This document shows positions 1 through 39,050 of a stretch of DNA of 39,050 nucleotides, one piece after another. The notes below the pieces were generated by a model that did not search any database, was not told where the DNA came from, and saw only the letters and a list, made by a program, of their open reading frames with translations. Within the stretch, counting starts at the first letter, position 1; each line of letters starts with the position of its first letter. The stretch lies in sequence record OZ035732.1. The stretch is one strand, 5' to 3'. Both the position numbers and the translations under genes were made by a program. This DNA is from Kayfunavirus PDP351P3.

Positions 1-29
1 TACAAAACGATTAAAGGAGGTGGTAAAAC

Positions 30-293
30 ATGACGCAGATGGACTTAGAGAAGTTCCTCTTGATGCTGGATACTGAACGTGCTCGCCTCATGCTGCAAGA
101 CCTGCGGGATGACTCTAAGCGTTCACCTCAGCTCTACAACGCCATTGAGAAGCTGCTTGCTCGTCACAACTTCGTGCTAAGCAAGGTGTCTGTGGACGAG
201 AAGACGCTGGCTGATATGGAGGCCCTGAACGCAGAGTACGATAAGGTGCTTTCAGCGACTGAGGATAATGACACCGGGTATGGTGTTCAATAA
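30..293 (+). CDS. small terminase subunit / DNA maturation protein A (T7 gp18-like)
   Basis: 87-aa ORF with AAAGGAGG RBS upstream; aligns over full length with T7 gp18 as recalled (LEMLDT...RSPQLYNAI.KLL.RH); synteny upstream of 18.5 and 19. Confidence 0.85.
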   Translation: MTQMDLEKFLLMLDTERARLMLQDLRDDSKRSPQLYNAIEKLLARHNFVLSKVSVDEKTLADMEALNAEYDKVLSATEDNDTGYGVQ

Positions 294-296
294 GTG

Positions 297-337
297 TTAG
301 ACTCAAGGTCATCTACAGGTGGCCTTTATGATTAACA
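297..337 (+). promoter_or_regulatory. conserved structured RNA element copy 1 (putative RNase III processing site, R18.5-like)
   Basis: Motif AGACTCAAGGTCAT-[small hairpin CTAC/GTGG]-GGCCTTTATGATTA, one of three copies, each about 20 nt upstream of an RBS; lower stem AAGG/CCTT. Confidence 0.45.
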
Positions 338-350
338 CTAAGGAGGTTAC

Positions 351-752
351 ATGAAAGATTCATACATAAGTGGCGGTTACTGGAAGGTTACTCGTAATGG
401 TAAGGTTCATGGAGTTCATAGATTACTATGGGAGGAAGCCTACGGTCCTATCCCAGATGGTTACGTCATAGACCACATTGATAGGAATCCTATGAATAAC
501 GAACTGTCAAACCTTAGGTGCATACCTAAAGGCGCAAACAAGGCTAACACTGTATCCTCTAGGGAACTACCTAAAGGCGTATACTCTAGGTTTGCTAAAC
601 GTCAAGGTATTACTGTGTACTATGGTGACATTAGGATGGGAGGTAAGAAAGAAACGCACGCTCCTACTAAGAATCTGATGGAAGTCGTGGAATGGGCTAA
701 GTCAACTCATAGTAGAATGCTTAAGGAGACATATGGTATTTCAAATGTTTAA
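351..752 (+). CDS. free-standing HNH homing endonuclease
   Basis: 133-aa ORF with AAGGAGG RBS; motif H-R-LLWEE-YGPIP-GYVIDHID-N-NN-SNLR shared with the two other HNH ORFs in the window; AT-richer codon usage (AGG, ATA, CTA) than neighbours; inserted between genes 18 and 18.5. Confidence 0.85.
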   Translation: MKDSYISGGYWKVTRNGKVHGVHRLLWEEAYGPIPDGYVIDHIDRNPMNNELSNLRCIPKGANKANTVSSRELPKGVYSRFAKRQGITVYYGDIRMGGKKETHAPTKNLMEVVEWAKSTHSRMLKETYGISNV

Positions 753-1179
753 GAGAGCGGCTCCGTGGTTACTTGCAGCAGTGATGTTTGCTGGTGGCTA
801 CCACACCGCTAACAATAAGTGGGAGGCTAAGGTCAATGCAGAATACACCTCGAATCTTAAGGCATCGGAAGATACAAGGCTTGCTGTCCAAGCTGAAGTC
901 AACAAAGTGTCCAAACGGTTTCAGGACGAAATGTCCTCGCTGGAAGGCAGCACTGATAGGATTATTGCTGACCTTCAGTCTGACAATAAGCGGCTGCGCA
1001 TCCGAGTCAAACCTACGAGTGGAACCACGCAAAGTGACGGTCGATGCGTCATTGATGGTTACGCCGAACTTGACGAACGAGATGCTAAACGTCTTATCGC
1101 CATCGGAGTGAAAGGAGACAAATGGATTAAGGCACTTCAGGACACTGTGAGAGCCTTACAGCAAGATAAGGAGGTGTAA
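733..1179 (+). CDS. i-spanin (Rz-like, T7 gp18.5-like)
   Basis: 148-aa ORF with N-terminal TM segment ([13 protein letters not shown]); aligns with recalled T7 gp18.5 ([20 protein letters not shown]...DERDAKR); start could instead be ATG 745. Confidence 0.8.
836..1111 (+). CDS. o-spanin (Rz1-like, T7 gp18.7-like) embedded in +1 frame of the i-spanin gene
   Basis: Alternate-frame ORF inside 18.5; GGAGG RBS 9 nt before ATG 836; lipobox LTISGC followed by ASES..., matching recalled T7 gp18.7 (PRWKGALIGL...ISGCASES...MLNV). Confidence 0.7.
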   Translation: MQNTPRILRHRKIQGLLSKLKSTKCPNGFRTKCPRWKAALIGLLLTFSLTISGCASESNLRVEPRKVTVDASLMVTPNLTNEMLNVLSPSE

Positions 1180-1181
1180 CC

Positions 1182-2945
1182 TTGAGTAAAGACTTAGTGG
1201 CCCGTCAGGCGCTAATGACTGCACGTATGAAGGCAGACTTCGTGTTCTTCCTGTTCGTCCTGTGGAAAGCTCTGTCACTCCCCGTCCCGACTCGCTGTCA
1301 GATTGATATGGCGAAGAAACTATCGGCTGGGGACAACAGGCGCTTCATCCTACAGGCGTTCCGTGGTATCGGGAAGTCCTTCATTACGTGTGCCTTCGTT
1401 GTCTGGAAGTTATGGAACAACCCAGACTTGAAGTTCATGATTGTGTCGGCCTCAAAGGAACGAGCCGATGCTAACTCCATCTTCATCAAGCGAATCATCG
1501 ACCTCATGCCTCAGCTTCAGGAACTCAAACCTAAGCAGGGACAGCGAGATGCGGTTATCAGCTTCGACGTTGGACCAGCCAAGCCAGACCACTCACCTTC
1601 GGTTAAGTCCGTTGGTATCACTGGTCAGTTGACTGGTAGTCGTGCTGACATCCTGATTGCCGATGACGTGGAGGTTCCGAACAACTCAGCGACTCAGGCC
1701 GCACGAGACCGTCTGTCAGAGCTTGTGAAAGAGTTCGACGCTATCCTGAAGCCGGGAGGTACAATCATCTATCTGGGTACTCCTCAGAACGAGATGACCT
1801 TGTATCGTGAGCTGGAAGGCCGTGGGTACACCACTACTATCTGGCCTGCTCGTTACCCACGTGATAAGAAGGACTGGCAGTCTTACGGCGACCGTCTGGC
1901 ACCGATGCTTCAGGCAGAGCTGGAAGAGGACCCTGAGTCCTTCTACTGGCGTCCGACTGATGAAGTACGCTTCGATGATACGGACCTGAAGGAACGCGAG
2001 TTGTCATATGGTAAAGCTGGCTTCGCTCTACAGTTCATGCTTAACCCGAACCTGAGTGATGCAGAGAAGTACCCTCTGAAGCTCCGTGACCTTATCGTAG
2101 CAGACTTGGACCCAGCATCCAGCCCAATGGTCTACCAATGGTTGCCGAACCCTCAGAACAAGCGTGAGGACGTTCCTAACGTTGGACTCATGGGTGACTC
2201 ATACCACACGTATCAGACTGTAGGTTCTGCCTTCAGTTCGTACACCCAGAAGATTCTGGTCATTGACCCTAGTGGTCGTGGTAAGGATGAAACTGGCTAT
2301 GCGGTACTATACCAGCTCAACGGCTACATCTTCGCTATGGAAGTTGGTGGTATGCGTGGTGGCTATGAAGACTCTACTCTGGAAGCGCTGGCTAAGATTG
2401 GTCGTAAGTGGAAGGTCAACGAATACGTCATTGAGGGTAACTTCGGTGATGGCATGTACCTTGAGCTATTCAAGCCTGTAGCGGCCCGTATTCATCCTGC
2501 TGCTGTAACTGAAGTGAAGAGTAAGGGTCAGAAGGAACTCCGCATATGTGACGTTCTGGAGCCTATCATGGGGTCTCACCGACTTATCGTTAACGCTGCT
2601 GCTATCGTCCAAGATTACCAGTCGGCCTCTGATAAGGATGGTGTTCGTAACCCTATCTACTCTCTCTTCTACCAGATGACACGTATCTCTCGTGAACGTG
2701 GAGCCTTGGCACACGATGACCGACTTGATGCTCTGGCTATCGGTGTACAGTTCTTCGTTGAGTCTATGGCTAAGGATGCCAACAAAGGCGAACGTGAAGT
2801 CACTGAGGAGTGGCTGGAGGAACAGATGGAGAACCCACGGAAAGGCTTCGAGTCCATCCACACTGAGTTCTGGGACAATGGGGTCCGGGTAACTCACGAT
2901 ACGGACGACGAGCTGGGGCTAGGGTCCTACATTACGTTCCACTAG
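1182..2945 (+). CDS. large terminase subunit / DNA maturation protein B (T7 gp19-like)
   Basis: 587-aa ORF, TTG start with AAGGAGG RBS; near-colinear match to recalled T7 gp19 ([72 protein letters not shown]). Confidence 0.95.
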
Positions 2946-3039
2946 CTTAATGAATAACTATGGGTGAAAGCTGCATGAATACGCAGTTAGTAACCTATAG
3001 TTACTACCAGTCTAACCTACTGTTTTACAAGGAGTTTGG

Positions 3040-3062
3040 ACTTAACTATCACTATAGGGAAG
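3040..3062 (+). promoter_or_regulatory. phage RNAP promoter (phiOR-like, downstream of gene 19)
   Basis: ACTTAACTATCACTATA-GGGAAG; matches the 11-member promoter family of this genome; predicted +1 G at 3057. Confidence 0.7.
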
Positions 3063-3241
3063 ACCCCCGGTTACTTATAGTATTACTGTAGTGAATATAC
3101 ATATGCAGACTTTATGCAAGACCTTAGGAGGCAGACTCCGAGTTCTTACCTAAGGCTTGCACCGATGGAAGGAGGGTGATATTAATCATAATCCCTCCAA
3201 TACAGATAGTAAAGACCATAGATACAGGAGGTATGTAGCAT

Positions 3242-3400
3242 ATGGCAAAGACCAAAGCTGTACTTAAAGCTCTGGCGACCAATCGAGCTACATACAGGTT
3301 TCTTACTGCTGTTCTACTTGCTGCTGGCGTTACTGCTGGAAGTCAGTGGGTCGGGTGGGTCGAGACTCTCGTATGTTCTCTGGTCTCTCAGTGTAATTAA
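3242..3400 (+). CDS. small hydrophobic protein (gene 19.5 position)
   Basis: 52-aa ORF with AGGAGG RBS, predicted TM segment (FLTAVLLAAGVTAG); position corresponds to T7 gene 19.5; no sequence match asserted. Confidence 0.4.
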   Translation: MAKTKAVLKALATNRATYRFLTAVLLAAGVTAGSQWVGWVETLVCSLVSQCN

Positions 3401-3561
3401 CGCAATCATGGTAACGATTCATGAGCGGAAGACCTAAGGTCAGTACGTGGATAAAGACTCACTCTACTGACCTTAGCTACTGTAGTCAAGGACTTTAGGT
3501 AACACCTTAAGAGAAGCTCACTTAGGGTCATCCTACTTATTGGTCTATCCTAGTGTCGCCT

Positions 3562-3602
3562 GACCTACGGTCCTTGACCTACAGTGGCTGTGGCCTACAG
3601 TA
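3562..3602 (+). repeat. short-repeat array (ACCTACRGT x3), candidate SRR-like repeats left of the terminal repeat
   Basis: GACCTACGGT, GACCTACAGT and GCCTACAGT within 40 bp. Confidence 0.5.
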
Positions 3603-3638
3603 GTGACGATGAGTTTGGACCAAAAGTTTGAGACCACA

Positions 3639-3840
3639 TCTCACAGTTCAAGAACCTCAAGTCTCCCCATAGGCCCTCTTTCAGTCCAGACCAAAGGCCC
3701 TACCCCAGTCTATCATAAGGTTGGACCGATGGTCAAGACGTTAGGTCGACGATAGGTCTAGGCTATGGCTTAGGGAAGGACGATAGGTTGGGACTATGGG
3801 TCTTCTTTGAGTCTCTATCTGTATCAGACCTTGAGTCACT
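3639..3840 (+). repeat. probable direct terminal repeat (single collapsed copy) containing the physical genome ends
   Basis: Begins with TCTCACAGT, the sequence that starts the T7 genome as I recall it; internal similarity to the T7 terminal repeat (TCCCCCATAGG, TCTCTATCTGT); flanked on both sides by ACCTACAGT arrays; boundaries approximate. Confidence 0.45.
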
Positions 3841-3925
3841 ACCTACAGTCTAACTACCTACAGTCTAACTACCTACAGTCATCGACCATCGGTACTGCCG
3901 CTACCTACAGTCAGAGACCTACAGT
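3836..3925 (+). repeat. short tandem repeat array (CTAACTACCTACAGT x3 plus 2 extra CCTACAGT), SRL-like
   Basis: Three tandem 15-bp units followed by two more CCTACAGT copies, directly right of the putative terminal repeat. Confidence 0.6.
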
Positions 3926-4036
3926 TAATAGACACAAAGGCTATAGACTTAAGGTCTAAGACATGTTAGTCAAAGACTATATCCTCTTACACCATGAGGC
4001 CGACGATAGCTTAATCAATATTATTTAAATTACCTA

Positions 4037-4065
4037 TTGACTATGGGTCTCGACTATGGCTTAAT
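4037..4065 (+). promoter_or_regulatory. candidate host sigma70 early promoter (A1-like)
   Basis: TTGACT-N17-CTTAAT; downstream sequence (CGTCAACACGACACGGCA) resembles the T7 A1 region as recalled. Confidence 0.4.
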
Positions 4066-4177
4066 AGCTTCCGTCAACACGACACGGCAACAACCGGATA
4101 GTGAAGACGCCGGGTCATCCCGGTTAAGTAGACAGCCTGCTAAGTCATACGAACAACAGGCAGATGACAGAAAGTAG

Positions 4178-4207
4178 TTGACAAGTAGTACAGACTTAAA
4201 GTAGTAT
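4178..4207 (+). promoter_or_regulatory. candidate host sigma70 early promoter (A3-like)
   Basis: TTGACA-N18-TAGTAT followed by GTACCACAT...CACTGAAA...CTCTTTAACAATCTGG, closely resembling the T7 A3 promoter and downstream leader as recalled. Confidence 0.5.
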
Positions 4208-4406
4208 GTACCACATCGAAACAACGGTGACGACCGACACTGAAACGGTCTACCTGAAGTCCTCTGACTGAAGGGAATGCTCTTTAACAATCTGGATAAA
4301 CTCTTAATGTGCGCCGATAGCGACTAACTACAGGGTCTTTGAGTCTACATCTGAAGGCCCTGACTGATAGTCACTAACACATACTTAACTTTGAGAGGAT
4401 ATAACT

Positions 4407-4916
4407 ATGGAACGTAACGCTAACGCATACTATGAGCTGCTGGCTGCAACTGTTGAAGCATTTAACGAGCGCATTCAGTACGACGAAATAGCTGAAGGCG
4501 ATGACTACTGCGATGCGCTGCATGAAGTCGTAGACGATATGGTTCCGCACTATTACCACGAGATTTTCACGGTGATGGCTGCCGATGGTATTGACCATGA
4601 GTTCGAAGACTCTGGGCTGATGCCTGAGACCAAGGACGTAACGTGTATACTACAAGCTCGCATCTATGAGGCACTGTATAATGATGTGTCTAATAGCTCG
4701 GATGTGGTATGGTTCGAGCCTGAAGAGGGCGACGAAAAGGCTGAATATTGGGTAGTTGATGCTAGAACAGGCGAGATAATTGAGCAAGCTGTATCACTTT
4801 ACGAGGCTATTGCATGTGCAAAAGACCTCTATGAGGCAGGTTTTCACATGCAGGTCGAAGACATCAATGATAACGTAGTGTTCGACCCTGCGTCTGCTGA
4901 GGAGGACTGCGAGTGA
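4407..4916 (+). CDS. ocr: Ocr-like DNA-mimic anti-restriction protein (gene 0.3) with about 55-aa C-terminal extension
   Basis: 169-aa highly acidic ORF; residues 1-105 align with recalled T7 Ocr ([43 protein letters not shown] vs [43 protein letters not shown]); first gene after the early promoters. Confidence 0.85.
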
Positions 4917-5071
4917 TAGTAACTTATGGTATCTGCCAGTATCACGTCAACATCGCCCGTATTATGGTCAAGACCGGGCAGTTAACGCACGATGCGGCTA
5001 TACGTCACCTGAAAGCGGTCTATAATGGCCGCAAGCGTATACACGACAGCTTACACGCTGAGGACAAGTAA
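4913..5071 (+). CDS. hypothetical early protein (52 aa, GTG start)
   Basis: GAGGAGG RBS 7 nt upstream of GTG; overlaps ocr stop; below the 60-aa ORF-track cutoff; no homolog recognised. Confidence 0.35.
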
Positions 5072-5072
5072 C

Positions 5073-5198
5073 ATGTACCAGATAACTTATAGCAGTGAAC
5101 AGGCGTTCTACGATGGGTGCTACGAGATGATGAAGCGCGGGGCTTGCTACGTGGCTAATCACCATAGCCTGACCATAACGCTGACAGGTGGCTACTAA
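5073..5198 (+). CDS. hypothetical early protein (41 aa)
   Basis: ATG with GAGGA RBS 7 nt upstream; MYQITYSSEQAFYDGCYEMMKRGACYVANHH...; no homolog recognised. Confidence 0.35.
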   Translation: MYQITYSSEQAFYDGCYEMMKRGACYVANHHSLTITLTGGY

Positions 5199-5274
5199 CT
5201 GCGAGTGATAGACGAGAGGTCATCGACTGATAGGTGGCCTCAAAGATTACCACTTGCATTAAGAGGAGTTAACT

Positions 5275-5364
5275 ATGAGTGTGGGACATTGGGTCTGCCT
5301 AGCGCCAGTTATCTGGATGATAGGCTATGGGATATACGACTGTATTAAACGGAAGTCACTATGA
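5275..5364 (+). CDS. hypothetical small membrane peptide (29 aa)
   Basis: AGAGGAG RBS; hydrophobic (WVCLAPVIWMIGYGIY); stop overlaps next start (ATGA). Confidence 0.25.
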   Translation: MSVGHWVCLAPVIWMIGYGIYDCIKRKSL

Positions 5365-5561
5365 TAGCTGCATTATTGATAGCCATAGGCTATGGACTTA
5401 TCGCCTACGTGCTGGTGAGAGACATCAACAAGGCACGTAAAGTCTACAAATTCAACTATGTGCGTCTGGGTCGCTGGACTGTACGTCAACCTAACGGACG
5501 ATTCATGCGCAACTTAGCGAACGTCTGGGATATAGCAACACTTGGGAGCAAACTACAATGA
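5361..5561 (+). CDS. hypothetical early protein with N-terminal TM segment (66 aa)
   Basis: ORF-track ORF; N-terminal hydrophobic helix MIAALLIAIGYGLIAYVLV followed by basic region; weak RBS. Confidence 0.5.
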   Translation: MIAALLIAIGYGLIAYVLVRDINKARKVYKFNYVRLGRWTVRQPNGRFMRNLANVWDIATLGSKLQ

Positions 5562-5884
5562 ACAAGTCATACGGGATTAATCTGGTACACTCTATGGACG
5601 CAGACATGCAAATGTTAAGCCTACTGGCTACCGGGTATCGTCACGGAACGTCAAGTCACTCCGCACGTCAACAGCAGGAGAGGGACCAGGTACTGCAAGC
5701 AAGACTCCGGGCTGAGGGCCATAAGTCCGAACTGATGTGTCTGGCGTATGGGGGACAACCAATCACCGAAGATGGTAAACTTCTGGTCTCAGGCTGGAGG
5801 GCGATAGACCAACGGTCAACCATCAAGCACACGACTCACGGTGACTTCAGCCATCTTCACGCTAACCCGCTGATATGCAAGTAA
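5558..5884 (+). CDS. hypothetical early protein (108 aa) at the position of T7 gene 0.7
   Basis: ORF-track ORF, translationally coupled (ATGA overlap); no kinase motifs visible; no homolog recognised. Confidence 0.55.
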   Translation: MNKSYGINLVHSMDADMQMLSLLATGYRHGTSSHSARQQQERDQVLQARLRAEGHKSELMCLAYGGQPITEDGKLLVSGWRAIDQRSTIKHTTHGDFSHLHANPLICK

Positions 5885-5889
5885 TTCTG

Positions 5890-5912
5890 ACTTAACTATC
5901 ACTATAGGACTC
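5890..5912 (+). promoter_or_regulatory. phage RNAP promoter immediately upstream of the RNA polymerase gene
   Basis: ACTTAACTATCACTATA-GGACTC; predicted +1 G at 5907; followed by repeat-rich leader (AAGTGAAAGAC x2, GACTTTAAGT x2). Confidence 0.7.
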
Positions 5913-5981
5913 AAGGTCTAAGACTCCAAGTGAAAGACCAAAGAGACTTTAAGTGAAAGACTAATAACAAGGACTTTAAGT

Positions 5982-8663
5982 ATGAGCGTCATATCTATTG
6001 ACAAACATGACTTCTCTGATGTGTCGAACGCTATTGAGCCGTTTAACCTGCTGGCCGACCACTATGGGCAAGACCTTGCAGTCAAACAGCTTCAGCTTGA
6101 GCATGAGGCATACACTGAAGGCGAGCGACGTTTCATCAAGAACCTTGAGCGACAGACTGAGCGCGGGGAACTGGCAGACAATCAGGTCGCCAAGCCTTTG
6201 ATGCAGACTCTTGTACCTAAGATTGCGCAAGCCGTCAGGGAGTGGCATGAAGGTCCAGACGGGAAGCTGTCAACCTCTCGTCCGAGCGTAGCGTTCACCA
6301 TGTTGAGCACTGAAGAGAAGGTCGTTAAAGACCGCTCTCTACGCATCTCCTGTGAGTCTGCTGCGGTTATCATACTGAAGGTCATCCTCTCCAAGCTTGT
6401 CAAGCCTGAAGGGATACCGATTACACCGATGGCCTCCGCGATAGGCCGTACACTTGAGGATGAAATCCGCTTCGGTCGCATCCGAGACAAGGAGCAGGAG
6501 CACTTCAAGAAGGCGATAGCTGAGAACCTGAACAAGCGAGCCGGCGCATCCTACAAGAAGGCCTACATGCAAGCTGTTGAGACATCCATGCTAGAGCAGG
6601 GTCAACTGGAAGATGCGTGGGGGACTTGGAGTCCGACCGAGGCTGTCCACGTTGGCATCAAGATGCTTGAGATTGTCATCCAGTCAACACAACTGGTCGA
6701 GCTTAAGCGCTACGGTGCTGGCAATGCAGCGGCTGACGTTGAGATGGTCCACCTGTCAGACTTCTGGGTAAAGAAGATGGCACAACGAGGATTCAGCCTT
6801 GCGGGTATCGCTCCGGTCTACCAACCTTGCGTCGTTCCACCTAAGCCGTGGACTGGTGTCGTAGGAGGTGGGTACTGGGCCAAAGGACGCAGACCACTAC
6901 CACTGATTCGCTTAGGGTCTAAGTCTGCGGTGGCACGTTACGAAGACGTGTACATGCCTGAAGTCTATGACGCTGTGAATATCATCCAGAATACGCCTTG
7001 GAAAGTGAACAAGAAGGTTCTGGACGTGGTGAACATGGTCGAGAAGCTGAATAACACGCCTATTGACGACATCCCTCAGATGGAACCACTGAAGCCTGAA
7101 GACTATGCGGGTGAGACTGAAGAGGAACTCAAGGCGTGGAAGAAGGCTGCTGCTGGTATCTACCGCCGAGAGAAGGCCCGGCAGTCACGCAGATTGTCAC
7201 TGAGCTTTATCGTTAACCAAGCGAACAAGTTCTCTCAGTTCAAGGCCATCTGGTTCCCGTACAACATGGACTGGCGAGGTCGCGTCTACGCTGTGCCGAT
7301 GTTCAACCCTCAGGGTAACGACATGCAAAAGGGTCTCCTGACTCTGGCAGTCGGTAAGCCTATTGGTGCTGATGGTTTCAAATGGCTGAAGGTCCACGGT
7401 GCAAACTGCGCGGGTATTGATAAAGTAACCTTCGAGGAGCGCATAAAGTGGGTTGAAGACAACCACGATAACATCATGGCTACCGCTAAGGCACCGATGG
7501 ACAGCATTGAGTGGTGGGGCAAGTTAGACTCTCCGTTCTGCTTCCTTGCGTTCTGCTTCGAGTATGCTGGCGTAATGTACCACGGTTTGTCTTACTCCTG
7601 TTCGCTGCCGATAGCTTTCGATGGGTCCTGCTCTGGGATTCAGCACTTTAGTGCGATGCTTCGTGATCACATCGGTGGACATGCGGTAAACCTGACGCCT
7701 TCCGGTAAGGTCCAAGACATTTACCGCATCGTGTCTGACCGCATTGAGGAGGAGCTTAAAGTCCTGCTGGTTAACGGTACGGATAACGAGATGGTGACTC
7801 ACGAGGACAAGAAAACGGGTGAGATTACCGAGCGTCTCAAGCTGGGGACACGAGAGCTGGCCCGTCAATGGCTGACATACGGTATGTCACGCAAGGTCAC
7901 TAAGCGCTCAGTAATGACTCTGGCCTACGGGTCGAAAGAGTATGGCTTCGCAGACCAAGTGTACGAGGACATCGTGATGCCAGCGATTGACTCAGGGTCT
8001 GGCGCTATGTTCACTGAGCCAAGCCAAGCGTCTCGCTTCATGGCTAAGATGATTTGGGAAGCTGTGAGCGTGACCGTAGTTGCTGCGGTAGACGCTATGA
8101 AGTGGCTTCAAGGTGCCGCCAAGCTGCTGGCTGCTGAAGTGAAGGACAAGAAGACTGGAGAAATCCTTAAGCCTTGCCTTCCGGTACACTGGGTCACACC
8201 TGATGGTTTCCCGGTCTGGCAGGAATACCGCAAGAAGGATACCACTCGTCTTAACCTGATGTTCTTAGGGTCATTCAACCTTCAGCCTACAGTCAATAAA
8301 GGCATGAAGAAAGAGCTGGACAAGCACAAGCAGGAGTCAGGCATTAGCCCGAACTTCGTCCACTCACAAGATGGTAGCCACCTCCGAAAGACTGTAGTCC
8401 ACACACATCGTAAGTACGGAGTGATGTCATTCGCAGTGATTCATGATAGCTTCGGGACCATCCCGGCTGACGCTGAGTATCTATTCCGTGGTGTCCGCGA
8501 GACGATGGTCGAGACCTACCGCGACAACGATGTGCTGCTTGACTTCTACGAGCAGTTTGAATACCAGCTTCATGAGAGCCAGCGCGACAAGCTGCCAGAG
8601 CTTCCGAAGAAAGGTAAACTGAATATCGAAGACATCTTGTCTTCAGACTTTGCATTCGCTTAA
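5982..8663 (+). CDS. single-subunit DNA-directed RNA polymerase (T7 gene 1-like)
   Basis: 893-aa ORF; long colinear identity blocks with recalled T7 RNAP (FPYNMDWRGRVYAV, MFNPQGNDM, DGSCSGIQHFSAMLRD, RSVTKRSVMTLAYGS, HDSFGT, terminal FAFA). Confidence 0.98.
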   Translation: MSVISIDKHDFSDVSNAIEPFNLLADHYGQDLAVKQLQLEHEAYTEGERRFIKNLERQTERGELADNQVAKPLMQTLVPKIAQAVREWHEGPDGKLSTSRPSVAFTMLSTEEKVVKDRSLRISCESAAVIILKVILSKLVKPEGIPITPMASAIGRTLEDEIRFGRIRDKEQEHFKKAIAENLNKRAGASYKKAYMQAVETSMLEQGQLEDAWGTWSPTEAVHVGIKMLEIVIQSTQLVELKRYGAGNAAADVEMVHLSDFWVKKMAQRGFSLAGIAPVYQPCVVPPKPWTGVVGGGYWAKGRRPLPLIRLGSKSAVARYEDVYMPEVYDAVNIIQNTPWKVNKKVLDVVNMVEKLNNTPIDDIPQMEPLKPEDYAGETEEELKAWKKAAAGIYRREKARQSRRLSLSFIVNQANKFSQFKAIWFPYNMDWRGRVYAVPMFNPQGNDMQKGLLTLAVGKPIGADGFKWLKVHGANCAGIDKVTFEERIKWVEDNHDNIMATAKAPMDSIEWWGKLDSPFCFLAFCFEYAGVMYHGLSYSCSLPIAFDGSCSGIQHFSAMLRDHIGGHAVNLTPSGKVQDIYRIVSDRIEEELKVLLVNGTDNEMVTHEDKKTGEITERLKLGTRELARQWLTYGMSRKVTKRSVMTLAYGSKEYGFADQVYEDIVMPAIDSGSGAMFTEPSQASRFMAKMIWEAVSVTVVAAVDAMKWLQGAAKLLAAEVKDKKTGEILKPCLPVHWVTPDGFPVWQEYRKKDTTRLNLMFLGSFNLQPTVNKGMKKELDKHKQESGISPNFVHSQDGSHLRKTVVHTHRKYGVMSFAVIHDSFGTIPADAEYLFRGVRETMVETYRDNDVLLDFYEQFEYQLHESQRDKLPELPKKGKLNIEDILSSDFAFA

Positions 8664-8675
8664 CAGGAGAGAGCT

Positions 8676-8891
8676 ATGAAATTTGCACACAAGCATACTG
8701 GCGTTAATGGCGGGACTCAAATCGTGACCGTAACAGAACACAACGGAAAGGGTCTGGTGAAGACCACGGTCATTCCTACCGAGATGTCAAAACAGCTTAA
8801 CGTCCCATTCAAGACCCTCGTCTATCTTGTGGAATCTAACCACGAGAAATACCTGAAAGACGCAGTGACCAAGCTGGAGCAGACCAAATGA
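8676..8891 (+). CDS. hypothetical protein (71 aa)
   Basis: ORF-track ORF with AGGAGAGAG RBS directly after gene 1; no homolog recognised. Confidence 0.5.
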   Translation: MKFAHKHTGVNGGTQIVTVTEHNGKGLVKTTVIPTEMSKQLNVPFKTLVYLVESNHEKYLKDAVTKLEQTK

Positions 8892-8965
8892 CAGACCTAC
8901 AGTTGCTGGCCTTGTGGCTGGGAGCACTCGCAGTATTCACTTTAATCCAGCGCAGAAGAGGTTAA

Positions 8966-8988
8966 CCTAAACTATCACTATAGGATTA
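8966..8988 (+). promoter_or_regulatory. phage RNAP promoter (phi1.1-like; candidate primary replication origin region)
   Basis: CCTAAACTATCACTATA-GGATTA; position after gene 1 corresponds to T7 phi1.1A/B, which flank the primary origin. Confidence 0.75.
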
Positions 8989-9030
8989 GACTCAAGGTCA
9001 TGACTCAAAGTCGTGGCCTTCATGATTAAC
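8985..9030 (+). promoter_or_regulatory. conserved structured RNA element copy 2 (putative RNase III site R1.1-like)
   Basis: AGACTCAAGGTCAT-[GACT caa AGTC hairpin]-GTGGCCTTCATGATTA; upper hairpin differs from copies 1 and 3 by compensatory changes. Confidence 0.5.
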
Positions 9031-9060
9031 CCTAATAAACACTACTGGAGATTTAACCGT

Positions 9061-9240
9061 ATGTATCAGAACACTATCAACTTCGAGCGCATCCGTGAAC
9101 GTCAGCAGACTGAAGGTTACATTCCTAAGGGACGCAAGCTGAACAAGACTAAACGTGGTGGTGGCGTGAAGGGTGCTTTCCGTAATGCTGAGGGCAAAGA
9201 CTCTATGGTCAACCAAGAGAAGTATTTCGTAGGAGCATAA
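9061..9240 (+). CDS. gp1.1-like small basic protein
   Basis: ATG 9061 with GGAG RBS 9 nt upstream (track ORF 9013 starts at a GTG inside the RNA element); contains GRKLNKTKR as in recalled T7 gp1.1. Confidence 0.6.
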   Translation: MYQNTINFERIRERQQTEGYIPKGRKLNKTKRGGGVKGAFRNAEGKDSMVNQEKYFVGA

Positions 9241-9244
9241 AAGT

Positions 9245-9496
9245 ATGAGCAGACGTTGGTTATTCGATGCATCCACGAGCCAGTGGTCAGCGTTAGGCCG
9301 GACTCACCGCGAGATGAGTGAGGCAGGACTTGATGTCCTAATGGATGACTCGCCGTGCTCAGGAAAAACTCTGGTCAGAATAATTGAAGCAGACGGTGGG
9401 AGGCTTCTGGTCTCCAGAGAATTTACCGAAGATGAAATCTTTAACTGTGAGCAATGGTGCTTACAACAATTGAACGCTTATAGGAGCTGGAAATAA
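9245..9496 (+). CDS. gp1.2-like protein (candidate inhibitor of host dGTPase)
   Basis: 83-aa ORF at gene 1.2 position; pattern similarity to recalled T7 gp1.2 (R..IED..G.L...F..E..FN.C..WL, terminal WK). Confidence 0.55.
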   Translation: MSRRWLFDASTSQWSALGRTHREMSEAGLDVLMDDSPCSGKTLVRIIEADGGRLLVSREFTEDEIFNCEQWCLQQLNAYRSWK

Positions 9497-10575
9497 TGAC
9501 TACTACTCTCAAGACCAACCCGCACCGCGCTGTAGATTACTCTGAGTCTGGCATTAAGAAGGCACTGGAGGCAGCAGGGTCTCTGGAAGCTGAGGTGAAG
9601 TACGATGGTGTGCGCCTGAATCTCCCGGTCCTGCGTGAAGGTGAGACCTACTGGCTGAGCCGTGAGTCGAAACCCCTGCCTGCCTTGGAATGGATGAACT
9701 CTGAGTTAGGTAATGCGTGGACCCAAGCTGACTGGCGCTGGTTCCTACGTCAAGCTGGATACGAAGGCGTGGGCCTGATGATTGACGGAGAGGTAATGGT
9801 CAAAGGCGTTGACTTCAACACCTCCTCAGGTCTCATCCGAACGAAGTGGCTGAAGCCTAGCAACGAGGAGTTCGCCGCTGTATGCTATCCGGGCCGTGGC
9901 AAGAAGGTCCCGTTCTGGGTCGCCCGGTCACGACTTCAGGTTGTTGTATACGGTGTCGTAGACATGACAACCATTGCTGACCCGAAAGCCGAAGGTCCTA
10001 TCCATAGCGTAACCCGACTGAAGGCCGAAGCTATCGTCCCTCTACTTCAGAAATACTTCCCGGAAATCGACTGGGTTCTGTCTGAGTCACACACGGTCTA
10101 TGACCTTGAGTCGCTCAACTCCCTGTACGAAGAGAAGCGTCTGGAAGGACATGAGGGTCTGGTAGTCAAGGACCCACTTGGTAAGTGGAAGCGTGGCAAG
10201 AAGTCAGGCATGTGGAAAATGAAGCCTGAGGATACCATCGACGGGACCGTATGCGGACTCGTGTGGGGGACTCCGGGTAAGGCCAACGAAGGTAAGGTGA
10301 TTGGCTTTGAGGTGCTGCTTGAGGATGGCATGGTGGTCAATGCTTGTGGCCTGACTGAAGAACAGAAGGACGAGTTCACGGCAGAAGTATTTAACCGCAA
10401 TGGGATTGACTCCCAGCGCGAGTACGAGGAATTGCTTTGTATTGAGACTTTCAACCCTTACGGCGGGTGGCAGTGTGAAGTCCTCTTCATGGAGCGGTTC
10501 CCTGATGGTTCCTTACGTCACCCTAGCTTCAAGTGCTGGCGCGGGACGGAAGATAACCCGACCATTAAGAGCTAA
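9496..10575 (+). CDS. ATP-dependent DNA ligase (T7 gene 1.3-like)
   Basis: 359-aa ORF; KTNP..AV...ES.IKKAL, adenylation motif E-KYDGVR, EGHEGLVVKDP, KRGKKSGMWKMKPE, DGSLRHPSF.RGTEDNP match recalled T7 ligase. Confidence 0.95.
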   Translation: MTTTLKTNPHRAVDYSESGIKKALEAAGSLEAEVKYDGVRLNLPVLREGETYWLSRESKPLPALEWMNSELGNAWTQADWRWFLRQAGYEGVGLMIDGEVMVKGVDFNTSSGLIRTKWLKPSNEEFAAVCYPGRGKKVPFWVARSRLQVVVYGVVDMTTIADPKAEGPIHSVTRLKAEAIVPLLQKYFPEIDWVLSESHTVYDLESLNSLYEEKRLEGHEGLVVKDPLGKWKRGKKSGMWKMKPEDTIDGTVCGLVWGTPGKANEGKVIGFEVLLEDGMVVNACGLTEEQKDEFTAEVFNRNGIDSQREYEELLCIETFNPYGGWQCEVLFMERFPDGSLRHPSFKCWRGTEDNPTIKS

Positions 10576-10584
10576 CTAAATGTC

Positions 10585-10620
10585 AACCCAGTGGTCTTCG
10601 CGGACTGCTGGGTTTCTTTG
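10585..10620 (+). terminator. putative intrinsic terminator for host RNAP (TE-like) after ligase
   Basis: Imperfect hairpin AACCCAGTGGTC...GACTGCTGGGTT followed by TCTTTGCTTTG; same location as T7 TE. Confidence 0.5.
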
Positions 10621-10660
10621 CTTTGTGCTAGCAAGCTATCGTCTGGGACACCAGCCTGAC

Positions 10661-10683
10661 CCTAAGCTATCACTATAGGACAA
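10661..10683 (+). promoter_or_regulatory. phage RNAP promoter (phi1.5/1.6-like)
   Basis: CCTAAGCTATCACTATA-GGACAA (G at -12). Confidence 0.7.
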
Positions 10684-10707
10684 CCATCAACAACCTAAGG
10701 AGACTCT

Positions 10708-10968
10708 ATGTCTAAGAACTTAATGTTCAACCGTTATTCTAGTACCTTCCACCTGTCCAACAACCTGTTCGCTTGCATTAAGCGAAACGAGAAGCTGGGC
10801 TACTTCGGGAAGGCCGTTAAGCTGTCACCTACAGTATTCGCTCTGATTACTCCGGGCAAAGCTGAAGAGGCTCGCCAGAAGCGTGAGACAAATGTGCCCG
10901 TGGTCCACACTAAGTGGCCACGCGTTCGTCTGTTCGTTGAGTTCGTAAAGGAGGTGGTAAATGGCTAA
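10708..10968 (+). CDS. hypothetical protein (gene 1.6 position)
   Basis: 86-aa ORF-track ORF with AAGGAG RBS; no homolog recognised. Confidence 0.55.
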   Translation: MSKNLMFNRYSSTFHLSNNLFACIKRNEKLGYFGKAVKLSPTVFALITPGKAEEARQKRETNVPVVHTKWPRVRLFVEFVKEVVNG

Positions 10969-11293
10969 GCACAAGGAGTGGTGTCGCTCGGTCCTTAGCT
11001 TCGGTTCGTGCGACTGCGGTGCTGGTAACAGCATCATCGCCGCGTGTAGTAAAGATGACGGGGTTCGCAAGCCATCTCACTATCAGGTCTTTGATGGCGT
11101 GGAATCCATTGAGATTATAGCACGGTCAATGACTGTCAGCGAGTTCCGTGGGTTCTGCTTAGGCAACGTCCTGAAGTATCGACTCCGGGCTGGTAAGAAG
11201 TCAGAGCTGGCTACTATGGAGAAGGACTTGAACAAAGCAGCCTTCTATCAGGAGCTGTTCGACCAACATAAAGGTAAATGTTATGCTGCCTAG
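10961..11293 (+). CDS. gp1.7-like nucleotide kinase (short form)
   Basis: C-terminal 75 aa nearly colinear with recalled T7 gp1.7 (KPSHY..FD..E.IE.IARSMTV..F.G.C.GN.LKYRLRAGKKSELA..EKDL.KA.FY.ELF..HK.KCYA); N-terminus much shorter than T7. Confidence 0.8.
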   Translation: MAKHKEWCRSVLSFGSCDCGAGNSIIAACSKDDGVRKPSHYQVFDGVESIEIIARSMTVSEFRGFCLGNVLKYRLRAGKKSELATMEKDLNKAAFYQELFDQHKGKCYAA

Positions 11294-11378
11294 TGAGTGG
11301 TGCCGGGAGATGTATGAGAAGACTCTCAACCCGGACTACATTACGTTATACAACCAATGGAAGGAGCGCGGTCTATGA
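11283..11378 (+). CDS. hypothetical small protein (31 aa, gene 1.8 position)
   Basis: Short ORF whose stop overlaps gp2 start (ATGA); weak RBS; frame choice uncertain. Confidence 0.25.
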
Positions 11379-11533
11379 CTGAGGTTGAGAAGAAGTACAT
11401 CGTGGAGCTTGAGGGTCGCGTTCAGTCCTTCGAGGTTCCGGTGTACGCAAAGTCTCTTGAAGAGGCTACCATGAAGTCCCAAGAGTATGAGGACGCTGGG
11501 TTTGTGGTCGGACGGATTCGTCCTGAGACCTAA
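11375..11533 (+). CDS. host RNA polymerase inhibitor (T7 gp2-like)
   Basis: 52-aa ORF (below ORF-track cutoff); [14 protein letters not shown]...[14 protein letters not shown] matches recalled T7 gp2 (SFEVPIYAETLDEA...PAGFEVTRVRP). Confidence 0.75.
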
Positions 11534-11551
11534 ACTATCACTGTAGGACAT
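11529..11551 (+). promoter_or_regulatory. phage RNAP promoter variant (phi2.5-like)
   Basis: CTAAACTATCACTGTA-GGACAT; one core mismatch (G at -3). Confidence 0.55.
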
Positions 11552-11590
11552 ACGTCCAGTTCGTAACTTTAAATTAGGAGATTTACACCG

Positions 11591-12289
11591 ATGGCTAAAG
11601 AGAAACTGAAGACTTTCACCACTCCGGTAGCTGGTATCGTTGAGCCTTACGCATGGCTGAACAAAGCAGACACCAAGTTTAATGAGCGTGGTGAGCATAA
11701 GGTTAACCTGACTTTCAGTCTGGATGACCCGAAGGTCCGTAAGATGATTGATGTCTTACAGAAGATTCACGACGATGCGTATGCGAAAGCACTCGCAGAC
11801 CACGAGAAGAACCCACCTCAGGTTCAGCGTGGCAAGAAGCCTATCGAGCCGCGTGAAGGCGATATGCCGTGGATTGAGAATGGTGACGGTACTGTTACCC
11901 TGAAGTTTAAATGCTTTGCGTCTTACCTTAAAGACGGCAAGTCAGAGCCTATCGTATTACGGTTCTACGACACCGATGCTAAACTCATCCGTGACGTCCC
12001 GAATATTGGCGCTGGCTCCAAACTGAAGGTCAAGTTTAAAGTCATGCCGTTTAAGTGGAACGCTGCGACTGGTGCAAGCGTTAAGCTCCAGCTTGAGTCC
12101 TGCCTTCTGGTAGAACTGAAGGAGTGGAAAGGCGATGGTGCTGGTGGTGATGGTGGCTGGGGTGATGATGAAGACATCGGTACTGGCTACAAAGCGTCAA
12201 CTGATGGTGACTTCGGGTCTGATGACTTCGGTGACGATGGTTCCGAAGGTGATGACGACTCCGGCTCTGGTGGCGATTACGACTTCTAA
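11591..12289 (+). CDS. single-stranded DNA-binding protein (T7 gp2.5-like)
   Basis: 232 aa; GDMPW..NGDGT.T.KFKC.AS, GSKLKVK, KWN.A.GASVKLQLES..LVEL, acidic Gly/Asp-rich tail ending in F as in T7 gp2.5. Confidence 0.95.
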   Translation: MAKEKLKTFTTPVAGIVEPYAWLNKADTKFNERGEHKVNLTFSLDDPKVRKMIDVLQKIHDDAYAKALADHEKNPPQVQRGKKPIEPREGDMPWIENGDGTVTLKFKCFASYLKDGKSEPIVLRFYDTDAKLIRDVPNIGAGSKLKVKFKVMPFKWNAATGASVKLQLESCLLVELKEWKGDGAGGDGGWGDDEDIGTGYKASTDGDFGSDDFGDDGSEGDDDSGSGGDYDF

Positions 12290-12741
12290 TGGCCCAATGG
12301 TCTGCAAAACGGGGGCACTCTGTGGGTGCCTACCGCTCTGGACTTGAAGCCAAGAACCAGCAGTGGCTGGAACAGAACGGCGTCAAAGCGGAGTACGAAA
12401 GCCATTATATCAACTATGTGATTCCGGCTTCCGACCACAAGTACACACCAGATTTTATCCTTCCCAACGGTATCATCGTGGAGACCAAAGGTATATTCGA
12501 TAGTGATGACCGTAAGAAGCACCTTCTGGTACGAGAACAGCATCCAGAGTTAGACATCCGGTTCGTGTTCTCAAGTTCCCGCTCCAAGTTATACAAAGGG
12601 TCTCCGACCACGTATGGCGCATGGTGCGAAAAGAACGGCTATAAGTATGCCGATAAGTTCATCCCGGTTGAGTGGCTCCGAGAGGCGACTGTACGTCTGC
12701 CTTCAGGTATACTCATCCCCAAGAAGAAAGGAGTTAAGTGA
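12289..12741 (+). CDS. endonuclease I, Holliday-junction resolvase (T7 gene 3-like)
   Basis: 150 aa; VGAYRSGLE, YVIPAS.H.YTPDF.LPNGI.VETKG...SDDRKKHLL.REQHPELDIR.VFSSSR.KLYKGSPT.YG matches recalled T7 endo I. Confidence 0.95.
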   Translation: MAQWSAKRGHSVGAYRSGLEAKNQQWLEQNGVKAEYESHYINYVIPASDHKYTPDFILPNGIIVETKGIFDSDDRKKHLLVREQHPELDIRFVFSSSRSKLYKGSPTTYGAWCEKNGYKYADKFIPVEWLREATVRLPSGILIPKKKGVK

Positions 12742-13196
12742 TGACTACCTGTAAAGACCTTGAAGTTGGAACACGTTACAGATTCTCAAAGAACACCCTG
12801 TTGAATAACCCCGGATTCACTGATGCTGTTTTCGAAAAGCGAGAAGACCATAGCGTAATTGTGGAGAAGGGGTGGCATCCTGAGGATTACATCGGTGAGA
12901 CTACCAGCTGGAATGGTCACGAGACCTACAGTGTAGAAGTTGTTGACCAGCCTCAAGTCCTGCCAGCTTCGAGCGTACCACCTGTGACTGTGAAGCGTGA
13001 AGTCCTGACCATCGACAAGATTGGTGTGGGCCAGACGTTCATCGTCCACGGTAAACCGGAGGAAGTGTACGTTAAGATTAGTAACTCACACGTCTTCAAC
13101 CATAAGCGCCTCCAGATGCACACCACGGATGCACAGCGCTTCACCCAGCACCTGAATCTTGTGGTCGTAGAATTGGTGGTGTACAATGGTAAGTAA
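12741..13196 (+). CDS. hypothetical protein (151 aa) between endonuclease I and amidase
   Basis: ORF-track ORF (ATG 12741, AAAGGAG RBS); typical local codon usage; T7 has no gene here; no homolog recognised. Confidence 0.6.
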   Translation: MTTCKDLEVGTRYRFSKNTLLNNPGFTDAVFEKREDHSVIVEKGWHPEDYIGETTSWNGHETYSVEVVDQPQVLPASSVPPVTVKREVLTIDKIGVGQTFIVHGKPEEVYVKISNSHVFNHKRLQMHTTDAQRFTQHLNLVVVELVVYNGK

Positions 13197-13644
13197 GGTA
13201 CAGTTCAACCCACGGTCCCGGACTGACGCTATCTTCGTTCACTGTTCGGCTACCAAGCCAGAGATGGACATCGGGGTAGAGACCATCCGTATGTGGCATA
13301 AGCAACAAGGCTGGCTGGACGTAGGCTACCACTTTATCATCAAGCGCGATGGTACTGTGGAAGAGGGTCGCCCGGTCAATGTCGTAGGGTCACACGTTAA
13401 GGACTGGAACTCACGGTCTGTAGGCGTCTGCCTTGTAGGTGGAATTGATGCTAAGGGAAAGTTTGAAGCTAACTTCACTCCGGCCCAGATGAACTCACTG
13501 CGAAACAAGCTGGCTGACCTGAAGGTCCTGTATCCTCAGGCAGAAATCAAAGCACACCATGACGTAGCGCCAAAGGCGTGTCCAAGTTTCGACTTACAAC
13601 GCTGGCTGTCTACCAACGAACTGGTCACTTCCGACCACTGTTAA
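13186..13644 (+). CDS. N-acetylmuramoyl-L-alanine amidase / T7 lysozyme (gene 3.5-like)
   Basis: 152 aa; VQF..R..TDAIFVHCSATKP, WLDVGYHFIIKRDGTVE.GR, GVCLVGGID.KGKF.ANFTPAQM.SLR, AHH.VAPKACPSFDL.RW, terminal ELVTSD match recalled T7 gp3.5. Confidence 0.95.
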   Translation: MVSKVQFNPRSRTDAIFVHCSATKPEMDIGVETIRMWHKQQGWLDVGYHFIIKRDGTVEEGRPVNVVGSHVKDWNSRSVGVCLVGGIDAKGKFEANFTPAQMNSLRNKLADLKVLYPQAEIKAHHDVAPKACPSFDLQRWLSTNELVTSDHC

Positions 13645-13667
13645 TAAACTCTAAAGGAGAAAACCAA

Positions 13668-13883
13668 ATGATTAAACTTATCGAATTTCTTGGTCGTCTG
13701 GTGGTGCGTGGTTATCGTCGTGCTGCGGCTATGGAACGAAAGGTAGAAAAGAAGACTGCTGATGGTGCGGCTGATGCTGCTGCTCTAGCTGACAAGCTGA
13801 CCATCGCGTCACTGGAAGCTGGGATGAAGGCACGTCAAGCTGACACCAAAGCTGACCAGTTGTCTCAGTTCTTCAAAGCCTAA
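13668..13883 (+). CDS. hypothetical Ala-rich protein (71 aa)
   Basis: ATG 13668 with AAAGGAG RBS (track ORF 13578 extends upstream without RBS); no homolog recognised. Confidence 0.5.
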   Translation: MIKLIEFLGRLVVRGYRRAAAMERKVEKKTADGAADAAALADKLTIASLEAGMKARQADTKADQLSQFFKA

Positions 13884-13901
13884 ACTATCACCTTAGGGAT
13901 G
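13879..13901 (+). promoter_or_regulatory. weak or variant phage RNAP promoter upstream of gene 4
   Basis: CCTAAACTATCACCTTA-GGGATG; upstream half matches consensus, -4 and -3 deviate (CT instead of TA). Confidence 0.4.
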
Positions 13902-13948
13902 AGACCATGAGTCCTGTCCCTTTGTTCGCATTTGTGATTAAGGAGTGA

Positions 13949-15652
<1,704 letters not shown>

Positions 15653-15694
15653 TCGGGACATAGCTGACTATAAGAATTTTATGGAGGACCGTTA

Positions 15695-15859
15695 GTGTTA
15701 AAGAAACTTAAAGCTCGATACCATCGGTTCATGTACAAATGGTGGAGCGATGAAGCAACCTGCCTGTCGAACATTCTGGGAGACCAAAGGTTCGACTCTA
15801 AGGCATGGAAGAAAGCTAACCGGAAGTTTATGTATCACTTCTTGCGTACAGACTTATAG
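15695..15859 (+). CDS. hypothetical small protein (54 aa, GTG start)
   Basis: GGAGGA RBS 7 nt upstream of GTG; below ORF-track cutoff; Trp/Lys-rich; T7 gene 4.5/4.7 position. Confidence 0.3.
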   Translation: MLKKLKARYHRFMYKWWSDEATCLSNILGDQRFDSKAWKKANRKFMYHFLRTDL

Positions 15860-15860
15860 G

Positions 15861-15902
15861 TCTAGACTCAAGGTCATTCACTTCGAGTGGCCTTTATGAT
15901 TA
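15861..15902 (+). promoter_or_regulatory. conserved structured RNA element copy 3 (putative RNase III site upstream of DNA polymerase)
   Basis: AGACTCAAGGTCAT-[CACT tcg AGTG hairpin]-GGCCTTTATGATTA, then RBS GCGGAGGA and ATG 15924. Confidence 0.5.
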
Positions 15903-15923
15903 GACTAAAGCGGAGGATTAACC

Positions 15924-17939
15924 ATGTTTGACCTTAAGGATATTTGGGGTTCGGACATCGAGACCAACGGTCTCCTTGATACAGTATCCCAGTTTCACTG
16001 TGGGGTCCTGATTAACGCCGAGTCGAATGAGACCCTTAAGTATGGGGTAGCTCCGATGGTCGGTATCATCGGGGGCTTCAAAGAGTATGTGCAGAAGGTG
16101 GAAGAGATTGCCACATCACCTGATGGTATGCTGGTATTCCACAACGGTATCAACTATGACGTCCCGGCTATTGACAAGCTGAAGCGTCTGTACTTTGGTA
16201 AACGCTTTAACTTCCCGAAACACAAGATGATTGATACCTTGGTTCTGGGCCGCTTGATGTACCCAAACATTAAGTTCTCAGACATGGGCGCGGTGAAATC
16301 TGGTCGTCTGCCGCCTAAGATGATGGGACGCCAGTCTCTTGAGGCTTGGGGCTATCGTCTAGGTGAGATGAAGGGTGAGTACAAACACGATTACGTTGCC
16401 AAGTGCAAGGCCGAAGGTATCGAATATAAGTCTGGGGACGAATGGTTGTTCCCATCTCAGGAGATGCTGGACTATAACGTTCAAGACGTTGTGGTCACGC
16501 TGGCGTTGTTCAAGAAGTTCCTGACTGACAAGTATTACTTCCAGTCTGAACAGTTCGCTTTCGAACAGATTTATGCGTTGCGTCTGGAACATGATGCTGC
16601 GTGGACCTGCGCGAAGATGGAGCGTAATGGCTATCCGATGAACACCGAGATGGTCGAAGGCTTATATCGTGAACTCACTGTCAAACGTGCGGAGTTACTG
16701 GACAAGCTGCGCTCTACTTTCGGTAGCTGGTACGCACCAAAGGGAGGCAAGGAGTTCTTCAGGCATCCACGGACAGGTAAGGACCTTCCGAAGTACCCGA
16801 GAGTCGTGTATCCTAAGGTAGGTGGCATCTTTAAGAAGCCGAAGAACAAAGCTCAACGCTTAGGTCTTGAACCTTGTGAACTCGATACGCGAGACACGAT
16901 GGAGGGAGCACCCTTCACGCCAATCACTTACGTTGAGTTTAATCCGGGAAGCGGAGACCACTTAGCGAAAGTCCTGATGGAGCGTGGTTGGGAGCCTGTG
17001 GACTTCACTGACACTGGGAAACCGGTAGTTGATGACGAGACGTTAGAACACGTTAAGTTGCCAGACGCAGAGGCTCAGGCTTGCGTAGAGCTGGTCCGTG
17101 AGTATCTGGTAGTCCAGAAGAGAATCGGGCAGGCTGCTGAAGGTAAGAACGCATGGTTGAAACTTGTAGGTCCAGACGGACGTATGCATGGTTCAATCAA
17201 TCCATGTGGTGCAGTAACAGGACGTGCGACCCATAGTTCACCAAACATGGCTCAGGTCCCTGCTAACGGTGCTCCGTATGGTGAGACTTGCCGTGGTGCT
17301 TTCGGTGCAGCGTGGAACAAGAAGGACGGTAAGCCAGACCCTTGGATTCAAGTAGGCGTGGATGCTTCAGGTCTTGAGCTTCGTTGTCTGGGGAACCGAG
17401 CGGCTCCGTTTGATGGTGGAGATTATGCGAAGACTGTGGTCGAAGGTGACATCCACTGGGCCAACGCAGTCAACGCTGGGTTAGCACCTAACGTCCCACG
17501 CGACAAGTCGAACCACGACCACGAGGCTTTCCGTAACAACGCTAAGACGTTCATCTATGCGTTCCTGTATGGTGCAGGGGCAGCTAAGATTGGACTGATA
17601 GTAGGCGGTGGGAAGAAGGAAGGTTCAGCTCTCATGAAGAAATTCATTGAGGGCACACCAGCCATCAAGGACCTCAGGGAAGCTGTGAGTAATACGTTAA
17701 TCTCAGACTCTAAGTGGGTAGATGGTGAGAACATCGTTAAGTGGAAACGCCGATGGTTGCGTGGACTTGATGGTCGCCGTATCCACATCCGGTCTCCACA
17801 CTCAGCACTTAACGCCTTACTTCAAGGCGATGGTGCGGTAATCTGTAAGCACTGGATTGTCGAGACTGAACGTATGCTCGAAGAGGCCGGGTATGTCCAC
17901 GGCTGGGAAGGAGACTTCGCATACATGGCATGGGTGCAT
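15924..17939 (+). CDS. DNA polymerase (T7 gene 5-like), exon 1
   Basis: 672 codons; SDIE.N.LL..V..FHCGV, HNG..YDVPA, NVQDVVVT, GSWY.PKGG.E.F.HPRTGK.LPKYPR, DASGLELRC, AKTFIY.FLYGAG, KWKRRW..GLDGR..H.RSPH.ALN.LLQ, FAYMAWVH match recalled T7 gp5; frame then runs into intron. Confidence 0.9.
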
Positions 17940-18540
17940 AAACTATCTCATTGTGCACATTAAATCTGGTGAACTCGGTGAAACCCTTCTAGGGCAATAC
18001 CGAGCCAAGCCATAGGGAGGATATATGAGAGGCAAGAAGTTAATCCTTGCGACCACAGAGAGTGGTTGTATCATCCCTACGTCACACAAACTTAATGCTG
18101 ATGGTTATTTCCGAAAGAGGACTAACGGTGTCCTAGAGATGTATCACAGGACAGTATGGAAGGAACAGCACGGAGATATACCAGAAGGGTATGAAGTAGA
18201 CCACAAGTGTAGGAACAGGGCATGCTGTAATGCAGAGCATCTCCAGTTACTAGAAGGGTCTGAGCATGCAGTCAAGACAAACAGTGAACGCTACGCTGAC
18301 CGTAAAGAGTCTGCGAGGGAATACTGGTTGGAGACTGGATGTACAGGAACACACTTAGGTGAGAAGTTTGGTGTTACGTTCTCTGCCGCGTGTAAGTGGA
18401 TTAGAGAGTGGAAGGCGTAGAGACTATCCGAAAGGAGTAGGGCCGAGGGTGAGATTCCCTCGTTACCCGAAGCGCCAGACAGTCAACTCAAAGGCTGATG
18501 ATATAGTCCGACACTCCTAGTAATAGGAGAATACAGAAAG
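17940..18540 (+). mobile_element. group I intron interrupting DNA polymerase motif C, carrying an HNH homing endonuclease gene
   Basis: 5' exon ends in U (17939), intron ends in G (18540); exon GUGCAU can pair with intron GUGCAC (17953-17958) as P1; P7 strands AGAGACUA (18419-18426) and GAUAUAGUCC (18500-18509); flanking exons rejoin in frame to give ...AWVH-DEIQV... Confidence 0.8.
18025..18420 (+). CDS. intron-encoded HNH homing endonuclease
   Basis: 131-aa ORF with GGGAGG RBS inside the intron; HNH family motif (YHRTVWKEQHGDIPEGYEVDHKCRNRACCNAEHLQL) shared with ORFs 351-752 and 21443-21835; AGG/AGA-rich codon usage. Confidence 0.85.
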   Translation: MRGKKLILATTESGCIIPTSHKLNADGYFRKRTNGVLEMYHRTVWKEQHGDIPEGYEVDHKCRNRACCNAEHLQLLEGSEHAVKTNSERYADRKESAREYWLETGCTGTHLGEKFGVTFSAACKWIREWKA

Positions 18541-18696
18541 GATGAGATTCAAGTAGCTTGTCGTACTCAGGAGATTGCCGAAGAAGTCGTCAAGATTGCT
18601 CAACTTGCTATGCGTAAGGTGGGTGAGTTCTATAACTTTAAATGTGTTCTTGATACGGAGGGTAAGATTGGACCCACGTGGAAAGAATGTCATTAA
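18541..18696 (+). CDS. DNA polymerase (T7 gene 5-like), exon 2
   Basis: 51 codons DEIQVACRTQEIAEEVVKIAQLAMRKVGEFYNFKCVLDTEGKIGPTWKECH*, colinear with recalled T7 gp5 C-terminus (DEIQVGCRTEEIA...RCLLDTEGKMGPNWAICH). Confidence 0.85.
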   Translation, partial: DEIQVACRTQEIAEEVVKIAQLAMRKVGEFYNFKCVLDTEGKIGPTWKECH

Positions 18697-18714
18697 CGGA
18701 AAGGAGTAGCACTA

Positions 18715-19005
18715 ATGGCTATGACCAAACGTATGCGAGTTTCGTTCTCGCTTGGTACTGTGTTGTCAACTGAAAAAGTGGAGAACTTCAAGAATAATCT
18801 CTGCGAGCTGAGCCGTAAGGTCCTCAACGGAGAGAAGACCACTGGTTTTGAGCGCAAGATGGTAGAGGTTGGTGTGACTGAAGGTCTGGAAGCTGTAATC
18901 GAACTTGTCTTAAAGAGAGACATCGTCTACGGTATGAAAGAAGACCTTAGCAACTACTATGACCCGCTGAGCTTTGGTAACTTCCGGGTGGAGTTCAAGA
19001 AATGA
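18715..19005 (+). CDS. gp5.5-like protein (candidate H-NS-binding protein)
   Basis: 96 aa; N-terminus MAMTKRMRVSF matches recalled T7 gp5.5 MAMTKKFKVSF; synteny. Confidence 0.65.
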   Translation: MAMTKRMRVSFSLGTVLSTEKVENFKNNLCELSRKVLNGEKTTGFERKMVEVGVTEGLEAVIELVLKRDIVYGMKEDLSNYYDPLSFGNFRVEFKK

Positions 19006-19211
19006 GTGAATACTTACGGGTCCTTGCGGCCCTTAAGTCCTGCCCGAAGACCTTCCAGTCCAACTATGTGCGCAACAACGCCGCACTTGTGGCTGAGGCT
19101 GCGAGTCGTGGACATCTAAGCTGCCTGTCTATGGATGGGCGTAACAACGGTGCGTGGGAGATTACCGCTGCTGGCACCAAGTTCCTGAACCAACACGGAG
19201 GCTGTTTATGA
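19002..19211 (+). CDS. gp5.7-like protein
   Basis: 69 aa; MSEYLRVLAALKSCPKTFQSNYVRNNAALVAEAASRGHLSCL...GAWEITAAGTKFL nearly colinear with recalled T7 gp5.7. Confidence 0.8.
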   Translation: MSEYLRVLAALKSCPKTFQSNYVRNNAALVAEAASRGHLSCLSMDGRNNGAWEITAAGTKFLNQHGGCL

Positions 19212-20074
19212 GCGAGAAGAAGATAGCTCTGGTTCTGGATGGAGACTATCTGGTCTTCTCTTCTATGGCTGCTGCCGAGGACGAGACAGATTGGGGTGAT
19301 GACATCTGGACCCTTATCTGCGACCACGAGAAGGCTCGTCGTATCCTTGAGAACACCATCGCTGAAATCGTTAAGAAGCGAAAGGCGTGGAAAGACGCTA
19401 AGATTGTGATGTGTTTCACTGATGATGATAACTGGCGCAAGTCCATCCTGCCTACCTATAAGGCCAACCGTAAAGGTTCTCGCAAGCCTGTAGGATACAA
19501 GAAGTTCGTAGCTGAAGTGATGTCTGACCCACGGTTCAACAGCTTCCTTCGTCCTACGCTTGAGGGTGATGACTGTATGGGTATCATCGGGACACGACCT
19601 CAGATTGTCGGGTGTGACCATGCGGTGCTGGTGTCCTGTGATAAGGACTTCAAGACAATCCCGAACTGCGAGTTCTTCTGGTTAACCACTGGTGAAATCC
19701 TGAGTCATACGACTGCCGAGGCAGACTACTGGCACATGGAGCAGACCATCAAGGGTGACATTACAGACGGCTACGGTGGCATTCCTGGGATGGGCGAGGA
19801 CACCACTCGTGCGTTCCTTGACGAGCCGTACTACTTCGTGCAGGAGAGCCGTGAGCTTAAGACTGGTAAGAACAAAGGGCAGATTAAGACTGAGTGGAAG
19901 AAATATCCGAAGCGTGAAGACATGACGCTGTGGGACTGCATGGTTACACTGGCTGCTAAGGCTGGCATGACCGAGGAGGAACTTCTGGTCCAAGCTCAGG
20001 TCGCTCGTATTTGTCGAGCCTCTGACTACGACCCTAAGTCCAAGGAGGTCATCCTGTGGACACCATCCATGTAG
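19208..20074 (+). CDS. 5'-3' exonuclease (T7 gene 6-like)
   Basis: ATG 19208 overlapping gp5.7 stop (track ORF 19154 is an upstream extension); CDHEKARRILE, WRKS..P.YKANRK...KPVGY, LEGDD.MG, SCDKDFKTIPNC.F.W.TTG.IL, W...QTIKGDITDGY.GI.G, LWDC, KAGMTEE match recalled T7 gp6. Confidence 0.93.
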   Translation: MSEKKIALVLDGDYLVFSSMAAAEDETDWGDDIWTLICDHEKARRILENTIAEIVKKRKAWKDAKIVMCFTDDDNWRKSILPTYKANRKGSRKPVGYKKFVAEVMSDPRFNSFLRPTLEGDDCMGIIGTRPQIVGCDHAVLVSCDKDFKTIPNCEFFWLTTGEILSHTTAEADYWHMEQTIKGDITDGYGGIPGMGEDTTRAFLDEPYYFVQESRELKTGKNKGQIKTEWKKYPKREDMTLWDCMVTLAAKAGMTEEELLVQAQVARICRASDYDPKSKEVILWTPSM

Positions 20075-20148
20075 TCTACTGGGCCGGACTTCTGGCCCTT
20101 TACTGTATGTACAAGTGGTTCGGGTCGAACAACCGTCCTAAACACTGA
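20056..20148 (+). CDS. hypothetical small hydrophobic peptide (30 aa, GTG start; gene 6.3 position)
   Basis: AAGGAGG RBS 7 nt upstream of GTG; VVYWAGLLALYCMYKWF; below ORF-track cutoff. Confidence 0.25.
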   Translation: MDTIHVVYWAGLLALYCMYKWFGSNNRPKH

Positions 20149-20200
20149 GTCTAACCGATAGTCATATCCTATCAATCCAACAGTCATCCATAGGTGAAAC

Positions 20201-20223
20201 ACTAAACTATCACTATAGGGACT
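20201..20223 (+). promoter_or_regulatory. phage RNAP promoter (phi6.5-like)
   Basis: ACTAAACTATCACTATA-GGGACT. Confidence 0.75.
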
Positions 20224-20284
20224 TTAGGACCTAAGATATGACTATAAGATAGACTTTAGTCTTAACTTAAAGAGGAGATTCAAG

Positions 20285-20557
20285 ATGGCGATTAATGCTA
20301 TTGAAAACGTTGTTAAGCAGTTACAGGAAGAAAGACTTGATGTCCCGAACATCTCCCAGTCTGCCATCCAGTTCCTGCACGTACTGTTCAACGCAAGCTA
20401 CGCTGAGAAGACGGGAGCTATCAGCCTCCTCAAGCAGCAGGGCTACAGCGATGCGTTCATTGCCGGGTTTATCAAGGGTCTCCAGTATTGCTCTGACACT
20501 CTCGACTCTGCGATTGCTATGCGTCGTGAGCTGAAAGATACCGTTCAGTTCGATTAA
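20285..20557 (+). CDS. hypothetical protein (gene 6.5 position)
   Basis: 90-aa ORF-track ORF with AGAGGAG RBS after the phi6.5-like promoter. Confidence 0.5.
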   Translation: MAINAIENVVKQLQEERLDVPNISQSAIQFLHVLFNASYAEKTGAISLLKQQGYSDAFIAGFIKGLQYCSDTLDSAIAMRRELKDTVQFD

Positions 20558-20571
20558 CTGTAGGAGGGACT

Positions 20572-20796
20572 ATGTGTTTCAGTCCAAAGATTAGCACTCC
20601 GAAGCCTTCGGTACAAGCACCTGAACCGGCACCTCTGAGTGAGGAAGTTGCGTCAGTTGACATCGGGGCTGAAGAGGACGTGGACACCAACGAGACCAAA
20701 GGTATCAAAGACCTGAAGGTCAAGAAGGAGTCTGCGCCTAAAGATAAATCGTCAGTGAGTCGCGCTATGCGTAACTCTGGCGTAAACATGGGGTAA
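20572..20796 (+). CDS. gp6.7-like virion protein
   Basis: 74 aa; N-terminus MCFSPKISTPK and EPAPLSEEV match recalled T7 gp6.7 (MCFSPKIKTPK...EPAPLTQEV). Confidence 0.75.
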   Translation: MCFSPKISTPKPSVQAPEPAPLSEEVASVDIGAEEDVDTNETKGIKDLKVKKESAPKDKSSVSRAMRNSGVNMG

Positions 20797-20800
20797 GACA

Positions 20801-21205
20801 ATGCTACCATATCTCAACTCACGCGAAGGTCGCCACATGTGCGCCTGTCGCCTCTGGGAAGACGGGCAGTCTAACTTCAAGTCATTCGAGGACTTCAAGG
20901 CTCATACTTACCGTATGGCTGACGAGTTCGACGGTGAAGAGTACACAATCTACGATGCCTCAGGTCAACCAGTAGCGTATCTCTACATGCTGGCTACCGC
21001 ATCTTGGCACCGACCGACTCCCGGTCTTGACCTTTCAATCGTCGCTATTCGTCGTGACTCGCAGTCCTCCCGCAAGGTTCTTGAGACTGTCAGACACATC
21101 ATATACGAAGAGTGCAAGCGTTGGGGTCTTGGCTGGTATTCTCGTGTCAAGCATGTTTCAGGGTCGGTAGACATCGTAACAACTAAGGAGATTAACCGTG
21201 GGTAA
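20801..21205 (+). CDS. gp7-like protein (by synteny)
   Basis: 134-aa ORF-track ORF between 6.7 and 7.3; no confident sequence recall. Confidence 0.55.
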   Translation: MLPYLNSREGRHMCACRLWEDGQSNFKSFEDFKAHTYRMADEFDGEEYTIYDASGQPVAYLYMLATASWHRPTPGLDLSIVAIRRDSQSSRKVLETVRHIIYEECKRWGLGWYSRVKHVSGSVDIVTTKEINRG

Positions 21206-21446
21206 ATCAATCAGTAAGGCTTTCAAGAAAGTGGTGAAAAGTACGTTAGGGACAGTGGGTCTTGGCTCTGACGATGCTCCTAAGGTTGTTGAGGCTCAGA
21301 CCCCAGCAGCACCAGTGGAAGTACCGAACGACCAAGTGGAGGATGTGGATACTGAAACAACCGCATCTGATGAGAAGAAAGTGAAGCGTTCTGGTAAGCG
21401 TAGCCTTCAGGTCTCTCGCACCTCTGGTGGAGGCATCTCTATATGA
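21198..21446 (+). CDS. gp7.3-like tail/adsorption protein
   Basis: 82 aa, GTG start with AAGGAG RBS; MGK...KK..K, central VEVP, KRSGKRSLQVSRTSGGGISI vs recalled T7 gp7.3 ...GGKKSLSVARSSGGGINI. Confidence 0.75.
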   Translation: MGKSISKAFKKVVKSTLGTVGLGSDDAPKVVEAQTPAAPVEVPNDQVEDVDTETTASDEKKVKRSGKRSLQVSRTSGGGISI

Positions 21447-21835
21447 CACCATGTCATGAATGGGGTGGATATTGCACCAAGGATGGCTACGGTGAAACTA
21501 GGGTAGATGGGCGCAAGGTTCGCGTTCATCGCCTAGAGTGGACGAAACACTACGGACCCATTCCGCATGACAAAGTGGTTCGCCACAAGTGTGACAACCC
21601 TAAGTGTTTTAATATTGAACACCTAGAGTTAGGAACAACACAAGATAACACGGCTGACAGAGTGTCTCGTGGTCGAAGCGCCAAAGGAGAGGATAACGGT
21701 AACGCCATCCTCACTATTGATATTGTCAATGAGATTCGCGAGAGTGGCATGTCTCAGCGCAAAATAGCGAAGACCTATGGAGTGTCACAGTCTACCGTAT
21801 CTAAAATCAAACGCAATGTAACGTGGAGGGCATAA
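21443..21835 (+). CDS. HNH endonuclease with C-terminal helix-turn-helix (gene 7.7 position)
   Basis: 130 aa; VHRLEWTKHYGPIPHDKVVRHKCDNPKCFNIEHLEL (HNH); C-terminal QRKIAKTYGVSQSTVSKIKRN (HTH-like); T7 gene 7.7 is also an HNH-type gene. Confidence 0.85.
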   Translation: MTPCHEWGGYCTKDGYGETRVDGRKVRVHRLEWTKHYGPIPHDKVVRHKCDNPKCFNIEHLELGTTQDNTADRVSRGRSAKGEDNGNAILTIDIVNEIRESGMSQRKIAKTYGVSQSTVSKIKRNVTWRA

Positions 21836-21836
21836 C

Positions 21837-23405
21837 ATGGCAGAACGTGAAGGATTTGCGGCTGAGGGGGCGAAGGCAGTTTATGATAGGCTAAAGAACG
21901 GACGACAGCCTTACGAGACCCGCGCACAAAACTGCGCTGCCGTGACCATCCCCTCTCTATTTCCTAAGGAGTCAGATAACTCCTCTACGGAATACGTGAC
22001 GCCGTGGCAAGCTGTGGGTGCTCGCTGCTTGAACAACTTGGCTGCAAAGCTGATGTTGGCATTATTCCCTCAGTCACCGTGGATGCGACTGACAGTCTCC
22101 GAATATGAGGCCAAGACCTTGAGTCAGGACTCAGAGGCTGCTGCTCGTGTTGACGAAGGGCTTGCTATGGTCGAGCGTGTGTTGATGGCCTACATGGAGA
22201 CTAACAGTTTCCGTGTCCCATTGTTTGAGGCTCTTAAGCAGCTTATCGTCTCCGGTAACTGTCTGCTCTACATTCCAGAGCCTGAACAGGGAACCTACAG
22301 TCCTATGCGAATGTACCGCTTAGTGTCCTACGTTGTTCAACGTGATGCTTTCGGTAACATCTTACAGATTGTGACTCTCGACAAGGTAGCGTTTAGTGCT
22401 CTACCGGAAGACGTGAAGTCTCAACTAAACGCAGACGACTATGAGCCTGACACCGAGCTGGAAGTGTATACGCACATCTACCGTCAGGACGACGAGTATC
22501 TGCGCTACGAGGAAGTGGAAGGAATTGAGGTAGCAGGGACCGAGGGTTCTTACCCACTGACTGCATGTCCGTACATCCCGGTACGAATGGTTCGACTGGA
22601 TGGTGAAGACTATGGTCGTTCTTACTGCGAGGAGTATCTGGGAGACCTGAACTCGCTGGAGACGATTACAGAAGCTATCACCAAAATGGCTAAGGTAGCC
22701 TCCAAGGTGGTGGGCCTCGTTAACCCGAACGGTATCACGCAACCCCGTCGTCTGAACAAGGCGGCTACAGGTGAGTTCGTGGCTGGTCGAGTTGAGGACA
22801 TCAACTTCCTGCAACTGACGAAAGGTCAGGACTTTACGATTGCCAAGTCGGTGGCTGACGCTATCGAGCAACGTTTAGGATGGGCCTTCCTTCTTAATAG
22901 TGCTGTTCAGCGTAATGCCGAGCGAGTCACTGCTGAAGAGATTCGTTATGTTGCTGGCGAACTGGAGGCGACCTTAGGTGGCGTGTACTCAGTACAATCC
23001 CAAGAGCTTCAGTTACCTATCGTCCGTGTGTTGATGAACCAGCTTCAGTCTGCTGGCATGATTCCTGACCTTCCGAAAGAAGCGGTAGAGCCTACGGTAT
23101 CCACTGGTCTAGAAGCGTTAGGTCGTGGTCAGGACTTGGAGAAGCTAACTCAGGCAGTCAACATGATGACCGGGCTACAGCCTCTGCAACAGGACCCAGA
23201 CATTAACTTGCCTACCCTTAAGCTGCGACTGCTGAATGCCTTAGGCATTGACACCGCTGGTCTGCTGCTTACTCAGGACGAGAAGTTGCAACGTATGGCT
23301 GAACAATCCGCTCAAGGAGCTGTGGTCAACGGTGCGTCTGCTGCTGGTGCTAATATGGGTGCTGCTGTAGGTCAGGGAGCTGGTGAGGACATGGCTCAAG
23401 CCTAA
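21837..23405 (+). CDS. portal (head-tail connector) protein (T7 gp8-like)
   Basis: 522 aa; PYETRAQNCA..TIPSLFPK.SDN.ST.Y.TPWQAVGAR.LNNLA.KLMLALFP, RLDGE.YGRSY.EEYLGDL.SLE, ERVTAEEIRYVA.ELE.TLGGVYS..SQELQLP.VRVL match recalled T7 gp8. Confidence 0.97.
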   Translation: MAEREGFAAEGAKAVYDRLKNGRQPYETRAQNCAAVTIPSLFPKESDNSSTEYVTPWQAVGARCLNNLAAKLMLALFPQSPWMRLTVSEYEAKTLSQDSEAAARVDEGLAMVERVLMAYMETNSFRVPLFEALKQLIVSGNCLLYIPEPEQGTYSPMRMYRLVSYVVQRDAFGNILQIVTLDKVAFSALPEDVKSQLNADDYEPDTELEVYTHIYRQDDEYLRYEEVEGIEVAGTEGSYPLTACPYIPVRMVRLDGEDYGRSYCEEYLGDLNSLETITEAITKMAKVASKVVGLVNPNGITQPRRLNKAATGEFVAGRVEDINFLQLTKGQDFTIAKSVADAIEQRLGWAFLLNSAVQRNAERVTAEEIRYVAGELEATLGGVYSVQSQELQLPIVRVLMNQLQSAGMIPDLPKEAVEPTVSTGLEALGRGQDLEKLTQAVNMMTGLQPLQQDPDINLPTLKLRLLNALGIDTAGLLLTQDEKLQRMAEQSAQGAVVNGASAAGANMGAAVGQGAGEDMAQA

Positions 23406-23422
23406 ACTATCACTATAGGAAC
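23400..23422 (+). promoter_or_regulatory. phage RNAP promoter (phi9-like)
   Basis: CCTAAACTATCACTATA-GGAACA; starts inside the portal stop region. Confidence 0.75.
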
Positions 23423-23493
23423 AACGTCTGGTCTACAATTTGTAGGTTTCTAGTCCGTTGTTCCTACCATTTCAATCAAAGGAGAATGACTCA

Positions 23494-24378
23494 ATGTCTC
23501 AATCAGTTTATGCCGAGTTCGGCGTTAGCTCTAATGCAATCACTGGTTCCGTTGAGGACCTGAACGAACACCAGAAGTCTATGCTTGAACAGGACGTAGC
23601 GGTTCGCGATGGCGATGATGCTATTACCTTCAAGCAACTGGAAGCCGAAAACGAAGAGGCTACCGAAGAAGACGAGAACGTCGAAGAGACTGAAGGTGAA
23701 GAAGACCACGAGTCAGATGATGAAGAGTCTGAGACAGATGGCGAGCAACCTGAGTTCGTCGAACTTGGTGATGCGCCGAAAGAGCTGACCGAAAGTGTCA
23801 CCGCTCTGGATGAAAACGAAGCTGCATTTGACGACATGGTGTCTTCTGCTGTAGAAGCTGGCAAGGTCACTGCTGATGAAATTACCGCTATCAAGGCTGA
23901 ATACGCCAAGGACGGTAAGTTGTCTGACGCATCCTACGCTAAGTTGCAGGAAGCAGGTTACACCAAGCGTTTCGTAGATTCGTTTGTACGTGGTCAGGAA
24001 GCTCTGGCTGAACAGTATGCTGCTGGCGTGGTACGCTACGCTGGTGGTGCTGAACAGTTTAATCGCATCCTGTCTCACCTTGAGGCCAACGACCCGTCAA
24101 CTCGTGAAGCACTGGAAGCTGCTATCGTTCGTAAGGACATTGCGACTACCAAAGCTCTGCTGAATCTGGCTGGCAAGACTCTTGGTAAAGCTGTGGGCGT
24201 TAAACCTCAGCGTACAATCACCAATCAGGCTAAACCTGTGGTCGCACCTAAGGCTCCTCAGACCGAAGCATTCAGCTCCAAGGCTGATATGATTAAGGCT
24301 ATGAGTGACCCGCGATACCTGCGTGACGCTAAGTACACGATGGAAGTTCGCGCTAAGGTAGCTGCCTCAAGCCTGTAG
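23494..24378 (+). CDS. capsid assembly (scaffolding) protein (T7 gp9-like)
   Basis: ATG 23494 with AAAGGAGAA RBS (track ORF 23458 is an upstream extension); acidic; YAKLQEAGYTK.FVDSFVRGQEAL.EQY, KAMSDPRY..DA.Y match recalled T7 gp9. Confidence 0.9.
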   Translation: MSQSVYAEFGVSSNAITGSVEDLNEHQKSMLEQDVAVRDGDDAITFKQLEAENEEATEEDENVEETEGEEDHESDDEESETDGEQPEFVELGDAPKELTESVTALDENEAAFDDMVSSAVEAGKVTADEITAIKAEYAKDGKLSDASYAKLQEAGYTKRFVDSFVRGQEALAEQYAAGVVRYAGGAEQFNRILSHLEANDPSTREALEAAIVRKDIATTKALLNLAGKTLGKAVGVKPQRTITNQAKPVVAPKAPQTEAFSSKADMIKAMSDPRYLRDAKYTMEVRAKVAASSL

Positions 24379-24379
24379 G

Positions 24380-24402
24380 ACTAAACTATCACTATAGGGA
24401 GA
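24380..24402 (+). promoter_or_regulatory. phage RNAP promoter (phi10-like, strong late promoter)
   Basis: ACTAAACTATCACTATA-GGGAGACC; +1 to +6 GGGAGA identical to T7 class III consensus; about 100-nt leader containing AAACTTTATC (epsilon-enhancer-like) and AGGAGA RBS. Confidence 0.85.
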
Positions 24403-24504
24403 CCAAGAGAAAGACTCAATGTTTCCCTATTACTTCAGTCCATACGGATTGGGCGTACAGTAAGTAATAAACTTTATCTTTCAATCGAATAGGAGAATTA
24501 TCAT

Positions 24505-25548
24505 ATGGCAAACGTTCCGGGTCAGAAAATTGGTACAGACCAAGGTAAAGGCAAATCTAGTTCCGACGCTCTGGCGTTGTTCCTGAAGGTCTTTGCTGGT
24601 GAAGTCCTGACCGCATTCACTCGCCGCTCTGTAACGGCTGACAAGCATATTGTCCGTACCATTCAGAACGGTAAGTCTGCTCAGTTCCCGGTCATGGGTC
24701 GCACCTCTGGTGTGTATCTGGCTCCCGGTGAGCGACTGTCCGATAAGCGTAAAGGTATCAAACATACCGAGAAAGTGATTACCATTGATGGTCTGCTGAC
24801 TGCCGATGTGATGATTTTCGACATTGAAGACGCGATGAATCACTATGACGTGGCTGGCGAGTATTCCAACCAGTTAGGTGAAGCGCTGGCTATCGCCGCT
24901 GATGGTGCGGTTCTGGCTGAAATGGCTATCTTGTGTAACCTCCCTGCCGCTTCCAACGAGAACATCGCTGGTCTGGGCACTGCGTCCGTACTGGAAGTTG
25001 GTAAGAAAGCTGACCTCGATACCCCGGCTAAACTGGGTGAAGCAATCATTGGTCAATTGACCATTGCTCGTGCTAAGCTGACCTCCAACTACGTTCCTGC
25101 TGGCGACCGTTACTTCTACACCACGCCTGACAACTACTCTGCAATCCTCGCGGCTCTGATGCCGAACGCTGCTAACTATGCTGCGCTGATTGATCCAGAG
25201 ACTGGTAACATCCGTAACGTGATGGGCTTCGTTGTTGTTGAAGTTCCGCATCTGGTACAGGGTGGTGCTGGTGAGACTCGTGGTGAAGATGGTATCACTA
25301 TCGCTTCCGGTCAGAAACACGCATTCCCGGCAACTGCTACTGGCGACGTTAAAGTTGCTATGGACAACGTTGTGGGTCTGTTCTCTCACCGTTCCGCTGT
25401 TGGTACTGTGAAGCTGCGTGACTTAGCGCTGGAACGTGACCGTGACGTAGATGCTCAGGGCGACCTGATTGTCGGTAAATACGCTATGGGCCACGGTGGT
25501 CTGCGTCCAGAAGCAGCAGGCGCACTGGTTTTCAGCCCAGCGGCGTAA
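24505..25548 (+). CDS. major capsid protein (T7 gp10A-like)
   Basis: 347 aa; GKSAQFPV.GRT...YLAPGE.L.DKRK.IKHTEKVITIDGLLTADV, DIEDAMNHYDV, ALMPNAANYAALIDPE.G.IRNVMGF.VVEVPHL, SAVGTVKLRDLALER, KYAMGHGGLRPEAAGA match recalled T7 gp10A. Confidence 0.97.
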   Translation: MANVPGQKIGTDQGKGKSSSDALALFLKVFAGEVLTAFTRRSVTADKHIVRTIQNGKSAQFPVMGRTSGVYLAPGERLSDKRKGIKHTEKVITIDGLLTADVMIFDIEDAMNHYDVAGEYSNQLGEALAIAADGAVLAEMAILCNLPAASNENIAGLGTASVLEVGKKADLDTPAKLGEAIIGQLTIARAKLTSNYVPAGDRYFYTTPDNYSAILAALMPNAANYAALIDPETGNIRNVMGFVVVEVPHLVQGGAGETRGEDGITIASGQKHAFPATATGDVKVAMDNVVGLFSHRSAVGTVKLRDLALERDRDVDAQGDLIVGKYAMGHGGLRPEAAGALVFSPAA

Positions 25549-25679
25549 GCACCTTTAGCCAACCTAACGTCGCTACAGTAGCGGCTGCACCTGAAGAGGA
25601 GACCCTAACTCCTCAACAGAAAGCTGCGCGTACTCGTGCTGCGAACAGGGCCGCTAAACTGGCTGAGTCCAACAACTAA
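24505..25679 (+). CDS. minor capsid protein 10B-like product via -1 programmed ribosomal frameshift
   Basis: Slippery heptamer G GTT TTC at 25527-25533 (the T7 gene 10 shift heptamer as I recall it), 5 codons before the 10A stop; -1 frame stays open 48 codons to TAA 25677-25679. Confidence 0.55.
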
Positions 25680-25683
25680 TTGA

Positions 25684-25722
25684 AACCCCTTGGGTGCCTT
25701 CGGGTGCTTGAGGGGTTTTTTG
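25684..25722 (+). terminator. T-phi-like terminator downstream of capsid gene
   Basis: AAACCCCTTGGGTGCCTTCGGGTGCTTGAGGGGTTTTTTG; GC-rich hairpin plus U-tract; 3' half CTTGAGGGGTTTTTTG identical to T7 T-phi as recalled. Confidence 0.8.
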
Positions 25723-25742
25723 CTTAAAGTGAGAGGAGACTT

Positions 25743-26309
25743 ATGGCTCAATACATTCCACTGAATGCTAACGATGACTTAGATGCCATCAACGATATGT
25801 TAGCTGCTATCGGTGAACCAGCAGTCCTACAGCTTGACGAGGGTAACGCTGATGTCTCGAATGCTCAACGTATCCTACATCGTGTCAATCGTCAGGTCCA
25901 AGCTAAAGGATGGAACTTTAACATCAACGAAGCTGCTGTCCTGACACCTGATGTCCAAGACAATAGGATTCGATTCCTACCGTCATACCTTCGTGTAATG
26001 ACTGCCGGGGCCACCAGCTATTATAGCAACATGGGTGGATACCTGTACGACCTGTCCACTCAGTCAACCACTTTCACCGACCCTATAACGGTAGAGCTTG
26101 TTGAGATGAAACCATTCTCTGAGATGCCAGTGGTCTTCAGGGACTACATCGTTACCAAGGCTAGCCGTGAGTTCAACGCTAAGTTCTTCGGTAGCCCAGA
26201 GTCAGAGCTATACCTTCGTGAGCAGGAAGCAGAACTCTATCAGCAGGTTATGGAGTACGAGATGGACACTGGTCGCTACAACATGATGTCTGACATCGGG
26301 AGGGACTAA
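25743..26309 (+). CDS. tail tubular protein A (T7 gp11-like)
   Basis: 188 aa; D.L..IGEP.V..L.EGNAD...A.RIL...NRQ.Q..GW.FNI.E, ASR.FN..FFG.PE, EYEMD.G.YNM match recalled T7 gp11. Confidence 0.9.
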   Translation: MAQYIPLNANDDLDAINDMLAAIGEPAVLQLDEGNADVSNAQRILHRVNRQVQAKGWNFNINEAAVLTPDVQDNRIRFLPSYLRVMTAGATSYYSNMGGYLYDLSTQSTTFTDPITVELVEMKPFSEMPVVFRDYIVTKASREFNAKFFGSPESELYLREQEAELYQQVMEYEMDTGRYNMMSDIGRD

Positions 26310-26536
26310 TGGCTAGTCACAACCTGAAGATTCACCGCCAGCACTTTGGTCCGGTACAACTAGGTCTAAAGACAGCAGAGCTGAGACTTAACGACCGGGA
26401 CTTTAAGGTTGGCGACTGGCTTATTCTGAATGAGTGGGACAACGGGTACACTGGACAACAGGTAGCACGTAAGGTTGTCCACATTGCTGACGTTGGTGAC
26501 ATCGCTGAGGGATACGTCCTAATGAGTATGATTTAA
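26309..26536 (+). CDS. ASCH/DUF3850-like small protein inserted between tail tubular genes
   Basis: 75 aa; H.LKI....F.PV..G.KT.E.R.NDRDFKVGDWLIL.EWD...YTG......V..I.......GYVLMS fits the DUF3850 (ASCH-fold) pattern as I remember it; T7 has no gene here. Confidence 0.6.
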   Translation: MASHNLKIHRQHFGPVQLGLKTAELRLNDRDFKVGDWLILNEWDNGYTGQQVARKVVHIADVGDIAEGYVLMSMI

Positions 26537-26545
26537 GGAGGGCCT

Positions 26546-28903
26546 ATGCCACTTATCACACAAAGCATAAAAAATCTTAAAGGTGGAATTAGCCAGCAGC
26601 CTGACATCCTGAGGTTCTCAGACCAAGGCGAGGAGCAAGTTAACTGCTGGTCATCAGAGAGTGATGGACTCCAGAAGCGTCCACCTACAGTCTTCAAGCG
26701 ACGTCTTAACATCGACGTTGGGAGCAACCCTAAGTTCCACCTGATTAACCGTGATGAGCAGGAGCAGTATTACATCGTGTTCAACGGGACCGACATTAAA
26801 GTAGTTGACTTGAGCGGTAATCAATACTCAGTGTCCGGTGCAGTAGACTACGTTAATACATCCAACCCGCGAGATGACATCCGTGTCGTCACTGTTGCAG
26901 ACTATACGTTCATCGTGAACCGTAAGGTTGTCGTTAAAGGTGGAAGCGAGAAGTCACACTCTGGTTATAATAGTAAAGCTCGTGCTTTAATAAACCTGCG
27001 TGGTGGACAGTATGGTCGCACCCTTAAGGTAGGAATCAACGGAGGCGTTAAGGTTTCGCATAAGTTGCCAGCAGGTAATGATGCCGAGAATGACCCACCT
27101 AAGGTGGATGCTCAGGCCATCGGTGCAGCTCTGAGAGACCTTCTTGTTGCTGCTTACCCTACCTTCACGTTCGACCTTGGGTCTGGCTTCCTGTTAATCA
27201 CTGCCCCTTCAGGGACTGACATTAACTCAGTGGAGACGGAGGATGGCTACGCTAACCAGCTAATCAGCCCAGTACTCGACACGGTGCAAACAATCTCTAA
27301 GTTACCTCTTGCAGCTCCAAATGGGTACATCATTAAGATTCAAGGTGAGACCAACAGTAGCGCCGATGAATATTACGTGATGTATGACTCCAACACTAAG
27401 ACGTGGAAGGAGACAGTAGAGCCGGGAGTGGTCACTGGGTTCGATAACACCACAATGCCACATGCTCTGGTTAGACAATCTGACGGCTCCTTTGAGTTCA
27501 AGACTCTGGACTGGTCTAAGCGTGGTGCTGGTAATGATGACACAAACCCTATGCCTAGCTTCGTGGATGCCACGATTAACGATGTGTTCTTCTACAGGAA
27601 TAGGCTGGGGTTCTTGTCAGGCGAGAACGTAGTCATGAGCCGTTCAGCAAGCTACTTTGCGTTCTTCCCTAAGAGTGTGGCGACACTGAGTGATGATGAT
27701 CCTATTGACGTAGCTGTGAGTCACCCTAGAATCTCAATCCTTAAGTATGCCGTTCCGTTTAGTGAGCAGCTACTACTTTGGTCAGATGAGGTGCAGTTCG
27801 TGATGACAAGCTCAGGGGTCCTTACCTCGAAGTCTATCCAGCTTGATGTAGGCTCAGAGTTTGCCTTAGGTGACAATGCCAGACCGTTCGCTGTAGGACG
27901 CTCAGTCTTCTTCTCAGCGCCTCGTGGGTCATTCACCAGTATTAAGCGATACTTCGCTGTAGCAGATGTGTCTGACGTGAAGGATGCCGATGATACAACT
28001 GGTCACGTACTGTCCTACATCCCTAACGGGGTGTTTGATATTCAAGGTACAGGGACTGAGAACTACATCTGCGTCAACTCTACAGGTGCATACAACAGAA
28101 TCTACATCTACAAGTTCTTGTTTAAGGACGGCGTACAGCTTCAAGCCTCTTGGTCGCACTGGGAGTTCCCTAAAGCTGATAAGATTCTGGCGTCTGCGTC
28201 GATTGGCTCTACCATGTTCATTGTTCGTCAGCACCAAGGCGGCGTGGACCTTGAGCACCTTAAGTTCATCAAGGAGGCCACTGACTTCCCGTCAGAGCCG
28301 TATAGACTACACGTTGACTCCAAGGTGTCTATGGTCATTCCAATTGGCTCGTTTAATGCTGACACCTATAAGACTACGGTTGACATTGGTTCTGCTTATG
28401 GTGGAAACGCTCCGTCTCCCGGTCGGTACTATCTGATTGACAGTCAGGGTACCTACGTGGACCTTGGTGAATTGACCAGTATCTCTACTGAGGTTATCCT
28501 CAACGGCGATTGGTCAGGACGCACAGTGTTCATCGGACGGTCTTATCTAATGTCTTACAAGTTCTCACGGTTCCTGATTAAGATTGAAGACGAGAGTGGT
28601 ACTCAGTCTGAAGACACTGGTCGTCTACAGCTTCGTAGGGCTTGGGTCAACTACAAGGACACTGGCGCTCTTAGACTCATTGTCAGAAACGGTGAGCGGG
28701 AGTTCGTGAACACCTTTAATGGGTACACCCTTGGTCAGCAAACCATCGGGACTACCAACATTGGGGATGGTCAGTATCGCTTCGCTATGAATGGTAACGC
28801 ATTAACCACGAGTCTAACCTTAGAGTCAGATTATCCTACCCCAGTGTCCATCGTTGGCTGTGGCTGGGAGGCGTCATACGCTAAGAAAGCTCGTTCCGTC
28901 TAA
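26546..28903 (+). CDS. tail tubular protein B (T7 gp12-like)
   Basis: 785 aa; QSIKNLKGGISQQPDILR, MPHALVR, INDVFF.RNRLGFLSGEN, DDDPIDVAVS, ILKYAVPFSE.LL.WSD, GRLQLRRAWVNY, IVGCGWE match recalled T7 gp12. Confidence 0.97.
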   Translation: MPLITQSIKNLKGGISQQPDILRFSDQGEEQVNCWSSESDGLQKRPPTVFKRRLNIDVGSNPKFHLINRDEQEQYYIVFNGTDIKVVDLSGNQYSVSGAVDYVNTSNPRDDIRVVTVADYTFIVNRKVVVKGGSEKSHSGYNSKARALINLRGGQYGRTLKVGINGGVKVSHKLPAGNDAENDPPKVDAQAIGAALRDLLVAAYPTFTFDLGSGFLLITAPSGTDINSVETEDGYANQLISPVLDTVQTISKLPLAAPNGYIIKIQGETNSSADEYYVMYDSNTKTWKETVEPGVVTGFDNTTMPHALVRQSDGSFEFKTLDWSKRGAGNDDTNPMPSFVDATINDVFFYRNRLGFLSGENVVMSRSASYFAFFPKSVATLSDDDPIDVAVSHPRISILKYAVPFSEQLLLWSDEVQFVMTSSGVLTSKSIQLDVGSEFALGDNARPFAVGRSVFFSAPRGSFTSIKRYFAVADVSDVKDADDTTGHVLSYIPNGVFDIQGTGTENYICVNSTGAYNRIYIYKFLFKDGVQLQASWSHWEFPKADKILASASIGSTMFIVRQHQGGVDLEHLKFIKEATDFPSEPYRLHVDSKVSMVIPIGSFNADTYKTTVDIGSAYGGNAPSPGRYYLIDSQGTYVDLGELTSISTEVILNGDWSGRTVFIGRSYLMSYKFSRFLIKIEDESGTQSEDTGRLQLRRAWVNYKDTGALRLIVRNGEREFVNTFNGYTLGQQTIGTTNIGDGQYRFAMNGNALTTSLTLESDYPTPVSIVGCGWEASYAKKARSV

Positions 28904-28927
28904 CTTATTGAAGGGCCTATATATTTA

Positions 28928-28950
28928 CCTTAACTATCACTATAGGGACT
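28928..28950 (+). promoter_or_regulatory. phage RNAP promoter (phi13-like)
   Basis: CCTTAACTATCACTATA-GGGACT. Confidence 0.75.
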
Positions 28951-28979
28951 ATAGGCCCTTAAGGTTATAAGGAGACTTT

Positions 28980-29450
28980 ATGTATATTCGCAAGGCTACG
29001 GAACCAGATGTCCACTACTTTCTGTGGCATCTTTCAGCAGATGATGTTAATGAATGCAAAGCAAACTACGGGTCAACCGTGGGTCTCTCTGAGAGACTGC
29101 TTAAGCACCTATCTCCATCATCTGTGGTTTTAACGAATGGTGTAGGTGAAGTGTTTGCCTATGGTGGAAACCAAGGGGATAACGTATGGTTCTTGACTTC
29201 AGGTCTGGTCAACAAGCTGAGACCTAAAGAGAAGCGAGAGTTCATAAAGCGTATCTCTGAGTACAGGGACTTAATGTTAGACCAATACGGGACCATCTGG
29301 AACTACGTGTGGTCAGGCAATAAGTCTCACATTAAATTCTTGAAGTTGCTTGGGGCTAAGTTCCATGATGATTGGACTATCAGCCCGGTAACTGGTGAGC
29401 GTTTTCAATTATTCACTATCTCTAAGGAGGACGTATGTGTGAACCCGTAA
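28980..29450 (+). CDS. internal virion protein A (gp13 position)
   Basis: 156-aa ORF-track ORF with AAGGAGA RBS; assigned by synteny between gp12 and gp14. Confidence 0.55.
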   Translation: MYIRKATEPDVHYFLWHLSADDVNECKANYGSTVGLSERLLKHLSPSSVVLTNGVGEVFAYGGNQGDNVWFLTSGLVNKLRPKEKREFIKRISEYRDLMLDQYGTIWNYVWSGNKSHIKFLKLLGAKFHDDWTISPVTGERFQLFTISKEDVCVNP

Positions 29451-30022
29451 GTATCGGCATGGGTATCATGGCTGTAGCAGGGGCCACTATGTCCGCATCA
29501 CAACAGGCCAAGGCCGAAGGTGCAGCAATTGACGCTCAGAACCGACAGGCTCAGGAAATGGTTAAGCAGATGAACTACTCTGACGCCAACCTGAGGATGC
29601 AGGAGCGAGACCTGAAGGAGCAGCAGCTGGCTGAACTGACAGAGACCACGCTCAACGGTATCCGCAATCAGGGTATGGTCCGAGCTGCGGTGGCTGAGTC
29701 CGGTCTGGAAGGGAACTCTATGGACAGGATTGAACGTCAGGTCGCAGGAGATACAGTCAAGGAGCGAGCAGGGATTACCGAAAGTTACAACCGCGACTAT
29801 GCGGCTATCTTCGGGAACCGTATCGCCAACATTGAGAACACAAAGTCTGCTATCCGTGGTCAAGGTAAAATCATCAAGACCAGCCCACTGGCTCATGCAC
29901 TTAATGTTGCTAACGCCGGGATGCAAGGCTACGCCGCTGGTAAGTCAATCTCTGGAGAGTCCAGCTCTGGTGGTTCTGCACCAATTAGTGCTGCTAAAGG
30001 CACACCTACAGGTCATAGCTAA
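29435..30022 (+). CDS. internal virion protein B (T7 gp14-like)
   Basis: 195 aa; MC start, hydrophobic N-terminus, SMDRIER, YNRDYAAIF resemble recalled T7 gp14 (MCWAAAIPIA..., SMDRIKR, YRRDYQAIF). Confidence 0.8.
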   Translation: MCEPVSIGMGIMAVAGATMSASQQAKAEGAAIDAQNRQAQEMVKQMNYSDANLRMQERDLKEQQLAELTETTLNGIRNQGMVRAAVAESGLEGNSMDRIERQVAGDTVKERAGITESYNRDYAAIFGNRIANIENTKSAIRGQGKIIKTSPLAHALNVANAGMQGYAAGKSISGESSSGGSAPISAAKGTPTGHS

Positions 30023-30033
30023 GAGGAGGACTA

Positions 30034-32316
30034 ATGGCTAGTAATATTGAATCAGCTCTTGCTAATCGGACTATGGGTCGTGGCAGAGCGCCGGGTAAAA
30101 CTATCGCCGTCAACTATCAAGCAGCCAGCGTTCAGGCTCCAACTGGTGACTCAGGTTTGGCTCGGGCGTTAACCAACTTCGTTGAGTCTGGTACTGGATT
30201 ATACAAGCAGTTCAAAGACGAGGAGAAGACACGGGCCGACGAGCGGTCTAACGAGATTATCCGTAAGCTGACACCTCAGCAAAGACGTGAGGCTATCCAG
30301 AACGGCACACTGCTGTATCAGGACGACCCTTACGCTATGGAAGCACTTCGAGTCAAGACTGGCCGCAATGCTGCTTTTGCGGTAGACGACGAGATTAACG
30401 TTAAGATTCAGAACGGTGAGTTCCGTACACGTCAGGACATGGAAGAGTATCGCCACCAGCGACTTCAGGATGCCGCTAAGTCCTATGCTGAAGAGGCGGG
30501 TATTAACCCTACTGACGAGTTCTTCCAGCGTGGATTCAACGATAACATCACGGACAGAAACATCGCTATCTACGGGTCCTTCAATAAGTATTTCAGCAAG
30601 CAGTCTGAAGAGACAGCAATGTTGAACACTCGTATTGAGATGAACTCGTTCCTTAACGATGGGGACCTGATGCGTTCGCCTGAGTCTGGAAAGACCTTCA
30701 TGACCTACCTGCGGGATGGTCTAACAACTGCTGCTATCCCTTCGGACCAGCGAGCACGAGAGGTAATCACCCAGACGGTACGTGACGCAATCCAGAAGTC
30801 AGGAGGCTCAAACTTCCTACAGCAAGTCCGTGGCGAGCGTATCACCCTTAATGGTGTTGACGCTACCATCGAAGAGATTGTAGGACCTGACGTCTTCAAT
30901 GCTGCTATGGTCGAGGCCCAAGGGACTGAGTATAAATTGGTGGCTAAGTATCAGGAAGACTTGGCGTTAGGCGTTCAGTCTGCGATTCTTCAGGATGACC
31001 CAACCATCGGTCTGGCCCAGATTCAGAAACTCAAAGAACAGAACAACCTGCTTCAACCGGGTGAAGAACTCACGCCTCAGCGTCAGATGCTTATTAATGC
31101 CGAAGCCAGCTTGCTTGAAGCGGTCAAGCGTAAGTCTGCTGAACAGGCGAAGGAGAACACTAAGTTAATCCAGACACAGAACAAGCAACTGGTCATTGAC
31201 CAAGTGTATCAGCGACGTCTGGCTGGGGACAACGTGTCCACCAACTATGAGGACCTTCCTGTCTCTGACGCTACAGGTGAGTTCAAGCGTTCAGATATGA
31301 ACAACTACGCGTCTGCCAAGCTGCAGCAGATTGACCAGATGGACATCCCTGAGGCTGCTAAAGACGCTCAGAAGGTGGCATTGTTAAGAGCTGACACTAA
31401 CAACGGTCCGTTCCGTAATGCCTTCCAGACGCTGACTCAGGACGCTGCTGGTGAGTGGCAAGCTGCTGTCATCCGTGGACAGTACGACCCAGACAAGATG
31501 AAACGCTTCGAGTCTCTTCGTCGTGCCTACACTCAGGACCCTTCAAGTTTCGCTGCTCTGTATCCTGACCAAGCCCAGTTGTTCTCTACGTTCGACCAGA
31601 TGGACAAGATGGGTCTGGACCCTCAGACGATGATTGAAGCTGATAAGCAAGCTGCAAGTCAAAGCCGTGAGATGCGCATGGAGTCAGACAAGGCGTGGCA
31701 GGAGTTGAAGAACGACTCCAAGAACACCCAGTTGTCTCGTCTCCCAACGTCTCTGGACTCAAGTGCTCGTAAGGTCTGGGACTCATGGTACTATCGTACA
31801 GGTAACGCTGACGCTGCAACTCAGCAGACTCAACGCTGGCTGAATGAAAATACCGTAACGTTCCAGTCTGAAGGTTCTGACGGTAAGTCCATCGGCATGG
31901 TGTCAAAGCACCAGCTTATGGTCGGGGATAACCCAGAGTCGTGGCAGGTTGGTCGAGACATTATCGACACCGCTCGTAAGCAGCTCATTAAGGCCAACCC
32001 TTGGGTAGTGAACTCTCAGTTGTCCGTTGTTGAACAGAACGGCTCTATCTTCCTCCAAGACGCTACAGGGACTATTCGTATTCGCTACGATAAAGAACTT
32101 GTAGGTAAACTCTACCGCGAACAACAGCAGAAGGCACAAGATGCCGCATACGCTCAGGCAGAACGTGACGCTAACAAGCGAGCGCGTATCGTCGGGACTA
32201 AAGCTGCTGGTGACAAACGTCGAGCTGACCGAGAGGCCAACATCGAGAAGCGCGGAGGGATGTACAATGACGTCTCATTGGAGGGTATCGCAAACGTACT
32301 AATCGGTAAGGAGTAA
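30034..32316 (+). CDS. internal virion protein C (T7 gp15-like)
   Basis: 760 aa; ADERSNEIIRKLTPQQRREA.QNGTLLYQDDPYAMEALRVKTGRNAA, EEYRH.RLQ, DPQ....ADK match recalled T7 gp15. Confidence 0.93.
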   Translation: MASNIESALANRTMGRGRAPGKTIAVNYQAASVQAPTGDSGLARALTNFVESGTGLYKQFKDEEKTRADERSNEIIRKLTPQQRREAIQNGTLLYQDDPYAMEALRVKTGRNAAFAVDDEINVKIQNGEFRTRQDMEEYRHQRLQDAAKSYAEEAGINPTDEFFQRGFNDNITDRNIAIYGSFNKYFSKQSEETAMLNTRIEMNSFLNDGDLMRSPESGKTFMTYLRDGLTTAAIPSDQRAREVITQTVRDAIQKSGGSNFLQQVRGERITLNGVDATIEEIVGPDVFNAAMVEAQGTEYKLVAKYQEDLALGVQSAILQDDPTIGLAQIQKLKEQNNLLQPGEELTPQRQMLINAEASLLEAVKRKSAEQAKENTKLIQTQNKQLVIDQVYQRRLAGDNVSTNYEDLPVSDATGEFKRSDMNNYASAKLQQIDQMDIPEAAKDAQKVALLRADTNNGPFRNAFQTLTQDAAGEWQAAVIRGQYDPDKMKRFESLRRAYTQDPSSFAALYPDQAQLFSTFDQMDKMGLDPQTMIEADKQAASQSREMRMESDKAWQELKNDSKNTQLSRLPTSLDSSARKVWDSWYYRTGNADAATQQTQRWLNENTVTFQSEGSDGKSIGMVSKHQLMVGDNPESWQVGRDIIDTARKQLIKANPWVVNSQLSVVEQNGSIFLQDATGTIRIRYDKELVGKLYREQQQKAQDAAYAQAERDANKRARIVGTKAAGDKRRADREANIEKRGGMYNDVSLEGIANVLIGKE

Positions 32317-32320
32317 CATA

Positions 32321-35300
32321 ATGGCGACTCGTGGTATTCGCAATAACAATCCGGGTAACATCCGGGTAAGTAAGGACCAATGGGAAGGAATGACTGGAGA
32401 TGATGGCGCATTCGTCACCTTCGATAGTCCAGAGTCTGGCGTCCGAGCTTTAGGTAAAAACCTGCTGTCCTACGGTCGCCAAGGTTATGACTCCATCGAG
32501 AAGATTATCAACCGATGGGCACCTCCTAACGAGAACGACACTAAGGCTTATATTGACTCAGTGGTGGCTGCAACTGGTATTCCAGCTACCCAGAGTCTCG
32601 ACCTATCGGACCCTGACACCCTGTCTTCTCTGGCACAAGCTATCAGCTTCCATGAGACAGGCTCACGGTACGACCCTGAAGTCTATCAGAAGGGAGTCGC
32701 ACGAGCACTCAATGGCATTAGCCCAAAGACTCCACCAGTAAGCGCTAACGTATTTGACGCACTCACGGAAGGACTCAAGGCTAAACCTAAAGTAGCTCTG
32801 GGCGAGAACCTTCCGACCGCTGCTGGTCTGAACATTGAGGGTCAATCACCTGAAGCTCCCAACGAATCGTTCGGTGAGATGTTCTATAAGGCTACTGGAG
32901 AGACCATGCAGGAGCGAGAGGACCGCTCTACGTGGTTCGGTTTCGGTGCGGCTACAGAAGCTGACGTGAAGAACTCTATGGTAGGCGTGGCTATCCGAGC
33001 TGGCCAGACTGAGGATTCACTGGATGTCATTGGCGATGTGTTCAACCCAACCCGATGGAACAACCATAAGTGGTCTCGTGAGGAGCTGGACCAGATTCGT
33101 AACGCTGGGGTTTTGCCTCAGTATTACGGAGTCATTACTGGTGGCTCTCCTCAGAACCTTACCGAGCTTATTAACTTGGCGCTTGAGAACCAGAAGTTGG
33201 ACCAAGAGAGGGCCAAGGCTGGGACTGGTGCTCAGTTAGCCGCTGGTGTGATTGGAGCTGGTGTGGACCCTCTGACCTACGTTCCTATCGCTGGACAGGT
33301 AGGTAAGGGTGGGAAGCTAATCAACAAGATGTTCACTGTGGCTGCTCAGTCTGGTGCTCTTGCTGGGGCATCCGAGATTGCTCGAACCTCAGTTGCTGGT
33401 GGGGACGCTCATGTGGCTGAAGCTATCCTTGGTGGTGTTCTCTTCGGTGGCGGTATGACTGCTATCGCTGATGGACTAGGTAGAGCCTTAGGCCGCAACA
33501 CTAATGAGTTTGCTGGTCCAGCTACACGTCTGGAAGCTCGTGAGACTGCTCGTAACGTTGATGGTCAGGACCTATCTCGTCTACCTATTCAGGAAGGTGA
33601 GCAGACCTTTAGTCATCAAGGTGTTAAGTTCGCAGACGTTCCGAACGAGCCGGGTAGTGTACGACTGGAAGATGGTTCAATCCTGATTGGTGAGAACCCT
33701 CTGAACCCTAAGACACGTCAAGTCTTTGACGAAGTGATTGAGCCGGAACGTGCCGCTGCTGGTGTGAACCTTGGTGGACTTACCGAGATTGGCCTGAAGC
33801 TGCTTCGGTCTGAGAACCCTGAGATTCGTGGAGTAGCTGCTGACTTAGTGCGTTCACCGACTGGTATGCAGTCTGGGGCCTCAGGTAAAATCGGGACAAC
33901 TGCGTCAGACGTGTTCGAGAGACTTCGTGCTGTGGACCATCGGTTCTACAACGACCTCGACGATGCTGTTACTGAGGCACTCAAGGACCCTTACTTCCAG
34001 ACAGCATTCTGGCGAGACTCTGGCGCATTCCGTCAAGACATCTATCAGCGTGTGTCTATGGCTATCGAAGATGGTAGTGGGAACCTGAAGGCTGAACTGA
34101 CTCCGGGAGAACTGAAAGTCTATGACCTGCTGAAGAACCAGTTCGACGCCAAGCGTGAGATGATGGAGAATCCAGCTATGTTTGGTCGCCCAGACGCTCA
34201 GTCTATCTTTCCGGGTAGTCGCTTCAAGGGAACCTACGTCCCGCATGTGTATAGCAACCAGATGAAGGAGCTGTACATCAAGGAGCTTGGAAGTCCAGAG
34301 GCGTTGCAGGAGGCCATCAAGAAGTCATGGTTGACCAGCTATGCGTCTCGACCTGAAGTCAAGAAACGCGTGGACGAGGCACTTTTAGAGGCTGACCCTA
34401 CTTTGACTCCAGAGGGACTTGCGGCTGCGGTCGATAAGTACGCCAACGATAGGGCTTACGGTATCTCCCATACAGGGCAGTTCGAACGTTCATCCGTAAT
34501 GGAAGAGAACATCAACGGTCTGGTTGGTCTGGAGAACAATAGCTTCCTTGAGGCTCGTAACCTGTTCGATAGCGATATGTCAATCGTCCTGCCTAACGGT
34601 CAGACCTTCAGTGTCAACAACCTGCGTGAGTGGGACATGGACAAGATTGTCCCGGCCTACAACCGTCGAGTTAATGGCGACATTGCTATCATGGCTGGTA
34701 CAGGAAAAACCACGAAGGACATGAAGGACTTGGTTGAGACCATGATGAACAAGGCTGGCGATGACGGTAAGTTGAAAGGTGAGGTATCTACCTTACGTGA
34801 CACCCTGAAGATTCTCACTGGTCGTGCTCGACGTGATGGTGCTGACGATGCAGCCTTCGCTACCGTGATGCGCACAATGACAGACCTAGCGTTCTTCGCT
34901 AAGAATGCCTACATGGGTGTTCAGAACTTGACGGAGATTGGTGGTATGTTGGCTCGCGGCAACGTTCGTGCGCTGCTACATGGAGTCCCTATGTTCCGTG
35001 ACCTAGCCTTCCGTAACAAGAAGGTCGGGGCCTCGGAGATTAAGGACCTGCATAATGTTATCTTCGGTAAAGAATTGGATGACTCAATCCGTCCGTCTAA
35101 ACAGGATGTTATCGACCGTCTGCGCTCTTACAGTGACCTCAGTCGTGGTACAGCTACAGCTCTGGGGACTGCCAAGTATTACACTGGTGAACTTGCAGTA
35201 CGCTCTCCGTTCACTAAAGTCCTCAACGGTACGACCAACTACCTGTTAGATGCTGGACGTCAAGGCTTCCTGTCTGACATCGTGGAACATAGCCTGACTG

Positions 35301-36208
35301 GTAGTAAGCGTAAGTTCGATGACCGCTGGCTGAAGACAGCTGGTATCTCTGACGAGCAGTGGAAGGGCATTAAGTCCCTAATCCGTGAGTCAGTGACTCG
35401 TGGGCCAGACGGGAAGTACACCATCAAGGATAAGAAGGCGTTCAGTCAGGACCCAAGGGCTATGGACCTGTGGCGCATGGGTGACACCATAGCTGACGAA
35501 ACGTTACTCCGTCCTCATAAGCTGTCAAACATGGACGCCAAGGCTTATGGTCCTCTCGCTAAGACTGTCCTTCAGTTTAAGAACTTCGTCATCAAGTCTA
35601 TCAATGGGAGAACCATGCGCACATTCTATAACGCCACCAAGAACAACCGAGCTATTGATGCTGCGCTGTCCACTGTGATGTCTATGGGCCTTGCTGGTAT
35701 CTACTACATGGCTCAGGCACACCTCAAGGCTTACGCTATGCAGGATGGTCGTGACCGTGAGTACCTCAAGCAAGCTCTGGACCCGACGATGATTGGATAT
35801 GCAGCTCTATCACGTAGTTCACATCTTGGTGGCCCACTTGGGGTAGCTAACATTCTGGGTGGCATCGCTGGGTATGAGGACACTAAGATGCTCCGTTCGT
35901 CTATCCTACCTCGTTCGCCTACAGAGAAGCCTGAACGTGCCATCGCGTATGGTGCAGCTACAAGTGACCCTGTGATGAATGTTGTTGGTAACTTCTTGGA
36001 GCAGGTTCCAGCTTTCGGATATGCTGCTAACGTTGGGGCTACGGCTTACAACTTGGCTGGCTACCTCAAGGCTGATACTCGTGTCAACGAGCGTGACTAC
36101 ATGACCGGGATGTATAATACGTTCCGTGAACTGGTTCCGAACGACCCAATTACCCAGAAGCTGTTGCTTGGAACGTTTGAGGAGCAAGGTATCCACATCA
36201 AGGACTAA
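32321..36208 (+). CDS. internal virion protein D (T7 gp16-like core) with non-T7 N-terminal domain
   Basis: 1295 aa; from about residue 200 colinear with recalled T7 gp16 (TRWN.H.W..EELD.IR, GAGVDPL.YVP, LRSPTGMQSGASGK, GTYVPHVY, FLEARNLFDSD, GDIAIM, GKTTK, ILTGRARR, RSPFTK.LNGTTNYLLDA, PRAMDLWR, NNRAIDAALS, LVPNDP.TQ.L); first about 160 aa (MATRGIRNNNPGNIR...) do not resemble the T7 N-terminal SLT domain. Confidence 0.93.
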   Translation: MATRGIRNNNPGNIRVSKDQWEGMTGDDGAFVTFDSPESGVRALGKNLLSYGRQGYDSIEKIINRWAPPNENDTKAYIDSVVAATGIPATQSLDLSDPDTLSSLAQAISFHETGSRYDPEVYQKGVARALNGISPKTPPVSANVFDALTEGLKAKPKVALGENLPTAAGLNIEGQSPEAPNESFGEMFYKATGETMQEREDRSTWFGFGAATEADVKNSMVGVAIRAGQTEDSLDVIGDVFNPTRWNNHKWSREELDQIRNAGVLPQYYGVITGGSPQNLTELINLALENQKLDQERAKAGTGAQLAAGVIGAGVDPLTYVPIAGQVGKGGKLINKMFTVAAQSGALAGASEIARTSVAGGDAHVAEAILGGVLFGGGMTAIADGLGRALGRNTNEFAGPATRLEARETARNVDGQDLSRLPIQEGEQTFSHQGVKFADVPNEPGSVRLEDGSILIGENPLNPKTRQVFDEVIEPERAAAGVNLGGLTEIGLKLLRSENPEIRGVAADLVRSPTGMQSGASGKIGTTASDVFERLRAVDHRFYNDLDDAVTEALKDPYFQTAFWRDSGAFRQDIYQRVSMAIEDGSGNLKAELTPGELKVYDLLKNQFDAKREMMENPAMFGRPDAQSIFPGSRFKGTYVPHVYSNQMKELYIKELGSPEALQEAIKKSWLTSYASRPEVKKRVDEALLEADPTLTPEGLAAAVDKYANDRAYGISHTGQFERSSVMEENINGLVGLENNSFLEARNLFDSDMSIVLPNGQTFSVNNLREWDMDKIVPAYNRRVNGDIAIMAGTGKTTKDMKDLVETMMNKAGDDGKLKGEVSTLRDTLKILTGRARRDGADDAAFATVMRTMTDLAFFAKNAYMGVQNLTEIGGMLARGNVRALLHGVPMFRDLAFRNKKVGASEIKDLHNVIFGKELDDSIRPSKQDVIDRLRSYSDLSRGTATALGTAKYYTGELAVRSPFTKVLNGTTNYLLDAGRQGFLSDIVEHSLTGSKRKFDDRWLKTAGISDEQWKGIKSLIRESVTRGPDGKYTIKDKKAFSQDPRAMDLWRMGDTIADETLLRPHKLSNMDAKAYGPLAKTVLQFKNFVIKSINGRTMRTFYNATKNNRAIDAALSTVMSMGLAGIYYMAQAHLKAYAMQDGRDREYLKQALDPTMIGYAALSRSSHLGGPLGVANILGGIAGYEDTKMLRSSILPRSPTEKPERAIAYGAATSDPVMNVVGNFLEQVPAFGYAANVGATAYNLAGYLKADTRVNERDYMTGMYNTFRELVPNDPITQKLLLGTFEEQGIHIKD

Positions 36209-36226
36209 ACTATCACTATAGGAAAC
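36204..36226 (+). promoter_or_regulatory. phage RNAP promoter (phi17-like)
   Basis: ACTAAACTATCACTATA-GGAAAC; overlaps gp16 stop. Confidence 0.75.
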
Positions 36227-36272
36227 GGGAGGCGCTACCATAGGTCTCCATTTAAATCACAAAGGAGGCATA

Positions 36273-38762
36273 ATGTCCACGATTACACAATTCCCTTCAG
36301 GAAACACTCAGTACAGGATTGAGTTCGACTACCTATCCAGAACGTTTGTTGTTGTTACTCTGGTGAATAGCTCTAACCTTACCCTGAACCGTGTACTGGA
36401 AGTTGGTCGAGATTACCGATTCCTTAATCCAACGATGATTGAGATGTTGGTTGACCAATCAGGTTTCGACATCGTTCGTATTCACCGTCAGACTGGAACT
36501 GACTTAGTGGTAGACTTCAGGAATGGCTCAGTGTTGACAGCTAGTGACCTGACTAATGCAGAGCTTCAGGCTATCCATATTGCAGAAGAAGGTCGAGACC
36601 AAACGGTTGACTTAGCGAAGGAATATGCCGATGCTGCTAGTAGCTCTGCTGGCAACGCTAAGGATAGCGAGGACGAAGCACGCCGAATCGCTGATAGTAT
36701 CAAGACATCTGGTCAAATTGGCTATATTACCCGCCGCTCCTTCGAGAAAGGCTTCAACGTTACAACATGGAACGAGGTCCTGCTATGGGAAGAGGATGGC
36801 GAATATTACCGTTGGGACGGTGACTTTCCTAAAACCGTACCTGCTGGCTCAACTCCTGAAACTTCAGGTGGAGTTGGTTTAGGTGCATGGGTTAGCGTTG
36901 GTGATGCGTCACTTAGAGGGCAAATATCTTCTAAATACGGATTATCAATTATTGGTGGGTTTGAATCAGTAGATGATATGAGATCCTATTCATCAGTTGC
37001 AAGTTTGCCAGACGGCACAAGGGCTTTCTTGTTTAGTTTTTATGCCGGGAAAAGCATTGGTGGAGGTATATTTCAATGGCACAGTAACGCAACAACTGAT
37101 GATGATGGCTTCTCTGTTATTAAACCATCAGCTGTTTCAGGAGCAGGTCGATGGATTAACATTAAACGTGGCAGACTAACCCCGGAAGAATGTGGGTGCG
37201 TACCTAATGACCCATCATTTGACAACGGCGTACCGCTTAATAGATGGGCGTCACAGCAGCATTGTATAGGTTCCGTTGGCGTCTTTTATAAAACAACTGC
37301 TTTAATTCCGTCACCGCCAGCGTACCCACAGTATATAGACGCTAAAGGCATGAGGCTGATGACTACTGTGGCTGACGTAAATGGGGTGGAACTCTCCTCT
37401 GATATGTCTCGACGTATCAATATTGAGGGTCTTGAGTCGTTCGGTGACCCGTCATTAACAGTAACGAATCGCAATAAAGCCAACGGCTTCTATATCGCTG
37501 GCTGTAGGGAAGTAGTCCTAAAAAACATTCGCTGTGAGGGATGGAAAAACGCTGGTGTCTGGTGGTTTGAAGTCAACAATATGACTATCGACGGATTTAT
37601 TGGATGGAGAAATGATTGGGATGGTTCCACACTATTCTCCTCTGGTGGGGATTTAGTTGAATGGACTTCGAGCGACGGGTTGGCGAAATCCTGCAGTATA
37701 ACTAATTTCGCGTGTTTTTCAGATGGCAGCCAAAGCATATCCATAAACTCATTATCTTTTGGGCGAAATGTACTAATCAGTAACGGACGCTGTTTCACGT
37801 ATGACGCTACAGATTTTACACCAAAAACTCGGACTAACATAAAAGCACGACATGGAATCACGATAGGTTACAACTCCAACCAGACGTATGGTGGTGGTGT
37901 TAAAGTTAGTAACGTCATTATCAGAGATAAGGGGTGGACTGGCATTTGCCGCTCTGGTGGTTTAGATGGCGCTGTACGATATCAACCAGCTACCATTTCT
38001 AACGTTTCAGTGTACGATTGCGGTTTTGGTATAAACCAAGACAACATTGGTGCTGGTATTCTGTTTGGTGACGTAGTTGACGGAGACATGATCAACAACT
38101 GTTATGTGGAAGGTTTCGCCAACGCTAATAACGGTGCGTACAAAATTCAGGATTCTGTAGGTACAGGGAAGCTGACAATAGCTAACTGTGTTGATAAAGG
38201 TTCTGCTGGATACGGTGTACACATAGCGACAGAATCGGTTAACGTAATGGTTATCGGCCACAGAAGCATAGAACCAACCGGTGCAGGTATTTTCCTTGAG
38301 GCAAAAGGCGGCGCAACACTATTCCGGTCGCATACTGTTGACGGATGTCGTATTGAGCGTGTGACGGACGGTTACGGAATATTTTTGTCTAACGGCGTAA
38401 TTAGTGCGAATATCAAAAACAATGAAATCCGTGGTACTTCTACGAACTCCACAACAAACTGTGCTATTCGTGTAAACCAAAATGGGCAAAACATAAATAT
38501 CAGAGGAAATCAGATTTACGGTTTTGCATACGGGTTGTGGTACAACACCTATGTGAACACCACAACGGTATTCCCGTGGGGTAACAACCAATTCTTCGGC
38601 TGCATTAACGCACACCGTTTCGCAAGGACGACAGGAACCAGTGTTGCTAAGGTAGAACCTAATTATTACGACGGCGCTACTACAAATCAATTCTCTAATG
38701 GTGGCGTAGGAACGAGTAACGGAACGGAAGAATTTAGAGTTAATGGCACTCCCGTGACCTAA
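36273..38762 (+). CDS. tailspike: T7 gp17-like N-terminal tail-attachment domain fused to a parallel beta-helix (putative polysaccharide depolymerase) module
   Basis: 829 aa; residues 1-150 resemble recalled T7 gp17 N-terminus (EFDYLSR.FVVVTL, DYRF, LVDF.NGS.L.A.DL..A.LQ..H.AEE.RD); remainder has beta-helix-type repeats (NNCYVEGF, NNEIRGTS, IRGNQIYG) and is AT-richer than the rest of the genome. Confidence 0.9.
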   Translation: MSTITQFPSGNTQYRIEFDYLSRTFVVVTLVNSSNLTLNRVLEVGRDYRFLNPTMIEMLVDQSGFDIVRIHRQTGTDLVVDFRNGSVLTASDLTNAELQAIHIAEEGRDQTVDLAKEYADAASSSAGNAKDSEDEARRIADSIKTSGQIGYITRRSFEKGFNVTTWNEVLLWEEDGEYYRWDGDFPKTVPAGSTPETSGGVGLGAWVSVGDASLRGQISSKYGLSIIGGFESVDDMRSYSSVASLPDGTRAFLFSFYAGKSIGGGIFQWHSNATTDDDGFSVIKPSAVSGAGRWINIKRGRLTPEECGCVPNDPSFDNGVPLNRWASQQHCIGSVGVFYKTTALIPSPPAYPQYIDAKGMRLMTTVADVNGVELSSDMSRRINIEGLESFGDPSLTVTNRNKANGFYIAGCREVVLKNIRCEGWKNAGVWWFEVNNMTIDGFIGWRNDWDGSTLFSSGGDLVEWTSSDGLAKSCSITNFACFSDGSQSISINSLSFGRNVLISNGRCFTYDATDFTPKTRTNIKARHGITIGYNSNQTYGGGVKVSNVIIRDKGWTGICRSGGLDGAVRYQPATISNVSVYDCGFGINQDNIGAGILFGDVVDGDMINNCYVEGFANANNGAYKIQDSVGTGKLTIANCVDKGSAGYGVHIATESVNVMVIGHRSIEPTGAGIFLEAKGGATLFRSHTVDGCRIERVTDGYGIFLSNGVISANIKNNEIRGTSTNSTTNCAIRVNQNGQNINIRGNQIYGFAYGLWYNTYVNTTTVFPWGNNQFFGCINAHRFARTTGTSVAKVEPNYYDGATTNQFSNGGVGTSNGTEEFRVNGTPVT

Positions 38763-38792
38763 CAAAACCCCGCTTCGGCGGTGTTGTTTTAT
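38762..38792 (+). terminator. putative hairpin/terminator after tailspike gene
   Basis: ACAAAACCCCGC-TTCG-GCGGTGTTGTTTT: about 12-bp stem with one mismatch, UUCG-type loop, T-rich tail. Confidence 0.4.
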
Positions 38793-38889
38793 CATCAGAA
38801 GGTTGTGGAGGTAGAGGCTAACTACACGCTGACCAACGTATGATAACAACTTTGGGTCATGGACGACCCGCTTTAAACTGGAGGTTTTA

Positions 38890-39050
38890 TGATTGAGTTA
38901 GACTTCAAGAATGAGGTCCTTAAAGCCTCTCCTATCGTCGGGACCGCTGCGGCTGATGGTGCCAGTCGGTTCTTCTTCGGACTCACACTGAACGAATGGT
39001 TCTACGTTGCAGCTATCGCGTACACCGTTGTCCAGATTGGTGTGCTAGTC
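38890..39050 (+). CDS. type II holin (T7 gp17.5-like), 3'-truncated by window end
   Basis: ATG 38890 with GGAGG RBS; MIELDFKNEVLKASPIVGTAAADGASRFFFGLTLNEWFYVAAIAYTVVQIG matches recalled T7 gp17.5 (MLSLDFNNELIKAAPIVGTGVADVSARLFFGLSLNEWFYVAAIAYTVVQIG); no stop within window. Confidence 0.8.

What the first reader, a model, noticed from the sequence alone, without database searches (positions are those of the whole stretch)
297..337. Three copies of a conserved structured RNA element with compensatory base changes (putative RNase III sites)
At 297-337, 8985-9030 and 15861-15902 the same frame AGACTCAAGGTCAT...GGCCTT(T/C)ATGATTA recurs. The central mini-hairpin differs in each copy but stays paired: CTAC/GTGG, GACT/AGTC, CACT/AGTG. 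Covariation of this kind argues for selection on RNA structure. Each copy lies 20-35 nt upstream of an RBS and start codon (HNH/18.5, gene 1.1, DNA polymerase). Copy 2 is where T7 has its R1.1 RNase III site. Copy 1 precedes the HNH gene inserted before 18.5, so the HNH insertion used or kept the processing site.
Basis: seen in the sequence. Interest (0 to 1): 0.6.

Follow-up and report, generated by a model that had tools for sequence, protein, structure and literature searches.

The report
T7-type RNase III processing hairpins
The repeated element is the well-known RNase III mRNA-processing hairpin of T7-like phages, present here five times in a K1F-like coliphage genome, so it is real and functional-looking but ordinary.

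Summary
The frame AGACTCAAGGTCAT…GGCCTT(T/C)ATGATTA occurs exactly three times, at 299-334, 8988-9028 and 15864-15902, far beyond chance. The window is a circularly permuted Kayfunavirus (K1F-like, T7 relatives) genome.

The three copies align column for column with the mapped RNase III sites of phage T7 (R0.3, R0.5, R1, R1.1, R4.7, R18.5). A covariance model built only from seven T7 sites finds them at 45-57 bits. Nothing else on either strand exceeds 13.4 bits.

All five sit between genes, in positions that match T7 R18.5, R0.3, R0.5, R1.1 and R4.7. Across 96 distinct relatives the two-helix fold is 95% paired, and 15 of 17 pairs show double changes.

The real covariation lies in the apex and the lower stem.

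The HNH gene is a rare insertion placed flush against the 3' edge of the R18.5 hairpin, which predates it.

Cleavage by RNase III is inferred, not shown. The predicted cuts are UAU|GA at 329/330, 9023/9024 and 15897/15898.

Verdict: a known kind of element, with low novelty.

The parts
294..338 (+). RNase III-type hairpin, R18.5 position, directly after the gene 18 stop codon (291-293). Lower stem 294-300/332-338; 5' loop ACUC 301-304; upper stem 305-313/318-326; tetraloop UACA 314-317; 3' loop UAUGA 327-331. Predicted cut U329|G330.
   Evidence: 66.3 bits; 57.1 bits with the T7-only model
8983..9032 (+). RNase III-type hairpin, R1.1 position. Lower stem 8983-8989/9026-9032 with one A·C mismatch; ACUC 8990-8993; upper stem 8994-9005/9009-9020; loop CAA; 3' loop CAUGA 9021-9025. 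Predicted cut U9023|G9024.
   Evidence: 60.2 bits; 44.9 bits
15859..15906 (+). RNase III-type hairpin before DNA polymerase, the positional analogue of T7 R4.7. Lower stem 15859-15865/15900-15906; ACUC 15866-15869; upper stem 15870-15879/15885-15894; loop ACUUC; 3' loop UAUGA 15895-15899. Predicted cut U15897|G15898.
   Evidence: 61.5 bits; 48.5 bits
5200..5258 (+). It is more diverged: 5' loop ACGA, 3' loop AAAGA, and a lower stem extended to 12 pairs. Predicted cut A5244|G5245.
   Evidence: -25.8 kcal/mol, z -4.2; 51.7 bits; 32.0 bits, T7-only model
4320..4374 (+). Fifth, weakest copy, at the R0.3 position. It lies downstream of the sigma-70-like promoter at 4178-4207 and 27 nt upstream of the ocr-like gene 0.3 (4407). 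Upper stem CAGGGUCUUU/GAAGGCCCUG; 3' loop ACUGA. Predicted cut U4365|G4366.
   Evidence: 25.4 bits; not in the training set; 28.6 bits; z -3.7
8970..8984 (+). Phage RNA polymerase promoter (AACTATCACTATAGG). The inferred +1 is G8983, the first base of the copy 2 lower stem, so transcripts from this promoter would begin with the complete hairpin.
   Evidence: 11 such promoters, all on the + strand, 0.8 expected. The +1 is placed by analogy with the T7 promoter (inference).
351..752 (+). HNH homing-endonuclease gene inserted between the R18.5 hairpin and gene 18.5. Its RBS (AAGGAGG, 340-346) starts 1-2 nt after the lower stem, and its 3' end overlaps the rebuilt start of 18.5 (733).
   Evidence: (7 of 1006 records cover at least 80% of the query)

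Best explanation
These are T7-group RNase III processing signals. They are hairpins of about 45-60 nt in the polycistronic phage mRNAs.

Each has a variable lower stem and a conserved asymmetric internal loop (5' ACUC, 3' YAUGA). The upper stem, AAGGUCAU…GUGGCCUU, is conserved and carries two fixed U·G wobbles. The apex is variable.

The inferred mechanism is that host RNase III binds the quasi-continuous helix and cuts one strand only, in the 3' side of the internal loop at UAU|GA.

The upstream mRNA is then left with the upper stem-loop at its 3' end, which protects it against 3'-to-5' exonucleases. The downstream mRNA starts 21-37 nt before its start codon, just ahead of its RBS.

Shown here:
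- the sequence and fold
- the covariation
- the strand specificity
- synteny with the T7 sites

Inferred from T7 biochemistry:
- that RNase III cleaves the element
- where it cuts
- the consequences for mRNA stability and translation
For: 1. Column-for-column alignment with seven T7 sites.
2. A model built from T7 sites alone finds all five window sites at 28.6-57.1 bits. The next best hit on either strand scores 13.4 bits or less.
3. Six T7 cleavage coordinates, recalled independently, fall in one alignment column, and the window copies have the same UAU|GA there.
4. In 125 hits (96 distinct) from T7-like viral contigs, 95.2% of cells are paired and 15 of 17 pairs show double changes. The covariation score is 0.533, against 0.20 for shuffles and 0.12 or less for slid partners.
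5. An independent MAFFT plus RNAalifold run recovers the same two helices.
6. The internal-loop bases are as conserved as the stems. This fits a recognition and cleavage epitope rather than mere structure.
7. Fixed U·G pairs make the fold strand-specific. The reverse strand scores only 12-13 bits.
8. All five sites are intercistronic and syntenic with T7 R18.5, R0.3, R0.5, R1.1 and R4.7. K1F has them at the same five positions.
9. Literature: internal loops restrict RNase III to a single cut, which yields protective 3' hairpins. About 11 bp between the cut and the loop is enough, and the loop sequence is irrelevant (PMC1540722, PMC3867540). T7 R0.5 and R1.1 work as portable RNase III sites (PMC3643576).
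Against: No experimental data exist for this phage. The T7 cleavage coordinates come from memory of Dunn & Studier 1983, because the GenBank records as shown by the tool list no RNase III features.

The large covariation alignment (A3) was seeded by an exact pattern and fitted to the model, which inflates conservation of the core. The MAFFT control only partly offsets this.

Site 5 (4320-4380) and site 4 depart from the consensus loop sequence and may be cut less efficiently or differently. Kayfunaviruses appear to lack the T7 gp0.7 kinase that stimulates RNase III, so usage could differ quantitatively.
Confidence: 0.9

Rival explanations
1. The hairpins are structured mRNA elements that act without RNase III. 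They might serve as stand-alone 3' stabilisers, as translational operators, or as binding sites for a phage protein that controls the downstream gene.
For: The conserved internal-loop sequence could in principle be a protein-binding motif. Each site lies close to an RBS. RNase III can also bind substrates without cleaving them (PMC1540722).
Against: The sequence is near-identical to T7 sites that are cleaved by RNase III. The same element precedes functionally unrelated genes (HNH/Rz, 1.1, DNA polymerase, 0.3), which argues against a gene-specific operator.
Confidence: 0.05
2. The repeats act at the DNA level, as recombination or homing junctions that delimit exchangeable gene modules, or as part of the replication origin near the 1.1 promoter. 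On this reading the RNA fold is incidental.
For: One HNH lineage sits flush against the R18.5 hairpin in three genera. Many HSPs to distant relatives start at the promoter/hairpin edge of copy 2. From general knowledge, the primary origin of T7 lies in the phi1.1 region.
Against: Conserved U·G pairs would be A·C mismatches on the other strand, and the reverse strand scores about 12 bits. Compensatory changes preserve RNA pairing. HNH genes are not generally next to these sites: only 2 of 27 lie within 60 nt downstream of one.
Confidence: 0.03
3. They are transcription terminators or pause sites for the host or phage RNA polymerase.
For: They are stable G+C-containing hairpins in intergenic regions.
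Against: No U-tract follows any of the five hairpins, and the terminator scan hits none of them. The scan does find the TE-like terminator after ligase at 10585-10614. Copy 2 also starts at +1 of a promoter.
Confidence: 0.01

Closest known systems
[quoted passage not shown]
   Same: Same two-helix hairpin with a 4-nt/5-nt internal loop. Same core sequence ACUCAAGGUC…GUGGCCUUUAUGAU. Same UAU|GA at the mapped scissile bond. Same intercistronic positions (R18.5, R0.3, R0.5, R1.1, R4.7) and same strand.
   Different: The window has five canonical copies, against seven canonical plus three promoter-embedded sites in T7. There is no canonical R1 or R1.3. The R4.7-type site directly precedes gene 5 because gene 4.7 is absent. 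The R18.5-type site is followed by an inserted HNH gene. The apex and lower-stem sequences differ.
Orthologous sites in Kayfunavirus relatives (K1F, Vec13, TM1) and other Studiervirinae (Przondovirus, Helsettvirus)
   Same: K1F has model hits at the same five positions. The R18.5 hairpin is shared, with an identical core and lower stem.
   Different: The window's R18.5 apex is a short C-G plus UACA version. K1F, Vec13 and TM1 have UAC/GUA plus a 5-nt loop, and two contigs have a longer apex. In some relatives a phage promoter is fused to the pre-gene-5 site, whereas here only a degenerate remnant is present. These sites are not annotated in the records shown.
T7 promoter-embedded RNase III sites R3.8, R6.5 and R13
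   Same: The window has an R3.8-like segment at 13893-13925 that aligns to T7. It also has a promoter-in-loop hairpin before gene 13, at 28911-28965.
   Different: These are not copies of the frame in the finding, score below threshold with the models, and fold weakly (z -1.2 and -2.0). They are only candidates.

Membership tests
T7-group RNase III processing signals | Sequence and structure match to a profile built only from experimentally mapped T7 sites | tested here: met
   Model R2 (seven T7 sites) scores 57.1, 48.5, 44.9, 32.0 and 28.6 bits for the five window sites. The best other hit scores 13.4 bits.
T7-group RNase III processing signals | Irregular hairpin: a lower stem of about 7 bp, an asymmetric internal loop (4 nt on the 5' side, 5 nt on the 3' side), and an upper stem of at least 9 bp | tested here: met
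   Folds, and the consensus structure. Upper stems have 9, 12, 10, 9 and 10 pairs.
T7-group RNase III processing signals | Conserved internal-loop sequence with the scissile bond in the 3' side (UAU|GA) | tested here: met
   Six T7 cleavage coordinates map to one alignment column. The window copies read UAU|GA, CAU|GA, UAU|GA, AAA|GA and ACU|GA. Loop conservation across 96 sequences is shown. The T7 coordinates are from memory.
T7-group RNase III processing signals | Base pairing maintained by compensatory changes, specific to the sense strand | tested here: met
   95.2% of cells paired and 15 of 17 pairs with double changes. Independent alignment. Fixed U·G pairs, and the reverse strand scores 13.4 bits or less.
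T7-group RNase III processing signals | Intercistronic position on the transcribed strand, syntenic with named T7 sites | tested here: met
   Gene calls, the T7 map, and promoters.
T7-group RNase III processing signals | Cleavage by host RNase III in vivo and in vitro | not testable with these tools
   Needs end mapping in wild-type versus rnc hosts, or an in vitro cleavage assay.
Intrinsic (rho-independent) terminator | G+C-rich hairpin followed by a U-tract | tested here: not met
   No terminator-like hit at any of the five sites. The tails read AAGGAGG, UAAUAAAC and AAAGCGG.
Any curated Rfam family | Score at or above the gathering threshold, or E-value of 10 or less in the permissive mode | tested here: not met
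   No match in the whole window or in 8940-9070 at E up to 10. Rfam release 15 returned no match for these sites.

The most novel reading that the evidence does not exclude
The invariant core of about 28 nt, shared by several sites within one genome and across genera, could do double duty at the DNA level. It could be a portable junction at which cassettes (HNH genes, promoters, small ORFs) are exchanged among T7-like phages. One HNH lineage has specialised in the spot immediately 3' of the R18.5 hairpin, where it gains a ready-made processed 5' end.
Probability: 0.08. Interest if true: 0.4.

Novelty: already known. Interest (0 to 1): 0.12.

Why it matters
The practical value is annotation. 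GenBank records of K1F-like phages, as shown by the tool, do not list these sites, and Rfam returned no match for them. The five hairpins define the mRNA processing map of this phage and the likely 5' ends of the mRNAs for HNH/18.5, 0.3, 1.1 and the DNA polymerase.

The covariance models built here recover the sites cleanly and could seed an Rfam family. Biologically the finding adds nothing unexpected. T7-type RNase III sites are textbook elements and are already used as synthetic-biology parts.

Tried and rejected
1. Rfam at gathering and permissive thresholds gave no family.

2. Terminator hypothesis: no U-tracts and no scan hits at the sites.

3. DNA-level or either-strand element: the reverse strand scores only 12-13 bits.

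4. General link between HNH genes and RNase III sites: only 2 of 27 HNH places in 76 loci lie within 60 nt downstream of a canonical site. That is about the background rate of roughly 10% of genes. Only the specific R18.5-adjacent HNH lineage shows the pattern.

5. Canonical R1 before the RNA polymerase gene: only the 5' half (GGACTCAAGGTC) follows the promoter at 5894. The fold is not better than shuffles (z -0.25) and there is no model hit.

6. R6.5-type site near the promoter at 20205: no fold (z -0.1).

7. Literature: I could not retrieve the K1F genome paper or Panayotatos & Truong 1985. Searches for K1F plus RNase III returned only reviews. So I cannot say whether these sites were described for K1F in print.

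8. RNase III features in the T7 GenBank records: none are shown by the tool.

Full report
**What the window is.** The first 20 kb match 986 phage records. The best matches are E. coli Kayfunavirus (K1F-like, Autographiviridae, Studiervirinae) genomes at 92-95% identity over about 90% of the query. The window is a circularly permuted whole genome of 39 kb.

The gene order around the finding (PHROGs) is:

| Coordinates | Gene |
|---|---|
| 30-293 | small terminase (gene 18) |
| 351-752 | HNH endonuclease |
| 733-1179 | Rz-like spanin (18.5) |
| 1182-2945 | large terminase (19) |
| 5982-8663 | RNA polymerase |
| 9061-9240 | gene 1.1 (41% identity to T7 gp1.1 over 37 aa) |
| 9245-9496 | gene 1.2 (dGTPase inhibitor) |
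| 15924-17963 | DNA polymerase |

Eleven phage promoters (AACTATCACTATAGG) lie on the + strand, against 0.8 expected.

**Checking the observation.** The two halves of the frame occur exactly three times each. AGACTCAAGGTCAT is at 299, 8988 and 15864. GGCCTTYATGATTA is at 321, 9015 and 15889. No shuffle came near the observed counts.

Each copy folds as a lower stem, an asymmetric internal loop and an upper stem. Energies are -18.4 to -20.2 kcal/mol and z-scores are -2.6 to -4.8.

Two details need correction. First, the pairings CTAC/GTGG (copy 1) and CACT/AGTG (copy 3) are out of register. GUGG belongs to the conserved upper stem GGUCAU/GUGGCC (G-C, G-C, U·G, C-G, A-U, U·G).

The variable apex is therefore C-G plus UACA in copy 1, GACU/AGUC plus CAA in copy 2, and UC/GA plus ACUUC in copy 3. 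The first apical pair is C-G, G-C and U-A in the three copies, which is genuine covariation.

Second, the lower stems also covary: GUGUUAG/UUAACAC, GGAUUAG/UUAACCC and GGUCUAG/UUAGACU.

**What it is.** I extracted the T7 sequence around the RNase III cleavage coordinates given by Dunn & Studier 1983. These are 890, 1468, 3138, 5887, 6450, 13892 and 36856, recalled from memory. The window copies are near-identical to them.

For example, T7 R0.5 reads GAUAGACUCAAGGUCGCUCCUAGCGAGUGGCCUUUAUGAUUAUC. Window copy 1 reads GUUAGACUCAAGGUCAUCUACAGGUGGCCUUUAUGAUUAAC.

Six of the seven recalled coordinates fall in one and the same alignment column, giving …UAU|GA… in the 3' side of the internal loop. That agreement supports both the recalled numbers and the homology.

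A covariance model built from the seven T7 sites alone finds five sites in the window:

| Site | Bits |
|---|---|
| 294-344 | 57.1 |
| 15859-15912 | 48.5 |
| 8983-9038 | 44.9 |
| 5205-5259 | 32.0 |
| 4320-4380 | 28.6 |

Everything else on both strands scores 13.4 bits or less. A mixed model gives the same five sites. As a positive control it also recovers T7 R6.5, which was not in the training set, at 27.9 bits.

The two extra sites are intercistronic as well. Site 5205-5259 lies between early ORFs, like T7 R0.5. Site 4320-4380 lies between a sigma-70-like promoter (4178-4207) and the ocr-like gene 0.3 (4407), like T7 R0.3.

K1F itself has hits at the same five positions. Rfam has no family for these elements.

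**Covariation in relatives.** An exact-pattern scan of viral contigs returned 120 loci, mostly contigs of 38-41 kb. The model found 125 sites in the first 100 of them, 96 of which are distinct.

On that alignment 95.2% of cells are paired and 15 of 17 pairs show double changes. The covariation score is 0.533, against 0.20 in shuffles (0 of 500 reached it) and 0.12 or less when partners are slid by 1-3 columns.

That alignment was fitted to the model, so I realigned the 96 sequences with MAFFT and ran RNAalifold. The same two helices came back. Examples are lower-stem pair 2 as UA 42, GC 26 and AU 20, and the top upper-stem pair as CG 44 and UA 35.

The internal-loop bases (ACUC; Y-A-U-G-A) are as conserved as the stem core, whereas the lower stem and apex vary freely.

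The fixed U·G pairs would be A·C on the other strand, and the reverse strand scores only about 12 bits. The constraint therefore acts on the sense RNA.

**How it most likely works.** Established biochemistry of T7 R1.1 says three things:

- Internal loops limit E. coli RNase III to one phosphodiester, producing 3' hairpins that protect against 3'-to-5' exonucleases.
- About 11 bp between the cut and the loop suffice.
- The loop sequence and position do not set the cut (PMC1540722; PMC3867540).

T7 R0.5 and R1.1 work as portable sites (PMC3643576).

By homology I predict single cuts at U329|G330, U9023|G9024, U15897|G15898, A5244|G5245 and U4365|G4366. These would leave upstream mRNAs ending in the upper stem-loop. 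The downstream mRNAs would begin 21-42 nt before their start codons.

The inferred +1 of the promoter at 8970-8984 is G8983, the first base of the copy 2 lower stem. Transcripts from that promoter would therefore start with the hairpin and lose a 41-nt leader. That +1 is inferred from the T7 promoter.

None of these cleavage steps is shown here.

**The HNH gene.** Only 7 of 1006 matching records cover the HNH-containing segment. Vec13, K1F and T7 lack the gene but have the hairpin after gene 18.

The insertion begins directly 3' of the lower stem (…UAACACUA|AGGAGG) and ends within the first codons of 18.5, which were rebuilt.

HNH proteins 72-77% identical sit in the same register after the R18.5 hairpin in Przondovirus (IME321, 066056) and Helsettvirus (fPS-54-ocr).

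I tested whether HNH genes in general prefer such sites. Only 2 of 27 do, which is about background.

**Alternatives.**
- Terminators are excluded: there is no U-tract and no scan hit.
- A purely DNA-level role is disfavoured by the strand specificity and the RNA-type covariation.
- A structure that binds some other factor cannot be formally excluded. It is unnecessary given the identity to proven RNase III substrates.

**Verdict.** The finding is a correct rediscovery of a textbook element in an unannotated genome, incomplete by two copies and with two mis-registered pairings. It is not novel. Its value is for annotation and possibly as the seed of an RNA family.

Noticed in passing
window 17930-18530 (HNH ORF 18025-18420): The DNA polymerase gene appears to be interrupted by a group I intron carrying an HNH homing endonuclease. 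Rfam Intron_gpI scores 38 bits, below its gathering score of 50, with E 5e-8. The K1F record annotates gene 5 as a two-piece join with an HNH inside.
   Followed up: partly
window 13883-13925: A variant phage promoter (AACTATCACCTTAGG) is followed by a segment that aligns to T7 phi3.8/R3.8 (…GAGACCA…UCCCUUUGUUCGCAUU). Here it directly precedes the primase/helicase gene, with no 3.8 HNH gene. The hairpin is weak (z -1.2), so this is only a candidate non-canonical RNase III site.
   Followed up: partly
window 28911-28965: The promoter at 28932-28946 sits in the loop of an 11-bp stem (AAGGGCCUAUA/UAUAGGCCCUU) just upstream of gene 13. This resembles the promoter-embedded R13 arrangement of T7, in which only read-through transcripts would form the stem.
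   Followed up: partly
window 5894-5981: A phage promoter lies directly upstream of the RNA polymerase gene. It is followed by GGACTCAAGGTC, the 5' half of the RNase III frame, but there is no 3' half and no significant fold. No canonical R1 site exists in this genome.
   Followed up: partly
window 3434-3476 and 3838-3880: The non-coding region near the presumed genome end contains a strong 12-bp hairpin (-20.5 kcal/mol, z -3.5). It also has a perfect 15-nt tandem repeat, ACTACCTACAGTCTA x2.9. Function unknown; possibly features of the concatemer junction or terminal repeat region.
   Followed up: no
window 21443-21835: A third HNH endonuclease gene, 46% identical to T7 gp7.7, lies upstream of the portal gene. 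The genome therefore carries at least three HNH genes.
   Followed up: no
loci L105, L088, L032, L009 compared with window 15845-15865: In some relatives a full phage promoter is fused to the pre-gene-5 RNase III hairpin, as at R1.1. In the window and in K1F only a degenerate remnant (ACAGACTTATAGG) is present.
   Followed up: no
window 10585-10614: A strong intrinsic terminator (13-bp stem plus U-tract) lies right after the ligase gene. This is the position of the early terminator TE in T7.
   Followed up: no

What the first reader, a model, noticed from the sequence alone, without database searches (positions are those of the whole stretch)
351..752. Three paralogous HNH endonuclease genes at three different insertion contexts
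ORFs 351-752 (free-standing, between 18 and 18.5), 18025-18420 (intron-encoded in gene 5) and 21443-21835 (gene 7.7 position, with an added C-terminal helix-turn-helix) share one HNH core (H-R..W...YGPIP.G..VDH....N..N...NL). All three use rare codons (AGG, AGA, CTA, ATA) more than neighbouring genes, which points to foreign origin. The first is inserted next to the terminase genes, a recurrent homing-endonuclease niche. Three copies in a 39-kb genome suggest active homing and a source of marker exclusion in mixed infections.
Basis: partly seen in the sequence, partly recalled or inferred. Interest (0 to 1): 0.5.

Follow-up and report, generated by a model that had tools for sequence, protein, structure and literature searches.

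The report
Three homing endonuclease genes, T7-like phage

Summary
ORFs 351-752, 18025-18420 and 21443-21835 are intact and are the only HNH_3 (PF13392) genes in the window, a circularly permuted Kayfunavirus genome.

They are not recent paralogues. They share only the ~65-residue nuclease core (29-35% identity) and belong to three known lineages:
- **HNH1:** an I-HmuI-like HNH with an AP2-fold C-terminal domain, related to T7 gp3.8. It sits between genes 18 and 18.5.
- **HNH2:** lies in a 601-nt group I intron that splits gene 5 at the His|Asp-Glu codons of motif C, as annotated in K1F and 13a.
- **HNH3:** a full-length homologue of T7 gp7.7 in the same 7.3|8 slot. Its helix-turn-helix is native to that family, and HNH2 has one too.

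Comparative evidence supports mobility:
- Each gene is present or absent at a fixed site among close relatives.
- HNH1 is 76-78% identical across genera where the flanking genes are 47-52%.
- The intron is about 97% identical to that of Teseptimavirus 13a in a Kayfunavirus backbone, with a 17-nt co-converted exon tract.
- The 5' end of gene 8 is saturated with synonymous changes relative to an HNH3-less relative.

All three genes are under purifying selection (dN/dS about 0.1-0.17). Rare-codon enrichment is real but not unique to them. Cleavage and marker exclusion remain untested. Interest is low.

The parts
351..752 (+). HNH1: free-standing homing-endonuclease gene (133 aa). It has an I-HmuI-like HNH_3 nuclease (about residues 5-66) and an AP2-fold DNA-binding domain (about residues 77-128).
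293..339 (+). Conserved stem-loop directly 5' of the HNH1 cassette. It marks the upstream insertion junction, at the position of the T7 R18.5 RNase III site (the T7 comparison is from my own knowledge).
   Evidence: Folds at -18.2 kcal/mol, z -3.0. It is conserved in K1F, TM1, IME321, Sekstaphage-1 and CHRF_20120. In the window and in CHRF_20120 an unrelated EndoVII-type ORF and HNH1 both begin at the same point right after it; IME321 and Sekstaphage-1 have the HNH1 homologue just downstream of the same stem-loop.
733..1179 (+). Gene 18.5 (Rz-like spanin). Its ribosome-binding site, start codon and first codons lie inside the 3' end of HNH1 (overlap 733-752).
   Evidence: PHROG 1327 at E 1e-58. 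Alignment with HEG-less K1F shows that about 50 bp, including the native 18.5 start, were replaced. The same overlap occurs in Przondovirus IME321 and Teetrevirus Sekstaphage-1.
30..293 (+). Gene 18 (small terminase subunit), the upstream neighbour of HNH1.
   Evidence: PHROG 1351 at E 1e-34. It is 100% identical in protein to K1F gp18.
15924..17939 (+). Gene 5 (DNA polymerase) exon 1, ending ...TGG GTG CAT (W V H).
   Evidence: PHROG 17 at E 1e-148. Alignment with intronless P762 and with K1F, whose gene 5 is annotated as a join, fixes the junction.
17940..18540 (+). Group I self-splicing intron (601 nt) carrying HNH2 in a peripheral loop (P6a, according to the literature).
   Evidence: Rfam RF00028 at 38 bits, E 4.9e-8, model positions 1-253. 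This is below the 50-bit gathering score, so gathering mode finds nothing. On 8 introns from 5 phage groups RNAalifold predicts 55 pairs, 19 of them with compensatory changes. 97.5% of cells are paired against 36-48% in slid controls, and 0 of 500 shuffles reach the observed values. A U.G pair sits at the 5' splice site and the intron ends in G. It is 93-100% identical per 100-nt window (about 97% overall) to the 13a intron.
18025..18420 (+). HNH2: intron-encoded HNH endonuclease (131 aa) with a Cys-rich HNH core and a C-terminal HTH-like region.
   Evidence: HNH_3 at 58.5 bits and PHROG 6254 at E 2.5e-46. It is 95% identical to the 13a intron ORF and 78% to K1F gp5.3. dN/dS is 0.10-0.17. hhalign against the gp7.7 family covers residues 23-127.
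18541..18696 (+). Gene 5 exon 2 (DEIQVACRT...KECH*). The first 17 nt (18541-18557) form a 13a-type co-conversion tract.
   Evidence: The spliced ORF is 723 aa. GATGAGATTCAAGTAGC is identical to 13a and differs from K1F and P762.
21443..21835 (+). HNH3: gp7.7-family HNH endonuclease (130 aa) with a C-terminal helix-turn-helix. It is translationally coupled to gene 7.3 through an ATGA overlap and supplies the ribosome-binding site of gene 8.
   Evidence: HNH_3 at 62.2 bits and HTH_3 at 25.3 bits. It is 46% identical to T7 gp7.7 over 126 aa, E 1.5e-39. It is inserted in place of the short spacer between genes 7.3 and 8 seen in EcoDS1. The same allele occurs in only 6 phage records. ST31 has a 39%-identical HNH in the same slot.
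21837..22046 (+). The 5' end of portal gene 8, which is hyper-divergent at synonymous sites relative to an HNH3-less relative. It is probably a co-conversion or target-site region.
   Evidence: pS is 0.75 and pN 0.02 against EcoDS1 for codons 1-70, compared with pS 0.175 for codons 71-520. Sliding identity is 75-85% here and 95-98% further on.

Best explanation
The window is a K1F-like (Kayfunavirus) phage genome that holds three independently acquired homing-endonuclease genes (HEGs). All three share an N-terminal HNH_3 nuclease, and each has its own C-terminal DNA-binding module.

- **HNH1 (351-752)** is a free-standing HNH-AP2 endonuclease related to T7 gp3.8. It lies between gene 18 and gene 18.5, just 3' of a conserved stem-loop. 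Its insertion replaced about 50 bp of the HEG-less allele, and its own 3' end now provides the start of gene 18.5.
- **HNH2 (18025-18420)** sits in a loop of a group I intron (17940-18540) that splits the DNA polymerase gene between the His and Asp-Glu codons of catalytic motif C. RNA self-splicing restores the polymerase reading frame.
- **HNH3 (21443-21835)** is a T7 gp7.7-type HNH-HTH endonuclease that fills the short 7.3|8 spacer.

None of the three has its own phage promoter. Each is expressed from the host operon through its own ribosome-binding site or by translational coupling.

The inferred mechanism is standard homing. In a mixed infection, each enzyme nicks or cuts the HEG-less allele of a co-infecting relative at or near its own insertion site. 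Repair templated by the HEG-carrying genome then copies in the HEG together with flanking markers (co-conversion, seen as marker exclusion). The HEG-carrying genome is immune because the insertion or the co-converted flank has changed the target.

Shown here: the domain identities, the intron structure and junction, the insertion anatomy, the sporadic distribution, the cross-genus transfer and the purifying selection. Inferred: cleavage activity, the target sites and present-day mobility.
For: - **Identity:** Pfam and PHROG hits. I-HmuI matches by sequence and by fold, and AP2/ERF domains match by fold. HNH3 is homologous to T7 gp7.7 and HNH1 to T7 gp3.8. hhalign covers HNH2 against the gp7.7 family at full length, but HNH1 against that family only over the core.
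- **Intron:** the Rfam hit; the exact junction against intronless P762, which restores ...WVH|DEIQ...; covariation with 19 compensatory pairs and 0 of 500 shuffles reaching the observed values. Gene 5 is annotated as a two-piece join in K1F, 13a and Bas102.
- **Sporadic presence at fixed sites:** the HNH1 allele is in 4 records (3 phages), while 153 records cover at least 80% of the 3-kb region around it. The HNH3 allele is in 6 of 220 records. The intron is missing from P762 and PH1061.
- **Horizontal transfer:** HNH1 is 76-78% identical in protein between Kayfuna-, Przondo- and Teetrevirus, where gp18 and gp18.5 are 47-52%. The window's intron is 93-100% identical to the Teseptimavirus 13a intron, whereas its exons are 55-74% identical to 13a and about 95% to K1F and P762. 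K1F's own intron is only 60-93% identical.
- **Co-conversion footprints:** a 17-nt 13a-type tract in exon 2, and saturated synonymous divergence in the first 70 codons of gene 8.
- **Function retained:** all three are full length, the catalytic residues are conserved, and dN/dS is 0.08-0.17.
- **Foreign composition:** low GC and rare codons.
- **Hot spot:** an unrelated EndoVII-type ORF sits at the same 5' junction in Salmonella phage CHRF_20120, and a different HNH allele occupies the 7.7 slot in ST31.
- **Literature:** the K1F gene 5 intron with its endonuclease (PMC4925675); the phiI/W31 group I intron in T7-like DNA polymerase genes with the ORF in P6a (cited in PMC3428280); HEGs clustering near terminase, polymerase and structural genes (PMC10448857).
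Against: - No cleavage, splicing or co-infection data exist for this phage, so activity is inferred.
- The Rfam score (38 bits) is below the family's gathering score (50 bits).
- The higher conservation of HNH1 relative to its flanks could partly reflect constraint and not transfer.
- The synonymous hyper-divergence at the 5' end of gene 8 also appears, more weakly, against HNH3-carrying Vec13 (pS 0.26). That region may therefore be a general recombination hot spot and not only a footprint of HNH3.
- Rare-codon bias is shared by several small non-HEG genes.
Confidence: 0.85

Rival explanations
1. The three genes are true paralogues that arose by duplication and transposition of one HNH gene within this phage lineage.
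For: All three share the HNH_3 core and the motif H-R..W...G.IP.G..V.H. Pairwise E values are 1e-9 to 1e-12.
Against: Identity among the three is only 29-35% and, for HNH1, is confined to about 65 residues. Each is far closer to genes in other phages: 76-98% identical, plus 46% to T7 gp7.7 and 34% to T7 gp3.8. Their C-terminal domains differ (AP2 against HTH). Their best PHROG families differ. No phage record in the database carries both the HNH1 and HNH3 alleles, so the genes assort independently.
Confidence: 0.03
2. HNH1 is not selfish. It is a packaging accessory nuclease that works with terminase, like HK97 gp74.
For: It lies directly downstream of the small terminase gene and 430 nt upstream of the large terminase gene. 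HNH proteins next to terminase genes are known packaging factors in cos phages (discussed in PMC10448857).
Against: It is absent from most close relatives that have nearly identical terminase genes; K1F gp18 is 100% identical. It cannot therefore be required for packaging. Its architecture (HNH_3 plus AP2, I-HmuI-like) is that of homing endonucleases. The same site holds an unrelated EndoVII-type ORF in other Kayfunaviruses. T7-group phages package concatemers with direct terminal repeats and have no cos site (established knowledge).
Confidence: 0.04
3. The genes are decaying relics of old invasions. They are no longer active endonucleases, and any current role is neutral or regulatory, for example DNA binding only.
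For: HEGs commonly degenerate after fixation. No activity data exist. HNH3 has Arg in place of the Asp that precedes the catalytic His (RH where HNH1 and HNH2 have DH).
Against: All three are full length relative to homologues. The catalytic His and the downstream Asn or His are conserved. dN/dS is 0.08-0.17. Alleles that are 95-99% identical have recently crossed lineage boundaries. The residue before the catalytic His is also not Asp in T7 gp7.7 or ST31 (Met-His).
Confidence: 0.08

Closest known systems
[quoted passage not shown]
   Same: The insertion point is the same: the His|Asp-Glu codons of motif C, site 881 in E. coli Pol I numbering. The ORF lies in a peripheral P6 loop. The intron is 601 nt and about 97% identical to that of 13a, and the ORF is 95% identical to the 13a ORF and 78% to K1F gp5.3.
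   Different: Nothing differs in kind. The allele is the Teseptimavirus (13a) type placed in a Kayfunavirus polymerase gene, not the K1F type. The phiI and W31 sequences themselves could not be retrieved for direct comparison.
T7 gp7.7 (HNH endonuclease between genes 7.3 and 8)
   Same: Same genomic slot, same length (130 aa), same HNH plus C-terminal HTH architecture, and 46% identity over 126 aa at E 1.5e-39.
   Different: It is a diverged allele. Within Kayfunavirus it occurs in only 6 records, most relatives have an empty slot, and some carry a third allele (ST31, 39% identical).
T7 gp3.8 and the HNH-AP2 homing endonucleases (Magnani et al. 2004 family, as cited in PMC10448857); I-HmuI as the structural prototype of the nuclease
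   Same: An N-terminal I-HmuI-like HNH with the D-H...N...N residues, followed by a C-terminal three-strand-plus-helix AP2 fold. It is 34% identical to T7 gp3.8 over both domains.
   Different: It is located between genes 18 and 18.5, not at the 3.8 position. Its 3' end overlaps and supplies the start of the Rz spanin gene. The AP2 domain is too divergent for the Pfam AP2 profile. I-HmuI itself carries different C-terminal DNA-binding elements (from my own knowledge of the 1U3E structure).
HK97 gp74-type HNH packaging factors next to terminase genes
   Same: It is an HNH protein encoded beside terminase genes.
   Different: It belongs to a different HNH subfamily and architecture. It is dispensable, being absent from most relatives. 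The host phage is not a cos phage.

Membership tests
HNH_3 / I-HmuI-like HNH homing endonucleases | Match to Pfam PF13392 above the gathering score | tested here: met
   65.2, 58.5 and 62.2 bits against a 24.8-bit cut-off for the three ORFs.
HNH_3 / I-HmuI-like HNH homing endonucleases | Catalytic His general base plus downstream Asn/His metal ligands, as in I-HmuI D74/H75/N87/N96 | tested here: met
   HNH1 D41/H42/N54/N63 align to the I-HmuI residues and are invariant in 18 homologues. For HNH2, H60, N69, H72 and H81 are invariant in 7 homologues. For HNH3, H48, N57, H60 and N69 are invariant in 4 homologues. For HNH2 and HNH3 the residue roles are inferred by alignment only.
HNH_3 / I-HmuI-like HNH homing endonucleases | Sporadic presence or absence at a fixed genomic site among close relatives | tested here: met
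HNH_3 / I-HmuI-like HNH homing endonucleases | Site-specific nicking or cleavage of the HEG-less allele, and biased inheritance in crosses | not testable with these tools
   This needs biochemistry and co-infection experiments.
HNH-AP2 homing endonucleases (HNH1 only) | C-terminal AP2/ERF-type fold: a three-stranded sheet packed on a helix | tested here: met
   [not shown]
HNH-AP2 homing endonucleases (HNH1 only) | Sequence match to the Pfam AP2 profile | tested here: not met
   There was no Pfam hit to the C-terminal 65 residues of HNH1 or of two homologues, even at E up to 10. The assignment is by fold only.
Group I intron (Rfam RF00028) | Covariance-model score at or above the gathering score | tested here: not met
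   38 bits against a 50-bit gathering score. The full model is covered at E 4.9e-8 in a local search, and nothing is found in gathering mode. The 396-nt ORF insertion is a likely reason for the low score.
Group I intron (Rfam RF00028) | Conserved paired core supported by covariation | tested here: met
   55 pairs, 19 with compensatory changes. 97.5% of cells are paired against 36-48% in slid controls, and 0 of 500 shuffles reach the observed values.
Group I intron (Rfam RF00028) | U.G pair at the 5' splice site in P1, a terminal G, and removal of the intron restoring the host reading frame | tested here: met
   Exon 1 ends in U, which pairs with G (alignment column 10 with column 24, invariant). 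An exon G-to-A change is matched by a C-to-U change in the guide sequence in ECBP2 and Vp_R1. The intron ends in G at 18540. The spliced ORF matches intronless P762.
Group I intron (Rfam RF00028) | Self-splicing in vitro or in vivo | not testable with these tools
   This needs RT-PCR or in vitro transcription.
T7 gp7.7 family (HNH3) | Full-length homology to T7 gp7.7 and location between genes 7.3 and 8 | tested here: met
   46% identity over 126 of 130 aa at E 1.5e-39. The position is confirmed.
HK97 gp74-like packaging HNH (considered for HNH1) | Conserved, required component of the packaging module in all close relatives | tested here: not met
   The HNH1 allele is present in only 4 phage records (3 phages), although 153 records cover at least 80% of the 3-kb region around it. 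K1F has an identical gp18 and no HNH.

The most novel reading that the evidence does not exclude
The HNH1 lineage may have become entrenched by capturing the translation start of the Rz spanin gene 18.5. In the three HNH1-type loci whose junction I read in three genera (this Kayfunavirus window, Przondovirus IME321, Teetrevirus Sekstaphage-1), the ribosome-binding site, ATG and first codons of 18.5 lie inside the endonuclease's 3' end (...E-T-Y-G, ACATATGG). Precise loss of the selfish gene would then disable a lysis gene, which would act as an addiction-like safeguard. The conserved stem-loop just upstream would define a shared landing site that at least two unrelated nuclease families (HNH-AP2 and EndoVII-type) use.
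Probability: 0.25. Interest if true: 0.35.

Novelty: already known. Interest (0 to 1): 0.2.

Why it matters
The main value is for annotation and for understanding mosaicism. The analysis shows that gene 5 is one spliced gene of 723 aa, not a truncated polymerase followed by small ORFs. It assigns the three small ORFs to known selfish-element families.

It also gives clean comparative examples of homing footprints in a T7-group phage. One is an intron allele shared across genera, with a 17-nt co-converted exon tract. Another is a synonymous-divergence spike at the 5' end of the portal gene. The third is a two-family nuclease hot spot beside a conserved stem-loop.

For people who use Kayfunavirus phages in therapy cocktails or engineering, these genes predict biased marker inheritance in mixed infections. 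The finding does not open a new biological question.

Tried and rejected
- **Rfam, gathering mode:** a scan of the whole window found nothing. The intron appears only in E-value mode on the local region.
- **Pfam on C-terminal fragments:** the C-terminal fragments of HNH1 and two homologues gave no AP2 hit or any other hit. The HNH2 tail gave only weak HTH hits at E 0.01-0.07.
- **PDB sequence searches:** nothing was found for HNH2. HNH3 gave only uL24/KOW ribosomal-protein matches (E 0.004-0.35), which I treat as chance, plus weak HTH proteins.
- **T7 gp5.3:** I expected it to be related to HNH2, but it shows no similarity to any of the three genes. That recollection was wrong and I dropped it.
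- **Primary papers and sequences:** the Bonocora & Shub papers (PMC529087, PMC2856452) are not held, and the phiI sequence AY769989 is not in the collections. I-TslI is therefore cited only through secondary sources.
- **Citrobacter phage NS1:** its intron copy looks disrupted or runs into the start of the record, so I left it out of the covariation set.
- **Flanks of HNH1:** I looked for a co-conversion tract and found none. Gene 18 and gene 18.5 beyond the junction are nearly identical to HEG-less K1F.
- **Fourth HNH gene:** none was found.
- **Dedicated phage promoters:** none lies directly upstream of any of the three genes.
Full report
**What the window is.** Megablast of 1-3000 and 3000-27900 against GenBank phages returns K1F-like phages (genus Kayfunavirus, Studiervirinae) at 93-96% identity. 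PHROG hits place small terminase gene 18 at 30-293, Rz spanin 18.5 at 733-1179, large terminase 19 at 1182-2945 and DNA polymerase gene 5 from 15924. Genes 7 and 7.3 lie at 20801-21446 and portal gene 8 at 21837-23405. The holin gene 17.5 begins at 38888 and reads through the window end into bases 1-32. The window is therefore a circularly permuted complete genome.

**Check of the observation.** The three ORFs exist as stated, at 133, 131 and 130 aa.
- Each matches Pfam HNH_3 far above its cut-off (65.2, 58.5 and 62.2 bits against 24.8).
- A six-frame phmmer/hmmsearch scan finds exactly these three and no fourth.
- Pairwise BLASTP is significant but distant: 32% over 65 aa, 35% over 68 aa and 29% over 117 aa.
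- The four rare codons make up 9.0%, 7.6% and 4.6% of codons, against 1.84% in the other 36 genes (Fisher p 9e-6, 2e-4, 0.035). AGA/AGG encode 7 of 9, 7 of 10 and 3 of 12 arginines, against 13% in the background.
- GC is 41.6%, 47.3% and 47.9%, against mostly 48-54% in the other genes.
- The bias is real but not diagnostic. Two small early genes and the tail-spike gene are equally biased.

**HNH1 (351-752).**
- *Insertion anatomy.* Alignment with HEG-less K1F shows a clean indel. After a conserved stem-loop (293-339; -18.2 kcal/mol, z -3.0), about 50 bp of the K1F intergenic region, including the native 18.5 start, are replaced by the cassette. The cassette's last codons (…K-E-T-Y-G-I-S-N-V) contain the ribosome-binding site and ATG now used by 18.5, giving the overlap 733-752.
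- *Distribution.* The allele is found at more than 90% identity in only TM1, BUCT788 and YZ1, although 153 records cover at least 80% of the 3-kb region around it.
- *Cross-genus conservation.* The same gene sits at the same site with the same 18.5 overlap in Przondovirus IME321 and Teetrevirus Sekstaphage-1. There the endonuclease is 76-78% identical to the window's, whereas flanking gp18 and gp18.5 are only 47-52% identical. This points to movement between genera.
- *Hot spot.* In Salmonella Kayfunavirus CHRF_20120, an unrelated 91-aa EndoVII-type ORF starts at the same 5' junction. The site is therefore a landing spot for more than one nuclease family.
- *Family.* HNH1 is 34% identical to T7 gp3.8 across both domains. 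It is a gp3.8-type HNH-AP2 endonuclease at a different address.

**HNH2 and the intron.**
- *Junction.* Gene 5 reads ...FAYMAWVH and then runs into a stop. Intronless P762 continues ...WVH-DELQIACRT. In the window the matching DEIQVACRT... resumes at 18541. The intervening 601 nt (17940-18540) match Rfam Intron_gpI over the whole model at E 4.9e-8. At 38 bits the match is below the 50-bit gathering score, so the default scan is empty.
- *Covariation test.* I took the same element from 13a, K1F, Bas102, Aeromonas phage PT2, Suseptimavirus ECBP2, Edwardsiella phage DT115P1 and Vibrio phage Vp_R1 and removed the ORF. RNAalifold predicts 55 pairs, 19 of them with compensatory changes. 97.5% of cells are paired against 36-48% when partners are slid by 1-3 columns, and none of 500 shuffles reaches the observed values.
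- *Splice-site features.* P1 pairs the last exon bases GUGCAU with the internal guide GUGCAC, with the canonical U·G at the splice site. Where the exon has A in place of G (ECBP2, Vp_R1), the guide changes C to U. The intron ends in G. The spliced gene encodes 723 aa.
- *The endonuclease.* The ORF is 95% identical to the 13a intron ORF and 78% to K1F gp5.3. Gene 5 is annotated as a two-piece join in K1F, 13a and Bas102. The K1F intron is mentioned in PMC4925675. The prototype phiI/W31 intron, with the ORF in P6a at Pol I site 881, is described in PMC3428280, citing Bonocora & Shub 2004.

**Evidence that the intron moved.** In 100-nt windows the window's intron is 93-100% identical to that of Teseptimavirus 13a. 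The flanking exons are only 55-74% identical to 13a and about 95% to Kayfunavirus K1F and P762. K1F's own intron is just 60-93% identical. The switch happens at the splice sites. The first 17 nt of exon 2 (GATGAGATTCAAGTAGC) are 13a-type and differ from both K1F and P762. This changes two residues, from L-Q-I to I-Q-V. It is the expected footprint of homing with a short co-conversion tract. BUCT788 carries the same intron at 98.7% identity.

**HNH3 (21443-21835).**
- *Insertion anatomy.* Compared with EcoDS1, the gene exactly replaces the short spacer between the 7.3 stop and the gene 8 start. Its ATG overlaps the 7.3 stop (ATGA), and its last codons carry the ribosome-binding site for gene 8.
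- *Family and distribution.* It is 46% identical over 126 of 130 residues to T7 gp7.7 (E 1.5e-39), which occupies the same slot in T7. The allele occurs in only 6 phage records. Most Kayfunaviruses have an empty slot, and ST31 has a third allele that is 39% identical.
- *The HTH.* It passes Pfam HTH_3 and is shared with T7 gp7.7. Profile comparison also aligns the HNH2 family with the gp7.7 family from the nuclease through the HTH (98.9%, E 2e-17, 100 columns). HNH1 aligns only over the 63-residue core. The HTH is therefore ancestral to that clade, not an addition.
- *Flank.* Directly downstream, the first 70 codons of gene 8 have pS 0.75 and pN 0.02 against EcoDS1, compared with pS 0.175 for the rest of the gene. 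This is consistent with a co-converted or target-altering tract. The region is also somewhat elevated against HNH3-carrying Vec13 (pS 0.26), so a general recombination hot spot is not excluded.

**Function and expression.**
- All three genes are full length relative to homologues and show dN/dS of 0.08-0.17. The proteins are therefore maintained by selection.
- K1F-type promoters (AACTATCACTATAGG) occur at eleven sites, none directly upstream of a HEG. The genes ride on host transcripts.

**Comparison with what is known, and verdict.**
- Each of the three elements has an annotated, near-identical counterpart in GenBank: TM1 'homing endonuclease', the 13a and K1F intron ORFs, and Vec13 'HNH endonuclease'.
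- Each also maps to a long-known T7-group family: gp3.8-like HNH-AP2, the phiI/W31/K1F polymerase intron endonuclease, and gp7.7.
- RefSeq T7 itself lists genes 3.8 and 7.7 as HNH endonucleases and gene 2.8 as an endonuclease, so three copies is typical.
- No record in the phage collection carries both the HNH1 and HNH3 alleles. The combination seen here looks new, but that is ordinary mosaicism.
The genes were acquired independently and are not paralogues by duplication. The HTH is native to the gp7.7 family and is shared by HNH2, while HNH1 has an AP2 fold in place of an HTH. Rare-codon bias is shared with other small genes.
- Cleavage activity, target sites and marker exclusion remain to be shown experimentally.
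- The rival readings are each contradicted by the distribution, architecture and selection data above. They are an internal duplication, a packaging co-factor role for HNH1, and dead relics.

Noticed in passing
38888-39050 joined to 1-32: The holin gene 17.5 runs across the window boundary in frame. The window is therefore a circularly permuted complete phage genome whose break point lies inside a gene.
   Followed up: partly
36273-38762: The tail-spike gene has markedly low GC (45%), GC3 of 0.40 and 4.6% rare codons. Pfam finds a T7 tail-fibre N-terminal adaptor followed by Tail_spike_N and a right-handed beta-helix. It looks like a horizontally swapped receptor-binding or depolymerase module, different from the K1F endosialidase.
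   Followed up: partly
293-339: A stable stem-loop with an internal loop (-18.2 kcal/mol, z -3.0) is conserved between genes 18 and 18.5 in four genera. It lies where T7 has its R18.5 RNase III site (from my own knowledge). Both HNH1 and an unrelated EndoVII-type ORF (Salmonella phage CHRF_20120, L012:550-825) begin at the same point immediately after it.
   Followed up: partly
21837-22046: The first ~70 codons of portal gene 8 are saturated with synonymous differences (pS 0.75) relative to EcoDS1, while the protein is nearly unchanged. The rest of the gene has pS 0.175.
   Followed up: yes
18690-18990 (gene 5.5 region): Right after gene 5 exon 2, identity to BUCT788 drops from about 99% to 45-52%, while identity to K1F is 85-96% over most of gene 5.5 (18740-18990). 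This is a sharp mosaic boundary adjacent to the intron-bearing gene.
   Followed up: no
3040, 5890, 8966, 10661, 11529, 13879, 20201, 23401, 24380, 28928, 36204: Eleven K1F-type phage RNA polymerase promoter matches (core AACTATCACTATAGG, two of them with one or two core mismatches) were found with a consensus built from the promoters annotated in EcoDS1. None lies directly upstream of a homing-endonuclease gene.
   Followed up: partly
4407-4916; 9245-9496; 26309-26536: Host-takeover and accessory genes: an Ocr DNA mimic (PF08684, E 4e-30), a gp1.2-like dGTPase inhibitor (PHROG 6515; 8.4% rare codons), and a small DUF3850/ASCH-domain ORF among the tail genes.
   Followed up: no
[not shown]
   Followed up: partly

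What the first reader, a model, noticed from the sequence alone, without database searches (positions are those of the whole stretch)
3540..3930. Physical genome ends probably lie inside the window (circular permutation); collapsed terminal repeat flanked by ACCTACAGT arrays
Gene order runs 18-19 then 0.3-17.5, so the window is permuted relative to a T7-type linear genome. About 240 bp after the gene 19.5-position ORF there is the sequence TCTCACAGT (3639-3647), which is how the T7 genome begins as I recall it. It is followed by about 200 bp resembling the T7 terminal repeat, then a tandem array of CTAACTACCTACAGT units (3836-3925). A second ACCTACRGT cluster lies just upstream (3562-3602). 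This layout (SRR array, terminal repeat, SRL array, early promoters) matches a concatemer junction with one terminal repeat copy collapsed by assembly.
Basis: partly seen in the sequence, partly recalled or inferred. Interest (0 to 1): 0.55.

Follow-up and report, generated by a model that had tools for sequence, protein, structure and literature searches.

The report
Collapsed terminal repeat of T7-like phage
The window is a complete, circularly closed assembly of a K1F-like (Kayfunavirus) relative of phage T7, and 3639-3816 is the single collapsed copy of its 178-bp direct terminal repeat, so the virion DNA ends lie there; this is an ordinary, well-documented feature of the phage group.

Summary
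The two ends of the window join seamlessly inside gene 17.5, so the window is one concatemer unit of a Kayfunavirus genome. The nearest public genomes are about 93-95% identical.

Window 1167-3816 aligns to the right end of the phage EcoDS1 record, stopping exactly at its last base. Window 3639 onward aligns to base 1 of the same record. So 3639-3816 (178 bp) stands for both terminal repeats, which the assembly collapsed into one copy. It is 174/178 identical to EcoDS1's annotated repeat.

About 20 of the 60 listed relatives' records begin exactly at the position matching 3639. These include K1F, Vec13, Peacock (ends predicted by PhageTerm) and SH3 (ends mapped by run-off Sanger sequencing).

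The surroundings match the T7 and T3 concatemer junction part for part:
- a phiOR promoter and gene 19.5;
- a conserved inverted repeat;
- a three-unit CCTACRGT array;
- the terminal repeat;
- ATCTGTA, which matches the T7 RNA polymerase pause signal ATCTGTT at 6 of 7 positions;
- a five-unit CCTACAGT array;
- host promoters and gene 0.3.

One correction: the repeat is 178 bp, not about 200 bp. The ends are inferred by homology, because no reads were available. Novelty and interest are low.

The parts
30..293 (+). Gene 18, terminase small subunit.
   Evidence: PHROG 1351, E = 1.1e-34. Colinear with EcoDS1 gene 18.
1182..2945 (+). Gene 19, terminase large subunit. This is the enzyme that cuts at the repeat boundaries.
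   Evidence: PHROG 38, E = 6.5e-132. About 96% nucleotide identity to the region holding EcoDS1 gene 19.
3040..3062 (+). Phage RNA polymerase promoter phiOR, pointing rightward into the junction.
   Evidence: The 23-mer ACTTAACTATCACTATAGGGAAG is identical to the phiOR annotated in EcoDS1. It belongs to the phage promoter repeat family.
3242..3400 (+). Gene 19.5, the last gene of the linear map.
   Evidence: PHROG 2193, E = 1.8e-24. It matches the position of the 19.5 genes annotated in EcoDS1 and PE3-1.
3434..3476 (.). Perfect 12-bp inverted repeat (CTAAGGTCAGTA / TACTGACCTTAG, 19-nt spacer) centred 184 bp left of the terminal repeat start. It is a candidate equivalent of the palindrome implicated in T7 concatemer processing (inference).
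   Evidence: DNA fold of -11.3 kcal/mol, z = -3.6. The arms are invariant in 13 Kayfunavirus junctions while the loop diverges. T7 and T3 have palindromes centred 190 and 184 bp left of their right repeats.
3561..3601 (+). Right-end short-repeat array, the equivalent of T7 SRR. It has three units: TGACCTACGGT, TGACCTACAGT and TGGCCTACAGT.
   Evidence: Up to three units, at about -76, -62 and -46 from the repeat start, in the 11 other junctions scanned (one to three present in each).
3607..3638 (+). Nearly invariant segment just left of the left-end cut site (GACGATGAGTTTGGACCAAAAGTTTGAGACCACA).
   Evidence: No substitutions in 13 aligned junctions. The only difference is one base missing from a T run in the window.
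3639..3816 (+). The single collapsed copy of the 178-bp direct terminal repeat. Base 3639 is the inferred left end of virion DNA and base 3816 the inferred right end, give or take a few bases.
   Evidence: The alignments to both ends of EcoDS1 overlap here. It is 174/178 identical to the EcoDS1 repeat and 170/178 to that of K1F. Repeat lengths in relatives are 178-184 bp. About 20 records start at this position. There is no second copy in the window.
3817..3823 (+). ATCTGTA, immediately right of the repeat. It corresponds to the concatemer-junction (class II) pause signal ATCTGTT of T7 RNA polymerase.
   Evidence: T7 and T3 both have ATCTGTT as the first bases after their repeats. EcoDS1 annotates CTATCTGT as 'concatemeric junction'. 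The motif is unchanged in the 13 aligned junctions. The heptamer itself is not enriched in the window, so the argument rests on position.
3835..3925 (+). Left-end short-repeat array, the equivalent of T7 SRL. It has five exact CCTACAGT units, three of them in perfect 15-bp tandem, plus one degenerate unit.
   Evidence: Relatives carry two to seven units, and the differences are insertions or deletions of whole units.
4037..4073 (+). Early host (sigma-70) promoter, A1-like.
   Evidence: It differs at one of 37 positions from the first 'host RNAP promoter' annotated in EcoDS1.
4178..4207 (+). Early host promoter, A2/A3-like (TTGACA, 18-nt spacer, TAGTAT).
   Evidence: Promoter scan, 10 of 12 matches. 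It matches the second host promoter annotated in EcoDS1.
4407..4916 (+). Gene 0.3 (Ocr-like anti-restriction protein), the first gene of the linear map.
   Evidence: PHROG 2568, E = 2.4e-55.
38889..39050 (+). The 5' part of gene 17.5 (holin). It continues at window 1-33, which shows that the window is a closed circle cut inside this gene.
   Evidence: The joined ends give a 64-aa ORF. Window 39050 and window 1 align to EcoDS1 35636 and 35637, which are adjacent.

Best explanation
The window is one concatemer unit (39,050 bp) of a lytic T7-like phage of the genus Kayfunavirus, the K1F/EcoDS1 group. The assembly software closed it into a circle and cut it inside gene 17.5.

In the virion the DNA is linear. 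It starts at window 3639 (TCTCACAGTT...), runs rightward through gene 0.3 to gene 17.5, crosses the window's end-to-start join, continues through genes 18, 19 and 19.5, and ends at about 3816 (...GAGTCTCT). The 178-bp segment 3639-3816 is therefore present at both ends, giving an inferred virion length of 39,228 bp. Reads from the two identical ends overlap, so the assembler merges them into one copy. A replicative concatemer looks the same.

What the sequence shows: the homology, the boundaries and the architecture.

What is inferred from work on T7 and T3:
1. Phage RNA polymerase starts at phiOR (3040-3062), transcribes across the junction and pauses at ATCTGTA (3817-3823).
2. Terminase (gp18 and gp19) is recruited there and cuts at the repeat boundaries.
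3. The single repeat copy in the concatemer is duplicated, so that every packaged genome carries two. The conserved inverted repeat at 3434-3476 may take part in this step.
4. The CCTACRGT arrays on both sides are this genus's version of the T7 SRR and SRL arrays. Their role is not established even in T7.
For: - Circular closure: window 39050 aligns to EcoDS1 35636 and window 1 to EcoDS1 35637. The join restores a 64-aa holin ORF.
- Boundaries: window 1167-3816 aligns to EcoDS1 36626-39252 (the end of the record), and window 3639-3879 aligns to EcoDS1 1-238.
- Repeats in relatives: EcoDS1 annotates 1-178 and 39075-39252. Vec13 has 179 bp. K1F has 178 bp by my prefix/suffix test. Peacock has 179 bp by PhageTerm. 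SH3 has 184 bp in its record; PMC4925675 reports 183 bp mapped by run-off Sanger sequencing on virion DNA, and cites 179 bp for K1F.
- Identity: 174/178 to the EcoDS1 repeat and 170/178 to K1F. Alignment to the T7 and T3 repeats scores 63 and 70, against about -19 and -27 (sd about 11) for shuffled sequences.
- About 20 of the 60 listed records begin at the position matching 3639. These include two separately deposited K1F sequences of 39,704 and 39,699 bp.
- Copy number: the segment occurs only once in the window.
- Shared junction layout: T7 and T3 have ATCTGTT immediately after their repeats, and the window has ATCTGTA. phiOR is identical to the annotated EcoDS1 phiOR.
- Arrays: enriched (16 copies against 1.69 expected) and conserved in position across 12 junctions.
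- Mechanism background: the concatemer junction is a class II pause site. [quoted passage not shown]
Against: - No reads or virion DNA data exist for this genome, so the ends are inferred by homology only.
- The right boundary differs by a few bases between relatives. The SH3 repeat extends 4 nt into ATCTGT, and the K1F record stops 1 nt short of it. Base 3816 is therefore good to about 5 bp.
- The pause motif matches the T7 heptamer at 6 of 7 positions. That heptamer is described as strictly conserved for T7 polymerase. This phage has a different polymerase, and pausing has not been tested.
- The TCTCACAGT 9-mer is not statistically unusual on its own.
- The roles proposed for the arrays and the inverted repeat are untested.
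Confidence: 0.93

Rival explanations
1. The feature is a direct terminal repeat, but with different boundaries in this phage. For example, the right end may lie a few bases inside ATCTGT, as recorded for SH3, which would make the repeat about 180-184 bp.
For: The SH3 repeat is 184 bp in its record, while its ATCTGT starts at offset 180. The K1F record ends 1 nt before its ATCTGT. The methods used to call ends differ between records: Sanger run-off, PhageTerm and alignment.
Against: In EcoDS1, Vec13, Peacock, T7 and T3 the repeat ends exactly before ATCTGT. The window is closest to EcoDS1 across this segment (174/178).
Confidence: 0.12
2. The phage packages by the headful mechanism, or is truly circular or circularly permuted. 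On this view the window has no fixed ends, and the similarity to terminal repeats is a relic.
For: The assembly closes into a circle. At least one relative's record, ST0223, is deposited as circular.
Against: Circular closure is the expected assembly artefact for short direct terminal repeats. The terminase region is about 96% identical to that of EcoDS1. Relatives whose ends were mapped have fixed ends at the matching bases. The cut-site flanks are nearly invariant across the genus, as expected for a site-specific cut. T7-like phages are classed as having fixed termini (PMC3896407).
Confidence: 0.02
3. The CCTACAGT arrays are by-products of replication slippage next to the genome ends and have no function. 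Only the repeat and its immediate flanks matter.
For: The number of units in the left array varies from two to seven among 12 junctions, through insertions or deletions of whole units. To my knowledge no function has been shown for the T7 SRL and SRR arrays (from memory).
Against: Arrays sit on both sides of the repeat in T7 and in this genus (T3 seen only right of its repeat), even though the unit differs: CCTAAAG against CCTACAGT. The right-array units keep fixed offsets of about -76, -62 and -46. The motif is strongly enriched.
Confidence: 0.3

Closest known systems
Terminal repeat and concatemer junction of Kayfunavirus phages (K1F, EcoDS1, Vec13, Peacock, SH3)
   Same: - It is the same element: 174/178 identical to the repeat annotated in EcoDS1 and 170/178 to K1F.
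- The first bases are the same (TCTCACAGTTCAAG).
- The ATCTGTA that follows is the same.
- The CCTACRGT arrays, phiOR and the gene 19.5 to gene 0.3 context are the same.
   Different: - A few substitutions.
- One base fewer in a T run at about 3615.
- Five units in the left array, where relatives have two to seven.
- Only two of the three early host promoters annotated in EcoDS1.
- Across the first 25 kb searched the window is about 93-95% identical to the nearest records, so it is probably a separate species.
Phage T7 terminal repeat (160 bp) with SRR and SRL arrays and the concatemer-junction pause site
   Same: - The layout is the same: phiOR, gene 19.5, palindrome, right array, repeat, ATCTGTx, left array, host promoters, gene 0.3.
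- The first nine bases are identical (TCTCACAGT).
- There are 113 identical columns across the repeat.
   Different: - The repeat is 178 bp against 160 bp.
- The array unit is CCTACAGT instead of CCTAAAG.
- The pause motif is ATCTGTA instead of ATCTGTT.
- No phiOL promoter was seen between the left array and the first host promoter.
- The upstream palindrome is a longer, perfect 12-bp inverted repeat with a 19-nt spacer, against T7's 7 pairs with one mismatch and a 3-nt loop.
Phage T3 terminal repeat (231 bp)
   Same: - The left third of the repeat is very similar: TCTCATAGTTCAAGAACCCAAAGT in T3 against TCTCACAGTTCAAGAACCTCAAGT in the window.
- ATCTGTT follows the T3 repeat.
- A palindrome is centred 184 bp left of the right repeat, the same distance as in the window.
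   Different: The T3 repeat is 53 bp longer and contains CCTAAAG-type units. The array unit differs.

Membership tests
Direct terminal repeat / concatemer junction of T7-type phages (Studiervirinae) | The genome has the T7 gene order and T7-type terminase subunits gp18 and gp19. | tested here: met
   The window is colinear with EcoDS1 along its whole length. PHROG hits identify gp18, gp19, gp19.5, gp0.3 and the RNA polymerase.
Direct terminal repeat / concatemer junction of T7-type phages (Studiervirinae) | The segment is homologous to terminal repeats whose ends were mapped in relatives, with matching boundaries. | tested here: met
   Window 3639 matches base 1 and window 3816 matches the last base of EcoDS1. 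Identity to the EcoDS1 repeat is 174/178. SH3's ends were mapped by run-off sequencing and Peacock's were predicted by PhageTerm.
Direct terminal repeat / concatemer junction of T7-type phages (Studiervirinae) | The same sequence is physically present at both ends of linear virion DNA. | not testable with these tools
   No reads or virion DNA are available. The assembly holds only one copy, as expected after collapse.
Direct terminal repeat / concatemer junction of T7-type phages (Studiervirinae) | The repeat is non-coding, lies between the last gene (19.5) and the first gene (0.3), and is flanked on both sides by arrays of short repeats. | tested here: met
   It lies between 19.5 (ends at 3400) and 0.3 (starts at 4407). 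The arrays are at 3561-3601 and 3835-3925. T7 has the same layout.
Direct terminal repeat / concatemer junction of T7-type phages (Studiervirinae) | A phage promoter (phiOR) lies upstream and reads into the junction. | tested here: met
   The 23-mer at 3040-3062 is identical to the phiOR annotated in EcoDS1.
Class II (concatemer-junction) pause signal of T7 RNA polymerase | The seven-base motif ATCTGTT, preceded by A, C or T, lies at the right edge of the repeat. | tested here: inconclusive
   The window has T-ATCTGTA at 3816-3823. This is 6 of 7 positions, at the right place and with an allowed preceding base. The motif is described as strictly conserved for T7 polymerase. The A at position 7 is unchanged in the 13 Kayfunavirus junctions aligned. 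Pausing by this phage's polymerase has not been tested.

The most novel reading that the evidence does not exclude
The perfect 12-bp inverted repeat at 3434-3476 may be a conserved cis-acting site for duplicating the terminal repeat during concatemer processing, through a hairpin-primed or nick-primed copy of the repeat. Its arms are invariant across the genus while its loop diverges. It lies 184 bp left of the repeat, the same distance as the palindromes in T3 (184 bp) and T7 (190 bp). The CCTACAGT arrays resemble the left terminus TCTCACAGT and might serve as auxiliary binding sites for terminase or polymerase. If so, this genus would offer a cleaner substrate than T7 for settling how T7-type terminally redundant ends are made. 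[quoted passage not shown]
Probability: 0.25. Interest if true: 0.4.

Novelty: already known. Interest (0 to 1): 0.08.

Why it matters
The value is practical. The result says how this genome record should be linearised and annotated: start at 3639, append a second copy of 3639-3816 at the right end, and give a virion length of about 39,228 bp. It also warns that ORFs called across 3400-4400 are probably spurious. Several public records of relatives annotate 'hypothetical proteins' over the repeat and the arrays. Biologically it adds one more instance of a junction architecture conserved across T7, T3 and K1F-type phages. Nothing here challenges current understanding.

Tried and rejected
- **Second copy of the repeat in the window.** None was found. 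The only direct-repeat families of 30 nt or more are phage promoters.
- **Known RNA family in 2950-4420.** No Rfam match at E <= 1.
- **Intrinsic terminators in 2950-4420.** None found.
- **TCTCACAGT and ATCTGTW as stand-alone signals.** Neither is enriched in the window. I relied on homology and position instead.
- **Other CCTACAGT sites in the genome.** The two minus-strand sites at 11540 and 20557 are a phage promoter variant, ACTATCACTGTAGG. The remaining sites lie in coding sequence and look incidental.
- **Left-array unit as a degenerate phage promoter.** It shares only the CTAACTA part with the promoter, so I dropped the idea.
- **Original K1F genome paper.** Scholl and Merril 2005 (PMC1317022) is not held in the library. 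The 179-bp figure is cited second-hand from PMC4925675.
- **Papers on the T7 hairpin intermediate.** I could not retrieve the primary papers, so that link rests on my memory plus the position of the palindromes.
- **Headful or circular genome.** Rejected; see the rival explanations.

Full report
**What the window is**

BLAST against public phage genomes places the window in the genus Kayfunavirus, the K1F/EcoDS1 group of T7 relatives. The junction region 3200-4420 matches 406 records, the best at about 94% identity. The first 25 kb match the nearest records at about 93-95% identity over about 90% of their length. So this genome is not itself in the collection, but it is a close relative of many that are.

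A full-length comparison with EcoDS1 (NC_011042) is colinear. Window base 39050 aligns to EcoDS1 35636 and window base 1 to EcoDS1 35637. Joining the window's ends restores a 64-aa gene 17.5 (holin) ORF, whose stop overlaps the gene 18 start codon as ATGA. The window is therefore a closed circular assembly that was cut inside gene 17.5. Several OZ0357xx Kayfunavirus records begin at the same point.

PHROG searches confirm gp18, gp19, gp19.5, gp0.3 (Ocr-like) and the RNA polymerase at the expected places.

**Checking the observation**

- TCTCACAGT is at 3639-3647, 239 bp after the gene 19.5 stop. The 9-mer alone is not significant: two copies occur against 0.83 expected.
- The downstream array is real. 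TRF finds 2.9 perfect copies of a 15-mer at 3838-3880. There are five exact CCTACAGT units up to 3925, plus one degenerate unit.
- The upstream cluster has three units at 3561-3601.
- CCTACAGT occurs 16 times in the window against 1.69 expected, and seven of those lie in 3578-3925.

**Locating the terminal repeat**

Window 1167-3816 aligns to EcoDS1 36626-39252 and stops exactly at the record's last base. Window 3639-3879 aligns to EcoDS1 1-238. The overlap, 3639-3816 (178 bp), equals the terminal repeat annotated in EcoDS1 at 1-178 and 39075-39252. Identity is 174/178.

| Relative | Repeat length | Basis |
|---|---|---|
| EcoDS1 | 178 bp | record annotation |
| Vec13 | 179 bp | record annotation |
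| K1F | 178 bp | my prefix/suffix test; 179 bp cited in PMC4925675 |
| Peacock | 179 bp | PhageTerm prediction |
| SH3 | 184 bp in the record, 183 bp in the paper | run-off Sanger sequencing from virion DNA |

About 20 of the 60 listed records begin at exactly the position matching 3639. They include two separately deposited K1F sequences. The window holds no second copy of the segment. This is what assembly of a genome with short direct terminal repeats produces, and it is also the structure of the replicative concatemer.

The inferred virion DNA runs from 3639, around the circle, to about 3816, for a length of 39,050 + 178 = 39,228 bp. The right boundary is good to about 5 bp. In EcoDS1, Vec13, Peacock, T7 and T3 the repeat ends just before ATCTGT. 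The SH3 repeat extends 4 nt into that motif, and the K1F record stops 1 nt short of it.

**Anatomy of the junction compared with T7 and T3**

T7 begins TCTCACAGTGTACGG. It has a 160-bp repeat followed immediately by ATCTGTT and then the CCTAAAG array (SRL), with further CCTAAAG/CCTAAGG units (SRR) left of the right repeat. The T3 repeat is 231 bp and is also followed by ATCTGTT.

The window has the same order of parts:
1. phiOR at 3040-3062, identical to the promoter annotated in EcoDS1
2. gene 19.5
3. an inverted repeat at 3434-3476
4. a three-unit array at 3561-3601
5. a nearly invariant 32-bp flank
6. the repeat at 3639-3816
7. ATCTGTA at 3817-3823
8. a five-unit array at 3835-3925
9. two host promoters (4037-4073 and 4178-4207)
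10. gene 0.3

The repeat aligns to those of T7 and T3 far better than to shuffled versions: scores of 63 and 70, against about -19 and -27 with sd about 11.

I aligned 13 Kayfunavirus junctions. The cut-site flanks, the first ~100 bp of the repeat, its last ~20 bp and ATCTGTA are almost invariant. The left array varies between two and seven units by insertion or deletion of whole units.

**How it most likely works**

The sequence establishes the homology, the boundaries and the shared architecture. The rest is inferred from the T7 and T3 literature:

1. Genomes join through their repeats into concatemers that carry one repeat copy per junction.
2. Phage RNA polymerase transcribing from phiOR pauses at the class II signal at the right edge of the repeat. 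With lysozyme it then interacts with gp18 and gp19 to start maturation.
3. Terminase cuts at fixed sites.
4. The repeat is duplicated so that each packaged genome has two copies (PMC5923468).

[quoted passage not shown] The window's pause motif matches the T7 heptamer at 6 of 7 positions. The A at position 7 is fixed across the genus, so it may reflect the different polymerase. Pausing has not been tested.

**The inverted repeat**

A perfect 12-bp inverted repeat lies at 3434-3445 and 3465-3476. As single-stranded DNA it folds at -11.3 kcal/mol, z = -3.6. It is centred 184 bp left of the repeat start. Its arms are invariant across the genus while its loop diverges. T7 has an imperfect palindrome centred 190 bp left of its right repeat, and T3 has one at 184 bp. 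K11 has none at that distance.

From memory, Chung, Nardone and Hinkle (1990) mapped a hairpin processing intermediate in T7 to about that position. I could not retrieve the paper, so this link is only a lead.

**Rivals**

- Headful packaging or a truly circular genome is very unlikely. The terminase region is about 96% identical to that of relatives with mapped fixed ends, and T7-like phages have fixed termini.
- A shift of a few bases in the right boundary is possible.
- Whether the arrays have any function is open.

**Verdict**

The only refinement is the repeat length: 178 bp, not about 200 bp. The feature is essentially the same element already annotated in EcoDS1, K1F, Vec13, Peacock and SH3, so novelty and interest are low. 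Direct proof still needs read mapping or run-off sequencing. The SH3 primer GCCCTACCCCAGTCTATCAT matches 3697-3716 exactly and could be reused for that.

Noticed in passing
window 3434-3476: A perfect 12-bp inverted repeat with a 19-nt spacer lies 184 bp left of the repeat start. Its arms are invariant in 13 relatives while its loop diverges. T7 and T3 have palindromes at 190 and 184 bp. It may correspond to the T7 hairpin processing site.
   Followed up: partly
window 4209-4274, compared with EcoDS1 (L010) 640-858: The window has only two of the three early host promoters annotated in EcoDS1. The 219-bp EcoDS1 stretch that carries the third promoter (764-800) is replaced by 66 bp in the window. 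This looks like a deletion or recombination between the similar A2- and A3-type promoter regions.
   Followed up: partly
window 11530-11560 and about 20550-20570: A phage promoter variant has G in place of A (ACTATCACTGTAGG rather than ACTATCACTATAGG). It accounts for the minus-strand CCTACAGT hits outside the junction.
   Followed up: yes
L008 (Peacock) 149-244; L015 (22664BS1) 77-1543; L018 (ST0223) 25-1534: Several public records of relatives annotate short 'hypothetical protein' genes across the terminal repeat, the short-repeat arrays and the early promoter region. These are probably spurious gene calls in non-coding DNA.
   Followed up: no
window 1 and 39050: The window starts inside gene 17.5, 29 nt before the gene 18 start codon. 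Several OZ0357xx Kayfunavirus records start at the same point, which suggests a shared assembly or rotation convention.
   Followed up: partly
window 351-752: EcoDS1 has no aligned counterpart to window 342-740. The 133-aa ORF there contains text resembling an HNH-type homing endonuclease (DHIDRNPMNN), so it is probably a mobile insert between genes 18 and 18.5. I did not test this.
   Followed up: no
window 3614-3616: The window has a run of three T where the other 12 aligned junctions have four, in the otherwise invariant flank left of the cut site. This could be a real difference or a homopolymer sequencing error.
   Followed up: no

Follow-up and report, generated by a model that had tools for sequence, protein, structure and literature searches.

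Genomic context of the extended ocr gene

The window analyzed here, that is, the whole stretch of 39,050 nucleotides from Kayfunavirus PDP351P3 (sequence record OZ035732.1), is a circularly permuted T7-like genome of the Kayfunavirus (K1F-like) type. The open reading frame (ORF) at positions 4407..4916 of its plus strand (ATG start, 169 codons, TGA at 4914-4916; taken from the ORF list) is the homolog of gene 0.3 and encodes a K1F-type extended Ocr protein. It is preceded by a Shine-Dalgarno-like GAGAGGA (4393..4399, plus strand), read from the sequence, which ends 7 nt 5′ of the ATG. A 6-kb stretch including the gene shows 92–95% identity to many Kayfunavirus (K1F-like) genomes. The gene order runs from a 587-codon ORF (1182..2945), which in size and position matches the gene encoding the large subunit of the terminase in related contigs, through a non-coding early region to the extended ocr gene, and then through small early ORFs to the gene for an 893-aa single-subunit RNA polymerase at 5982. 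This early-gene position, upstream of the phage RNA polymerase gene, is the one expected of a member of the Ocr family, and the order is the same in K1F. The late genes, including the 587-codon ORF, stand before the early region in this window; because the window is permuted, the physical genome ends and the terminal repeat should fall between approximately 2950 and 4400.

The stop codon of gene 0.3 is overlapped by the GTG start of a 52-aa ORF (4913..5071, plus strand), which is the positional homolog of K1F gp0.35. The start codon of K1F gp0.35 is an ATG located one codon further on, where the window has ATA. Compared pairwise, this ORF is weakly similar to T7 gp0.4 (32% over 41 aa, E = 4e-4), and the gene at the same position in related contigs carries the Pfam family PF26807 “Phage_T7_GP04.” T7 Gp0.4 is reported in a 2026 abstract to be sensed by the CapRel defense protein, with the involvement of FtsZ (PMC13423816).

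The N-terminal Ocr domain

Residues 1–103 (4407..4715, plus strand) comprise the Ocr DNA-mimic domain, which was identified by the Pfam ocr family, by matches to T7 Ocr in the PDB and by Foldseek. Ocr is the textbook DNA-mimic anti-restriction protein and inhibits type I restriction-modification and BREX. Pfam PF08684 (ocr) matches residues 8–96 with 104.6 bits (E = 4.4e-30), for which the gathering cut-off is 25 bits, and PHROG 2568 (“ocr-like anti-restriction”) matches the protein with an E-value of 2.4e-55. In phmmer, the T7 Ocr structures 1s7z and 2y7c align with residues 10–101 (E = 1.4e-25 for 1s7z), the range over which the protein is homologous to T7 Ocr (gp0.3; PDB 1S7Z; PF08684), and tblastn gives 61.5% identity over residues 17–94. 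The first-pass annotation, made from the letters alone, had aligned the first 105 residues with T7 Ocr, and these matches bear it out; likewise, the peptide strings that it quoted are exact in the 169-aa translation of the ORF, and the length of 117 aa that it gave for T7 Ocr is correct.

The domain consists of helices 7–25, 35–59, and 75–94, followed by the segment SNSSDVVWF. When the full-length AlphaFold2 model was compared with the PDB by Foldseek, nothing but Ocr was found, and the best match was 1s7z (probability 1.00, 53% identity); its E-value of 2.2e-3 is limited by the low-confidence loop 61–73 of the monomer model. As in T7 Ocr, the protein is strongly acidic, is encoded by the first early gene, and retains the F54/L82 dimer interface, both columns being invariant among 63 aligned relatives. 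The Ocr part contains 24 D+E and 4 K+R residues (net charge −20), an acidity that fits DNA mimicry, and the net charge of the whole protein is −37 vs. −28 for T7 Ocr. In T7 Ocr, F54 and L82 are the dimer-interface residues and also those by which PARIS senses the protein (PMC10802264). Judged by sequence family and by the match to T7 Ocr, residues 8–101 are clearly an Ocr domain, and we infer from this homology that the Ocr part dimerizes and mimics DNA.

The C-terminal extension

Approximately 66 residues (104–169) follow the Ocr-aligned part, and 49 of these (113–161) are predicted to form a folded domain. In the 117-aa T7 Ocr, the last helix continues into an acidic tail ending in WEDAEDLLNEYLEEVEEYEEDEE; unlike T7 Ocr, the present protein has, after residue 94, the SNSSDVVWF segment, an acidic linker, the 49-aa folded domain, and an EEDCE tail.

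The linker, EPEEGDEKA (residues 104–112; 4716..4742, plus strand), was delimited by alignment, pLDDT and entropy. Its length varies from 0 to ∼20 residues among relatives, with a mean column entropy of 1.08 bits, and its pLDDT falls below 50 at residues 108–110. In the per-column entropies of the 63-relative alignment, it is preceded by a conserved SNSSDVVWF(E) segment.

The accessory C-domain (residues 113–161; 4743..4889, plus strand) is predicted to adopt a beta-beta-alpha-beta-beta arrangement, with strands at 114–118, 124–129, 148–151, and 157–159 and a helix at 131–143, and it is delimited by AlphaFold2, dN/dS and conservation. The core is modeled with a pLDDT of 84–92, and AlphaFold2 returned the same beta-beta-alpha-beta-beta unit for the full-length protein (63 sequences) and for the extension alone (27 sequences). 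The whole-chain pTM is just 0.50, as expected for two domains joined by a flexible tether. The invariant or nearly invariant positions of the C-domain are EYWVVD, T121-G122, L131, A134, C137, Y142, G145, H147, and V150-EDINDxVVFDP, and the variable parts are strand 2 and, in the helix, one face. The helical region 131–146 occurs in two main allelic types, a K1F-like type in the window and in K1F vs. LEVATACAKDHYAIGR in most relatives. The net charge of the C-domain is −9 here and ranges from −2 to −11, that is, it is acidic in all versions examined.

The protein ends in an acidic tail, ASAEEDCE (residues 162–169; 4890..4913, plus strand); the EEDCE ending is also carried by short Ocr forms without the C-domain. 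The lone Cys of the tail, Cys168 (4908..4910), is present in 55 of 60 sequences; EEDCE is found in both long and short forms in Kayfunavirus, and the Cys is likewise kept in the EEDCDD tail of Klebsiella-phage Ocr (short-form tails in L010–L016 and L020–L041). Together with C137 and H147, which are nearly invariant in the long form, Cys168 could conceivably contribute to a metal site or have a redox role. In addition, the segment before the linker (4686..4724) resembles the end of the C-domain (4854..4892), as a sub-threshold second match in hmmsearch (score −0.8); this resemblance may be due to chance or may be a trace of the origin of the cassette described below.

The extended form is not peculiar to this phage. 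K1F gp0.3 (CAJ29342.1, “putative ocr protein”) has the same 169-aa architecture and genomic position and is 89% identical in the C-terminal 75 residues; the window protein is another allele of it, and K1F gp0.3 and the other Kayfunavirus “Ocr” proteins differ from the window protein allelically only. A tblastn search with the last 75 residues matched 74 phage records, 70 of them with at least 80% query coverage, and full-length matches occur in 78 phage records, including Escherichia virus TH20, which is 92.9% identical over the full length. A metagenome-scale protein database contains more than 110 distinct 90%-identity protein clusters of 162–179 aa with the same architecture, on which PF08684 is the sole Pfam family recorded. 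Judged from these sequences, the extended form is the norm for K1F-like phages and is “extra” solely relative to T7.

Fourteen independently sequenced relatives share one uninterrupted frame across the gene, with substitutions biased to synonymous ones. The Nei-Gojobori median dN/dS among these 14 genes is 0.20 for codons 1–100 and 0.38 for codons 113–161, which is purifying selection in both parts, and the C-domain evolves ∼3 times faster at the protein level than the Ocr core (dN of 0.161 vs. 0.057). The shared frame and the coding pattern of substitutions exclude a sequencing or frameshift artifact. The first-pass annotation had advised a check for an error fusing Ocr to a downstream ORF, a reading with next to no probability: nothing in the window speaks for it, the related case found elsewhere being the reverse one (a +1 G that splits the gene, described below), and against it stand the same frame in K1F, in ∼74–78 other phage records and in the clusters, and a codon substitution pattern that shows selection on the extended frame. 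The same annotation had proposed an extra C-terminal domain of ∼55 aa that T7 Ocr lacks, which agrees with the separate fold that AlphaFold2 predicts for residues 113–161. On its further suggestion that this domain could alter or broaden the target range, none of the results pointed to a target. It had also named, as grounds for abandoning that proposal, a length that is standard for Ocr in close relatives combined with no separate fold; the length has indeed turned out to be standard, but a separate fold is predicted.

Long and short alleles

In a survey of 66 Ocr loci from IMG/VR, with lengths obtained by simple ORF extension, four loci were long forms and nearly all others were 108–123 aa in length; the three outlying lengths (132, 134, and 140 aa) arose because the script took an upstream start or, in the case of L058, from an unrelated tail. 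Eight loci that are 89–95% identical in the Ocr part end in VVWFEAEEDCE, VVWFEAEESDEEDCE, or VVWFEAEEGDE, and seven of the eight retain the long-form tail yet miss the block in between. These short Kayfunavirus alleles (IMG/VR L009–L016) include two named phages, PE3-1 and Baskent_phicoli_1. Those of L010–L016 end in VVWFE...EEDCE, that of PE3-1 (L009) ends in ...EEGDE, and the Klebsiella-phage forms end in EEDCDD. The short Kayfunavirus alleles are without exactly the 165–180 bp that encode the C-domain: alignment of long and short alleles at the DNA level shows a clean in-frame gap of 165–180 bp with both flanks conserved.

In the window, the boundaries of this gap coincide with the two copies of an imperfect direct repeat, CTGA(A/G)GAGG. 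The upstream copy, CTGAAGAGG (4720..4728, plus strand), was located at the indel boundary in the long/short DNA alignment, and the downstream copy, CTGAGGAGG (4897..4905, plus strand), lies 177 bp apart from it and is identical to it at eight of nine bases. Recombination between the two copies would yield a tail of the form ...FE(A/P)EEDCE, as is found in the short alleles L011 and L014. In a neighbor-joining tree of the first 306 nt, constructed without support values, long and short alleles are interleaved, and the distant outgroups are all short; recombination among the sequences of the tree is likely. The C-domain behaves as an in-frame cassette of ∼165–180 bp that is present or absent between near-identical phages. 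We read the pattern of alleles as a single ancient acquisition with recurrent loss or exchange thereafter, the direction of single events being tentative.

Several other rearrangements of the locus were observed. In three Logan contigs from one study (L075–L077; SRR33193082-84), one additional G within a run of Gs at the W115 codon (near L075:2505) breaks gene 0.3 up into a 117-aa Ocr plus a 59-aa ORF, which overlaps it and begins with a newly created ATG; either a real mutant or an error in the homopolymer could account for this. In Logan contigs from three samples (L072–L074), an internal deletion removes nearly all of Ocr and leaves a 57-aa ORF (L072:4001-4174), in which residues 1–11 of Ocr (MERNTNAYYDL) are joined to the second half of a Kosakonia-type C-domain; these may represent a natural Ocr-loss mutant. 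The metagenomic protein P0114 (167 aa; seven contigs of up to 38.9 kb) results from a natural deletion: the Ocr/C-domain protein breaks off after ...AIGRHLK and continues in frame with the C-terminal half of a gp0.35/gp0.4-like protein, the product of the next gene. Finally, in the T7-like 37.6-kb genome of L058 (IMGVR_UViG_638277131_000001), the ORF at 906-1328 encodes a T7-type Ocr of 140 aa in which an unrelated 30-residue sequence replaces the acidic tail; gene 0.3 appears to have been joined by a deletion to an early gene downstream of it.

Distribution and relatives of the C-domain

Alignment revealed two further sequence types of the C-domain, 30–40% identical to the K1F type and attached to Ocr. 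The second type is carried by Aeromonas phage PZL-Ah1 and its relatives, Stenotrophomonas phage IME15, and E. coli phage Ebrios, and the third by Kosakonia phage Kc166A. The early regions of PZL-Ah1 and Ebrios, the two that were examined, contain a SAM-targeting gene as well as a kinase gene; the former is annotated as a SAM hydrolase in PZL-Ah1 and, at the same position, as a SAM-dependent methyltransferase in Ebrios.

In the collections searched, the C-domain was not found outside Ocr fusions or their debris. A tblastn search of plasmids with the C-domain gave no match, and no relatives were found in 185,579 bacterial and archaeal species, each represented by one genome. IMG/VR contained Ocr-linked copies only, and there were two metagenome matches. 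Neither a free-standing nor a second copy turned up when all six-frame ORFs of the window and of ∼90 early-region loci were searched by hmmsearch with a C-domain profile. Word-indexed searches, made with the C-domain or with its profile, yielded nothing except fragments of the same gene. In these collections, the C-domain is restricted to the early genes of T7-like lytic phages. A phmmer search of 1.84 billion representative proteins with the last 75 residues gave a single match, an 891-aa repetitive protein that was judged spurious, as it aligns with query residues 7–31 via its own repeated VYDAATGE units; since this search also missed the Aeromonas type, relatives of ≤30% identity would escape it.

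Searches for similarity to known families were likewise negative. With the C-domain alone, no match above noise was obtained in Pfam, PHROGs, or NCBIfam; the matches discarded as noise were PepSY (E = 0.09), phrog_6224 (E = 0.009–0.016; two of 22 members), and D-hydantoinase (E = 0.01–0.03). The C-domain profile gave only chance matches to PDB sequences, all with E > 0.6. No family model was found to cover the extension; the PHROG 2568 profile of the Ocr family spans most of it. In a Foldseek search of viral predicted structures with the C-domain, the list is headed by a 170-aa protein, most likely the Aeromonas-type extended Ocr, followed by many uncharacterized phage proteins of 45–95 aa, of which none reached E < 1e-3.

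Small alpha/beta-fold inhibitor proteins of phages (the T4 Dmd antitoxin, AcrIF9, and AcrIIC3) resemble the C-domain only in their kind of fold, with scores in the twilight range and no sequence similarity; these are free-standing proteins, whereas the C-domain is fused to a DNA mimic. The fold of ClpS and of the C-terminal domain of ribosomal protein L7/L12 differs in its secondary-structure count and gives a partial match without profile similarity. The ClpS fold consists of three helices and three strands. The idea of a ClpS-like module engaging the ClpA/ClpAP machinery is very improbable, because the C-domain has one helix and four strands, the structural match spans just about half of ClpS, no Pfam hit to ClpS was obtained for the C-domain at E-values up to 10, and hhalign of the C-domain profile with E. 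coli ClpS (manually entered sequence) gave a probability of 0.06%; the differing secondary structure and the lack of profile similarity mean that the C-domain is not placed in the ClpS family. Judged from the model, all that can honestly be said is that the C-domain is a predicted small alpha/beta unit; such units are frequent in small proteins of phages, and several of these proteins inhibit by binding other proteins.

Possible roles of the C-domain

In the model favored here, the gene, which corresponds to T7 gene 0.3 in its Kayfunavirus (K1F-type) form, encodes a two-module early protein. The first module (residues 1–103) is a canonical Ocr; by homology, it should dimerize via the F54/L82 interface and, as an acidic mimic of bent B-DNA, block the methyltransferases of type I restriction-modification and BREX. 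The second module (residues 113–161) is predicted to be compact and acidic, with a beta-beta-alpha-beta-beta fold, and is tethered by a flexible poly-acidic linker. In our reading of the published structure of T7 Ocr (1S7Z), the C-terminal end of the last helix is directed away from the dimer interface. If this geometry holds for the present protein, there would be one second module per subunit, near each outer end of the dimer, an arrangement that would leave the DNA-mimic surface free and the second module available for another partner. Its fold class, charge and evolutionary pattern point to protein binding, and the second module may thus bind proteins in an accessory role, as another decoy or inhibitor directed against a further host factor. 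Usefulness in some hosts only would explain its clean in-frame gain and loss. The two-module architecture is near-certain. A role of the C-domain as a binder is at best an even call and may be appreciably less probable than that, and the model as a whole, in which an anti-defense protein carries a host-specific accessory binder as its second module, appears to us evenly balanced.

It is also tempting to speculate, although doubtfully, that the C-domain is an independent anti-defense or anti-sensor module, which phages insert into the acidic Ocr tail and remove again, that K1F-type gp0.3 is a natural inhibitor with two warheads, and that the recurrent loss of the domain reflects hosts that detect it. 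If so, neutralizing type I restriction-modification and BREX would fall to the DNA mimic, and the tethered domain would hit a second host system or blunt PARIS-like sensing of Ocr.

Alternatively, the C-domain may act in cis on Ocr, either by shielding it from binding by a PARIS-type AriA or by tuning which DNA-binding enzymes the mimic fits. PARIS senses T7 Ocr by the F54/L82 face together with charge contacts (PMC10802264); these two residues are unchanged here, so such phages would need another means of escape. The presence/absence polymorphism would fit an arms race over the recognition of Ocr, and the variable face of the helix could be the contested surface. On the other hand, the long, flexible linker, with its range of 0 to ∼20 residues, argues against a fixed site on the surface of Ocr, and no experiments on K1F-type Ocr and PARIS were found in the literature searched. 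On balance, we regard an action in cis as unlikely.

Somewhat less probable still is that the C-domain has no separate activity and is an appendage for solubility or stability, or a tolerated passenger of an old in-frame insertion. The repeated absence of the domain from close relatives with no other change, its ∼3-fold faster protein-level evolution and the failure to find a functional homolog would all be compatible with such a passenger. By contrast, its dN/dS is well below 1, the invariant or nearly invariant H147, E151, D152, N154, and D155 are polar or surface-type residues that would be unexpected in a passenger, and the domain has been kept in three clades that are just 30–40% identical to one another.

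Significance of the extended Ocr

The protein has been in the databases since the K1F genome was sequenced and is routinely labeled Ocr. No paper discussing the extension was found in the literature searched, and, to our knowledge, essentially all mechanistic work on Ocr concerns the 117-aa T7 protein. Ocr now has a central place in studies of BREX inhibition and PARIS sensing, and a large group of coliphages that are therapeutic candidates, the K1F-like Kayfunavirus, carries an Ocr with an additional domain that is under selection, is predicted to fold separately, and is not known to have relatives. If the two-module model is correct in that the C-domain binds a host factor, the domain would be an unrecognized anti-defense module. 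The C-domain lends itself to testing, since near-isogenic phages carry natural alleles of both lengths, long and short, and in the case of host-factor binding these alleles, in otherwise isogenic backgrounds, would constitute a ready-made natural experiment. Even if the C-domain does nothing separable, its presence would still be relevant to predicting the host range of phages from Ocr annotations.

Follow-up and report, generated by a model that had tools for sequence, protein, structure and literature searches.

The early region of Kayfunavirus PDP351P3 (OZ035732.1) raises the question of what occupies the interval between its anti-restriction gene and its RNA polymerase gene, and whether the small genes found there are new anti-defence factors or variants of the early genes already known from T7 and its relatives. 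The window analyzed, i.e. the entire stretch of 39,050 nucleotides, is the genome of a K1F-like Kayfunavirus of the T7 group. All features discussed here lie on the + strand. Upstream, the block is anchored by ocr (gene 0.3; 4407–4916), a DNA-mimic anti-restriction gene (Pfam PF08684, E 4e-30; phrog_2568, E 2e-55), and downstream by the gene for a T7-type single-subunit RNA polymerase (gene 1; 5982–8663), an 893-aa ORF whose first 200 residues share 97.5% identity with K1F gene 1.0. Five small ORFs of 52, 41, 29, 66 and 108 aa lie between the two anchors, just as a preliminary description of this DNA had listed them. The closest GenBank relative, Providencia phage EPr2 (91.6% identical), has the identical set of five CDS annotated as hypothetical proteins, and many other relatives carry homologues of each. 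We consider it probable that the block is the class I (early) accessory region of a Kayfunavirus, organized on the T7/T3 plan with a partly different gene set. The preliminary description was correct in seeing the early region of a T7-like phage here. The order of elements (0.3, 0.4, R0.5 site, membrane mini-gene, 0.6, last early gene and gene 1) follows that plan. Its view of the ORFs as substitutes for T7 0.4–0.6 that resemble nothing recognizable has to be revised, as one of them is related to gp0.4 and another to the T3-type gp0.6.

The first of these is the 52-aa ORF (4913–5071), a gp0.4-like gene for a predicted FtsZ inhibitor, whose GTG start overlaps the ocr stop as GTGA. Direct comparison with T7 gp0.4 by blastp gives 32% identity over 41 aa (pairwise E 4e-4), and the two proteins cross-match reciprocally among the PHROG families, T7 gp0.4 finding phrog_5058 at 9e-5 and the 52-aa ORF finding phrog_7202 at 0.014. 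In profile–profile comparisons, the pairing of the 52-aa family with gp0.4 was the sole positive among 30 Kayfunavirus-versus-T7 family pairings (hhalign probability 90–92%, E about 1e-6), with the remaining 29 all at or below 1.4%; the probability for gp0.4 is modest because both alignments are low in diversity (Neff about 1.4). Intermediate sequences lead to the same family, either through NahiliMali gp2 (4e-8, and from there 2e-6 to T7 gp0.4) or through PP47 gp03 (2e-7 and 2e-10), a protein that carries the annotation putative FtsZ inhibitor. The gp0.4 homologues of NahiliMali and SRT7 also lie directly 3' of gene 0.3. Like T7 gp0.4, the 52-aa ORF encodes about 50 aa, abuts or overlaps the gene 0.3 stop, lies upstream of R0.5 and exhibits the common motif YG[LI]...V.....MV..G...x..[AM]..LK..Y...K.I, whereas it differs in its overall identity of only about 32%, in the replacement of W28 by H, in the alteration of most residues contacting CapRel-Ebc, and in the additional 41-aa gene that precedes the hairpin in PDP351P3. 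Judged by its sequence, the 52-aa ORF encodes a divergent homologue of gp0.4, and a relationship to the T7 gp0.4–0.6 set is thus present in this block. The earlier statement that no such match exists is correct only in part.

T7 gp0.4 is said to have been identified as an FtsZ inhibitor by Kiro and colleagues in 2013, and FtsZ binding together with filamentation that ftsZ9 suppresses would mark a member of its family. Inhibition of FtsZ by T7 gp0.4 requires V15, V22, W28, M32, L35 and Y39, and the replacement of W28 by either L or A abolishes FtsZ binding (PMC13423816). These residues align to V12, V19, H26, I30, L33 and Y37 of the 52-aa protein, so that four of the six are identical, the M position is conservatively changed to I (it is M in most relatives), and the W position is changed to H. 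The same H is found in all of the aligned non-T7-type relatives. Because the W28 equivalent is H, FtsZ binding by the 52-aa protein is not assured. By homology, the protein would consist of two antiparallel helices, attach to the synergy-loop face of FtsZ and block Z-ring polymerization, which would yield filamentous cells. The relationship also bears upon K1F, whose infection results in multi-ring filaments (PMC9372555) and which is said to lack gene 0.4 while blocking FtsZ, and hence to encode a novel FtsZ inhibitor (2022, PMC9372555). K1F carries a homologue of the 52-aa gp0.4-like protein, YP_338091; as K1F-type phages carry a diverged gp0.4, which escapes plain BLAST, the published claim is directly testable.

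Among the alternatives, the one that survives best is that the 52-aa protein descends from gp0.4 and has acquired a new target, in which case K1F-type filamentation would stem from another early product, such as the membrane-anchored gp0.6-like protein or one of the membrane mini-peptides. Such a change would fit the H at the W28 equivalent, the alteration of most of the CapRel-contacting residues of T7, the relatively relaxed selection on the gene (dN/dS 0.51, the highest of the five) and the ability of small membrane peptides like lambda Kil to block division as well (PMC9372555). However, only one of the six FtsZ-contact positions departs from an identical or conservative residue, the H at this sixth position is common to the very relatives that bridge to T7 gp0.4, including PP47 gp03, and both synteny and size are conserved, all of which leave a change of target rather doubtful. 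The W-to-H replacement and the altered CapRel-contact surface of this gp0.4 homologue constitute a natural variant for studying both gp0.4–FtsZ binding and the evasion of CapRel-Ebc.

Another element shared with T7 and T3 is a putative R0.5-type RNase III hairpin (5200–5258), located in a 76-nt gap between the 41-aa and 29-aa ORFs. It folds at -28.4 kcal/mol (z -2.4), aligns to the annotated R0.5 of T3, R0.45 of phiYeO3-12 and the T7 site with 29 invariant columns, and contains compensatory changes in 4 of its 21 predicted pairs. As in T7 and T3, it has the invariant arms AGTG.TA.AC...AGG.C and GTGGCCT..A.GATTA.CA.T and is placed between 0.4-type and 0.5/0.6-type genes, the difference being that the additional 41-aa gene separates the site from the gp0.4-like gene; in related loci, the hairpin is kept whichever gene stands 3' of it. 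By these similarities, the hairpin is a homologue of the T7/T3 R0.5 processing site. A search of positions 3500–9500 against Rfam returned no match. Since the 76-nt gap following the 41-aa ORF is an R0.5 homologue, the block consists of two coupled groups rather than one, and the coupling that had been proposed for all five ORFs is retained only within each group: ocr and the 52-aa ORF overlap at GTGA and 1 nt separates the latter from the 41-aa ORF, while the 29-aa/66-aa and 66-aa/108-aa junctions overlap by ATGA. By analogy to T7 and T3, RNase III cleavage at 5200–5258 would generate one mRNA encoding ocr and the 52-aa and 41-aa proteins and a second encoding the 29-aa, 66-aa and 108-aa proteins, with the genes of each unit presumably being translationally coupled.

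The slot immediately 3' of the hairpin is evidently mosaic. In PDP351P3, it contains the 29-aa ORF (5275–5364), which starts behind a strong AAGAGGAG ribosome-binding site, is free of stops in 11 of 11 relatives and has a Kyte-Doolittle 15-residue maximum of 1.76, from which one membrane helix is predicted. In other loci, this place is taken either by the 55-aa membrane gene of K1F or by a gene of the gp0.5 type, one related locus carrying a true gp0.5-like gene in the 29-aa slot. Similar to T7 gp0.5, a 47-aa membrane protein, the 29-aa product is small, hydrophobic and encoded by the first gene after R0.5, whereas it is unrelated in sequence and has one helix as opposed to two; against T7 gp0.5, hhalign gave the 29-aa family a probability of 0.1% and the 55-aa family of K1F one of 0.3%. 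The 29-aa product is accordingly predicted to be one among several interchangeable inner-membrane mini-proteins.

The adjoining 66-aa ORF (5361–5561) is assigned to the T3/phiYeO3-12 gp0.6 family, as its own family matches the T3-type gp0.6 family with an hhalign probability of 98.2% (E 5e-14). It is 40% identical to T3 gp0.6 over 60 aa and 43% identical to K74 gp13 by blastp, and the homologue in K1F carries the gene 0.6 annotation. T3 gp0.6 and phiYeO3-12 gp0.6A are likewise ~65 aa long, have a hydrophobic anchor at the N-terminus that leads into RDFxKG/RDIxKA, share the motif TVRxPNGRF..N and are encoded 3' of R0.5. Unlike T3 gp0.6, the 66-aa protein ends with a short extension, LGSKLQ, rather than at ATH, and no frameshift-derived 0.6B form is evident for the gene. 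The product is predicted to be membrane-anchored with a basic cytoplasmic tail that bears TVRxPNGRF, given its Kyte-Doolittle maximum of 2.49 at residues 5–19 and its pI of 11.0. Two ORFs have predicted membrane helices, as the preliminary description stated: the 29-aa and 66-aa ORFs, with one helix each by the Kyte-Doolittle scale. T7 gp0.6A is an inhibitor of MreB. A link to this protein was considered and found no support, as hhalign paired it with the 66-aa family at a probability of 0.4% and with the T3-type family at 0.9%, and only 13 C-terminal residues are alike.

Given these assignments, how much of the block could consist of new anti-defence factors? The 41-aa ORF (5073–5198) encodes a conserved small protein with the C-terminal motif SLT[IV]xLTGGY that is 100% identical in amino acids in many relatives, and its family matches SRT7 (Foetvirus) gp45 and Klebsiella phage K74 gp12 with an hhalign probability of 97.9%. 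The profile and structure searches suggested at the outset yielded hhalign matches for the 52-aa, 66-aa and 41-aa products and no informative fold match for the 108-aa product, and searches of Pfam, NCBIfam, PADLOC and PDB sequences with all five proteins and their family profiles returned nothing significant, a result that speaks neither for nor against an anti-defence role. The original proposal was that five new, unrelated anti-defence factors replace T7 0.4–0.7. In its favor, the block adjoins ocr, the region is mosaic among relatives in the manner typical of accessory and anti-defence regions, the searches found no relative of known function for the 41-aa, 29-aa and 108-aa proteins, and an accessory-gene screen (bioRxiv 10.1101/2023.04.06.535777) recorded defence-related phenotypes for genes that adjoin ocr in other phages. 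Nevertheless, two of the five are members of families already named in the T7 group, those of gp0.4 and T3 gp0.6, the former being a host-takeover rather than an anti-defence factor, and none of the five is similar to any tested anti-defence protein, all of which make the proposal unlikely. Five exact motifs of the 41-aa, 52-aa, 66-aa and 108-aa proteins were found in none of the 200 accessory genes of the Silas et al. screen (supplements), and orf24, which adjoins ocr in that screen, is a different protein from the products of this block.

In the accessory-region interpretation, the 41-aa and 108-aa proteins would most probably act by binding a host protein conserved across Enterobacterales. 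Strong purifying selection acts on each of them, neither has a known relative in fold, and their occurrence is restricted to T7-group phages of this order. A tentative but conceivable extension would have the 41-aa and/or 108-aa proteins inhibit host defence or takeover targets by an undescribed mechanism and, separately, the 52-aa protein represent the "missing" K1F FtsZ inhibitor, with His in place of the Trp that is essential in T7 gp0.4. Being both compact and strongly constrained, the 41-aa and 108-aa proteins would be sensible choices for screens of host takeover or anti-defence. The block is otherwise ordinary, having already been sequenced and annotated in many Kayfunavirus genomes.

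The 108-aa ORF (5558–5884) encodes an orphan early protein that is largely confined to phage contigs of ~39–40 kb. Its family has 153 relatives among 90% clusters, in which the complete contigs are all of this phage-like size, and a family HMM search of 1.84 billion representatives recovered 14 proteins, none of them informative. With a shallow alignment, its AF2 model reached a pLDDT of 56; adding distant members raised the mean to 71, with about 85–90 over residues 41–80. The model has a variable N-terminal helix, a three-helix core and an unstructured C-terminal tail that is nonetheless highly conserved (HTxxGDFxHLxxxPLIxK), and it is this invariant tail that would be the binding element. 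By both sequence and predicted fold, EcoDS1 Gp0.38 and a hypothetical protein of Citrobacter phage CR8 belong to the same family (Foldseek E 8e-9 and 4e-3), although the N-terminal regions vary in length across it. T3 gp0.65, the C-terminus of gp0.7 and gp0.6B were all rejected as relatives (hhalign probability below 1%). In the K1F reference, codon 13 of the gene is an in-frame stop, so that the phage can do without it, at least under laboratory conditions.

The absence of a protein kinase, as noted originally, was borne out: with T7 gp0.7 as the query, tblastn across the entire window gave a best E of 1.1, and the largest ORF between ocr and gene 1 is the 108-aa ORF itself. One could imagine that the 108-aa protein assumes the kinase-independent host-shutoff role of gp0.7, as it is basic, has a conserved putative binding tail, and is encoded in a genome without the kinase by the final early gene ahead of gene 1, the position of gp0.7 in T7. 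However, the argument is purely positional, neither sequence nor profile comparison relates the protein to gp0.7 or to the C-terminal part of gp0.7 (probability 0.3%), and the K1F reference has an interrupted copy of the gene; hence, we regard this role as improbable. In some related records, a "protein kinase" label has been placed on the ocr homologue.

The five ORFs are real, conserved genes under purifying selection in the named frame only. In comparisons with distinct relatives, the in-frame dN/dS was 0.51, 0.11, 0.17, 0.11 and 0.19 for the 52-aa, 41-aa, 29-aa, 66-aa and 108-aa ORFs, respectively, and their homologues were all free of in-frame stops, whereas the alternative two frames gave values of 0.9–5 and contained stops in every case. 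At every start there is a Shine-Dalgarno-like motif or an overlap with the stop codon of the gene before it. Even though chance ORFs of 29–52 aa are frequent and the neighboring 47-aa ORF family phrog_36394 is spurious, it is very improbable that some of the sub-60-aa ORFs are untranslated annotation noise, given dN/dS values of 0.11–0.51 confined to one frame, stop-free homologues, a ribosome-binding site or coupled start for every ORF, and a 41-aa protein that is 100% conserved in amino acids against a synonymous divergence (pS) of 0.29. The 47-aa GTG ORF (5205–5348) itself, listed as a sixth ORF, was rejected despite its strong PHROG match (phrog_36394), with a dN/dS of 0.88 and freedom from stops in only 3 of 6 relatives.

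The block would be transcribed by the host RNA polymerase from sigma-70-type promoters upstream of ocr, where a promoter-like site of the host type (TTGACA-18-TAGTAT) is found at 4178–4207; its early timing is suggested by homology. Between the 108-aa ORF and gene 1, the 97-nt spacer (5885–5981) is 97–100% identical over its full length in 16 related loci among those compared. As a candidate R1 RNase III site this spacer found no support, since it does not align to R1 of T7 or T3 and its fold is no better than those of shuffled sequences (z -0.5). The downstream end of the block is marked by a phage RNA polymerase promoter (5893–5910) directly upstream of the polymerase gene, and its motif, AACTATCACTATAGGxA, occurs in ten copies, all on the + strand, versus 0.02 expected.

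All five small open reading frames between ocr and the RNA polymerase gene are present as the preliminary description had listed them, on the plus strand at 4913-5071 (52 aa, GTG start), 5073-5198 (41 aa), 5275-5364 (29 aa), 5361-5561 (66 aa) and 5558-5884 (108 aa), and each is under in-frame purifying constraint. Nei-Gojobori dN/dS, computed against all distinct ungapped relatives among the fetched related loci, was 0.51, 0.11, 0.17, 0.11 and 0.19, respectively, compared with 0.27 for ocr and 0.05 for the polymerase N-terminus. Homologues were 100% stop-free in these frames, whereas the two other frames gave dN/dS values of 0.9-5 and always contained stops; each of the five is therefore a real gene. 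Every start has either a ribosome-binding motif or a stop/start codon overlap, the strongest ribosome-binding site being that of the 29-aa ORF. Hydropathy supports one membrane helix each in the 29-aa and 66-aa products, as had been predicted for two of the ORFs, and the reported lack of a gp0.7 kinase was borne out as well, since tblastn of T7 gp0.7 found no homologue anywhere in the window (best E 1.1).

Ocr and the 52-aa ORF overlap by GTGA, and the 41-aa ORF starts 1 nt past the 52-aa stop. A gap of 76 nt separates the 41-aa ORF from the 29/66 and 66/108 pairs, each with an ATGA overlap. Translational coupling, previously claimed for the whole set, is thus plausible within the ocr/52/41 and 29/66/108 groups, but not along a single string, which the gap splits. 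The gap forms a hairpin (5200-5258; -28.4 kcal/mol, z -2.4) with clear homology to the R0.5 region of T7 and to the stem-loops that carry RNase III site annotations in T3 (R0.5) and phiYeO3-12 (R0.45). Compensatory changes occur at 4 of the 21 pairs in its consensus structure, and the hairpin is kept among relatives regardless of which gene comes next. The layout is therefore ocr, a 0.4-like gene and the 41-aa gene; R0.5; a membrane mini-gene, a 0.6-like gene and the 108-aa gene; and gene 1. This parallels the T7 order of 0.3 and 0.4; R0.5; 0.5, 0.6 and 0.7; and 1. Accordingly, the proposal that the block stands in place of T7 genes 0.4-0.7 holds insofar as the block is early, accessory and kinase-free, but the T7/T3 plan is kept. 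Sigma-70-like promoters lie upstream of ocr (e.g. TTGACA-18-TAGTAT at 4178-4207); the block would be transcribed early, with probable RNase III cleavage at the hairpin. A 47-aa GTG ORF (5205-5348), which matches phrog_36394 at 1e-33, runs through the hairpin and into the 29-aa gene in a different reading frame. It was rejected as non-coding because its dN/dS is 0.88 and it is open in just 3 of 6 relatives, the other half having stops, and the phrog_36394 family looks spurious.

The earlier statement that none of the ORFs matches anything recognisable does not hold, as two of the five belong to named T7-group families, gp0.4 and T3-type gp0.6. That the 52-aa ORF belongs to the gp0.4 family by descent, as a diverged member, is well supported by its sequence. 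It shares 32% identity over 41 aa with T7 gp0.4 (E 4e-4, pairwise blastp, a single comparison); T7 gp0.4 matches the family of the 52-aa ORF, phrog_5058, at 9e-5, the 52-aa ORF matches that of T7 gp0.4, phrog_7202, at 0.014, and both match phrog_25044. With family alignments built from the fetched loci, hhalign gave a probability of 92% (E 6e-7) for the two families, and in a matrix of six Kayfunavirus by five T7 families this pairing was the sole positive (90%), the remaining 29 reaching at most 1.4%. Linking proteins also exist: NahiliMali gp2 matches the 52-aa ORF at 4e-8 and T7 gp0.4 at 2e-6, while PP47 gp03, named "putative cell division FtsZ inhibitor" in its record, matches them at 2e-7 and 2e-10; SRT7 gp46 likewise matches the 52-aa ORF. 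The homologue lies directly 3' of gene 0.3 in NahiliMali and SRT7, and one small gene (gp02) intervenes in PP47.

The 52-aa protein can reasonably be predicted to inhibit FtsZ. The T7 Gp0.4 residues needed for FtsZ inhibition, V15, V22, W28, M32, L35 and Y39 (PMC13423816), align to V12, V19, H26, I30, L33 and Y37; four of six are identical and one is conservative, the I30 position being M in most relatives, but the essential Trp is replaced by His. Of the six residues needed to activate the gp0.4 sensor CapRel-Ebc, K36 alone is identical (K34), R23 is conservatively replaced (K20) and the other four differ. K1F has been reported to lack "the 0.4 genes", yet its infection gives multi-ring filaments (PMC9372555); this report arose because the K1F copy of the 52-aa gene (1620-1772) has no direct blastp match to T7 gp0.4. 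The idea of an "unknown K1F FtsZ inhibitor" can be tested now that a hidden gp0.4 homologue has come to light, which is of moderate interest.

The 66-aa ORF, whose K1F homologue is annotated as gene 0.6, is by its sequence a T3-type gp0.6: T3 gp0.6 itself matches at 40% identity over 60 aa, and gp13 of Klebsiella phage K74 at 43%. Against an alignment of the T3, phiYeO3-12, K74, NahiliMali, PP47 and SRT7 proteins, its family scored a hhalign probability of 98.2% (E 5e-14), and the two have in common an N-terminal hydrophobic anchor, RD[FI]xK and TVRxPNGRF..N....[VI]AT. No relationship could be demonstrated between T3-type gp0.6 and the MreB inhibitor T7 gp0.6A (hhalign probability 0.9%, likeness confined to the last 13 residues), and therefore no function can be transferred. 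The 29-aa slot is variable: some relatives have a 55-aa membrane gene there (as K1F does), others this gene together with the 29-aa one, and locus L025 has a gp0.5-like gene; the 29-aa family itself showed no relation to T7 gp0.5 in the hhalign matrix.

The 41-aa and 108-aa proteins are strongly constrained orphans of moderate interest. The 41-aa ORF, which T7 and T3 do not have, shows the tightest constraint of all five (pN 0.04 versus pS 0.29), and its product is 100% identical in many phages with neighbouring genes at 70-80% identity. A word-based search found 18 close relatives and no more, and Pfam and PDB searches found none; hhalign identified gp45 of SRT7 (a Foetvirus) and gp12 of K74 as homologues, at 97.9% against at most 1.4% for the controls. 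The family C-terminus, LTxxLxGGY, is invariant, usually as SLT[IV]TLTGGY.

Relatives of the 108-aa protein form 153 clusters, none with a Pfam domain, whose complete contigs are without exception phage-sized (~39-40 kb); only 14 of 1.84 billion representatives matched in a full HMM search. Distant matches have in common ER..VL..R..AEG....M..YGG.P...DGKLL......A..QR..I.HT..GDF.HL, and the family showed no similarity to gp0.7, gp0.6B or T3 gp0.65. A zinc site was ruled out because the cysteines are not conserved. AF2 with a deeper alignment (mean pLDDT 71) yielded an N-terminal helix, a three-helix core (residues 41-80, pLDDT ~85-90) and a tail modelled with low confidence. Few segments of the protein are better conserved than this tail, through which, we propose, a host protein might be bound. 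The first ~26 residues vary, and short (~83-86 aa) and long (130-139 aa) forms occur. The long forms carry NL[VI]HALD (5576-5602 in the window, residues 7-15 of the 108-aa ORF), a motif shared with the N-terminal extension of the gp0.4-like gp03 of Pectobacterium phage PP47 (1357-1500 of its locus), suggesting module shuffling among early proteins. In the unannotated K1F reference copy (NC_007456, 2205-2468), codon 13 is an in-frame TAG and a 65-aa GTG ORF is the sole open remainder; the gene is thus either dispensable in that laboratory strain or affected by a sequence error.

The early small-gene block is an ordinary, widely sequenced feature. By megablast, 280 phage records match 4300-6000, almost every match listed being a Kayfunavirus (K1F-like Studiervirinae). 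The best, Providencia phage EPr2 (91.6% identity, 100% of the query), likewise has these five CDS between its Ocr and RNA polymerase genes, two labelled transmembrane-domain-containing; the block is therefore already known from many sequenced genomes, where it is annotated as hypothetical. Our literature search found a function assigned to none of these Kayfunavirus genes. Silas et al. took in genes adjoining ocr when screening accessory genes (bioRxiv 10.1101/2023.04.06.535777); none of five exact motifs from the 41-, 52-, 66- and 108-aa proteins occurs in their supplementary files, and their orf24 was rejected as one of the five, being a different protein.

Some annotations in this region are misleading. 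In LM33_P1 (LT594300, 925-1428) an ocr homologue 79% identical to that of the window is named "phage protein kinase", and in CHX131 (PV611674, 1118-1276) the gp0.4-like ORF is named "NinH protein". The region matching the 52-aa ORF carries only a "protein kinase" feature in two more records, and one alongside a hypothetical protein in a third. Loci L012, L013 and L018-L021 have neither ocr nor the gp0.4-like gene, and in them ~1.0-1.4 kb containing other genes separates the 41-aa gene from the gp0.6-like gene downstream, indicating how mosaic the early region is.

The phage-polymerase promoter consensus AACTATCACTATAGGxA occurs ten times in the window (3043, 5893-5910, 8969, 10664, 11532, 20204, 23404, 24383, 28931 and 36207), 100% on the plus strand, versus 0.02 copies expected. 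The copy at 5893-5910 lies directly upstream of the polymerase gene, which suggests that this gene is under positive autoregulation, unlike in T7, where no phage promoter directly precedes it. Of the fetched related loci, 16 match the whole of the surrounding 97-nt spacer (5885-5981) at 97-100% identity, a higher conservation than that of the flanking genes.

The window is a circularly permuted form of the genome. The promoter at 3043 precedes a small ORF (3243-3401) whose position we take to be reminiscent of T7 gene 19.5. After it, from ~3400 to 4400, comes the non-coding left end with host-type promoters. Upstream of these early promoters lie a perfect 15-nt tandem repeat at 3838-3880 (ACTACCTACAGTCTA, 2.9 copies) and two shorter repeats at 3520-3552 and 3737-3758.

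What the first reader, a model, noticed from the sequence alone, without database searches (positions are those of the whole stretch)
5890..5981. Phage-type promoter directly upstream of the phage RNA polymerase gene (possible positive feedback)
A full-consensus phage promoter (ACTTAACTATCACTATAGGAC) sits 70 bp upstream of gene 1. In T7 as I recall it, gene 1 is transcribed only from host promoters and the first phage promoter follows gene 1. A promoter here would let the polymerase transcribe its own gene. The leader also contains two direct repeats (AAGTGAAAGAC and GACTTTAAGT, each twice) and a GACTCAAGGTC motif shared with the putative RNase III elements.
Basis: seen in the sequence. Interest (0 to 1): 0.5.

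Follow-up and report, generated by a model that had tools for sequence, protein, structure and literature searches.

The report
Phage promoter ahead of polymerase gene
A genuine phage-polymerase promoter sits just upstream of the phage's own RNA polymerase gene, so the enzyme can probably boost its own production, but the same element is standard in K1F-like phages and is already annotated in public records.

Summary
ACTTAACTATCACTATAGGAC lies at 5890-5910, with predicted start G5907, 75 nt before the ATG (5982) of the 893-aa RNA polymerase gene. It is one of ten co-oriented promoter matches where shuffles give none. The window is a circularly permuted K1F-like (Kayfunavirus) genome.

The same promoter and leader occur in 221 phage records, including K1F itself. 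Public records of EcoDS1, PE3-1 and Citrobacter phage CR8 already annotate it as a promoter.

The best evidence for function is co-variation. Relatives whose polymerase recognises a different promoter (T3-like ACCCT in SFP21B, GGTAC in CR8) carry that version upstream of gene 1. The site is as conserved as non-synonymous codon positions.

T7, T3 and K11-like phages have phiOL far upstream of gene 1. The K1F/CR8 clade lacks phiOL and has this promoter instead.

The direct repeats and the half RNase III motif are real but not conserved, and no RNA structure is statistically supported.

The most likely function is positive feedback on polymerase synthesis, a natural "autogene". This was already proposed for LUZ100 and phiA318 and is untested experimentally in this genus. 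Verdict: real, probably functional, already known, low to moderate interest.

The parts
5890..5912 (+). Phage RNA polymerase promoter directly upstream of gene 1 ('phi1'), positions -17 to +6: ACTTAACTATCACTATAGGACTC
   Evidence: 32.5 bits against a matrix of the other nine sites. Identical in K1F and EcoDS1, where it is annotated 'promoter phi'.
5907..5907 (+). Predicted transcription start (+1 G), by analogy with T7-group promoters
   Evidence: Position inferred from alignment to the T7 consensus CACTATA-G. No transcript data.
5907..5981 (+). 75-nt leader of the phage-initiated gene 1 transcript (37% G+C against 50% for the genome)
   Evidence: Folding is no better than shuffles (z = +0.38).
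5908..5918 (+). GACTCAAGGTC, the 5' half-motif shared with the canonical RNase III-type hairpins at about 300, 8989 and 15865. The matching 3' half (GTGGCCTTyATGATTAA) is absent here.
5928..5938 (+). Direct repeat AAGTGAAAGAC, copy 1. Not conserved in SFP21B-type or group-2 relatives.
5951..5961 (+). Direct repeat AAGTGAAAGAC, copy 2
5945..5954 (+). Direct repeat GACTTTAAGT, copy 1
5972..5981 (+). Direct repeat GACTTTAAGT, copy 2. It is part of the ribosome-binding region AGGACTTTAAGTATG, which is identical to the T7 gene 1.1 ribosome-binding region.
5969..5973 (+). Shine-Dalgarno AAGGA, 8 nt before the ATG
   Evidence: The segment 5966-5984 (ribosome-binding region through the ATG) has mean conservation 0.975 over 27 distinct relatives.
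5896..5959 (+). Possible hairpin in read-through (host-initiated) RNA only. The promoter core TCACT (5899-5903) pairs with AGTGA (5952-5956), around an inner stem GGTCT/AGACC.
   Evidence: z = -1.48, not significant; 10 of 500 shuffles do as well here, 0 of 500 in group-2 relatives, and no excess in SFP21B or CR8.
5982..8663 (+). Gene 1, single-subunit RNA polymerase (893 aa)
   Evidence: Pfam RNA_pol 7.7e-106. 64% identical to T7 RNA polymerase.
5558..5884 (+). Upstream ORF (108 aa, no Pfam family). It sits where the gene called 0.38 lies in K1F, EcoDS1 and CR8. Its stop codon is 5 nt before the promoter.
4178..4207 (+). Best sigma-70-like host promoter of the early region (TTGACA, 18 nt, TAGTAT). 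A second TTGACT lies at about 4038.
   Evidence: EcoDS1 annotates three host promoters in the equivalent region.
8966..8988 (+). Next phage promoter (phi1.1 equivalent), followed by a canonical RNase III-type hairpin beginning at 8989
10585..10614 (+). Early terminator (TE equivalent) after the ligase gene. No predicted + strand terminator lies between the host promoters and gene 1.
   Evidence: EcoDS1 annotates TE at the same place.
3040..3062 (+). phiOR equivalent, about 600 nt before the physical genome end (about 3638/3639). It is identical to phi1 from -17 to +2. It is not a phiOL.
11357..11533 (+). Gp2-type inhibitor of host RNA polymerase (context: it would shut off host-driven gene 1 transcription)
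   Evidence: Pfam RNA_pol_inhib 3.4e-20.
13186..13644 (+). Gp3.5-type amidase/lysozyme (context: in T7 it binds and inhibits the phage polymerase, so it is a candidate brake on the loop)
   Evidence: Pfam Amidase_2 2.4e-16. The regulatory role is inferred from T7 knowledge.

Best explanation
The site is a functional promoter for the phage's own single-subunit RNA polymerase, placed between the gene called 0.38 and gene 1.

Proposed sequence of events:
- Early in infection, host RNA polymerase starts at the sigma-70 promoters near the left end (about 4038 and 4178). It reads through the small early genes into gene 1 and makes the first polymerase molecules.
- Those molecules then start at G5907 and transcribe gene 1 again. 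This is a positive feedback loop, a natural 'autogene'.
- The loop keeps polymerase mRNA coming after the phage Gp2 homologue has silenced the host enzyme. It also sends transcription on into genes 1.1-1.3 and beyond.
- The start sequence GGAC resembles the early/middle promoters of this genome. The loop is probably damped later by the Gp3.5 lysozyme homologue, as for T7 class II promoters.

Shown: the sequence match, the position and orientation, conservation, co-variation with polymerase specificity, and the absence of a predicted terminator.

Inferred: initiation at 5907, the feedback itself and its shut-off.
For: - Ten co-oriented matches against 0 expected. This site scores 32.5 bits against a matrix built from the others, and background is at most 13.6 bits.
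- The promoter and leader are identical in K1F and Peacock and differ at one base (in the spacer just upstream of the promoter) in EcoDS1. They are present in 221 phage records, 220 of which cover at least 80% of the 121-nt query.
- Three lineages have different promoter specificities, and each carries its own version upstream of gene 1. The window type is AACTATCACTATAGG. SFP21B has AACCCTCACTATAGG at all 12 of its sites, including the one before gene 1, and its specificity loop differs (Asp for Asn at T7 position 748, Arg for Asn at 756). CR8 has GGAAGGTACACTATAGG.
- Over 27 distinct relatives, mean conservation is 0.961 for -17..+6. It is 0.72-0.80 at third codon positions of the flanking genes and 0.964 at first and second positions of gene 1.
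- In a survey of 80 IMG/VR loci, all 21 with a polymerase at least 79% identical have the promoter at -75 to -102.
- The only + strand terminator-like sites in 2900-11700 are at 10059 and 10585.
- Depositors annotated the site as a promoter in EcoDS1, PE3-1 and CR8.
- Precedent: a transcription start from a phage-specific promoter directly upstream of the polymerase gene was mapped in LUZ100, and a positive feedback loop was proposed (PMC10134795). A similar promoter was predicted in phiA318 (PMC4099482). T7 autogene plasmids give autocatalytic polymerase expression (PMC1500874).
Against: - There are no transcript or biochemical data for this phage or, as far as I could find, for any Kayfunavirus. 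I could not read the original K1F genome paper.
- In group-2 relatives the gene 1 promoter alone carries A at -2 (CACTAAAGG) while the only other promoter captured in those loci keeps T. This could mean relaxed selection on strength. T3-type promoters normally have A at -2, so the change is probably tolerated.
- T7-, T3- and K11-like phages do without a promoter here, so the benefit may be modest.
- The promoter could be kept for a reason other than gene 1 expression, as set out in the rival explanations.
Confidence: 0.75

Rival explanations
1. The conserved element is mainly an RNase III processing site, the equivalent of T7/T3 R1, which sits at the same place. It would separate gene 1 mRNA from the upstream early RNA. 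On this view the promoter-like sequence is just one arm of the hairpin.
For: - T7 and T3 have an RNase III site R1 directly upstream of gene 1.
- T3 annotates stem-loops that enclose promoters (R6.5/phi6.5 and R13/phi13).
- The leader begins with GACTCAAGGTC, the 5' half of the canonical sites at 300, 8989 and 15865.
- The promoter core can pair with a downstream AGTGA. In group-2 relatives this is a perfect 10-bp pairing (0 of 500 shuffles do as well).
Against: - The canonical 3' half (GTGGCCTTyATGATTAA) is missing.
- Folding is not better than shuffles (z = -1.48 and +0.38).
- The consensus fold of 12 variants shows no compensatory pair.
- Promoter-core complementarity is absent in SFP21B and CR8 (97 and 132 of 500 shuffles do as well), although the promoter is kept there.
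- A hairpin arm would not need to change in step with the polymerase's specificity.
Confidence: 0.1
2. The promoter serves mainly DNA replication, as a transcription-activated origin like T7 phi1.1A/B plus its AT-rich region, or T3 phi1.05. Transcription of gene 1 would be a by-product.
For: - The leader is AT-rich (37% G+C against 50% for the genome).
- T3 annotates its primary origin just downstream of a phage promoter next to gene 1.
- A global alignment of this leader with the T7 phi1.1B leader scores 21 against -9 +/- 4 for shuffles. I recall from memory, not from a tool result, that this T7 leader is the AT-rich part of the T7 primary origin.
Against: - A local scan shows the T7 similarity is carried by the shared ribosome-binding region AGGACTTTAAGTATG. 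Without it, the T7 phi1.1B leader is no longer the best match (score 13 against a background of 8 +/- 2).
- The middle of the leader is the least conserved part (0.893) and differs among lineages.
- The element lies upstream of gene 1, not downstream as in T7 and T3.
Confidence: 0.1
3. It is the functional replacement of phiOL. It would give the phage polymerase an entry point in already internalised DNA, so that the polymerase can take over genome internalisation and early-to-middle transcription. Self-amplification of gene 1 would be incidental.
For: - The K1F/CR8 clade has no phiOL-like site between the left end and gene 1 (best score 7.7 bits).
- T7-, T3- and K11-like loci show the opposite pattern: phiOL present, nothing within 250 nt of gene 1.
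- phiOL is credited with polymerase-driven genome entry (PMC6171733).
Against: - The phi1.1 equivalent at 8966 also lies upstream of TE and could do the same job.
- Whatever the selected role, any transcript from 5907 necessarily contains gene 1. This rival therefore overlaps the main explanation rather than excluding it.
Confidence: 0.2
4. It is a non-functional relic or a chance match.
For: There is no experimental evidence of initiation.
Against: - Zero matches are expected by chance.
- The site is as conserved as non-synonymous codon positions.
- It co-varies with polymerase specificity in three lineages.
Confidence: 0.02

Closest known systems
The promoter annotated directly upstream of gene 1 in Escherichia phage EcoDS1 (NC_011042, 'promoter phi' 2244-2266), PE3-1 (NC_024379) and Citrobacter phage CR8 (NC_023548, 'predicted promoter' 3356-3378). 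The same sequence is present but unannotated in K1F (NC_007456).
   Same: EcoDS1 and K1F have the identical promoter and an almost identical leader, at the same place between gene 0.38 and gene 1. CR8 has the same arrangement with its own promoter sequence.
   Different: Nothing material. The window is another member of the genus. The records name the feature but give no function.
Pseudomonas phage LUZ100 promoter phi1 (PMC10134795)
   Same: It is a phage-specific promoter directly upstream of the phage RNA polymerase gene. Host read-through is proposed to prime a positive feedback loop.
   Different: LUZ100 is a distant, temperate-like relative. Its start site was mapped experimentally, and the loop is proposed to be gated by a MarR-like repressor. 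I found no repressor or lysogeny gene among the window proteins I examined or in the annotation of its congener EcoDS1.
Vibrio phage phiA318 promoter phi-A8 (PMC4099482)
   Same: It is a predicted phage promoter upstream of the kinase and polymerase genes, interpreted as autoregulation.
   Different: It is a prediction only. It sits before the kinase gene rather than directly before gene 1, and the phage belongs to a different lineage.
T7/T3 phiOL
   Same: It is a phage promoter upstream of gene 1 and the leftmost phage promoter of the genome.
   Different: phiOL lies about 2.6-2.8 kb upstream, before the host promoters A1-A3. It is regarded as weakly used and linked to genome entry (PMC6171733). 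The window has no phiOL.
Engineered T7 autogene (T7 RNA polymerase gene under a T7 promoter)
   Same: [quoted passage not shown]
   Different: The autogene is artificial and plasmid-borne. Here the arrangement is natural and primed by host transcription during infection.
T7/T3 RNase III site R1 upstream of gene 1
   Same: It occupies the same genomic position. The window leader starts with the 5' half-motif of this hairpin family.
   Different: The 3' half is missing and no stable or co-varying hairpin is found.

Membership tests
T7-group (Studiervirinae) single-subunit RNA polymerase promoter | A conserved sequence of about 23 bp (-17 to +6), repeated at several sites in the same genome, co-oriented with the genes | tested here: met
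   Ten + strand matches against 0 expected. This site scores 32.5 bits against the other nine.
T7-group (Studiervirinae) single-subunit RNA polymerase promoter | Core CACTATA followed by +1 G | tested here: met
   CACTATAGG at 5900-5908.
T7-group (Studiervirinae) single-subunit RNA polymerase promoter | The specificity region (about -12 to -8) matches the cognate polymerase and changes with it | tested here: met
   The window has ACTAT. SFP21B has ACCCT at all 12 sites together with specificity-loop changes. CR8 has GGTAC at all of its sites.
T7-group (Studiervirinae) single-subunit RNA polymerase promoter | Initiation by the phage polymerase at +1 in vitro or in vivo | not testable with these tools
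   I found no transcript data for this genus.
Self-transcribed polymerase gene (autogene-type positive feedback) | A cognate promoter upstream of and co-oriented with the polymerase gene, with no terminator between them | tested here: met
   The promoter is at 5890-5912 and the ATG at 5982. No terminator-like site lies between them.
Self-transcribed polymerase gene (autogene-type positive feedback) | Polymerase-dependent rise of its own mRNA | not testable with these tools
   This needs infection time courses or a reporter assayed with and without the polymerase.
T7-type RNase III processing hairpin | Both halves of the canonical hairpin (GACUCAAGGUCAU ... GUGGCCUUyAUGAUU) | tested here: not met
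   Only the 5' half is present at 5908-5918. Full sites occur at about 300, 8989 and 15865.
T7-type RNase III processing hairpin | A stable structure supported by co-variation | tested here: not met
   z = -1.48 and +0.38. None of the 9 consensus pairs is compensatory. Core complementarity is lineage-specific.
phiOL | Located near the left genome end, upstream of the host early promoters | tested here: not met
   The site is about 2.27 kb from the physical end (about 3639) and downstream of the host promoters.
T7-type primary origin (phage promoter plus AT-rich region) | Specific similarity to the T7 origin leader, or an AT-rich block downstream of the promoter | tested here: inconclusive
   The leader is 37% G+C. 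The similarity to T7 rests on the shared ribosome-binding region only.

The most novel reading that the evidence does not exclude
In the K1F/CR8 clade the leftmost phage promoter was moved, in evolutionary terms, from the genome end (phiOL in T7, T3 and K11 relatives) to directly before gene 1. This would make a natural autogene that frees polymerase supply from the host enzyme once Gp2 acts. In some lineages the promoter core doubles as the 5' arm of a hairpin that can form only in host-initiated RNA, so the two classes of gene 1 mRNA would be processed or translated differently.
Probability: 0.25. Interest if true: 0.4.

Novelty: already known. Interest (0 to 1): 0.22.

Why it matters
If the loop works as inferred, K1F-like phages regulate their key enzyme differently from the T7 textbook model. 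Polymerase synthesis would be self-sustaining rather than tied to the short period of host transcription.

This bears on models of T7-like gene expression, on engineering K1F-type phages for therapy, and on the use of K1F polymerase-promoter pairs in synthetic circuits.

The clean split between clades (phiOL in one, a promoter before gene 1 in the other) and the three-way co-variation form a small comparative result. It could be tested with one promoter knock-out.

It is not a new kind of element. The site is annotated in public records, and the feedback idea is already published for other T7-like phages.

Tried and rejected
- RNA structure of the leader. Folding the phage-initiated leader and the read-through region gave nothing beyond shuffles. 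The consensus fold of 12 variants gave only a weak pairing (-4 kcal/mol) between the transcript 5' end and the ribosome-binding region, with no compensatory change.
- Hairpin using the promoter core as one arm. It is significant only in group-2 relatives, marginal in the window and in Kc166A, and absent in SFP21B and CR8. I rejected it as the reason the promoter is conserved.
- Homology of the leader to the T7 phi1.1B/origin leader. The global alignment looked significant. A local scan showed it depends on the shared ribosome-binding region, so I rejected it as specific homology.
- A hidden phiOL. The matrix scan of 3639-5880 gave at most 7.7 bits. The stretch at 3941-3978 resembles the start of the leader (31 of 38) but lacks a promoter core. 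It aligns with the T7 A1 host promoter region.
- A host promoter next to gene 1, like the T7 'C' promoter. None was found on the + strand near 5800-5980.
- Direct repeats as a conserved protein-binding array. The first AAGTGAAAGAC copy is lost in SFP21B-type and group-2 leaders, so I rejected this.
- Literature. The K1F genome paper (Scholl and Merril 2005) and Chen and Schneider 2005 are not held. Searches found no transcript mapping for Kayfunavirus.

Full report
WHAT THE WINDOW IS

The window is a complete, circularly permuted genome of a K1F-like phage (genus Kayfunavirus, subfamily Studiervirinae). A 1.2-kb query around the finding matches 212 phage records. Most are at 90-97% identity and are named Kayfunavirus or come from Escherichia, Salmonella, Citrobacter and Enterobacter hosts. 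The physical left end (TCTCACAGTTCAAG...) is at about 3639, judged from position 1 of K1F and Peacock.

From that end the order is as follows:
- Sigma-70-like host promoters at about 4038 and 4178.
- An ocr-like gene 0.3 at 4407-4916, followed by small ORFs.
- A 108-aa ORF at 5558-5884, in the position of the gene called 0.38 in relatives.
- Gene 1 at 5982-8663, the single-subunit RNA polymerase (Pfam RNA_pol 7.7e-106).
- A ligase gene at 9496-10575.
- A terminator-like hairpin at 10585-10614, where EcoDS1 annotates TE.

THE OBSERVATION

ACTTAACTATCACTATAGGAC is at 5890-5910 on the + strand. By alignment to T7-type promoters, +1 is G5907, and the ATG is 75 nt downstream. The pattern with up to three mismatches occurs ten times, always on the + strand, against 0.00 in 100 shuffles.

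A position matrix built from the other nine sites scores this one at 32.5 bits. The nine score 30-39 bits, an eleventh weaker site at 13879 scores 23.2, and nothing else exceeds 13.6.

The site matches the invariant core from -12 to +3. Its start sequence GGAC resembles the early/middle promoters (10661, 11529) rather than the GGGA of most late ones.

They are part of four loose GACTnnAAGT units.

HOW WIDESPREAD IT IS

- K1F itself has the identical promoter and an almost identical leader before its gene 1.0, and so do Peacock and EcoDS1.
- A 121-nt query covering only the promoter and leader finds 221 phage records. Of these, 220 cover at least 80% of it, and 98 are at least 99% identical.
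- EcoDS1 annotates 'promoter phi' at 2244-2266, directly before gene 1 at 2336. PE3-1 also carries a promoter feature there.
- A recent Kayfunavirus genome paper lists the promoter repeat at the 3' end of the gene preceding the polymerase gene, without comment (PMC13298934).

EVIDENCE THAT IT IS FUNCTIONAL

Three results go beyond mere presence.

First, conservation. Over 27 distinct sequences, positions -17 to +6 average 0.961 identity to the window and the ribosome-binding region averages 0.975. Third codon positions of the flanking genes average 0.72-0.80, and first and second positions of gene 1 average 0.964. The bases just upstream of -17 vary freely.

Second, co-variation with the enzyme. 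Shigella phage SFP21B and Enterobacter phage 01_vB_Eclo_IJM have a leader about 90% identical to the window's, but their promoter reads AACCCTCACTATAGG. In SFP21B all 12 promoters have this T3-like form. Its polymerase differs in the specificity loop, with Asp for Asn at T7 position 748 and Arg for Asn at 756. Citrobacter phage CR8 (genus Caroctavirus, polymerase 79% identical) uses GGAAGGTACACTATAGG at all of its sites. One of these lies between its gene 0.38 and gene 1 and is annotated 'predicted promoter'. Three specificities, each with its own version at this place, would not be expected of a relic or a mere hairpin arm.

Third, a survey of 80 IMG/VR loci found with a polymerase alignment. 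All 21 loci with at least 79% identity have the promoter 75-102 nt before gene 1. None of the 59 loci of T7-, T3-, K11-like and other clades (58-64% identity) has a cognate promoter within 250 nt.

THE CONTRAST WITH T7

The T7 and T3 records show a phage promoter, phiOL, at 405 and at 366-388. It lies upstream of the host promoters A1-A3 and therefore of the whole early region. Most of the non-K1F loci that include their left end have a phiOL-type site 1.3-4.4 kb upstream of gene 1.

The window has none. Between the left end and 5880 the best score is 7.7 bits. The site at 3040 is the phiOR equivalent, about 600 nt before the right end.

The real difference is therefore one of placement. The K1F/CR8 clade lacks phiOL and has its first phage promoter directly before gene 1. 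T7 and T3 have an RNase III site (R1) and a minor host promoter at that spot. phiOL is described as weakly used and is linked to polymerase-driven genome entry (PMC6171733).

THE LEADER

Neither the phage-initiated leader (z = +0.38) nor the read-through region (z = -1.48) folds better than shuffles.

GACTCAAGGTC is the 5' half of the canonical hairpins at about 300, 8989 and 15865. These closely resemble T7 R1.1. The 3' half is missing here.

The promoter core TCACT can pair with AGTGA at 5952-5956. In a second group of relatives, whose promoter has A at -2, this becomes a perfect ATCACTAAAG/CTTTAGTGAT pairing. None of 500 shuffles does as well there, 10 of 500 do in the window, and there is no excess in SFP21B or CR8.

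The consensus fold of 12 variants has no compensatory pair. The first AAGTGAAAGAC copy is not kept in other lineages.

An apparent similarity to the T7 phi1.1B leader is carried by the shared ribosome-binding region AGGACTTTAAGTATG.

I conclude that the promoter and the ribosome-binding region are the selected parts. A hairpin may be an add-on in some lineages.

MECHANISM

The best-supported reading is as follows:
- Host polymerase primes gene 1 expression from the left-end promoters. No terminator is predicted before gene 1.
- The new phage polymerase then starts at 5907 and transcribes its own gene, which is a positive feedback loop.
- This continues after the Gp2 homologue (11357-11533, Pfam RNA_pol_inhib) has inhibited the host enzyme.
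- By analogy with T7, the Gp3.5 amidase homologue (13186-13644) would later restrain it. The roles of Gp2 and Gp3.5 are established T7 knowledge applied by inference.

The circuit is the natural counterpart of engineered T7 autogenes, which give autocatalytic expression (PMC1500874).

The same idea has been proposed for LUZ100, where the start site was mapped and a positive feedback loop proposed (PMC10134795). It has also been proposed for phiA318 on prediction alone (PMC4099482).

Initiation at 5907 and the feedback itself remain untested here. I found no transcript mapping for this genus and could not read the original K1F genome paper.

VERDICT

The feature is real, far beyond chance and very probably a working promoter. 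The element is already annotated in congeners, and the feedback concept is published for other T7-like phages, so I class it as already known.

What this check adds is the three-way co-variation argument and the clade-level swap between phiOL and a promoter before gene 1. Both are modest and testable. Interest is low to moderate.

Noticed in passing
window 13879-13901: This is an eleventh, weaker phage-promoter match, CCTAAACTATCACCTTAGGGATG. It scores 23.2 bits, against 30-39 for the ten clear sites and at most 13.6 for background. It lies just upstream of gene 4 (13952). EcoDS1 annotates a promoter at the equivalent place (11107-11129).
   Followed up: partly
window 3040-3094: The phiOR-equivalent promoter is identical to the gene 1 promoter from -17 to +2. 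It is followed by an inverted copy of its own core: TCACTATAG at 3049-3057 and CTGTAGTGA at 3086-3094, 89% complementary.
   Followed up: partly
window 3941-3978: About 300 nt from the physical left end, CTATA-GACTTAAGGTCTAAGACATGTTAGTCAAAGAC matches the gene 1 promoter from -5 to about +33 at 31 of 38 positions, but it lacks a promoter core. It also aligns with the T7 A1 host promoter region. It may be a host promoter or a relic related to the leader.
   Followed up: partly
window, whole (for example 300, 970, 1929, 3827, 7989, 10102, 14806, 22115, 33604): GACTCAAGGTC with up to one mismatch occurs 18 times on both strands, against 0.86 expected. Only about five copies lie in RNase III-type hairpins, and many are inside coding regions. 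The excess is unexplained.
   Followed up: no
window about 300-345, 8989-9040, 15865-15910: These are three canonical hairpins of the T7 R1.1 type (GACTCAAGGTCAT ... GTGGCCTTyATGATTAA), which are likely RNase III processing sites. The one at 8989 immediately follows the promoter at 8966.
   Followed up: partly
L017-L022, L027, L029, L040-L042, L048, L050 (group-2 relatives), about 81 nt before gene 1: In this lineage only the gene 1 promoter carries A at -2 (CACTAAAGG), while the only other promoter captured in the loci checked (the one downstream of gene 1) keeps T. The change completes a perfect 10-bp inverted repeat with the leader (ATCACTAAAG / CTTTAGTGAT).
   Followed up: partly
L073, L078 (IMG/VR loci, polymerase about 60% identical): These phages use a K1F-like promoter specificity (ATTAACTATCAC) but have the T7-like layout. 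A phiOL-type site lies about 2.6 kb upstream of gene 1, and there is none directly before it.
   Followed up: no
L075 (T3-like) -617; L079 -995 relative to gene 1: Two loci outside the K1F clade have an extra cognate promoter inside the early region, a few hundred nt upstream of gene 1. Phage promoters upstream of gene 1 therefore also arise elsewhere.
   Followed up: no
window 4917-5557: The window has no ORF large enough to be a gene 0.7 protein kinase between gene 0.3 and gene 1. SFP21B and CR8 do have one.
   Followed up: no

What the first reader, a model, noticed from the sequence alone, without database searches (positions are those of the whole stretch)
8220..8330. Phage promoter family with its own consensus, matched by a specificity-loop substitution in the RNA polymerase
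Eleven sites share C(C/T)TAAACTATCACTATAGG(G/A)A, at 3040, 5890, 8966, 10661, 11529, 13879, 20201, 23400, 24380, 28928 and 36204. Relative to T7 (TAATACGACTCACTATAGGGAGA), -8 to +1 is the same but -12 to -9 reads ACTA instead of CGAC. In the RNAP specificity loop, alignment to T7 gives TRLNLMFLGSFNLQP versus T7 TRLNLMFLGQFRLQP. The residue aligned with T7 R756, which contacts the -9 base pair in T7, is Asn here, and Q754 is Ser. That is the change expected if promoter and polymerase co-evolved to a different -12 to -9 recognition code.
Basis: partly seen in the sequence, partly recalled or inferred. Interest (0 to 1): 0.6.

Follow-up and report, generated by a model that had tools for sequence, protein, structure and literature searches.

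The report
K1F-type phage promoters and polymerase
This is the genome of a K1F-like (Kayfunavirus) coliphage: its 11 phage promoters and the matching recognition loop in its RNA polymerase are real, but the same pair is already annotated in close relatives and already used as the orthogonal "K1F" system in synthetic biology.

Summary
Eleven + strand sites match (C/A)CT(A/T)AACTATCACTATAGG(G/A), against 0 expected by chance. Each lies 30-185 nt upstream of a gene start. The polymerase (5982-8663) aligns without gaps to T7 RNAP across the specificity loop. T7 Q754 corresponds to Ser764 and R756 to Asn766, while R746, N748 and Q758 are retained.

The window is a circularly permuted Kayfunavirus genome whose RNAP is 99% identical to those of K1F and EcoDS1. 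Both relatives carry the same 11 sites at the same gene positions, and GenBank EU734172 already annotates them as phage promoters.

T7 RNAP carrying 754S/756N/761V transcribes a T7 promoter whose -12..-8 is ACTAT, orthogonally to T7, T3 and N4-type pairs. Native K1F RNAP with PK1F is in use as an expression and mutator system. A 2025 covariation study treats K1F as one of nine specificity clusters.

The only under-explored point is a second difference. The K1F group has an invariant C at -16, and its "AT-rich recognition loop" is remodelled and weakly basic.

Verdict: already known, low interest.

The parts
5982..8663 (+). Gene 1: T7-like single-subunit RNA polymerase, 893 aa
   Evidence: ORF. 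Pfam RNA_pol (E 7.7e-106) plus RPOL_N. T7 RNAP in PDB matches at E=0 and 1275 bits over the full length. It is 99% aa identical to K1F and EcoDS1 gp1, 64% to T7 and T3, and 59% to K11.
8226..8321 (+). Coding region of the specificity loop (equivalent to T7 residues 739-770). Ser764 is at 8271-8273 (T7 Q754) and Asn766 at 8277-8279 (T7 R756).
   Evidence: Ungapped alignments. Across the T7 744-761 stretch the loop is identical to K1F and EcoDS1.
6258..6290 (+). Equivalent of the T7 AT-rich recognition loop (T7 93-101, KAKRGKRPT). Here it reads DGKLSTSRPSV, which is longer and weakly basic.
   Evidence: MAFFT alignments. The function in this phage is inferred from T7.
6312..6344 (+). Insertion of about 11 aa (EEKVVKDRSLR) relative to T7 and T3, just after the AT-rich loop. 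Boundaries are approximate.
   Evidence: Alignment gaps. K11 has a different, longer insertion at the same place.
3040..3062 (+). Phage promoter phiOR (-17..+6; predicted start 3057), downstream of gene 19
   Evidence: Syntenic with the EcoDS1 annotated 'phiOR'.
5890..5912 (+). Phage promoter 75 nt upstream of the polymerase gene itself (predicted start 5907)
   Evidence: Syntenic with the EcoDS1 annotated 'phi' at 2244-2266 and with K1F 2474.
8966..8988 (+). Phage promoter upstream of gene 1.1
10661..10683 (+). Phage promoter phi1.6, just after the early terminator
11529..11551 (+). Phage promoter phi2.5 (variant CACTGTAGG), overlapping the end of gene 2
   Evidence: The same variant is present in K1F and EcoDS1.
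13879..13901 (+). Phage promoter upstream of gene 4 (variant CACCTTAGG)
   Evidence: The same variant is present in K1F and EcoDS1.
20201..20223 (+). Phage promoter phi6.5
23401..23423 (+). Phage promoter phi9 (perfect consensus), overlapping the end of gene 8
24380..24402 (+). Phage promoter phi10 (major capsid gene); initiates GGGAGA as in T7 class III
28928..28950 (+). Phage promoter phi13
36204..36226 (+). Phage promoter phi17 (tail spike gene), overlapping the end of gene 16
10585..10614 (+). Early terminator (TE)-like hairpin after the ligase gene
   Evidence: 13-bp stem plus T-run. Same position as the EcoDS1 annotated TE.
25697..25714 (+). Terminator-like hairpin after gene 10 (Tphi position)
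   Evidence: Same position as the EcoDS1 annotated terminator after 10A. This is a pattern match only.

Best explanation
The window is a circularly permuted Kayfunavirus (K1F-like, T7 supergroup) genome.

How it most likely works. After host RNA polymerase makes the early transcripts, the phage's own single-subunit RNA polymerase (gene 1) transcribes the middle and late genes from 11 promoters of the K1F type, (C/A)CT(A/T)AACTATCACTATAGG(G/A), starting at the first G. As in T7, the -4..+1 part is the melting and initiation region, which is shared with T7. The beta-hairpin specificity loop reads -12..-7 in the major groove.

What differs from T7. Within the contact stretch (T7 745-760) the loop differs from T7 only by Q754S and R756N. 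This goes with ACTA instead of CGAC at -12..-9, so the enzyme uses its own promoters and not T7-type ones.

Basis for each step. Shown here: the sites, their positions, the loop alignment, and synteny with annotated relatives. Shown in the literature: the K1F loop is sufficient to retarget T7 RNAP to ACTAT, and native K1F RNAP with PK1F is orthogonal. Inferred: that this particular, 99% identical enzyme behaves the same way, and which atoms of Asn766 touch which base.
For: Sites. There are 11 sites, all on the + strand, with 0 expected by chance. The PWM scores show a gap of more than 20 bits to the next candidate. Every site lies 30-185 nt upstream of an ATG that has a Shine-Dalgarno sequence.

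Relatives. K1F, EcoDS1 and IMM-002 have the same sites at the same gene positions and with the same site-specific variants. EU734172 annotates its 11 sites as phage promoters.

Polymerase. The RNAP is 99% identical to K1F and EcoDS1 with an identical contact loop. The alignment to T7 is ungapped over the loop.

Loop and promoter pairing. Pairs differ coherently across T7, T3, K11, UNO-SLW2 and the K1F group. The window contains no T7-type promoter and T7 contains no K1F-type core.

Literature. The K1F loop graft into T7 RNAP is active on ACTAT and orthogonal (PMC3458549; PMC11880802 Table 2). Native K1F RNAP with PK1F is orthogonal to MmP1 and VP4 (PMC12218169). R746, N748, R756 and Q758 are the base-contacting residues in T7, and position 756 covaries with -10 and -9 (PMC11880802).
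Against: There are no transcription data for this particular phage.

The residue-to-base mapping is not one-to-one. K11 has Asn at 756 with C at -9. N748 is unchanged although -11 and -10 differ from T7.

The three-substitution graft was weaker than T7 (17-fold against 42-fold induction). A later measure rated its orthogonality at only about 8. In a split-RNAP context it needed M750R (PMC4299498). Together these suggest that other parts of the native enzyme or promoter also contribute.
Confidence: 0.95

Rival explanations
1. The specificity loop is only half of the story. A second co-evolved module, the remodelled N-terminal 'AT-rich recognition loop' together with the -17..-13 element (C/A)CT(A/T)A and its invariant C-16, contributes substantially to discrimination between own and foreign promoters.
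For: C-16, T-15 and A-13 are invariant in all 11 window sites and in K1F, EcoDS1 and IMM-002. T7, T3, K11 and UNO-SLW2 have only A or T at -17..-13.

The loop reads DGKLSTSRPSV in the K1F group. The strongly basic equivalents are KAKRGKRPT (T7), ASKKGRKPS (T3), ANARGKKPR (K11) and MTKVRRKSV (UNO-SLW2).

Temme's PK1F kept T7's TAATA and T7's N-terminal domain and was comparatively weak.
Against: Only five lineages were compared, so this is a correlation and not a test. The graft with T7's upstream element and N-terminal domain does work, so this module is not required for ACTAT recognition. The full-length covariation analysis reported only the specificity loop as strongly coupled.
Confidence: 0.3
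2. R756N alone sets the new specificity. Q754S is a neutral passenger substitution and not part of the recognition code.
For: Covariation analysis identifies positions 748, 756 and 758 as the determinants, not 754. T7 Q754 is not among the four base-contacting residues listed there. K11 keeps Q754 yet has a different specificity.
Against: S754 is conserved together with N756 in every Kayfunavirus RNAP examined. The published graft changed both residues, so they were never separated in the texts I could read. Supplementary data were not available.
Confidence: 0.45
3. The repeated 21-23-mer is not a promoter but some other dispersed element, such as a homing-endonuclease target, or a replication or packaging signal.
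For: None specific. Only that no transcript data exist for this phage.
Against: The -8..+1 core is identical to the T7 promoter. All copies are co-oriented with the genes and sit just upstream of start codons at the positions of T7, T3 and K11 promoters. The same sequence drives transcription by K1F-type polymerases in reporter assays.
Confidence: 0.01

Closest known systems
Coliphage K1F gene 1 RNA polymerase and its promoters (NC_007456), and the derived T7(K1F)/PK1F and native K1F RNAP/PK1F synthetic-biology parts
   Same: The RNAP is 99% aa identical. The loop TTRLNLMFLGSFNLQPTV is identical. The same 11 promoter sites occur at the same gene positions with the same variants. The ACTAT binding region is the one used in PK1F.
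   Different: One residue just outside the contact stretch differs (NKGM against NKGT). The overall genome is about 93-95% nt identical to its nearest database relatives. The tail spike differs. Engineered PK1F uses T7's TAATA upstream, whereas the natural sites have (C/A)CT(A/T)A.
Coliphage EcoDS1 (EU734172), annotated phage promoters
   Same: The record annotates 11 'phi' promoters (pre-gene 1, 1.1, 1.6, 2.5, 4, 6.5, 9, 10, 13, 17, OR). These correspond one-to-one with the window's 11 sites. TE and the terminator after gene 10 are at the same places.
   Different: The window has three HNH endonuclease ORFs and an intron in gene 5 that EcoDS1 lacks, and a different gp17 C-terminus.
T7 RNA polymerase and T7 promoters (TAATACGACTCACTATAGGGAGA)
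   Same: Same fold and domain organisation, 64% identity. Base-contacting residues R746, N748 and Q758 are retained. The promoter is identical at -8..+1. Promoter placement along a syntenic genome is the same.
   Different: Q754S and R756N in the loop. The promoter differs at -17 to -14 and at -12 to -9. The AT-rich loop is remodelled and followed by an 11-aa insertion. There is no phiOL, but there is a promoter directly upstream of gene 1. There are 11 promoters rather than 17.
T3 RNA polymerase (N748D switch) and K11 RNA polymerase
   Same: The same principle applies: few loop substitutions go with a changed -12..-8 (T3 D748 with ACCCT; K11 K748/N756/K758 with GGRCA).
   Different: Different residues and bases are involved. 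K11 shares Asn756 but pairs it with C at -9.

Membership tests
K1F-type (Kayfunavirus) RNAP-promoter pair | Gene 1 protein closely related to K1F gp1 | tested here: met
   99% aa identity to K1F and EcoDS1 gp1. About 220 phage records have an RNAP at 80% identity or more; the next group is at about 64%.
K1F-type (Kayfunavirus) RNAP-promoter pair | Specificity loop with S at T7 position 754 and N at 756 (…LGSFNLQPTV) | tested here: met
   Ungapped alignments. Identical to K1F and to the 754S/756N/761V graft.
K1F-type (Kayfunavirus) RNAP-promoter pair | Promoter binding region ACTAT at -12..-8, followed by CACTATAGG | tested here: met
   Present in 10 of the 11 sites, with -11..-5 invariant. The exception is phi1.6, which has G at -12. 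Two sites have one change each in -4..-3.
K1F-type (Kayfunavirus) RNAP-promoter pair | Promoters at the conserved intergenic positions of the genus | tested here: met
   One-to-one with the EcoDS1 annotated promoters and the K1F sites.
K1F-type (Kayfunavirus) RNAP-promoter pair | The polymerase actually initiates at these sites and discriminates against T7-type promoters | not testable with these tools
   Only literature on K1F enzymes and grafts is available. There is nothing for this isolate.
T7-like single-subunit RNA polymerases | RNA_pol catalytic domain plus RPOL_N N-terminal domain, full-length homology to T7 RNAP | tested here: met
   Pfam PF00940 at E 7.7e-106 and PF14700 at E 2.7e-14. 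PDB T7 RNAP matches residues 1-883 at E=0.
T7 promoter-specificity class (CGACT with N748/R756/Q758) | Arg at 756 and CGAC at -12..-9 | tested here: not met
   Asn766 stands in place of R756. No T7-type promoter occurs in the window at up to 3 mismatches.

The most novel reading that the evidence does not exclude
K1F-group polymerases may carry a second co-evolved recognition module beside the known specificity-loop code. The N-terminal 'AT-rich recognition loop' has lost the basic R-G-K core (it reads DGKLSTSRPSV and is followed by an 11-aa insertion). The promoters have an invariant C·G pair at -16, whereas T7, T3, K11 and a Pseudomonas relative keep strongly basic loops and purely A/T sequence at -17..-13. 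If this is functional, transplanting the loop and the native upstream element should improve the activity and orthogonality of engineered T7(K1F) systems.
Probability: 0.3. Interest if true: 0.3.

Novelty: already known. Interest (0 to 1): 0.08.

Why it matters
It adds nothing to what is known. The promoters are annotated in GenBank for EcoDS1 (record EU734172). The loop-swap experiment was published in 2012. The pair is a standard orthogonal part, and the family-wide covariation was analysed and tested in 2025.

The residual value is practical. The natural promoters differ from the engineered PK1F at -17..-13, and the native enzyme has a different upstream-binding loop. This might explain the modest performance of the graft.

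Tried and rejected
More or weaker promoters. I looked for additional promoters with a PWM on both strands. Only a degenerate site at 20230 turned up (12.5 bits against 35 or more for the real sites), so 11 is the full set.

Foreign promoter types. I searched the window for T7-type promoters and T7 for K1F-type cores. Neither exists.

The K1F genome paper. I tried to read Scholl and Merril 2005 by DOI and by a PMC id recalled from memory. It is not held. What that paper says about the promoters could therefore not be cited.

Supplementary data. The supplements of Temme 2012 and of the 2025 NAR paper are not held. The activity of the single R756N variant on ACTAT could not be checked.

Promoter upstream of gene 1. 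I considered whether a phage promoter directly upstream of gene 1 is special. It is conserved in the genus, and a Pseudomonas relative (UNO-SLW2) has one too. It is not unique, though it is absent at that position in T7, T3 and K11.

Rfam. At gathering thresholds it found nothing in the window.

Sandbox limitation. The Python sandbox did not receive loci L003, L005 and L006. Those sequences were handled through the alignment tools instead.

Large database searches. No large protein-database search or structure prediction was run, because the answer did not depend on them.
Full report
**Observation.** All are on the + strand, and 100 dinucleotide-preserving shuffles gave none. One coordinate is off by one base: 23401, not 23400. 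A position weight matrix built from the sites scores them at 35-43 bits. The next best positions in the window score 12.5 bits (20230, +) and 9.6 bits (- strand), so there are no additional or reverse-strand members.

The interval 8220-8330 lies in ORF 5982-8663 (893 aa) and encodes …VWQEYRKKDTTRLNLMFLGSFNLQPTVNKGMKKELDKHK…. phmmer against the PDB aligns the protein end to end with T7 RNAP (E=0, 1275 bits), with no gap anywhere near the loop. The offset there is exactly 10 residues. T7 Q754 is therefore Ser764 and T7 R756 is Asn766, while R746, N748 and Q758 are conserved (confirmed by MAFFT). Within T7 745-760 these are the only two differences.

**What the window is.** The polymerase gene is 95-96% nt identical to many Kayfunavirus records, including PDP351P4, Vec13, CLB_P1, EcoDS1 and SH3. 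The first 25 kb is about 95% identical over 90% of its length to the best of them.

tblastn with the EcoDS1 proteins maps the full T7-like gene order onto the window. The window starts in gene 18 and ends in gene 17.5. The single copy of the 178-bp terminal repeat lies at 3639-3816. The window is therefore a circularly permuted assembly of a complete genome.

At protein level the RNAP is 99% identical to those of K1F and EcoDS1, 64% to T7 and T3, and 59% to K11. In the phage collection about 220 records have an RNAP at 80% identity or more, and the next group starts near 64%.

**The promoters are the known K1F-type set.** K1F (NC_007456) and EcoDS1 (EU734172) each give 11 matches to the same pattern. 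The site-specific deviations are also the same: CACTGTAGG before gene 2.5, CACCTTAGG before gene 4, and AAGCTATC before gene 1.6. IMM-002, whose RNAP is 93.6% identical, gives 10 matches and has the loop TTRLNLLFLGSFNLQPTV.

The EcoDS1 GenBank record annotates exactly 11 phage promoters: one before gene 1, then phi1.1, 1.6, 2.5, 4, 6.5, 9, 10, 13, 17 and OR. It also annotates TE after the ligase gene and a terminator after gene 10A. The window's sites map one-to-one onto these promoters. Each lies 30-185 nt upstream of an ATG preceded by a Shine-Dalgarno sequence, and three overlap the last codons of the upstream gene. Terminator-like hairpins occur at the two expected places, 10585-10614 and 25697-25714.

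**Loop and promoter pairing across relatives.** I used the annotated promoters of T7, T3 and K11 and a de novo k-mer search in Pseudomonas phage UNO-SLW2, together with the RNAP alignment.

| Phage | Loop (T7 744-761) | -12..-8 |
|---|---|---|
| T7 | QTRLNLMFLGQFRLQPTI | CGACT |
| T3 | QKRLDMIFLGQFRLQPTI | ACCCT |
| UNO-SLW2 | …RIDLIFMGDVRLQTT… | ACCCT |
| K11 | QARLKLVFLGQANVKMTY | GG(G/A)C(A/C) |
| K1F group and window | TTRLNLMFLGSFNLQPTV | ACTAT |

The window contains no T7-type promoter at up to 3 mismatches, and T7 contains no ACTATCACTATAGG at up to 2 mismatches. This agrees with co-evolution of loop and binding region.

It also shows that the code is combinatorial. K11 has Asn at 756 but C at -9. 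The K1F group keeps N748 although -11 and -10 (C, T) differ from T7 (G, A).

**Literature.** Temme et al. 2012 grouped phage RNAP beta-hairpins into 13 subfamilies and found that each subfamily has an identical promoter binding region. They replaced T7 Q744-I761 by the K1F loop and T7 -12..-7 by the K1F consensus. T7(K1F) gave 17-fold induction, against 42-fold for T7, and was orthogonal to the T7, T3 and N4 pairs (PMC3458549).

PMC11880802 lists this variant as 632S, 754S, 756N, 761V with ACTAT at positions 6-10 of an otherwise wild-type T7 promoter. It rates the orthogonality of that four-member set at 8. The same paper names R746, N748, R756 and Q758 as the base-contacting residues in T7. 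It finds that positions 748, 756 and 758 carry the covariation with -11..-8, and it treats K1F as one of nine specificity clusters, which it tested experimentally in a T7 background.

In a split-RNAP format the K1F loop needed an extra M750R mutation to be useful (PMC4299498). Native K1F RNAP with PK1F is used as an orthogonal expression and mutator system in E. coli, Halomonas and other hosts (PMC12218169).

By 99% identity and an identical loop, the results transfer to the window's enzyme. That transfer is an inference.

**Mechanism.** This follows established T7 knowledge, summarised in PMC13029058 and PMC11880802. Positions -17..-13 are bound by the N-terminal AT-rich recognition loop. Positions -12..-5 are bound by the specificity loop in the major groove. 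Positions -4..+6 form the melting and initiation region. [quoted passage not shown] Which base Asn766 contacts is not known, because no structure of a K1F-type complex turned up (one search lists only T7 and mitochondrial enzymes).

**What goes beyond the finding.** The upstream element also differs. C-16, T-15 and A-13 are invariant in all sites of the window, K1F, EcoDS1 and IMM-002. T7 has TAATA, T3 and K11 have AATTA, and UNO-SLW2 has an A/T run.

The corresponding protein loop is DGKLSTSRPSV in the K1F group. It is two residues longer, has one Lys and one Arg, and is followed by an 11-aa insertion. The equivalents elsewhere are KAKRGKRPT (T7), ASKKGRKPS (T3), ANARGKKPR (K11) and MTKVRRKSV (UNO-SLW2).

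The engineered PK1F and T7(K1F) kept T7's upstream element and N-terminal domain. The 2025 covariation paper does not discuss this region. This is a correlation over five lineages, not a test. I give it about 0.3 as a real second specificity module.

**Verdict.** Interest is low.

Noticed in passing
window 17930-18530 (gene 5: 15924-17939 and 18541-18693): The DNA polymerase gene is interrupted by about 600 nt. The insert matches the Rfam group I intron model over its full length (38 bits, E 4.9e-8, below the gathering score of 50). It contains an HNH_3 endonuclease ORF at 18025-18420. EcoDS1 gp5 residues 1-672 and 673-723 flank it exactly. K1F is reported to have a similar intron; EcoDS1 and SH3 lack it.
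   Followed up: partly
window 351-752 and 21443-21835: Two further free-standing HNH_3 homing-endonuclease ORFs are present. One lies between genes 18 and 18.5. The other lies between genes 7.3 and 8 and has a C-terminal helix-turn-helix. EcoDS1 has nothing at either position.
   Followed up: partly
window 5890-5912: A phage-type promoter sits 75 nt upstream of the polymerase gene itself, which would give positive feedback on polymerase synthesis. It is conserved in K1F, EcoDS1 and IMM-002, and Pseudomonas phage UNO-SLW2 has one too. T7, T3 and K11 instead have phiOL far upstream and none at this position. The K1F group has no phiOL.
   Followed up: partly
window 6258-6344 and position -16 of all 11 promoters: The AT-rich recognition loop equivalent is remodelled: DGKLSTSRPSV plus an 11-aa insertion, with the basic R-G-K core lost. 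This goes with an invariant C at -16, unlike the A/T-only upstream elements of T7, T3, K11 and UNO-SLW2.
   Followed up: partly
window 3639-3816 and 3838-3880: A single copy of the 178-bp terminal repeat (97.8% identical to EcoDS1) lies in the middle of the window, so the window is a circular permutation of the linear genome. Just after it are 2.9 perfect copies of a 15-bp unit, ACTACCTACAGTCTA.
   Followed up: partly
window 36273-38762: Only the first 220 aa of the tail spike gp17 (829 aa) resemble EcoDS1 gp17. The rest has Tail_spike_N and right-handed beta-helix domains, and no hit to an endosialidase family came up. Receptor specificity probably differs from that of K1F.
   Followed up: partly
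window 20230-20252: A degenerate promoter-like sequence, CCTAAGATATGACTATAAGATAG, lies 29 nt downstream of phi6.5. It scores 12.5 bits against 35 or more for the real sites. It may be a decayed duplicate.
   Followed up: no
window 4407-4916: The ocr-like gene 0.3 product is 169 aa, against 110 aa in EcoDS1. Only the first 107 residues or so are homologous.
   Followed up: no
L005 (K11) gene 1 and promoters: K11 RNAP also has Asn at T7 position 756, but its promoters have C at -9. Residue 756 therefore does not map one-to-one onto the -9 base.
   Followed up: yes
phage collection records: RefSeq names the gene 1 product of K1F, EcoDS1, Vec13 and others 'N4-like RNA polymerase', which is a misnomer for a T7-like enzyme. 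Record MT350292 'Enterococcus phage EFA-1' carries a Kayfunavirus RNAP gene 94.6% identical to the window's, which suggests a mislabelled host.
   Followed up: no
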